DNA of 63,059 nt, the filler included, from Octopus bimaculoides (Eukaryota): the NCBI RefSeq assembly GCF_001194135.2. It is 5 parts of 5 records of this genome, joined end to end, with 100 filler letters (N's around TTAATTAATTAA, not from the genome) between each part and the next. Parts side by side here need not be neighbours in the genome. Positions count along the whole stretch, not along the records: positions 53,647 to 63,059 come from NC_068983.1; 4 more parts are not named here. The stretch is one strand, 5' to 3'. This document shows positions 1 through 63,059 of the stretch, piece after piece. The notes under the pieces are model-generated. The model was not told the DNA's origin, made no database searches, and saw nothing but the letters and a program-made list of their open reading frames with translations. The translations under genes were made by a program, and so were the position numbers. Position 1 is the first letter of the stretch. Each line of letters begins with the position of its first letter.

Positions 1-375
1 GTATATATATGTATATATATATATGTATATATATGTATATATATATATGTGTATATATATATATGTATATATATAATTATATATATATATATATATATGT
101 GTATGCATATATATATGTGTGTGTATATGTACATATGTATATATATATATATATATGTGTGTATATGTACATATGTATATATATATGTGTGTGTATATAT
201 GTACATATGTATATATATATATGTGTGTGTATATATGTACATATATATATGTATATATATATGTGTATATGTATATATATAGATAGATATATGTGTATGT
301 AACTATGTGCATATATGTATATAGATATATGTGTTTCTAACGATGTGTATATATATATATATATATATTAATGTA
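1..375. repeat. Compound (TA)n/(TG)n/(TATG)n microsatellite
   Basis: Directly visible; the ORFs 9..302 and 49..282 (YI/CV repeats) are its translations. Confidence 0.97.
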
Positions 376-3300
376 TATTTATATTTGTATCCCAATTTCA
401 AAATAAAAGAGGAGCTCCTACTTAAATATAGTTTCTGCTGTGGTGATCAACACATATAAGCATTGCTAAAAATAAATTAAAAAATGCAATAAAAAATTGA
501 ACTTTTAGAGTTTGAATTTGTCCAATAAAGTTCAATGTTATGGTTAGGAAGTAATGTGTTGATGCTATTCGCAATGATATGAGCAGTTAATTAAAATAAT
601 ATAATGAGAATTAAACAAGAATTAAGGTGACTAAATGGATGCAGAAGAACCAGAAACACACAAAATCAAACCTATGTGCTAAATAACCCAATGTTATTTT
701 CTTTGTTATTGTTCCTGTTGTTGATGTGTAGATGGCACAGTGGTTGAAAGTTTGGAATTGAAAGTAGATATTTTACTAACTCTAGCTCGTGAGCATATGC
801 TTCTCTGCTTAAATCCCACCAAATTTCACTTTATCTTTTTATCTTTTAGCAGAGTAGATAAAATATATACCAATTCTATACTGGGTAATAAGTGATTTAA
901 ATAATCTTACCCTTTCCTTTACCAAAAAAAAACCAAAAAAGATTAGGCCTGTGACTACTCATAATCATTATTCTTATTGTTGCTGTCGTTTTTGTTATAC
1001 CATTCCCCTCATTACAATTGTTATTGTTCAACTTGGTGATATTATCTTTCATACACATACATAGGCCAACTGGAGTTCACATCCCACTGCTAGCTGCAAG
1101 TGTTATGTTGTGTCCATGGGCAAAACACTTAACTTTACTTGCTTTAGGTTTTATGCTTATTTTTATTAACTTCATTCTACTAATATATATATATATATAT
1201 GTATATATATATGTAAAAATATATATGTATATATATATATAAGATGACTTTGCATATATTCATGATAAATGCTCAATGTAGACAATGTGACCAGTTATAA
1301 TTATATTTTGGATATCGTATCAAGTTGGTCGAAATACATTGTTTTTTTCCAACTTCAAATGAATACTAATTGCTCCTCTCTAGTTTTATTTATCCTCTAT
1401 TTATAGAAGCTGTTATATTACATAAATGTATTCATCTTCATGGTCATCTTAAAATATCTGAAAAGCAAAAATTATCATGTTTAAAATGCTATCGCTTTTT
1501 ACTTCTTCTTCTTCTTCTTCTTCTTTTATGCTTATCATACCACAATTTATTTTAATACACCATTGCTGGTTTTCTCATAATGACGTCAATCCATCTTAGA
1601 GTCAATGTGGAACTGAGAATTCAGGTTGGACCAAAATCTAATTTAGGGTTTATTCCCTTCCATCTATTCTTGCCAACCGGTAGTCATTTATAGTTTCTTT
1701 GGAGATTCTTCAATGAATGATTTACCATTGTATTGTCATCCGGTGCCATGATCTGTCACTACCCATACTTGTCACATCATTTATTCATCTTGGGATTTAG
1801 TTGCTTAGTTGATTTTAATTTTCAGATAAATTCTGTATTTTTCTCTTGTTTGTCCCAGTTTAACAACTTCACTAGGTAGTATATATATGTGTGTATATAT
1901 ATAGTAAGAACTGACTCATTCAATGAAGACCATCCAACCCAATGCCAGAATTGAAAGTAGATGAAAAATGGTGATGATATATGTGTGTAAGGCATTACAT
2001 ATGTTCTTTGTATTACATATGAGACAGAACTGTTGTTGAATTAATTCATTATATTTAACATTGCAACCTAATTTAGTAAATCCTATTTATTTATGTATTA
2101 GTGACCATGCAACTGTTTGTTTGTACTGTTTAGTCTCCAAATTTATCTTTTTGCATCATATTTGTTTCATGACCTTATCCTGGGTAATGGCCTGATGGCC
2201 AAACAACAGAATGGATTAGTGTGATGTGTTGAACATCCACACTCTATCCTTTACTGTTCAAAACCCAGTAGCCATAGCACTAATCCACACTCAGATGCAC
2301 AGAGAATCCTTAAGAATTGAGAAAACAAAGGATTCCAGAAGTAAATGCAGAGTTGTGAGTCAGAGACTCTTATCATTGAGCCAAATGTTTGCTGTTCTTT
2401 CACAATTATCAGTGCCAGAAGATATGCCAAAACTAAAATGTCTACTATACATTCCGCTAGTATTAACAAGGAATTCAATTTCTTTATTACTGTTTTTAGG
2501 AAAATGTAAAGAAATAAAAGATTTGAGTGATTAAGTACATATCTCCCTCAATCTTCAACATATATTTACCTTTGGTGTCTGTAAATTAGTGATATACAGC
2601 ACTACACTTTGGAAAATATGTCTGCTTCCATATCTACATTAAAAAAAAAAGAAAGAAAAGTGAAAGAAAAAAAAAGAAAACTCTTCAATTTCGAGTCCCA
2701 TGTCTTCATAGATTTTGTAAATGAAATCTATATTCTTTCGAATTAATTGCCAACTAAATGATTACAGATTTTTTTTTTCTCAAAAAGCTATCATGTATTT
2801 TCTGAATCTATTGATACAATTTTCTCAGGTGTTTCAATAACATCATTCAAATATATCTCTTCAATTAAGTTTTTCATTTACAATTTGATATATATATTTT
2901 TCTGGGAAAAAATTCAGGGAACCATTTCTCATTTCTTTAACATTTCTGCTCACTATGAAATGTTTGTTTTTCTATGGTTTTGACTTTGGTTTACATTATT
3001 TCAATTGGTGTATCCATTATGGTCTGTTTTCTTTTGAACATCATGCATTTTACTGAACTGTTGTTGTATATCTTGGATCCGGCCAAATTATTTTGTTTCA
3101 GTTAGTGTGAATTATGCAAAGTTTTGTTATTTCATTACAATGTTCCCCCCATCCCAAGAACTATTCCATTTAGACTTCAATAACCATCTTTTTTGCAAAA
3201 GCTACTTTGATTGTGGTTATTATCATAATTCTTGTTGACAAAATATGCAAGTTTCTTTTTTTCTATATATAATTTTAGTTTTTAGTGTTTGGCTCTTTAT

Positions 3301-5913
3301 TTTGAATAGTGTACTTGGAAGATTGAGGAAGTACATTGTTACTTGGAAATCTCTTCAAAATCAGTCAAACAACCTTAATAACTAAGTTACTTGGAAACAG
3401 TCAATGACCAACAAAATCTGATCAATTTTGTTGTAATTTCTTTCTTTTTTTTATGTTTTTTTTTAAGTAGATGTTAATTATACACATAATTGAGAAACAT
3501 AAGATTATATAACATCAAGATATTCAAGCCATGAAACTGCATATGAGATTTTTTCCGACTACTACAAAATTGAATTACACAGATTGATAAATAAATTAAC
3601 TCTAGTTGTACTATGATACTAATGAAATACAACATTGTGTTTTTCCTTTTAGAATACAAACAATAATTCTAAAACCAATGAGCATAAATGAAAAAAAAGC
3701 AAAGTGCAAAAATTATCACTTTTACCTCCAAAAATAATACCAGCAGAAAAATAGAAGACAAATTGTTAAAATATAACGGTGATAGTTTATATAAACAATT
3801 TTACAATGATATACATTTTTTTTTTCTATTATTATTTTTGAGTACTACATAAACCAGTGCCAAAACATCAAATTAAACTTTGTTCATACTTTCAACATGG
3901 CAAAGAAAATTAAGGACTGATAACTCTTTACTACTGGAGAACAAGCAATTGGAAATATGAAATATTAAACACAATGAAAAGCAAAAACTAAAGAAACCAC
4001 TCACCAATATATCATGAAAATTCAAACAATATCAATATTTGTTCCTAAGATGAGAAACTAAAAAAATTTAGCTATTCTGTTAAATGTTAATATATTTGGG
4101 AATTTATAGTGAAATTGGTATCATTTTACTAAATTATAAATTATATACATGCACTGCACATTCACACAAATATGTATATGTGTAAATATTTATATATACA
4201 CTTATATATCTATGTGAATGAACACACACATATTACTTAGTTAATGAAGTTAATTTTGAGCACACAATGTTGAAACTTACTATAAAAGTAAGTATATATA
4301 ATATCAAGGGAATCTATATTTAGAGTGCTGAATTGGAAAACTTTTCTTTTTCTAACAAATTCCAAAAAAGGAAGCAAAGCTCAATAAGTTTCTTCCAATT
4401 ATAAGGTAGATATGAATCAAACCAGAGAGTAAAGTATTTTCTTTTTTTATGCTATTTTATTGTTCCACGGAACATTTACAAAAAGCGGTGGTTTATGTGG
4501 ACTAAAATAAAAACATAAAATATAAGTCGTTGTTGTTTGTCCTAAGTTAATAGTTGCATAGAAGAATTTACTGTCAGAAAATAACAGATTACTTCACACC
4601 TAATTAATTCCAATTTGATGTGACAACTTTGTTAATTTAAATAATGTTCTAATTTTACAGAAAATCCTTGAAACTTATAACATTTGCTCAATAGATTAAA
4701 ATTCTAATTTTTAAATGTTGATATATTATTTTAATATATAATATATTTTTCTTCACTAACTACTAATTAACTTAAGCCCCCAGTCTAAGACATATGTATA
4801 GAAGTGTGTTTATGTGAGTGTATATATGCACATACATGCAAATACACAAACATACATACATAAATGTGTACGATAGATAGATAGATAGATAGATAAATAG
4901 GTTCTGCTTGTACATTTAGAAGAAAGATTTATATGAGGAATTGTAATCAATTTTCACTGATCTCAGCGAGCTTCTGAGGGACATGAATGTAACTTTTTCC
5001 TTCTAACCAAATCAATTTAAAAAAAAAAGAAATGTCAACGTTAACTACATTTGTGTCCATTTTCTTGACATTGGAGCAAACTACATCCGTTATTGGCTCC
5101 CACATATAATTAAACTTCTATAACACTGTCATCATCAATATAACAGATTTTTGTTTTTACACTTTATGTCGTTTTCCCCCCAACCTCTTCAAACTAGAAT
5201 GCTGTTTTTTTTTTTCTTCTGCAATAAAGTTTTGAAATATGAAAAAAAAATAAAATAAATCTTCTATCTATTTTTACCTTGTTTGGAAAGGAATGTTTAA
5301 ATCAAAGATTCAAGAGAATGTAGTGTCTGTGATGAAACATTTTAAGGGTTTATAGCGATTTTCTTGTAAGCTTTTATTGATATACACAGAAATCAAATTT
5401 TTGTACCGCCAGCAAGTTTGAAGTAGCTACGTTATGTTACGAAAGACAACTTTTGCTATAAAGTATTTGGTAGATCAATGAATGCTGTTTTGAAGCATAC
5501 TTCCCTTCCACCTATGTTTTTTTTTTAATGCAGTGTAATACGGGGAATAAATGATGGGAAAATATTAAAAAAATATTGAAAAAAAATCAAACAAAAAACT
5601 TTATATTTGAAAACAATTAAAAATAATAGCGCAATCAAGGAAAGAAATTAGCGAAGACTAAGGGAGGTAACTACAAGCTATGTCAAGGGAGATAACTTCA
5701 ATCTTATTTAATAGCAATTACCTCTAATATTTAACAATTGATAAACTGTTGGAAAAAGAAAACAATTCAATGTTTTTGATCTAGTACATTGAAAATATCA
5801 AATTTAACATTTTTAAAGCCAATTTTCAAAAATATGAATTAACAATGCTAAATATTTAAGGATGATAGTATAAAATTATAAAAAAAAAAAAAAATTAAAA
5901 AATGACATTTTCA

Positions 5914-6252
<339 letters not shown>

Positions 6253-6843
6253 TCATATCTAGACACAAAATTTAAAAAAAGTCAATACATTCATATCAAT
6301 ACATCAAATGACATTGTAGAAAAGCTTTTATACAATTTGAAAAGCATAAATAAATGAAAATGTATTCAAAAGTTTTGTCTTTGCTTCTCTTTATTTGTTT
6401 TATGTTCCTTTGTTTATCAGTTTTTTTACATTTCAGCAAATGGATGGTTCAGAAACTCAAATATTTTCAGAGAATTGTAGAGGTATAATTTTAGCTTTTT
6501 GGGCTTTATGAAACACATCATGCTAGCATTTGAATTAATTTATGAAATAATCAAGAATTTGAAGAGCATTATAAAAATGACAAACTCATTTTTCTGTTAT
6601 TAAACTGGTTATTTTGAAACAAAAGATACGTAAAATTATATGCGATATAAACACTTTAGAATGCAATTTTGATTCAAAATCAGGGGATAGTCTCTGAATT
6701 AATAGTGATTGTCCCAAATTTGAAGAGAACTATACTATATTAAATCAAACCCAAAACCTCTGCAATCCCAGGACTTATTTTTATTAACCTTAAATGAAGA
6801 AAAAGTATCATTGACCCTAGATTTAAGCATGATAATAATAAAA

Positions 6844-7052
6844 ATGGTTTCAAATTTTGCCACAAGGCTAGCAATTTCAGGGGAGTGGGTAAGTCAGTTA
6901 CATTGACTACAGTTTTCCACAGGTACATATTTTATCAACTATGAAAGGCAAAGTTGACTTCTGGCCAAATTTATATTCAGAACATAAAGATGGACAAAAT
7001 ACCATTAAGCAATTCGCCTGGCTTGCTAATGATTCTGCCAGCTCACTGCCTT
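6844..7052 (-). mobile_element. tRNA-derived SINE, family 'B' (my label), with (ATT)n-type tail
   Basis: Minus strand reads AAGGCAGTGAGCTGGCAGAATCATTAGC (A-box-like), GTTCTGAATATAAATT (decayed B box), then a GTCAACTTTGCCTTTCAT central domain and a CCTTGTGGCAAAATTTGAAACC tail; colinear with better copies at 46281 and 55894. Confidence 0.8.
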
Positions 7053-7077
7053 AATAATAATAATAATGATAATAATT

Positions 7078-7638
7078 TTGTCTGCTATAGGTACAAAGCC
7101 TGAAATTTTGGTACTTATTTCATCAACCCTGAAAGGATGAAAGGCAAAGTTGACCTCAGCGAAATTTGAACTCAAAACATAAAGATGGATGAAATGTTGC
7201 CAAGCAGGGTTGGCTGTGTGATAAGTAGCTTGCTTACCAACCACATGGTTCCGGGTTCAGTCCCACTGCGTAGCACCTTGGGCAAGTGTCTTCTACTATA
7301 GCCTCGGGCTGACCAAAGCCTTGTGAGTGGATTTGGTAGACGGAAACTGAAAGAAGTCTGTCGTATATATGTATATATATATGTGTGTGTTTGTGTGTCT
7401 GTGTTTGTCCCCACAACATCGCTTGACAACTGATGCTGGCGTGTTTATGTCCCCGTAACTTAGCGGTTCGGCAAAAGAGACTGATAGAATAAGTACTAGG
7501 CTTACAAAGAATAAGTCCTGGGGTCGATTTGTTCGACTAAAGGCGGTGCTCCAGCATGGCCGCAGTCAAATGACTGAAACAAGTAAAAGAGTAAGCATTT
7601 TGCCCAGCATGCTAATGATTCTACCAGCTGTCTGCCTT
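7078..7638 (-). mobile_element. SINE family B copy interrupted by a family A SINE (7204-7594)
   Basis: Head at 7598-7638 and body at 7078-7203 join in register once the insert is removed; AAGCA is duplicated at 7202-7206 and 7593-7597. Confidence 0.8.
7204..7594 (+). mobile_element. tRNA-derived SINE, family 'A' (CORE-like centre, internal TA/TG microsatellite)
   Basis: A box TGGCTGTGTGATAAG, B box GGTTCAGTCCC, CACCTTGGGCAAGTGTC CORE-like motif, and tail GGCGGTGCTCCAGCATGGCCGCAGTCAAATGACTGAAACAAGTAAAAGAG also seen at 34362-34492. Octopus OR/OK-type SINE assignment is from memory only. Confidence 0.85.
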
Positions 7639-7659
7639 AATAATAATAATGGTGATGAT

Positions 7660-7872
7660 GATTTCAAATTTTTGTCACAAGGGCAGCTTATGGGGAGGGG
7701 ATTAACTTGATTACATCAACCCCAGTGTTTCACTGGTACCTAATTTATCAACCTCGAAAGGATGGAAGGTAAAGTTGACCTTGGGGGAATTTGAACTCAG
7801 AATGTAGTGGCATGCAAAATACCACTAAGCATTTGGTCCAGTGCACTAACGATTCTTCTAGCTTGCCACCTT
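7660..7872 (-). mobile_element. SINE family B copy
   Basis: Minus strand: AAGGTGGCAAGCTAGAAGAATCGTTAG head, GAGTTCAAATTCC B box, central domain and (ATC/ATT)n tail. Confidence 0.85.
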
Positions 7873-7899
7873 AACAATAATAATAATGATGATAATAAT

Positions 7900-8630
7900 G
7901 GAAAGCTGAAAAGTGAGACAAAGAGTTTATTCACAGCAGCACAGGACTAATTAGATAAAAGCCAAGATACAAAAAAACAAGTAGATTCCCAATGTATGTT
8001 ACGCAAATCAAAAGAGTAAAGCATTACTCATATAGTAAGTGAATGTAGCATGCTGGTACAGAAAGAATACAAGAAAAGACATGACAACCTAGGGAGAGTA
8101 ATCCACAGGAAGTTATGTAGAAAGCTAGGATTTGAACATACTGATAAATGGTATGAACATGAACCTAGTAAAGTACTAGAAAGTAAGAAATACAAGATGT
8201 TATGGGACTTTAACATTCAGACTGACAAAGTAATAGAAGCTAGAAGGCCTGATTTAGTAGTAGTAAATAAAGATAATAGAAAATACCAAATAATTGACTT
8301 TACAGTCCCAAATGATGAAGAAATCAATATGAGAGGTATAGAAAAAATAGCAAAGTACCAGGACCTAGCTATTGAATTACAGAGACTATGGAAAGTACGG
8401 GGAAAATGTATCTCAATAGTTATAGGTGTATTGGGAACTATACCTAAAGATTTGAACAGATGGATAGAGGAAACAGGCATAAAATCTGGTTTAGTACAGC
8501 CCCAGAAAACAGTGTTATTAGGGACAGCCAGGATACTTAGGAGGGTTCTTAGCATCTAACGTTATTTGTTGTAGCCCAATGTTAGGATTGTTTCTTTTCC
8601 AACAGTTTAATCTGTTGTGTGTATATGAAA
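7900..8630 (+). mobile_element. 5'-truncated R4/Dong-clade non-LTR retrotransposon (CCHC knuckle remnant, restriction-like endonuclease, 3' UTR)
   Basis: ORF 8050-8559 has HIVSEC..EYKKRHD, LWDFNIQTDKVIEARRPDLVVV, IIDFTVP, EKIAKYQDL, IVIGVLG and LLGTARILRRVL, the typical R4/Dong C-terminus with a PD..D RLE motif. Flanked on both sides by (AAT)n (7873-7899, 8631-8675). Upstream codons contain stops. Confidence 0.9.
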
Positions 8631-8675
8631 ATAATAATAATAATGATAATAATAATAATAATAATAATAATAATA

Positions 8676-8879
8676 TTTCAAATTTTGGAACAAGGCCAGC
8701 ATTTTAAGGGTAGGAGATAAGATGATTACATGAATTCAACTGGTACTTATTTTATTGACCCTGAAAGGATAAAAGGCATATTCAACCTCCGTGGAATTTG
8801 AACTCAGAACATAAAGACAGCTGAAATGTTACTAAGCATTTTGCCCAGTATGCTAATGATTCAGTCAGTTCACTGCCTT
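8676..8879 (-). mobile_element. SINE family B copy
   Basis: Minus strand: AAGGCAGTGAACTGACTGAATCATTAG head, GAGTTCAAATTCC B box; its tail runs into the (AAT)n at 8631-8675. Confidence 0.85.
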
Positions 8880-8924
8880 AAATAGTAGTAGTATTAGTAG
8901 TAGTAGTAGTAGTAGTAGTAGTAA

Positions 8925-9186
8925 TCAGGAAATGCAATGACTGTAGGGGATTTCTACAAAAGTAATCGCAATGGTTATAAGTACTCTAGGCACTGCCATC
9001 AACAGACTTGGTAGTCTCCTTATTGAGAGTGGTGCAACTATGAGAGCTGCATTAAAACAGAAATCTACTCTCTTGAGAACAGCAAGGATTGTAAGAAAGG
9101 TCCTCAATATCTAAGGAGACTGGTATCAAGGCCATTCATTGATTATGAATATAAAATAGTCACACAAACCATGAATAATAATAAAT
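8925..9186 (+). mobile_element. Second, shorter and divergent R4/Dong 3' fragment
   Basis: 8926-9114 reads QEMQ*L*GISTKVIAMVISTLGT...LKQKSTLLRTARIVRKVLNI*, aligning with ELQRLW..CISIVIGVLG..QKTVLLGTARILRRVLSI of the upstream copy; different 3' UTR ending in (AAT)n at 9176-9186; preceded by (AGT)n. Confidence 0.75.
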
Positions 9187-10019
9187 AAAAGTGCAGGCAT
9201 GACTGCTGAGTTAAGAAGTTTGAAATTCGCTTAAGTCATGCTGTTCTTGGGTCTAATTATATAATGAAGCATTTTTGTCAGGTGTCTCCTACCATAGCTT
9301 TGGGTTGTGTCAGACCTTTTGAGTGAAACTATAAAATCTACAAAATCCATCAAATTGACTGTACATGCACTTGGGAAGTAAACATAATCCATTGCCAGAT
9401 TTAACATTACCACCTGAAACTTAATCCAAATAATTTTACAAATGTCTGGATCTGGTCTTTGGTCTGAATGTAATTCATGAGAAACGATTTTCTTTCCTAC
9501 CTTTCCTCCAACAGTTTCAGAAGCCAGCAAAGTTCATGGCACAGCTCTGCTACCTAAATGTTTAATCCAGCATTGTTTCTGCCTCTCCACTTCTCTCATT
9601 CCTTCTGTCATCATTACTCGCATTTCCAAATTGGTAGACAGACTGATACAAGTTGTTGAGTAATATGATATGTCTAGACACAAGTTATTTTTATGAGATA
9701 CTACCTGAGGTAACCGGTAACACCCTGGAGTGAGGATATTCCCAGTACACATTACAATGCCTAATTTCTCTCAGACGAAAAATGAAATCAAGACATAGGA
9801 TAGATAATAGAAGGCTTAAGCAAATTCATTCACGAAACAATAATACAAATAAATACGTGTGGAATCTGAAAATGACAATCGTTTGGTCAGTTGAGTGGAA
9901 AGCTGCAAATATATAATGAATAGAAACATCAAGATGGGAATTGTAAAAGAGTGCTATGAAAAAAAAGAACAAAAGTTTGAAAAGTAAACAAAAAATTATT
10001 TAGTAAAAAGACAATTTGA

Positions 10020-11330
10020 CGACTGTGTTTCGTGGATATAGTTGCACTGATCGTGAGAACCAAATATCGATTGCATCAGTTAGAAGCAACAATTTTAAGT
10101 GCAGGTGTTAAGAAAATAGATGTTACATGTTTTAGCACACAATGTTGCAACATTTAGAATCGACAATTTTAAGTGCAGGTGTTAAGAAAATACATGTTAC
10201 AGCAATCTGAGGATGCTGAAATAATTGATGAACATTTTAACCCCGCAACAATTTAGGCCAAATTTCGTTAATCAGTTAAAAATCGGTGCTGATTAAAGAT
10301 TATCGAGTTTTTGAAATTGCAAGTACATAAGTGACCTCATGGGCATAAGCCCCACACATGTGTCAAGTTTCATCAAGATCAGTCTGATAGTCGCGGAAGA
10401 GTTAAAGTAACACATTCGCAAACACACACACACCCAATGGTGGATAAGAAATCCTGACTTTCTTAAGTAAGTTGAGGCCCACATGAGAATATACCCTGTC
10501 TTAAAAGACATAAGATCCTGAACCTTCTACAAGAGTTAAGGTTCATGTAGTAACTTAACGCAAATCTGAACTTCAAAAGTATTTGCAAGATGGGGTATAC
10601 TGATAAGTTAAACCTTGCATATATAAGTAGTAGTTTGTAGTCTGATTGTCAGTATATCTATGGTTATGCATGAAATACTGAATAGAAAATGTTTGAGAAA
10701 TAAAATACACTTACCTATTTAAAACCTGAAATGATAGGGAATTAAATCAACGAATTGAAATACTAAGTTTTAGCAAATGAAAACAATTTGTATTGAAATG
10801 CAGAATTAGCAAATGCTAATGAGATTACTGTTAATAAGATGTCTGTTTATGCCCATGAAACATTTTTTGTCAAATTGCAGCAATTTTCGTCAAATTAAAA
10901 TCTATATTAATGAGTAGAACCAATTTGACGAAAAAATGACCAGTCTGGTAGCGAACCTGTGTTGTTGTTATTTTTGTGCATGTGCATAAAAAAAATTATT
11001 TATCTCAAACCCATCCTTAGCACATATTTCATCTGTGTATAAAATTTCAAGAAAATCGGTTGAAGATTTTAAAAGTTATGGCCGAAAATAACATTCATAT
11101 GAGAATTTGCATTGAAATGTCCTATTGATTTTTGAAAAAATCAATGCCGATTAAAAAATATCGATTTAAAAAAATTTTTAAGTGTGTAAGTGACCGCATG
11201 GGCATAAGCCCCACACATGTGTCAAGTTTCATCAAAATCAGTTGGATAGTCTCGAAGGAGTTAAAGTAACAAATTCACAAACACACGCACAGCCACAAAC
11301 AGACAGAAATTGCCATTTGTGTATATAGAT
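10020..11330 (+). mobile_element. Non-autonomous Helitron/Helentron-like (HINE/Lep1-like) element with internally repeated modules; 5' boundary uncertain
   Basis: Module GTGTCAAGTTTCATCAA(G/A)ATCAG..GAGTTAAAGTAACA at about 10326-10432 and 11185-11290, diverged copy at 11020-11090; ends with (CA)/(CAGA) microsatellite plus TTGCCATTTGTGTATATAGAT, resembling Lep1-type 3' ends from memory. Confidence 0.55.
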
Positions 11331-11599
11331 TTGCTGTTGGGACACCTGAGTTATTCTTTAACTTGTCCACATATTGNNNNNNNNNNTTAAGTGTGTAAGT
11401 GACCGCATGGGCATAAGCCCCACACATGTGTCAAGTTTCATCAAAATCAGTTGGATAGTCTCGAAGGAGTTAAAGTAACAAATTCACAAACACACGCACA
11501 GCCACAAACAGACAGAAATTGCCATTTGTGTATATAGATTTGCTGTTGGGACACCTGAGTTATTCTTTAACTTGTCCACATATTGTTTACAGGTGATTG

Positions 11600-12560
11600 C
11601 TAATAGTTAGGAATAGTCAAATGGCTTGTGAGAACCAAAGAAGATATATACAGGGATACAGTCAGCAATGAATTTGTTATGCAGGTAATCATCGTCAAAA
11701 GTCAGTACTTAGTCTTCTGTTTTGTTGTCAGTCCTCCAAGCCATGACAAAGGAATGGGAACTTTTGCATAATTGATGACAATTGTTTGAGCAGAATCTGT
11801 AGAAGATTTTGAGAAGGAAATCCAGAAATGAAAGTAAAAGTTCTAAATCTAAACTTAAATAAGAAAGAAAATAGGACCCTAGTACCATTAGGAAATAGTA
11901 GAGCTTGAAATGCAGAAAAGAAGTACGTAGAGATTTCATATGGTGAACACAAGAGGTATAGTGGAATTACAGGCATGACAACAGAGAAGATAGATTTCAT
12001 ATGTGACAGTACACAGGAGCAATAAGCATTTTCAAACGCCCAGACAGCCCATTTGAAATAGCTGATAGCTTCTGTTACCCAGGTGAAGACATATAACCAG
12101 AGTAATAACAAGCTGGAGAAGTTCAGAGAAATATTACCTCTGCTGGTAAGAAAAAGTTTCTCCCTCAGTGATGAGCAGATTCTATGATTCTTGTATATAA
12201 AGTGTGGCTTTGCATTGTACTTAGACATAGATCTTTCTAGCTTGTGCAAATTGTATTTTACAAAGACTAGAAAAACATGAACCAAGCATCTTACTGCATA
12301 AACGATAGAGTACAAATGAGCTGAATGTAAGAGGTTTCAATAAGTAACATTCAAGAGAGAAGTCTGTGCTGGTATGGGTATGTGATGCATATGGATAATG
12401 ACAGCTGTTTGAGGATGTGTTGATTACTCAAAATGACTGGAACCTATGGAAGAGAAAGACATAGGTGTACCTGAAATGTTGCATTTTATGAAGATGACAA
12501 AGAACTATAATAATTGATGGTATACAGTGATGGAGAAGACTCAGCCAGCCATGCAACCAT
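11600..12560 (+). mobile_element. RTE-clade LINE reverse transcriptase remnant (many stops and frameshifts)
   Basis: Plus-strand fragments GIVKWLVRT, KSVLSLLF (QGSVLSPLLF), VLQAMTKEWELL, EIADSFCYPG (EVVDSFCYLG), KFREILPLLV, IQERSLCWYGYVMHMD (QERRLRWYGHVMRM). The minus ORF 11728-12315 is an antisense shadow. Confidence 0.85.
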
Positions 12561-12665
12561 GAAAAAACACATAAAAGTAAAAATAGTGACAAAAGCTAGA
12601 ATATATATATACATTTGTACCTTTCACTCATTTTCTAATTACTAAGTCACCATCTGCTATCACTC

Positions 12666-13048
12666 TGTAGTGGCGCGTGTGGCCGCCATTGGCCGCCATC
12701 TTGGGAGTGCCATTCCGCATGTGCAAGGGACTTGCCGTCAGCGGAAGTACCCGGGCACGCATGCGCAATGCAACAGGTGGAGAGAGAGCAATAGCGTTGT
12801 CCTCTTCTCTATCTAGCACCGGTCGTGACAACACGTATCTTCCAGTGCTCTCTCAACTCGATACCGACATGTGGTCGAAGCTTCTTTGGTATTCTAGCGG
12901 CATGCCTGTTCACCCAGGAACGAAACGGCTCTACACCAACCTAGAATAAATTATTGATCTGTTGTTACCGTTATCCCTCGTGTTGTATTTCTGGATTTTA
13001 ATGATTAATATAAGAACTAGGGAGAGATGGCCGAGCCGTCATATCTCA
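12666..13048 (+). other. GC/CpG-rich island: LTR-like sequence or housekeeping-type promoter
   Basis: Starts TGTAGTG; contains GCCGCCATCTT (YY1-like), GCGGAAGT (ETS-like), CGCATGCGCA (NRF1-like), AATAAA near 12945 followed by a GT-rich tract, and TGGCCGAGCC near 13028. Confidence 0.45.
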
Positions 13049-13106
13049 TCCAATTCTTATAANNNNNNNNNNNNNNNNNNNNNNNNNNNNNNNNNNNNNN
13101 NNNNNN

Positions 13107-13118
13107 TTAATTAATTAA
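13107..13118. other. Artificial scaffold linker TTAATTAATTAA within 44N+44N
   Basis: Identical 100-bp construct occurs four times in the window; it has stop codons in all six frames. Confidence 0.95.
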
Positions 13119-13199
13119 NNNNNNNNNNNNNNNNNNNNNNNNNNNNNNNNNNNNNNNNNNNNAGTTAAAAAAAAACAATAACAAAAAAACAAAAAAACA

Positions 13200-13360
13200 A
13201 CAAAGTGAGGACGTGATATGGATAGTATTATTGGACGCTCAGGAAAGGAAAGAGAGAGTGTATGACGTTTCGGGCGTAGCCCTTCGTCGGAAAGATGGAA
13301 AGTTCGGAGAATGGAAGAACGGAGAAAGAGGAAAATGGTACCGATGCCCACGAGGTTACA
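13200..13360 (-). mobile_element. Penelope-like element terminal-repeat relic with degenerate hammerhead core
   Basis: Minus strand 13290-13267: CCGACGA-A-GGGC-TAC-GCCC-GAAAC; the canonical CUGA is changed to CCGA. Confidence 0.5.
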
Positions 13361-14688
13361 TGATATATATATATATACGCATACATAGATATACAAGTAT
13401 ATATGCATGTATGAATATATATGTATGTGTATACGTAATAAAGACAATATGAAGAAAAATCTAGAATTATACATCCTAAAAATGTGTTTATGAGAGAATT
13501 ATTTTTTATCAAATTCACTTTAGATACCAACCGCACACGTGTTTCTGTTACATAAGCATCCTAATATATTTCGATGTAGCATTTATAGACAATTATGCAA
13601 CAGAAACATGTGTCGCATTGGAATCTGGAGTGAATTTAATGGCATAAAAACTATAATAAACAAATTTTGAAGATGTATAATTCTCCATTCTTCCTCATGA
13701 TATCTTGAGTACAATCTGTATTTTGCATGAAATCTGATGAATTAAACTCTGGATATAGCGAATTGAATGAAGCACCGTGTAATTGTTTATCTTTAAACAG
13801 ATTTGTATGTTGCCTATAGTTTGGGGTGGTTAGTTAGATCTGGAGTATATCAGAGTGCTAGTTCGTCATTTTGAAGTCGATAAAATAAGTACCATTTGAG
13901 TGCTGAGTCCCCTCCCCTTACTTCCTCCCCTTGTGCTACAATTTGAAACCACAACATCAGAATACTGATAAGGCACCTTCCCCAATTCCGGATCCCCGTT
14001 CCTTTACCTTATATACGTATACGCGTTTTTATATCGTGTGAATAAATTTACGTATATATATGTTTCTGTGTATGCGTTCGTATAAACAAGCATAGACATA
14101 TAAATATGTACACCCACACACACACACACACGTATATATNNNNNNNNNNNNNNNNNNNNNNNNNNNNNNNNNNNNNNNNNNNNNNNNNNNNNNNNNNNNN
14201 NNNNNNNNNNNNNNNNNNNNNNNNNNNNNNNNNNNNNNNNNNNNNNNNNNNNNNNNNNNNNNNNNNNNNNNNNNNNNNNNNNNNNNNNNNNNNNNNNNNN
14301 NNNNNNNTATATGTATTTATGTATGTATGTATGTATTTATGCATGTATAATAAATATGGAAGGGATGACTATTCTGAGTGTATATTGTTTAGTATTTGCG
14401 TCGTGTACATGTAGTGGAAAAAATTACATTTGTCATTATTTTTCATTAGTTTCATTATTTTTGGCTTGATATAATCTTAATTTTACATACATGCTGGAAA
14501 ACGAAATATTTCTAAACAACGCGAAATAATCTCATTTGTATATATTTATATATATGTATATATATATTTATGTATATATATACATATCTATCTATCTCTA
14601 TGTATATATTTTTGTTTATGTATATACATATTTATATATATTTACATATGTATATACATTTCTATATATATATATTTATATATGTATA

Positions 14689-14741
<53 letters not shown>

Positions 14742-16202
14742 GGACATATTTTTTATACGCATGTATACCTTTATATATTTGTATGTATATAACTTAATTT
14801 TATAATTATACCTAAAATTTAAGATCAGAAAATATCGTAAAATTATGCATTACCTAATGATAAACACAGTTGTTTGTGTGACTTCTCTCACTGTCTCTTT
14901 GCCATCTCTCTCCCACCCTAACTAGTTCTCCGCCTCCTTCCTTCCTCTTCCTGTGTAGTTGTTTGTGAATGTTTCAAACCAACTCTTCGCCTCCTTCTTT
15001 CAGGCGCCGTATTCAACACATTTACATACGAACATTTTAATCCTCATTAATTTTCTCCTTCTCTATCGTAACATTACGTAAAATTCTTCAAACATACCTA
15101 AAGGCATAACGAACACGCGTTGTATCACCGGAGAAAAAGTTTTGTTTCACAAATTGAAAAAATCTTCGGAGTATATTTCAAGTCTCTTTAAACAGGATAT
15201 TTATTATAAACTTCAAAATATAATTCCATTCATTATATTCTCACCGTTTCTCTAAGGTTTTCGTAGTTATTCCTTCAATATATTTTAGCAATATTGTTAC
15301 ATGACCCGTATTCTGCACACAATAATATATATATATAAATATTATCAACAATAATAAAAGTATATATATATATANNNNNNNNNNNNNNNNNNNNNNNNNN
15401 NNNNNNNNNNNNNNNNNNNNNNNNNNNNNNNNNNNNNNNNNNNNNNNNNNNNNNNNNNNNNNNNNNNNNNNNNNNNNNNNNNNNNNNNNNNNNNNNNNNN
15501 NNNNNNNNNNNNNNNNNNNNNNNNNNNNNNNNNNNNNNNNNNNNNNNNNNNNNNNNNNNNNNNNNNNNNNNNNNNNNNNNNNNNNNNNNNNNNNNNNNNN
15601 NNNNNNNNNNNNNNNNNNNNNNNNNNNNNNNNNNNNNNNNNNNNNNNNNNNNNNNNNNNNNNNNNNNNNNNNNNNNNNNNNNNNNNNNNNTATATATATA
15701 TATATATATGTATATACAGCCTCAAACAGACCTACACATATTTCTACTGCAATGATTACTGACCGTTGCAATTGCAGCTCTTCTATAATACTGGTGCAGT
15801 TTCTTCAAGGTCTTTAATTTAATATCCTTCGATTTAACTCTTTTAAAGTCTTTCGTTCATCTACTCTGCGTTCTATGATGTAGAATTGTATACACATACA
15901 TGTATGTGTATACACGTATTGCATGCGTTTGCAAATATTAAAACAGGTATGTACATATAGAAATATACATGTATGTATAGATATATGCTTATATGTATTA
16001 ATATGCGTATATTAAATATAAAGAAGAGTAGAGCTTAAATTTTTACGTTTTAGTAAGAAATATATGTTGATTTATATATTAATCTGAAGATATTTATAAG
16101 ATATCTATATATAAGATATCTATATATATAAGATATATATAAGATATCTATATATCTGCATCGTGATAAAGTATGCACACACGTGCGTTGTTCTGTTTCC
16201 TC

Positions 16203-16204
<2 letters not shown>

Positions 16205-16268
<64 letters not shown>
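16205..16268. repeat. (TG)n microsatellite
   Basis: Directly visible. Confidence 0.97.
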
Positions 16269-16273
<5 letters not shown>

Positions 16274-17119
16274 ATGTTCAGATGTTTATTTGTAAGGAAA
16301 ATCTCGTATATATGCATATATGTTTGCAACAGGATTTACACGCATATTTGTAAGCGGAGATCTATATATATATATATATATATGTAAATATATAAGCACA
16401 TACATGGAAGTGTACACAATTATACACACATGCACGGACACACACAGATATAATTCTTACTAGAATTAGTGATTAAAGATTCGTGAGGAAGATTATTGTA
16501 ATTCGACAACGCAATTTCAGATGCAAAATTATTCGTTGTGACTGTCTCTGGCGATCAGCATCTGAAATACAAATTTAAATGCATGCACACCTGCATATAT
16601 ATATATATATATATATATANNNNNNNNNNNNNNNNNNNNNNNNNNNNNNNNNNNNNNNNNNNNNNNNNNNNNNNNNNNNNNNNNNNNNNNNNNNNNNNNN
16701 NNNNNNNNNNNNNNNNNNNNNNNNNNNNNNNNNNNNNNNNNNNNNNNNNNNNNNNNNNNNNNNNNNNNNNNNNNNNNNNNNNNNNNNNNNNNNNNNNNNN
16801 NNNNNNNNNNNNNNNNNNNNNNNNNNNNNNNNNNNNNNNNNNNNNNNNNNNNNNNNNNNNNNNNNNNNNNNNNNNNNNNNNNNNNNNNNNNNNNNNNNNN
16901 NNNNNNNNNNNNNNNNNNNNNNNNNNNNNNNNNNNNNNNNNNNNNNNNNNNNNNNNNNNNNNNNNNNNNNNNNNNNNNNNNNNNNNNNNNNNNNNNNNNN
17001 NNNNNNNNNNNNNNNNNNNNNNNNNNNNNNNNNNNNNNNNNNNNNNNNNNNNNNNNNNNNNNNNNNATATATACATATATATGCATATATATGTATGTGT
17101 GGGTGCGCCTGTGTGTTTA

Positions 17120-17169
<50 letters not shown>

Positions 17170-17950
17170 GCATAAATGTGAAATTACATCTCGCACTAAT
17201 AGCATAACATGAATATAACGAGAATCAAATTTCCATCATCGAAAGTTTTAGCAAGGAAAACCTTCTCAATTAATGTTCCATATCGATACACGAAGGGTCC
17301 AATCGCTTAGCTCCTTAAACATTTCTATTTCTTATTCTCTTCGTATACACTCATACACACATGCACGCACAAACACATACAAACACACAAGCGCGCACAC
17401 AGACACACACACACACACCTACACGAGGGCGCAGCAATTGATAAATAATAGACAGAATTAGATTTTAAGCATATATATATATATGCACACCTAAATCATA
17501 TAGATAAATGTATATGTGTGTATATATAGATATGTGTGTATGTGTGTATGTGTGTGTGTGAGTGGCTGCTCTTTCTAGCGGGTTAGATGTCCTTTTATGG
17601 GCATCTCTAACGTGTATTAAATGTACACTGTATATTATATATATATACAGTAACGAGCAAAAAACAGAACGATTTATATTCTTTTAGATTTTGGAAAAGC
17701 TAGTAAACGTACAAATTCGTAATTGGTTTCGTAAATACGGTTAACCATTTGGTAAATTCTGTGAAAAATCTAAGTGTGTACAATGGTCTTAATAAAAGTT
17801 AGTAAGACTAAAACTAATTTTGTCCAAATGTCTCATGTGCAAGAATAAGAGAACGATCAAACCAGAAAATCCTTCAATTAACTTAAAACCATAAAAATGA
17901 TTGAATGAAATGTAAATATGAACTTAATACACTTAGTATGATGTTTGTAG

Positions 17951-18163
17951 ACCTTTGTTGGAGATCATGTCTGCAGATCGATTGCTACAGGACATAAAAA
18001 GTTTCCTGAAGAAGTCAGGTTTTACAAGACATCTGTAATAGTGGAGTTGTGGTCTCTCGAAATGGATAGGACTAAATATGAAAGTGATTTGGCTGCTGTT
18101 TCTAGCCAGTCGAACGATCACAGCTGTATGGATGGATCTTCTGATAGTGAGAGCGCAGCATGA
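17951..18163 (+). CDS. Candidate terminal coding exon, product unassigned (70 aa)
   Basis: After TTTGTAG acceptor, open to TGA: TFVGDHVCRSIATGHKKFPEEVRFYKTSVIVELWSLEMDRTKYESDLAAVSSQSNDHSCMDGSSDSESAA*. GC is higher than the flanks. Not in the ORF track because it has no start codon at its 5' end. Confidence 0.4.
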   Translation, partial: TFVGDHVCRSIATGHKKFPEEVRFYKTSVIVELWSLEMDRTKYESDLAAVSSQSNDHSCMDGSSDSESAA

Positions 18164-18562
18164 TCACCTAAAACAAACGCGAAGTGCTGAAGAGAATGTT
18201 TTTTAAGGTGATATTTACCAACTATCGTGACTAAGAGACATTAAATCAATTTAAAAAATCTAAAATAAGTGAAACTAAATCTAAAATATGTAATAAATTA
18301 TAATTGTATATGTTGGACACGAAAGATTCCACTCATGTTTAAATTGCATATCGATGTTCGAAAGATTAAACGGAATTTATTTTTATCCTCATAGAACGAT
18401 CGTTAATATTTATTACTATAACAAACTAAATCTGTGTGTGGCTGTGAGCGTATGCATACATTCAAGCATACATATATACGCATATCTGTGTGTACACNNN
18501 NNNNNNNATACACACACACATAAATTTACGTGCGTATCAAAGTATGCATGTATGTATGTACG

Positions 18563-18617
<55 letters not shown>

Positions 18618-19209
18618 ATATATTTGTATATATATATATGTGTGTATATATGATCTGTTTTGTAACCAATTATATAATCACACATACGTATGCGCACATA
18701 CTGCTATGTCTCCGATCATCCGTTTCGTTTCTACTTGTGTTTATATTTAAAAACGAAAACAAATTTAGCGGATTATTTACGACATATGTGCATGTTAGTT
18801 GCAGTTTACTGTCAAATAGCGTGTATGTAGATACCAATACAACCATATCGCGTTGCCACTTAGTTTACACCTCTTGGTATATGTGTGCCTTGAAAAGCAG
18901 TGCATTTTCCTCTAATTATTCGGGCTATTCTTGTGACAGTATTTATTGTGAGCTGAATTTTTATCCGTGATTTTTCTTTTCTAAATATTTCTGCTAAAAT
19001 AACAATGTCGGATGTAACATGCTAAGCAATTTACGTCTTCTCTTTAAACATCTGTAGACATCCCGGCATCCTATCCATTGATATTGTTTTCTTGGTGATA
19101 TAATTCCTGTAGTTAATGCGAGACATTAAACACTTTGTTCTGAATTGTCTGGGAGGTAACTTGAAGCTGCTTGAACACTGCTTCTTCCTGCAACTCTGCA
19201 CATGGTAAT

Positions 19210-19219
19210 ATATATGTGT

Positions 19220-19263
<44 letters not shown>

Positions 19264-19364
19264 GAGATGGAGAGAGTGAGAGAGTAAAAGAGTGAGAGAG
19301 AGTGATAGAGTGAGAGAGAGTATGTACGTATGTATCTATATATATGAATACATACATATATGTG

Positions 19365-19436
<72 letters not shown>
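19210..19436. repeat. Compound (TG)n-(AG)n-(TA)n microsatellite
   Basis: Directly visible. Confidence 0.95.
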
Positions 19437-19439
<3 letters not shown>

Positions 19440-20333
19440 GGGGTGTGTCACAAGTATCGACACTATAGTGATCCTAGATCCAACAGAGAAAAATTACAAT
19501 TAAAAAACACAGCAAAATTATAACAGATAAAACAATTAAATAAAAAGGATCCACAAGTATGGCAATAGATTTGTATATATCTCAAATAATATTAATCCAA
19601 ATTCATTTAAGTCAAACATAGTCTTTGGCTGTTATAATAACATGCAATAACAATATATAAGTGTACAAATTAAGTATCAGGGTCTCACTTAATCTAGAGA
19701 CTGTAATTAAACGTGTATATAAATATATATGATAATATTGTATGGTATTGGGAACATATACCAACTCTTCCCTTTTCTTTAAAGTTATTGATATAAAAAT
19801 ATCGTTTAGAATATCTAACAGAAAAAAATGTTCTTTATTTACTTAGTTTGTCGGAGGAGAAATTCCGTAATAAATATGAAGAGAAACCTAACAATAAATG
19901 TTCTTAATTGACTTAGTTTTGTCTGAGGGAGCATTTTGTTATCAATATGAACAGAAACAAAATGCTACAATAACTATATTACCCCGCTGATAACGATATT
20001 ACAATAACCTATATTACCCCGTTGATATAGAGTCAGGTTATAATAATAGATATCAAAATATTACAAGTTTTTCAGAAGTAATCAAATATGAAGTTACATA
20101 AAGATTATTCACAGTAACTAAAAGTAAATGTCCCTAAATAGGTATCTTATGGAAGGGAGAACTCAGTAAATAAAATAACGTAAGGTAAACAAAAACATAA
20201 GGGATGGAATACATATGCACGATAAATGTAATCAATATTATTATTTAGATAAACGATTATAAATAGTATTTATGCAAATTCTATTAATATATATATATAT
20301 TTGTACATATATGTATGTATACCGAACGTATAT

Positions 20334-20374
<41 letters not shown>

Positions 20375-21405
20375 AATATATATATATATTTGTATATATG
20401 TGTGTGCATGTATATATATATATATGTGTGTGTGTGTTTATATTGTGTAGAGTATAAAATATGTATATATATATATATATCTCGTCTTTTATCCATGTAA
20501 CTATCTATCTATCTTTCTATACATGTATATGTATATATATGTTTGTGTGTGTATGTGTGTAGGTTTTTCAAAATATATATGTTGATAGACACATATGCGT
20601 ACATTTTGGTGCAGTTACTTGTTTGGCTTGTAGCTCGTTCGTATTTACCTTCATTAACAGATGCCTGCCTACCATTCAGATATATATGTATGATGTTAGA
20701 TAAGCAATTCTGAGATAATTATACACAAACAAATGTGATGATGATGATGCAAATTAAATAGAACAGCGTTAGGAATGCAAAGAGAATCCATTGATACTAC
20801 TTCGTAGATTTCAATCGCTATAAATGATTGGCATATTTGTTTGTGTTGAAATATAGAGAGTAAGAGACTAAATTATGGTATTAAAACATTGAAAGACATT
20901 AACGTAAATACTCGTGTCATGTGCAGATGTTTTTCAGAACTTTTGCTAGTTATGATTTTGCTTCAAGAATTGAAATGAATGCCTCCGTTAATTGCTTTCT
21001 TCACCTGAGTATTTCGTCTTTTCTTATTCATGGAAGTATTTCATTCAATGAAATTGAAATCTTGAGAGACAGCTAAGAAGTATCAAAGTGGTATTTAACG
21101 AAATTTTCGATCGACATGTTAGCTTCCGAGTTGCAAAATGGTGGGTCCAGACAATAGAAGACGATATNNNNNNNNNNNNNNNNNNNNNNNNNNNNNNNNN
21201 NNNNNNNNNNNNNNNNNNNNNNNNNNNNNNNNNNNNNNNNNNNNNNNNNNNNNNNNNNNNNNNNNNNNNNNNNNNNNNNNNNNNNNNNNNNNNNNNNNNN
21301 NNNNNNNNNNNNNNNNNNNNNNNNNNNNNNNNNNNNNNNNNNNNNNNNNNNNNNNNNNNNNNNNNNNNNNNNNNNNNNNNNNNNNNNNNNNNNNNNNNNN
21401 NNNNN

Positions 21406-21447
21406 GCTCGGCTCGGCTCGGCTCGGCTCGGGTCGGCTCGGCTCGGC
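21406..21447. repeat. (GCTCG)n pentanucleotide repeat abutting a gap
   Basis: About 8 visible units, one variant GGTCG. Confidence 0.95.
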
Positions 21448-21589
21448 TGATCTGACACTAACTTACCTCATCAGTTCAAGCTTACGTTTTCTACAATATT
21501 TCAGGAGCTACAAGTAGCAAATAAGTCTTATTTGAAACAAACATAGGAAACCATTAATTCTTGAGTAAAATAATTATTTCCACCATTGT

Positions 21590-21780
21590 CTCAAGGCCTG
21601 GAATCTTGGGGCAGGGTGCTACAAGAAGACATTGATCCCCAGTTTTCAACGTATTTCGTTGGCCCCGAAATGAAGAAATGCTAATTCGACCTCGGCGGGA
21701 TTTAAACTCAGAACGTTAACAGAAATGTTGCAAAACCTTTTTCCGCCGCGGTAAAGTGTCATCCAGCAAGCTGCTGTACT
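21590..21780 (-). mobile_element. Decayed SINE family B copy
   Basis: TTCGACCTCGGCGGGATTTAAACTCAGAACG matches the family B body on the minus strand. Confidence 0.6.
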
Positions 21781-22282
21781 TGAGTAAAACAATAACAGTG
21801 AAAAGATGTAACCGAAGGGAAATTGAACAAACGACAGTAAGATTAATATTTAATGAATAACACAGGAAATAATTTTGATGTATTAGGAAATATGTACCTC
21901 TTTTATCTAGAGAGTTTTAATTATTATTCAATTTCCTTAATTAAATAATGATTTTAATAACAACGGCTACGAGCTATAAATCATTTTGTGCATTGGGGCT
22001 AAACAGGAGTACATGAGCATATGTATGTATATATGTCTATGAATTTATTTTTCTCTCTCTCTCTCTCTCTCTCTCCTCGTCACTCTCATTTCTCTCTCCC
22101 CTCTCTCTGTTCAGAAAAGCAAGAACTGCTATGAATGATTTAGTTCCAAATACACCTTTGTCTCCTGCGTCCGACGTACGGCACTTGTCTTGTCGTTTAC
22201 CGTACACTATGTGTTTGACAGATAGAGGATAGGCATACATTCTTCATTACGAGTTATACATACATACATACATACATGTATA

Positions 22283-22319
<37 letters not shown>

Positions 22320-25300
22320 NNNNNNNNNNNNNNNNNNNNNNNNNNNNNNNNNNNNNNNNNNNNNNNNNNNNNNNNNNNNNNNNNNNNNNNNNNNNNNNNN
22401 NNNNNNNNNNNNNNNNNNNNNNNNNNNNNNNNNNNNNNNNNNNNNNNNNNNNNNNNNNNNNNNNNNNNNNNNNNNNNNNNNNNNNNNNNNNNNNNNNNNN
22501 NNNNNNNNNNNNNNNNNNNNNNNNNNNNNNNNNNNNNNNNNNNNNNNNNNNNNNNNNNNNNNNNNNNNNNNNNNNNNNNNNNNNNNNNNNNNNNNNNNNN
22601 NNNNNNNNNNNNNNNNNNNNNNNNNNNNNNNNNNNNNNNNNNNNNNNNNNNNNNNNNNNNNNNNNNNNNNNNNNNNNNNNNNNNNNNNNNNNNNNNNNNN
22701 NNNNNNNNNNNNNNNNNNNNNNNNNNNNNNNNNNNNNNNNNNNNNNNNNNNNNNNNNNNNNNNNNNNNNNNNNNNNNNNNNNNNNNNNNNNNNNNNNNNN
22801 NNNNNNNNNNNNNNNNNNNNNNNNNNNNNNNNNNNNNNNNNNNNNNNNNNNNNNNNNNNNNNNNNNNNNNNNNNNNNNNNNNNNNNNNNNNNNNNNNNNN
22901 NNNNNNNNNNNNNNNNNNNNNNNNNNNNNNNNNNNNNNNNNNNNNNNNNNNNNNNNNNNNNNNNNNNNNNNNNNNNNNNNNNNNNNNNNNNNNNNNNNNN
23001 NNNNNNNNNNNNNNNNNNNNNNNNNNNNNNNNNNNNNNNNNNNNNNNNNNNNNNNNNNNNNNNNNNNNNNNNNNNNNNNNNNNNNNNNNNNNNNNNNNNN
23101 NNNNNNNNNNNTATATATATATATATATATATATATATCATCTTTTCCTATTTTCAACCAGATGCTGGGGTCATGTAGGAGCACCGCCCTTCAGTATGTT
23201 TGAGTTTCTTGTCAGTATTGTTTTCGTCAGGGATGCGAGTTTGGTGAGGCTGTTTTTCTTTGTACCTCGTGCCGCGATGTAGGTTTAGCTGGTGTTTCAG
23301 ATAGAAATTTGTCCAGGCGCTCTTTCAAGACCTCTACATCTATACCTCCCTACTTATTATCGCTTATAGTCAATTTCCAGAACTTATATGAGGGAGAGAG
23401 AGAAAAGAGAAAGAAAACCAACTCCAAAACTCTCATGGTCTTTTATTTATGGATCTCGAAATGCAGGGAGCCAAATTCGATGCCATTGAAATTTGAAATC
23501 AAAAGCACAGAAAACTCTAGCAAATTGCACAACTCCCACGAACTAACAACTGATAATCTACCGTCTTCCCACACACATTTTAATGACAAAAATGAAAAAA
23601 GAGAATTTGTTTGTATAATCGTGGTTGGTGTAAGTATGAAGTTGAAAGCCTCAGCACAATAAACGTAAAATTGGTGCTATACAACATAGACGACCTTTTT
23701 ATTTGATTTCACTTAGATACCTCGCTCGACTATTACCTTGCTCACTCATACATGCAGATCTACAATACCATCTAGTAATATAGACGAGGAGAAAAAAAAC
23801 AAAGATATTATATTTACGTTGAATAAATTCCGTGTGATAATTTATAACACGTCAGTCTATAGCGTAACTATTTATTACAGATTTAAGTGCGAATAAGTGT
23901 CAGGGTGATTCAAAATTATAGCAGAGAGAAGTGCATCATAACAACAAACAGTTCAAAAGGTGGAATAAATTGTTCCTGGCGTGGCCTGAGAATGAGAAAA
24001 AGTCTAACATTTGGACATAACCATTACATCACACATTCATCGCTCCTACAAATGGTTAAATGTCACGTTTAACCTCAGCTCTTCCTCAAAGCAAACCAAT
24101 TTATTTCTCTTTTCAATTATTTATTCCAACTAATTGCTAGCATATACCACCATTTGCTTCCTAGAATCTCAATGTTTACATTCCATTATGTAAATATTCT
24201 CGCAGTAATGAGATGATTGCAATCAAGTATGGCTGCATCGCTTAAGTCGTTTGTTTTAAAACTACAACCATTTGAATCTCGTTTCAATCCCTCTGAGCGT
24301 CACTTTTTGAAAGTGTCGACTAGTTTCACCAATAATTTCTGAGCGGTATTTGAAAGGCAGAAACTGTGGAAATTATATATATATATGTGTGTGTGTGTGT
24401 GTGCGTGTGCAAAAATCATATCAAATAAATAAAGACAGTTATAGAGCTATTCAGTTTTTATTACGACGATCATTTATAGAATACATTTAATTTAAACTTC
24501 TGTCGAACAGAGATTTGGTTTAAATATACTGAATAAATGGCTGTAATAGAAAATATGTAGCCGTATGATTCTTATTTATTTCAATTATATTGGATATAGG
24601 CTGATGCTTAATTAGTTCCTATACTACGTGCATTTCTAGACAATATCGTAAAAGATTCACAAATTTGCAAAGGAACTCGACTGCTATGTCTGGTTTGGTT
24701 TAGCATATATGTACTCATTGACTGTTGCGTTGTTTCATGTCTCGGTGTTAGTTTAAACGTTTTTATTCCCGCCTCTGTGTATTTATATATTTGTGTGTCA
24801 GTGTGTGGGTATGTGCCTTTGAAAAATTTTAAACGGTTCCATATGTATGATTGTCGAGCCGAATGAGTGTGTTTGTGTGATAAAAATAGCCCGATGGCAA
24901 TGACATGTGTGGATGTAAAAATAGTAAAATGTTAAAGGTGAAATGCCTCCCTTTGTAACAAAAAATAGGTCACCTTCATATAAAGGCGAGCTATTTTGGA
25001 AATGAATAAAGCGGTTTATTGAATTAAAATTCGTATATTCATTCTCAAAATTCTCCCGAGACAACTATGTATGGCGAGTCACTATGACATTATTAAGAAT
25101 TACAACATGAAATATATTTGACGTGGGAAGAGAAAAAATTGTGTTTTTATTTTTAGATATTCTTTTTCCCTGTTGTTGTAACTGATCGAATGCGGTTATT
25201 GGATTCAACAAGATTTCTCCTCGTATGGAGGCATAATTAAATTCATTCTGTGTGTTTATTCAATGTTTTTGGATTAGTGATTCAAGATTAATAAACTTCC

Positions 25301-26142
25301 TAGCGTGCAAATTCGACAGAAAGCGCTTGATTATGAGCAATCTACTCTTTTATCTAAGAATCACCATTTCATAATGCAGTGTATATTTTTATTTTTTATA
25401 ACCCGGAAATTTATTGATCTCGCTTTGTCAATTCTACTTTGTAAAGTTCAAAATGTATAAGAATGTCAACAGAGTATGTTTTTAAATTGATTTGTAGTCA
25501 TCCCACTTCCCAATATAATCAATATTGTTTCACAAGACGTATCGGTGGTGGATTTTGCCTGCTGGTGTATACGCATTTGTTGGATGCAGTAGAGAGCATC
25601 ACGTGTTTTTTAAATACATCTGCTAGTTTAGTTAGGTTTGAATCTGATACTTATTTTAATTGAAAAGTCAGTCACCAGTTAATTGTTTTATATATATTGC
25701 ACCAACATGTAAAAGTAATATATACATTAGGGACCCTACAAGCGTTTACAATCCTTCAGTACTAACTAGAGGATAAATTATTTCCTGGCACTAAACAGAA
25801 TAGTTAGTTTCTATGATTTAATGTTTCGTAACAAATATGCGTTTGTTTGAAGGGATCACTGATGATGAACCAGAAGATAGTACAGCAACTGAAATGGCTG
25901 TGTACAATTAGGCAAATGATTTTTTGTATCACCTAGCGACCCACGCTGATTACCATTATCCATTCGCTTCCATCATAGTGGTTAGCTTACGACAGTATTT
26001 AGTAGAGCTACTAGCTATATTATACAGAGCATATGTAGGGAAACATTTAGATAGATATATATATAAACATAAATTATTAGTTCTTACGTACGTTTCAACA
26101 TAGCAGTTGTTATACTTGTTATTCTCTTAATTTTGCCATATC

Positions 26143-26245
26143 TACGTGGGGTACCCAAAAGAAACCGGAATTTTGCAATATTATTTTATTCACTTTTCCA
26201 TGTTAACACTTTTATCACCTTCGAAGTATTCTTCATTTGAAGCAC
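26143..26245 (-). mobile_element. Mariner 3' end with TIR
   Basis: TACGTGGGGTACCCAAAAGAAACCGGAAT resembles a mariner TIR; the minus strand reads ASNEEYFEGDKSVNMEK*, like a mariner transposase C-terminus (G.YFEGD). Confidence 0.65.
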
Positions 26246-53160: not shown

Positions 53161-53373
53161 CGAAGAAATATAAACCTTTAATAATATAAGTTTTGATCAC
53201 TCTAAGTCTTTTAATAATCAATCTGTCTCTTTTGCTGACCCGTTTAATGACGGGGACGTGACAACCCAAAACTGTTTGTCGAGTGGCAGTGGTGGTGGTG
53301 GTGGGGGGGACACGCGCGCGCACACACACACAAATACACACACACACACACACTTATATAAGAAGAGGGGTAG

Positions 53374-53415
53374 CAGTGACTTCGACGTTTCGGCCTGCTA
53401 GACTTCATCAGATTG
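53374..53415 (-). ncRNA. Minimal type I hammerhead ribozyme-like motif (Penelope-type)
   Basis: Minus strand: CAAT-CTGATGA-A-GTCT-AGC-AGGC-C-GAAAC-GTCGAA-GTC-ACTG; all conserved core bases and a GUC triplet are present, with one mismatch in helix I. Confidence 0.55.
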
Positions 53416-53590
53416 AGAGATGAAGGCCAAGTAGGCTGAAATTTTGAAGCCACTGTCATCAGTCTACTTGTAAATGTATAACTAATATGTAGCCGACAAA
53501 AAACTATTAACTAATACTTCAGATTAATATATAAAATTGCTTTTATNNNNNNNNNNNNNNNNNNNNNNNNNNNNNNNNNNNNNNNNNNNN

Positions 53591-53602
53591 TTAATTAATT
53601 AA
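53591..53602. other. Artificial scaffold linker
   Basis: 44N-TTAATTAATTAA-44N. Confidence 0.95.
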
Positions 53603-55084
53603 NNNNNNNNNNNNNNNNNNNNNNNNNNNNNNNNNNNNNNNNNNNNATCTATATTTGTAATTGCATTTCTCTAAAACTATCACATTTTTTTTATATCTTA
53701 AGTTATAAATTCATGTACTTCATTTATATCCTTAGTATTTATTTATGTCTCAAACTCTAACCTTCGCTTCCATCAACAACACTATCAACGAACGTCACAC
53801 CAGCTTAATGCCTCTACCGAAACCAGCATCAAGCACCAAACGCCTCAAGTGTTTCAGTTCTCGAGTTGAGCATGCTCGAAATAAAATGTCAATGACTCCT
53901 CCATGAGTATTTAGCTACTAAATTCACTGCTTAATAAAGCACACCGCAAAAATATCAAGTCGAGAGCATGAAAAGAAAGAATGACACAAAAAGAAAATGA
54001 AACATAAGAACAGAGAATGAATATTAAATAAATATGTAAAAAGTTGGTGTAATAAAATATAGTATCAGATGCAAAATCCTCTTCATGATCATACGATATA
54101 ACTCATGGGTGGCATACAGATAATAAATAAATAAATAACAATAATAATAATGATATCTGATATAACCGACAGCAACAAGAGAACATTTTTTTCCAGTGGT
54201 GTGTGTATGGAGTTTATTCAATCAAATCAAGTACTTAACGCGTACTCTTTTATACACCCGAAGAGGTTGAAAGGAAAAAGTCTACCCCAACGGGATTTGA
54301 ACACAAAATATAGAGTAACTTAACTAAACACCTATTTTGTGTGGTGTTCTAGCATTCCTTTTATCCAAATGCATAATGATAGTAAGAAACATGCCAAGGA
54401 GCCTCTACGTGCTCTTTTGATCTGCTAGAAATGGCAGCAAAATTACACTTGGATCACATACTTTAAAAAAGTAAGTACACCTTACAAGATGCTCTAAATA
54501 TACAAAAAAAAAAAATGGTATGCTAACGGCTTAAATTATTTTGAATAAAAAACTGATCAACCAATAATAATGCCAACAACGATAATAATAATACCAACAA
54601 CAACAACAAAATAATTACGAATTACTAAAAAGTCGTCTGATTTGGAGCCAATTGCCGTGCATTGCATTATGGTGGAATAAACAAGGAAGACTCGAACATA
54701 TCGAACCCATTACTTGAATAGCATTTGGTGTCATTGATCTTCTGAGGACGAAAGAGAACGACGCTAGGTACGAGATATTGCCGAGTTTGCTGATAGCTAT
54801 CTTCAAAGAACACAACAATAAAGTCATTAATTAGAAACAATTCTATCAAATTTAATCACGAGGTCAGTAATTTTCAGTGTGAGTCAATAACATCCACTTC
54901 AAATTTTAACCGATACTTTATTTTATCAGCTCCTGGTATGATAAAAGGGAAAGTTGTCTTCGGCCACAATTTAAAGAGATGAAATAAGTATTCGAAGGCA
55001 GTCTGATTGATACTCTACCGGTTCCCTTAATTCGCCACCCTAAAATGCTGTAATTATAATAAATGTAATAATTCTACTTTTTCC

Positions 55085-55290
55085 ATATGGCCTAGAGTTT
55101 TGAGGGGTGGGGTAATTCGATTGCATTGACTGTAGTAATTTAACTGGTACGTTATTTTATCGACCCCGAAAGGATGAAAGACATAGTTGACCACAGTAGG
55201 ATTTGAAATCTGAAGGTAAAGAATCCGTAAAAATGTTGCTAAGCGATTTATTTGACCGAATCGCAAATGATTCTTCTGTTTCGACACCTT
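55085..55290 (-). mobile_element. SINE family B copy (older)
   Basis: ATCGACCCCGAAAGGATGAAAG domain; decayed head. Confidence 0.75.
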
Positions 55291-55303
55291 AACAAATATA
55301 ACA

Positions 55304-55517
55304 ATGGTTTCAAATTTTGTCGCAATGCCCACAAGTTCGAAGGAGAGAGAAAGTTGATCACATCGAGCCCAATGTTCACCTCATACTTATTTTATCAACT
55401 CCTAAAGAAAAGAAGGCAAAATTGTCCTCGGCGAAATTCGAACTCAGCACAAAAAGACGGACGAAATGCAGCTAAGAATTTTGCGTGCTAACGATTCTCC
55501 CAGATCACCACATTCTT
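55304..55517 (-). mobile_element. SINE family B copy (older)
   Basis: TTTCAAATTTTG tail, GAAATTCGAACTCAG B box region. Confidence 0.7.
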
Positions 55518-55569
55518 AATACGTATAATAATTCTTTCTAATATAGACACAACGTCTGAAATAACATTT

Positions 55570-56129
55570 AGCGACCTCGAAAGGATGAAAGGCAAAGTCG
55601 ACCACGTCGTAATTTGAACTCAGAACGTAGCGGCAGACGAAATACCGCTAAGTATTTCCCCCGGCGCGCTAACGTTTCTTATTTCTTTATTGCCCACAAG
55701 GGTCTAAACATAGAAGAGACAAACAAGGACAGACAAAGGGATTAAGTCGATTACATCGACCCTAGTGCGCAACTAGTACTTAATTTATCGATCCCGAAAG
55801 GATGAAAGGCAAAGTCGACTTCGGCGGAATTTGAACTCAGAACGTAAAGACAGACGAAATACTGCTAAGCATTTCGCCAGGCTTGCTAGCGACTCTTATT
55901 TCTTTATTACCCACAAGGGGCTACACACAGAGGGGACAAACAAGGACAGACAAACGGATTAAGTCGATTATATCGACCCCAGTGCGTAACCGGTACTTAT
56001 TTAATCGACCCCGAAAGGATGAAAGGTAAAGTCGACCTCGGCGGAATTTGAACTCAGAACGTAACGGCAGACGAAATACCGCTAAGCATTTCGGCCGGCG
56101 TGCTAACGTTTCTGCCAGCTCGTCACCTT
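55570..56129 (-). mobile_element. Head-to-tail SINE family B trimer with a single head
   Basis: Junctions at 55676/55677 and 55893/55894 join the tail AAAGAAATAAGA to the inside of the next A box. Confidence 0.9.
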
Positions 56130-56148
56130 TGCTGCAACTGATATTAAT

Positions 56149-56343
56149 GATTTCAAATTTTGGTGCAAGTCCAGAAATTTCGGTGGAAGGAAAAAACCAA
56201 TTACATCGACCCCAGTGCTGGTACTTATTTTATCGACCCGAAAGTATGAAAGACAATCTCAACCTCGACGGAATTTGAACTCGGACGAAATACCGCACAG
56301 CATTTTGCCCGGCGCGGTATCGGTTCTGCCAGCTTGTCTCGCT
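56149..56343 (-). mobile_element. SINE family B copy
   Basis: GGAATTTGAACTC B box, TTTCAAATTTTGG tail. Confidence 0.8.
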
Positions 56344-57264
56344 ACTGCTGCTGATGTTAATAACATCAATCATCGTAATCACCATCACCATTATCATAAT
56401 CATGATATCAAATTCATAGGTTTACTTGTATCATGAAAAATCGTCATCAACACAGACACACACATATGCATACACATACATATATTCACACATATACACA
56501 GTACAGAAGCATGCACGCATACCTGTAAAAGAAATACATATACACGACCTGTGAATAAAGCGTGGAGTATTAACTACCGATATGGGATTCGTATATCGAA
56601 TTAAAATCTGTATTTAATATCATATACACATACAACTTACATATGAACCCGCACACAGCCGCATATTCACAAAGTGGCGTGCGTTGTCCTAAATACGTAA
56701 GTATACACACGCAGGCGCCTGCTCACTCGCGTACGCATACTCACACGCATACACACACACACACACGCACCAAAACAACAATAATATAAACAAACTAAAA
56801 CCTAAATCTATGAAATGAGTGTTAGATTACCTGTTCTCGGTCTATCGGGCTGCCACTGTCTGTCTCAGGCTCCTTCCCTTCTTTGATATATACATAAGGC
56901 ATAGAAGAATCATCAAAAATGATGTCCCATATTTTGATTTTTTTTTTAAATAATTTTGTTTTTGTAAACGAATCCGTTCTATTAGGTTCTCCATGATGTA
57001 TTTCTCCATAGGTAGCGATAACGAAGATTAAGGCCGCATATATTGATTTCACACACAGTTCACATACACACTTCTTTCAATTCACACATACACGCATTTA
57101 TATCTGTTTACACACACACACATACGCACACACACGCGGATATGTGTCTACATATATACATATACATACATACTAATATATATTTATATATATATATACT
57201 ATGCATACATATGCATGTATATATGCATACAAGCATGTATGTATATATTTAGAAACACAGCTGC

Positions 57265-57299
<35 letters not shown>

Positions 57300-57328
57300 C
57301 GTGTATGTCTATATTAATTGCATATATG

Positions 57329-57397
<69 letters not shown>

Positions 57398-57497
57398 AGT
57401 TGAATATGTATATATATGCATATGTATATTATATGTGTGTATATAGACATATATAAAGATAAAAATATTCATAAATGTAAATATCTAAAACAAGACA

Positions 57498-58906
57498 TAC
57501 GTCGTTCAAATTCCATATGATTGTTGGTTATCTGTTCCTCGAAAGTGAAACTTTGTCCTGTTCATTTTCATTGTACGCAAATAAAGTGTTTCGAGAAGAA
57601 ACGATGCTCCACCATTGAGTCCTTAATGGTGTTTTTGTGCAGGATGTCTAGCATTCCCTGAAGTGTATAGATTGTTTATGGAGATCATACAGTTGGAAAT
57701 CATTAACTATCATTAACACGATTCGTCAACTAGTGAATGAGTTGACTCAGGAGAACAGAAGAAACACACTTCGTCAGCTGTTGGACCACTTCACTGTAGT
57801 CAATATGTATTTTATAATAAGGCGGCGAGGTAGCAGAATCATTAGCACGCCAGGCAAAATGCTTAGCAGATTTCGTCCAAATTTGAGTTCAAATTCCGCT
57901 GAGGTCAATTTTCTCCTTTATCTTTTCGGGGTCGATGACATAATCATCAGTTGAACATTGGGTTCGATGTAATCGACTTGACCACTCTCTCGGAATTGTT
58001 GGCTCTGTGCCAAAATTTGAAATCAATATGCATTGTAAAATATGGTGTAAGGTTCTGTCTATTGGAATGTGTGTATCGAAGTTGAGCACCTTGTCAGCTG
58101 ACATTTGATTTGAAGGAGGAAAGTAGTGGAATTTGCTCTCGTGTGAGGAGTGTCTTTGAAGTTAATGAGGATATTTCTTTTCTCGACCTAGCCATATTGG
58201 ATGAAATGTGATCTGGATGTTTTATAATCTTAAACGATACCTCAGTCCATGGAATGACGTCACTCTTCTTCTCTAAAGCCTAAGACGTTTCAAAACTAGT
58301 GATCTGTACAGAAAAGAAAGTTGAGTGCTTTAGTGAATAACAAGGGTGTCATTCTCTTTGATTTTCTGGAACGTGTTTGTACCGTCAGCAACAGGACACT
58401 GAAGAACTAAAAAAGCGTAGAGTAGTAATTAGGATGAAGAAACCGAACAAACATTTAAATGCGATTTACATTCGCCATGACAATGCCTGACCAGTCATCT
58501 TTGGCAACAAATCAGGTTCTCTACAAATTGAGCTGATTAGTGCACCCCATCGACCGTACAGTATGAATCTGGCATCATACTTCCGTCTGTTTGGTCCAAT
58601 GAAGAACAATCTTCATACTCAATGATTTGAATACACAGACGAAGCGAAAGTTGTGAAGAAGTGGGTACCACTGAGCCCATGTGAATGCTTTCAAAGAGGA
58701 ATAGAGACTTCAGAGATAGCAGACAAGTATCTCTTGTGATGAAAACTATGTTGAGTATCTTTGTATTGAGAATGGGTTATACAATAACCAGCATGTGCAA
58801 TTTGAAAGGCGTATGTCTGTTTATATGTGCAGTTTTAATAACATATGTCATTTTATAAAAAAAGTTATGCCTGCTTTTGAATCACTTCTTAATGAACTCA
58901 TGCATA
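57498..58906 (+). mobile_element. Mariner element with decayed transposase, interrupted by a SINE at 57819-58028; ends approximate
   Basis: VYGDHTV, ELTQENRRNTLRQL, QLTFDLK..GICS, SME*RH..KPK, KGVILFDFLE, HDNA*P, PHRPYSMNLAS, FRLFGPMK, NYVE in the expected order; weak TIR-like ends near 57498 and 58900. Confidence 0.8.
57819..58028 (+). mobile_element. SINE family B copy inserted in the mariner
   Basis: AAGGCGGCGAGGTAGCAGAATCATTAGC head, GAGTTCAAATTCC B box, GTGCCAAAATTTGAAATC tail. Confidence 0.85.
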
Positions 58907-59041
58907 TAGTTAGATAGACACTGATAATTCAATATGTCCGCTAAACCATACTAATGGTTTTTTTTATCTTTGTGTACACGTTATTTATAAATCGCAACTA
59001 AGTTTTCTATTAATGTTCCCACAATATACGTATGTTATCAG

Positions 59042-59198
59042 CTTCGAATCAGATATCAACCGACAAGGTACCCAACTTCGATGCACACATTCCAATAGAC
59101 ACCATATTTTACAATGAATATTGATTTCAGATTTTGGCACGTGGCCAACAATTCCGAGTTCGAGATCAAGTCTATTACATCGAACCCAATGTTCAGCT
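59042..59198 (-). repeat. Inverted copy of 57949-58115 (SINE tail plus mariner WVP segment)
   Basis: Reverse complement aligns along its length with scattered substitutions and a 10-bp deletion. Confidence 0.9.
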
Positions 59199-59374
59199 AA
59201 TAATATGCGTATATTATCAGCTCGGATAACGGACAGAGTCAGCGACTATTGAAAAGGTTGCAAGACGCAACGAACATTTTTGAAAAATTAATAAGTAAAT
59301 AAGTGGAAACTTTACCTGTGAATGTGTTAAATAATAAGGCACTAAAAGAGAATGACATTCCCCAGACACAACAA

Positions 59375-59407
<33 letters not shown>

Positions 59408-60384
59408 CTACCAACAGCGGTAGGTACAAATTATAGTATACTATAGTATACTATAGAAATTCATAAAGGGTGCAGTGGGCACCAACTGACTGAGGTACGC
59501 CAAACCATAAATAACACATTAGGCAGAGACGACGACAACAACAGGACTTTTCGTTTATTATATTTATTATATGAAAATTTATGAACTTCCTCTAACGAAA
59601 TGCAAAGTTAACTTTTGTCGAACTTAAACACCCCACCTCCAGAATCGGAAGAAATACTGCAAATGATTTCGTCCTACGCTCTACCAAATTTGGTGTTTCA
59701 GCAGCAATAATCCCACCATTGATTCGCATACAATAATTACATTATTCAATAGGCGGTGCTTCAGCATAGCCGTGGTCAATTGATTGAAACAAGTTTCAGA
59801 ATATATCCTAGATTAACAAAAGAAAAAATGAAAAATAACCCCTCCAAAACAAGAAAACTCTATTGAAGAGTAGGAATTTAGCTTCAATTTCTGACTGATC
59901 AAGTGACGTTGTTTTATGTCGATGTCAAAGAAATGAATGTTTGGATTTTAGTGATCATATCACCATAGTAATGTAGCTGAGGCAGATGATAGGTAAATGA
60001 ACGACAGTGTTTATAAGATGCTGGTTGTGAGGATTGTGGTAGTGATGATGTTGCAGATGTTGATGCTGGTAGTGATAGTGGTGGCATTTACGGTGGAGGG
60101 AGGATGATGGTGGCATATACTGGGAAGAGAATTCGCATAACTTTCGTTAACACATGTCCTTATCTTGTAGCTTTGGCGGAGGCGATGGTAGTGCAATGGA
60201 AACATATCTCCCGGGGAATAGAAGTTATCACAAGGTGTTTAACATATGTTGAATATGCGTTTATTAGAACTGCATAGATTATATAAGGGTATAATTCACA
60301 CGTCAGATGTTGGATGGTACGAATTTGATATAATTCAATCCACATACGTCTTTGAAAGCACTGATATGTTTTGATTTATAACTT

Positions 60385-60472
60385 TATATGTGTGTGTGTT
60401 TGTGTGTGTACATCTATACGTACCCACACATACATATATTCATGCATATATATATATATACACACACGCACA

Positions 60473-60505
<33 letters not shown>

Positions 60506-60696
60506 GTATANNNNNNNNNNNNNNNNNNNNNNNNNNNNNNNNNNNNNNNNNNNNNNNNNNNNNNNNNNNNNNNNNNNNNNNNNNNNNNNNNNNNNNNNTA
60601 TTTGAATATATACAAATAGATATCTATCTATCTATCTATATATCTGTCTGTCTGTCTGTTTCTGTCTGTCTGTCTGTTTCTGTCTGTCTGTCTGTT

Positions 60697-60727
<31 letters not shown>

Positions 60728-60741
60728 TTCTATATATATAT
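60385..60741. repeat. (TG)/(TA)/(CA)n, gap, then (CTAT)n and (TGTC)n with a 16-bp higher-order unit
   Basis: Directly visible. Confidence 0.9.
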
Positions 60742-61065
60742 AGGAGCACTCCGTCGATTACGACGACGCGGGTTCCAGCTGATACGATCAACGGAACAGC
60801 TGGCTCGGGAAATTAACGTACAAGTGGCTGAGAACTCCATAGACATGTGTGCTCTTAATGTAGTTTGCTGGGAGATTCAGCGTGACGCAGAGTATGATAA
60901 GACTGGTCCTTTGAAATACAGGTACTACTCATTTTTGCCAGTTGAGTGGACTGGAGCAACGTGAAATAAAGTGTCTTGCTCAAGGACACAGTGCGTTGCC
61001 CAGAATTGAACTCACGACCTTACGATCGCAAGAGGAATCCCCTAACCACTAAGCCACGTGACTTC
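60742..61065 (-). mobile_element. Near full-length SINE family C copy
   Basis: Minus strand: TGGCTTAGTGGTTAG A box, GAGTTCAATTC B box, CCTTGAGCAAGACACTTTATTTCACGTTGCTCCAGTCCACTCAACTGG core, long tail. Confidence 0.85.
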
Positions 61066-61084
61066 ACTCACTCTATATATAAGC

Positions 61085-61130
<46 letters not shown>

Positions 61131-61560
61131 AAGTATATATATACATACATCCACACAACCACATGAGCACAAAGATGCACACAGATATACTTATGTATAT
61201 ATATGAAAGGGGATTTCTTGAAATTAAGGTGATTGTGTAAGTTAGCACTCATAAGAACACTGGCTCACTGAATGTATAGAAGGGAATAATGTTTCCGTTG
61301 GAGGGAGTGTTTCACACGAATCGACAGACTAGCGTACTTTTGTCAGTCACAGAATATTAACTAACTAGTAAAAATAAATAGGACGCATTTATTCTTATTT
61401 TGCGATTTGCTCAATCGGTCTCCATTAGATGACAGGTGGGTCTATTGTAATATAACTTTAAATTGTATAATCTTTCTTTAATACTCATGTTTACATGTTT
61501 TCTACCATGTCAAACGCTTTATCTGTCGGATTTGTGACTAAAACGGGTGCAACCTGAAAA

Positions 61561-62778
61561 GGTCGTCAAGCATGAAATTTGTAGAAAAGAAAAAAGTTGC
61601 AAATGTTTTATAAATAAAAGGAATAGTTTTATTCATCAAAGTATGCACCCATATTGTCAATACACTTTTGCCATTTCAGCGGTAGCTTGTCCAGCCCGGA
61701 ACTGTAAAAGCCTGGCAATCTAGAGTCAATAAAATCTTGGAAGGCCTGTTTTACAGCATCATCGGAATTAATTTTTTTTCCTATTAAAAAGTTATCCAAA
61801 TTCTGGAAGAAGTGGTAATCAGGGAGGCAAGATCAAGTAAATATGGTGGATGATGGAAAACTTCCAACTCCAACTCCTGTAGTTTCGCCAATATCATTTT
61901 TGCGATGTGTAGTCTGGCGTTGTCTTGCAATAAAATAGGAATGGATCTCTTGACTAATCTAGGCTGTTTTTTTTTATTTGTAAGTTTCTGCATCATTTGG
62001 TCCAGTTGGTTCCAGTATACTTCGGCTGTGATTAATGATCCAGGTTTATTAAAATCATAATAGATCACACCTGCACCAGACCACTAAACACACACCACCA
62101 GCTTCTTTTAATGAATTTTGCTTATTGGACTGTGTTGCTGGCTCGTCTTTGTCCAACCATTGTGCTGAACTTTTACGGTTGTTGTATTGGATCCATTTCT
62201 CATCACATGTCACAATTCAATTAAAAAATGATTCATTTTCGTGACGAGAAAGTAGCATAATGCAGGCTTCCAAACGTTGCTGTTTCTGATTTTCATTGAG
62301 TTCATGTGGAGCCCACTTATCCAACTTTTTCACTTTACCGATTTGAACTAGGTGAGTCAATATTGTTTGCTTGCTAACACCGAATAACAACGATAATTCA
62401 CGGGCAATTTGAGATGGATCTGACTCGACGGTGGCTTTCAGTTCGTCATTATCTACCTTTGTTACGGGTTGACCGCGAAATTTTGCAAACCAATTTGATA
62501 TTGTTTGCTGTGTAATAACATCAGACTGAAATACTTCATAAATATTCCGAGCTGTCTGTGATGCTGTATTTCCAAGAAAGAACTCATATTTCAAAGCTGT
62601 ACGAATTTAGACTTATTTATCTCAAGACAAAATTAGCAAAAAACGATTTATAAATACTTTATTAAGCGCAAAATGAGTTAGAATAAAGAAATAGTTGTGA
62701 TAACTTTCTAACAAAAAATAAAGATTGTCAAAATATAATAATGGCGCAAAATGAGTTGCTGTCAAAGTTTATGGGACG
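61561..62778 (-). mobile_element. Near full-length mariner (DD34D-type) element with frameshifted transposase
   Basis: KYEF..GNTASQTARNI, KWAPHEL, VTCDEKWIQYNN, GVIYY, LQDNARLH, HPPYLLDLA, KWQKCIDNMGAYFDE*; imperfect TIRs at 61561-61584 and 62759-62778, the latter cut short. Confidence 0.92.
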
Positions 62779-63059
62779 CCGGCAACGTCAACTCGGCTAC
62801 GGCTATCCCGTCCAGTACGAGAGGAACCGCGGCATCACAGCAACGGTTTGCCGGCTCGCTGGATAGAGCGGTGATGCCAGGCTGCCTCTGAGCGATAACG
62901 GCTGAACGCCTCTAAGCCGGAAACGTAGCCGGACCCGAGTTGTTTTCCAAAAGCGTCTCAACCTCAAGGCGCATGCCTTAGCTCGGCGTTCGCCGTCCGC
63001 CGTCCACCCGTCGCATTCGCGCAGCGAGCGGCAGCGTCGCCGGTAGAATTGCCATTTTG
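62779..63059 (+). rRNA. 28S rRNA: Eukaryotic 28S (LSU) rRNA 3'-region fragment, highly divergent, running off the window end
   Basis: Sarcin-ricin loop AGTACGAGAGGAAC at 62814-62827 and CTGAACGCCTCTAAG at 62902-62916, at the same spacing as in eukaryotic 28S, followed by a GC-rich expansion-like tract. Confidence 0.85.

What the first reader, a model, noticed from the sequence alone, without database searches (positions are those of the whole stretch)
62779..63059. Divergent 28S rRNA 3' fragment with compensatory stem changes, joined to a truncated mariner TIR
Seen: an invariant sarcin-ricin loop and the eukaryote-type CTGAACGCCTCTAAG motif in a sudden GC-rich block. Relative to the vertebrate sequence as I remember it, the flanking stems differ but still pair (CCTGC/GCAGG becomes CCGT/GCGG; GAC..GTC becomes GGC..GCC). 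That implies it came from a functional rRNA and was not randomly decayed. It begins where the mariner TIR stops a few bases short. Established: coleoid rDNA is long-branched, and 28S 3'-end retrocopies (SINE28) exist in mammals. Inference: it is an rDNA orphon, a retroposed 28S 3' end (possibly a SINE28-like family), or a chimeric join with host or parasite rDNA.
Basis: partly seen in the sequence, partly recalled or inferred. Interest (0 to 1): 0.7.

Follow-up and report, generated by a model that had tools for sequence, protein, structure and literature searches.

The report
Stray 28S rRNA fragment beside mariner
The last 283 bases of this octopus-like scaffold are a displaced, non-functional piece of the animal's own large-subunit ribosomal RNA gene, joined to a broken mariner transposon; this is an ordinary kind of genomic debris, although similar stray pieces turn up in related genomes.

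Summary
Window 62790-62941 is a genuine eukaryotic LSU rRNA segment (helices 94-97, Rfam 74 bits, E=1.6e-17). It has an intact sarcin-ricin loop and H97 loop and sits in a block of 62% GC against 34% next door. The rDNA starts by 62777 and runs into expansion segment 39 at the piece's edge.

The mariner claim is wrong: the whole 5' inverted repeat plus 11 nt (38 nt in all) is missing, not a few bases.

The "divergence" is a lineage trait, not decay. A bona fide 28S from marine metagenomes (L123, 2001 bits) shares the odd features and is 86% identical. It differs from the window by four fully compensated helix changes.

Three more isolated fragments of the same 28S region lie in AT-rich nuclear DNA of related genomes. 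One sits inside a complete Tc1-like transposon, with no target duplication and no poly(A).

The window's copy has few private changes, but two of them break helices. This suggests, though it does not prove, a young pseudogene.

Best reading: a dispersed fragment of host rDNA joined by non-homologous repair. An rDNA array edge, an assembly chimera and a SINE28-like retrocopy cannot be excluded, because the 3' end is cut off. Parasite rDNA is very unlikely. Interest is modest.

The parts
61558..62771 (-). Dead Mos1/SETMAR-type mariner copy, 5'-truncated by 38 nt, with the transposase broken into at least 4 ORF pieces
   Evidence: Pfam HTH_48 and Transposase_1 on the ORF pieces. 85% identical over 1249 nt to an Octopus vulgaris copy, L001:11557-12772. 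The end-by-end alignment shows homology stopping at 62771, which is 38 nt inside the L001 element.
61560..61584 (+). The mariner's 3' terminal inverted repeat, the only TIR present in the piece
   Evidence: AGGTCGTCAAGCATGAAATTTGTAG has 1 mismatch to the L001 TIR core. It is the only match in the piece with up to 5 mismatches allowed.
62772..62776 (.). Junction bases TGGGA that cannot be assigned to either the mariner or the rDNA (filler or diverged sequence)
   Evidence: They lie beyond the end of mariner homology and before the exact 21-mer shared with L127. They align poorly to both L127 and L123.
62777..62789 (+). Lineage-specific linker just 5' of helix 94, at the domain V/VI boundary of 28S
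   Evidence: CGCCGGCAACGTCAACTCGGC (62777-62797) is identical in L127, where it follows a ~110-nt GC-rich insert downstream of the conserved ...GGTTAGTTTTATCCTACC.
62790..62941 (+). 28S rRNA helices 94-97 (start of domain VI), a closed structural unit
   Evidence: Rfam RF02543, 74.1 bits, E=1.6e-17, model 3007-3161. 86.3% identical to the functional 28S in L123 over 131 nt. 38/47 consensus pairs form.
62814..62827 (+). Sarcin-ricin loop, unchanged
   Evidence: Exact AGTACGAGAGGAAC.
62902..62916 (+). Helix 97 loop CTGAACGCCTCTAAG, unchanged
   Evidence: Exact match. The flanking stem pairs 8/8.
62942..63059 (+). Proximal part of expansion segment 39 (helix 98 region), cut off by the edge of the piece about 150 nt short of where the 28S 3' end would lie
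   Evidence: 74% identical to L127 over window 62875-63056. Blocks are shared with L123 (AAAGGCGTCTC, GCCTGCCATAGC). The tail GAATTGCCATT matches L127 GAATTGCCATTCC and resembles L123 GGGATTTTGCC, which lies 158 nt before that gene's 3' end.

Best explanation
This is a displaced, non-functional fragment of the host cephalopod's own 28S rRNA gene, that is, an rDNA orphon or pseudogene piece. It covers the start of domain VI: a short linker, helices 94-97 and part of expansion segment 39. It is joined head-on to the 5' side of a dead mariner copy that has lost its first 38 nt. The join has no transposon end, no target-site duplication and 5 unassignable bases. It is therefore best explained by non-homologous repair of a chromosome break that captured a piece of rDNA, or of rRNA-derived cDNA. 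The break lay either inside the mariner, 38 nt from its end, or next to it with a small deletion. The fragment does nothing. It looks well preserved because it is young. It looks divergent only because the 28S of this lineage is itself highly derived. Shown: the identity, extent and structure of the fragment, the truncation of the mariner, the lineage-wide 28S type, and the existence of sister fragments in other genomes. Inferred: the break-repair mechanism, the fragment's youth, and that the fragment ends soon after the edge of the piece.
For: LSU identity and extent. The sequence is host-type, not foreign. The piece shares the mariner and a ~220-nt repeat family with Octopus vulgaris L001. 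The window and the isolated copy L127 share 64 states that differ from L123, plus an exact 21-mer. The divergence is a lineage trait: L123 is a real 28S (2001 bits), recovered in four independent marine assemblies, and it carries the same unusual sequences. No other rDNA lies in the piece, and the far side of the mariner is not 28S, so this is not a simple transposon insertion into a 28S gene. Precedent in related genomes: in L121 a 271-nt fragment of the same region sits inside a complete Tc1-like element with 226-nt TIRs, between ...DWPPQSPD and NIWKTL.... About 9-15 nt of target are lost, and there is no duplication and no poly(A). That locus is on a 98.7-kb long-read contig with both sides resolved. 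L122 and L127 are further isolated copies in AT-rich DNA. Slight decay of the window copy: two private G-to-C changes (62833, 62838) break helix pairs that are intact in both L123 and L127. rDNA pieces are known donors of insertions at breaks repaired by end joining in yeast (PMC11372161). Dispersed rDNA pseudogene fragments are documented in human (PMC5381670).
Against: The 3' side is cut off at 63059, so it is unknown whether the rDNA stops (isolated fragment) or continues into a whole unit. No reads were available, so the join has not been verified independently. Exact-product look-ups for ORFs spanning the join found nothing. The host's functional 28S was not obtained, so 'private changes' could instead be real differences of the host's gene. 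The fragment's universal loops are intact, which also fits a unit kept homogeneous at an array edge. The break-repair mechanism is inferred from one resolved example in another genome.
Confidence: 0.55

Rival explanations
1. The edge of a true rDNA array. On this view, the first or last unit of the array is truncated inside 28S where it meets flanking transposon-rich DNA. The sequence continues beyond 63059 into the rest of 28S, the spacer and full units, and the scaffold stops because the assembler met the repeat.
For: The piece ends inside the rDNA block. The scaffold is short and contains an N gap. The universal loops are intact and the structure is good. Units at the ends of human rDNA arrays are known to be truncated and mildly pseudogenic (PMC5381670), which would also explain the two pair-breaking private changes.
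Against: Isolated fragments with very similar 5' and 3' limits exist in related genomes (L122, L127), so no array is needed to explain it. The window's tail ends just where those copies end. Nothing in the piece shows spacer or further rDNA.
Confidence: 0.2
2. An assembly chimera: reads from the high-copy rDNA were wrongly joined to a mariner-containing contig, so the junction does not exist in the animal.
For: Both partners are repeats, the join is near a scaffold end, and no independent assembly with the same join was found.
Against: No sequence is shared between the mariner and the rDNA at the join that could mislead a graph assembler. Five unassignable bases sit between them. The rDNA part carries private substitutions not expected of array reads. 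Comparable joins are real in a long-read contig of another genome (L121).
Confidence: 0.12
3. A LINE-mediated, 5'-truncated retrocopy of the 28S 3' region, i.e. a cephalopod analogue of mammalian SINE28. It would run to the 28S 3' end and be followed by an A-rich tail and a target-site duplication beyond the piece's edge.
For: The fragment lies within the terminal ~500 nt of the 28S, as SINE28 heads do (PMC4994717). Four copies have staggered 5' ends (-84, -74, about -46 and about -37 nt from the sarcin-ricin loop), as 5' truncation would give. SINE28 copies are also found embedded in other transposons.
Against: None of the three sister copies reaches the 28S 3' end: they stop 281 nt, about 150-170 nt and about 125-150 nt short of it. 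None has an A-rich tail. L121 has a target deletion rather than a duplication. The only candidate duplication is a 6-nt ATGAAT near L122 in AT-rich DNA, which is weak.
Confidence: 0.1
4. Foreign rDNA, from a parasite such as a dicyemid or coccidian or from another contaminant, joined to host DNA.
For: The fragment averages only 59.5% identity to a panel of 75 environmental eukaryotic LSUs, against 80% within the panel. Neither the exact variant nor its antisense ORF is common in public collections.
Against: The same LSU type is embedded in nuclear, repeat-rich DNA at three other loci. The window's flank is octopod-like. No prokaryotic genome carries the motifs, and Rfam scores the eukaryotic model highest.
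Confidence: 0.02

Closest known systems
Dispersed rDNA pseudogene fragments ('rDNA-like signal', orphons) as described for the human genome (Robicheau et al. 2017, PMC5381670)
   Same: A piece of the 45S rDNA unit lies outside a recognisable array. It is flanked, at least on one side, by ordinary repeat-rich DNA, it is slightly to heavily degraded, and it has no function.
   Different: It is in a cephalopod, not a mammal. It is short (at least 283 nt) and, together with three sister copies, confined to one region of the 28S (end of domain V to ES39). The human cases are near-full-length units or scattered short strings.
SINE28, a mammalian SINE with a 28S 3'-end head (Longo et al. 2015, PMC4994717)
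   Same: It derives from the terminal ~500 nt of the LSU, has a similar size range (65-437 bp), is re-derived lineage by lineage from the local 28S, and is sometimes found inside other transposons.
   Different: SINE28 copies reach the LSU 3' end, carry an A-rich tail and 5-28 bp target duplications, and are Pol III transcribed. The sister copies here stop about 125-280 nt before the 28S 3' end and show no tail. One has a target deletion. The window's 3' end cannot be seen.
Capture of rDNA, mitochondrial or retrotransposon-cDNA fragments at double-strand breaks repaired by end joining (yeast Break-Ins assays, PMC11372161)
   Same: The donor is rDNA. The insert measures hundreds of nt. There is no target duplication, a small loss at the target, and a few unassignable bases at the junction.
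   Different: That is an experimental system in yeast. Here the mechanism is only inferred from junction anatomy in animal germline DNA.
Transposons that insert into 28S genes (R1/R2/RT-type LINEs; Pokey; Tc1/mariner in 5S spacers, reviewed in PMC10946416)
   Same: A transposon and 28S sequence lie directly next to each other.
   Different: Those cases have rDNA on both sides of an element with intact ends. Here there is no rDNA on the other side, and the element's end is missing.

Membership tests
Eukaryotic LSU rRNA (Rfam RF02543) | Covariance-model score above the curated gathering score | tested here: met
   74.1 bits against a gathering score of 50, E=1.6e-17. The eukaryotic model outscores the archaeal and bacterial ones.
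Eukaryotic LSU rRNA (Rfam RF02543) | A complete gene: the whole model is covered and sits within a transcription unit | tested here: not met
   Only model positions 3007-3161 of 3401 plus part of ES39 are present. Upstream is a mariner, and there are no other LSU hallmarks in the piece.
Dispersed rDNA pseudogene fragment / orphon | rDNA-derived sequence flanked by non-rDNA | tested here: inconclusive
   The 5' flank is a mariner and AT-rich DNA. The 3' flank lies beyond the edge of the piece. Sister copies L121, L122 and L127 have non-rDNA on both sides.
Dispersed rDNA pseudogene fragment / orphon | Departs from the functional gene in ways that selection would not allow | tested here: inconclusive
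   Two private G-to-C changes break pairs that are kept in L123 and L127. The host's own functional 28S was not available for comparison.
SINE28-like retrocopy | Head derived from the terminal ~500 nt of the LSU and reaching its 3' end | tested here: inconclusive
   The window copy starts about 505 nt before the 3' end on the L123 scale but is cut off about 150 nt short of it. The sister copies do not reach the 3' end.
SINE28-like retrocopy | A-rich or simple-repeat tail and a 5-28 bp target-site duplication | not testable with these tools
   The 3' end of the window copy is outside the piece. In L121 both are absent and 9-15 nt of target are deleted. L122 and L127 show no A-rich tail.
SINE28-like retrocopy | Pol III transcription | not testable with these tools
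   This needs expression data.
Transposon insertion into a 28S gene (R2/Pokey-like situation) | 28S sequence on both sides of an element with complete ends and a target duplication | tested here: not met
   No rDNA lies left of the mariner, and the 5' TIR and TA are absent at the junction.
Break-repair capture (end-joining filler insertion) | No target duplication, small target loss, and few or no bases of homology or untemplated bases at the junctions | tested here: inconclusive
   The window's visible junction has 5 unassignable bases and a 38-nt loss of the mariner. The second junction cannot be seen. All features are met in L121.

The most novel reading that the evidence does not exclude
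Coleoid cephalopods may carry a recurrent family of roughly 270-450-nt fragments from one specific part of the 28S, running from the end of domain V through helices 94-97 into ES39. Their ends cluster: 5' ends fall 37-84 nt upstream of the sarcin-ricin loop, and two independent 3' ends coincide within about 20-45 nt in ES39. This clustering could arise if the source is a discrete molecule. That molecule could be a SINE28-like mobile RNA. Alternatively it could be a naturally separate small rRNA, if the 28S of these animals is split at the lineage-specific insert between helices 93 and 94 and in ES39, as domain VI is in kinetoplastids.
Probability: 0.12. Interest if true: 0.55.

Novelty: new member of a known kind. 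Interest (0 to 1): 0.3.

Why it matters
Taken alone it matters little. It is one more piece of rDNA-derived junk, and it warns annotators that such a block is not a functional rRNA gene and is not contamination.

Two side results are more useful. First, the 28S domain VI of this lineage is strongly derived in a region that is normally among the most conserved in the ribosome. It averages about 60% identity to other eukaryotes, the sister lineage's functional gene carries a changed H97 loop, and there is an extra GC-rich insert between helices 93 and 94. This can mislead rRNA filters and contamination screens. Second, stray copies of the same short 28S region occur in at least three genomes, twice next to or inside Tc1/mariner elements. 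If a genome-wide census confirmed clustered ends, that would point to a defined source molecule or a preferred repair substrate.

Tried and rejected
1. The Rfam gathering scan and the 9.4-kb E-value scan returned only microsatellite-driven miRNA noise and missed the LSU hit. Only short-stretch scans found it (against 4, 30).
2. Prokaryotic origin, which I suspected from the GATAA...GGAAAC features (from memory), was rejected. Two scans of 185,579 bacterial and archaeal genomes found nothing, and the eukaryotic model scores best.
3. A specific metagenome pattern found nothing. The relaxed pattern GATAANNGCTGAACGCCTCTAAG found more than 117 eukaryotic LSU contigs, but none was closer than about 73%. 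They served only as a comparison panel.
4. A word-indexed protein search with the 84-codon antisense ORF found nothing. The exhaustive HMMER search with the same ORF found the relatives.
5. Exact-product look-ups of five window ORFs, including two spanning the junction, found nothing on record. The join therefore could not be confirmed independently, and the sequence beyond 63059 could not be fetched.
6. The idea that the mariner inserted into a 28S gene, or into a longer L127-like fragment, was rejected. No LSU sequence lies left of the mariner.
7. My pair count for L122 was out of register and was discarded. The 'soft' local alignments over-extend and were ignored.
8. Whole-fragment folding is not more stable than shuffles (z=-1.07), so it is uninformative for a GC-rich piece.
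9. Naming the organisms behind L121-L127 failed. The accessions are not in the searchable literature, and published cephalopod-specific primers target 18S or COI, which L123 lacks.
10. A viral-contig scan found nothing, and there are no tRNA genes in the piece.

Full report
WHAT IS THERE. The piece (53647-63059) is AT-rich, repeat-laden DNA with one 88-N scaffold gap at 60511-60598. At its right end the composition jumps from 34% to 62% GC. A short-stretch Rfam scan places window 62790-62941 (+) on the eukaryotic LSU model at positions 3007-3161 of 3401, with 74.1 bits and E=1.6e-17. This is the closed unit formed by helices 94-97 at the start of domain VI. The archaeal and bacterial LSU models score lower. 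The sarcin-ricin loop (62814-62827) and the H97 loop CTGAACGCCTCTAAG (62902-62916) are exact and unique in the piece. The larger scans missed the hit because of their speed filters.

THE MARINER AND THE JUNCTION. Minus-strand ORF pieces between 61629 and 62594 carry Pfam HTH_48 and Transposase_1. The best protein relative is an Octopus vulgaris protein at 74% identity. Its locus, L001, holds a copy that aligns at 85% over 1249 nt to window 62771-61560. That copy has both ends: TA|TTAGGTCGTCAAGTATGAAATTTGTAG... and the matching inverted repeat followed by TA. The window keeps the 3' TIR (61560-61584), and this is the only TIR in the piece. On the rDNA side, homology stops at 62771, which is 38 nt inside the element. 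The whole 5' TIR plus 11 nt is therefore absent, not 'a few bases'. Between the last mariner base (62771) and the first certain rDNA base (62777) lie five unassignable bases, TGGGA. No 28S sequence lies on the other side of the mariner or anywhere else in the piece. This is not a transposon sitting in a 28S gene.

WHOSE rRNA IS IT? Against 75 environmental eukaryotic LSUs, retrieved with a relaxed motif, the fragment averages 59.5% identity, whereas the panel averages 80% internally. It differs at only 7 of 61 panel-invariant columns, and a few genuine rRNAs in the panel are equally divergent. Prokaryotic genomes lack its motifs. The key came from using the 84-codon antisense open frame across the fragment as a handle. 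The word-indexed search found nothing. The exhaustive HMMER search found antisense ORFs ending ...PRFLSYWTG, like the window's, and these led to DNA.

L123 and three identical contigs from other marine assemblies, including Tara Oceans, carry a bona fide 28S (2001 bits, model 1061-3401). This gene has the window's 'odd' sequences (GCTATCCCGTCCAGTACGAGAGGAACCGCGG, GCAACGGTT, GCGATAACGGCTGAA) and is 86.3% identical to the window over 131 nt. The divergence is therefore the normal state of a lineage, not decay of this copy.

The window piece shares the mariner and a ~220-nt repeat family with O. vulgaris, so its context is octopod-like. L127, a Logan contig, holds a decayed copy. It shares an exact 21-mer (window 62777-62797) and 64 states with the window that differ from L123. 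The window's rDNA type is thus at home in nuclear DNA of its own lineage, and parasite rDNA is very unlikely. That L123, L121 and L122 come from another coleoid branch is my inference and was not shown. L121 and L122 share many repeats with each other but none with the window or L001.

FUNCTIONAL ANCESTRY AND STATE OF THE COPY. In the Rfam consensus register the window forms 38 of 47 pairs, L123 forms 44 of 47, and L121 forms 42 of 47. Between the window and L123, 32 pairs are identical, 4 have changed on both sides and still pair (three of these in H94), 3 have changed on one side and still pair, and 7 are broken in the window. Five of the seven are in H96. There the model's posterior was low, and the window folds into one long hairpin in a shifted register with similar stability (-21.4 against -23.3 kcal/mol).

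A three-way comparison of the window, L127 and L123 finds only about 5 private window changes in the 152-nt core. Two of them (62833 and 62838, both G to C) break pairs that are intact in both other sequences. This suggests a young copy that has started to drift. The caveat is that the host's functional 28S was not available.

SISTER COPIES AND MECHANISM. L121 lies on a 98.7-kb long-read contig at 35% GC. It has a 271-nt fragment of the same region (92.6 bits; 94% identical to L123) inserted into a complete Tc1-like element of about 1.84 kb with 226-nt TIRs. The insert lies between ...DWPPQSPD and NIWKTL... of the transposase, on the same strand. About 9-15 nt of target are lost, and there is no duplication and no poly(A). 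L122, from the same assembly, and L127 are further isolated, more decayed copies in AT-rich DNA.

On the L123 scale, with the start of the sarcin-ricin loop as 0 and the 28S 3' end at +468, the 5' ends lie at -84 (L127), -74 (L121), about -46 (L122) and about -37 (window). The 3' ends lie at +187 (L121), about +300-320 (L122) and about +320-345 (L127). The window is cut at about +315. None reaches the 28S 3' end.

SINE28 is defined by a head reaching the LSU 3' terminus, an A-rich tail, 5-28 bp duplications and Pol III transcription (PMC4994717). The sister copies do not meet these features, and the window cannot be tested. The anatomy fits capture of rDNA, or of rRNA-derived cDNA, at a chromosome break repaired by end joining. 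That process uses rDNA as a frequent donor in yeast (PMC11372161). Dispersed rDNA pseudogene pieces are known from human (PMC5381670; review PMC10946416).

If the window's fragment was inserted into the mariner as in L121, the missing 38 nt of the mariner should lie just beyond the rDNA, outside the piece. This is a clear prediction.

WHAT REMAINS OPEN. The 3' side is cut off and no reads were available. An rDNA array edge remains possible; such edge units are truncated and mildly pseudogenic in human. An assembly chimera and a tailed retrocopy also remain possible. I rate them 0.20, 0.12 and 0.10, against 0.55 for an isolated captured fragment.

The clustering of ends in four copies is suggestive. 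However, n is 4 and all copies were found through one keyhole, an antisense ORF over helices 95-97. No other part of the 28S appears in the ~70 kb of host-like DNA held, but that is a small sample.

VERDICT. This is a real, correctly recognised 28S fragment. Its divergence is explained by the lineage, and the mariner detail was mis-read. Its nature is ordinary: an rDNA-derived pseudogene fragment, a new member of a known kind. There is a modestly interesting hint of a recurrent fragment family in cephalopod genomes.

Noticed in passing
window 55360-56334 and 57811-57979: Several copies, partly in tandem, of a ~220-nt interspersed repeat that also occurs at least three times in the Octopus vulgaris locus L001 (3956-4144, 7376-7611, 8840-8981) at 70-85% identity. 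This region also explains the GC rise to about 0.45 around 55600-56350.
   Followed up: partly
window 60511-60598: An 88-N scaffold gap. The mariner/rDNA junction lies in the contig to its right (60599-63059) and is not interrupted by N.
   Followed up: yes
window 56450-57460, 60380-60510, 61053-61206: CA/TA/GT microsatellites give dozens of sub-threshold Rfam 'miRNA' hits (mir-297, mir-466, mir-3149 and others). These are low-complexity artefacts, not genes. A (GTCT)n tract lies at about 60640-60720.
   Followed up: partly
window 60740-61070: A 330-nt block of higher GC (0.42-0.46) lies between two microsatellites. It has no match to any locus held and no tRNA by ARAGORN. It may be a SINE-like repeat, but this is unverified.
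   Followed up: partly
L123 about 4140-4126 (minus strand); also L124-L126: The functional 28S of the sister lineage has CTGAAAGCCTCTAAG in the H97 loop, with A where eukaryotes almost universally have C. The window keeps the usual C.
   Followed up: partly
L127, sense positions about 339-446: A ~110-nt GC-rich insert lies between the conserved ...TTTTATCCTACC (helix 93 region) and helix 94. It is absent from L123, and its last ~13 nt are shared exactly with window 62777-62789. It could be a lineage-specific expansion segment at the domain V/VI boundary or an insertion private to that pseudogene.
   Followed up: partly
L121 about 9760-11600 (minus strand): A complete Tc1-like DNA transposon with unusually long (226-nt) terminal inverted repeats at 93% identity. 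Its transposase ORF is otherwise open, apart from the inserted 28S fragment.
   Followed up: yes
L121 10001-10405 (protein P0030): The public gene call over the antisense strand of the 28S fragment reads TGA as tryptophan, so the locus 'does not translate to the query' under the standard code. This is a gene-calling artefact on eukaryotic DNA in a metagenome assembly.
   Followed up: partly
L122 about 8000-12500: The flanks of the L122 fragment contain repeated ORF motifs (...ECPGYDTKQSDVEVPVMLE...). They look like an uncharacterised interspersed repeat of that genome and have no Pfam annotation on record.
   Followed up: no
L002 (JGI 3300007080) and L003 (Logan SRR30574432): Mariner copies 75% identical to the window's element and 93% identical to each other occur in an environmental metagenome and in an unrelated sequencing run. 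Close protein relatives are annotated in ants and spiders. This is consistent with the wide, patchy distribution typical of mariners.
   Followed up: no
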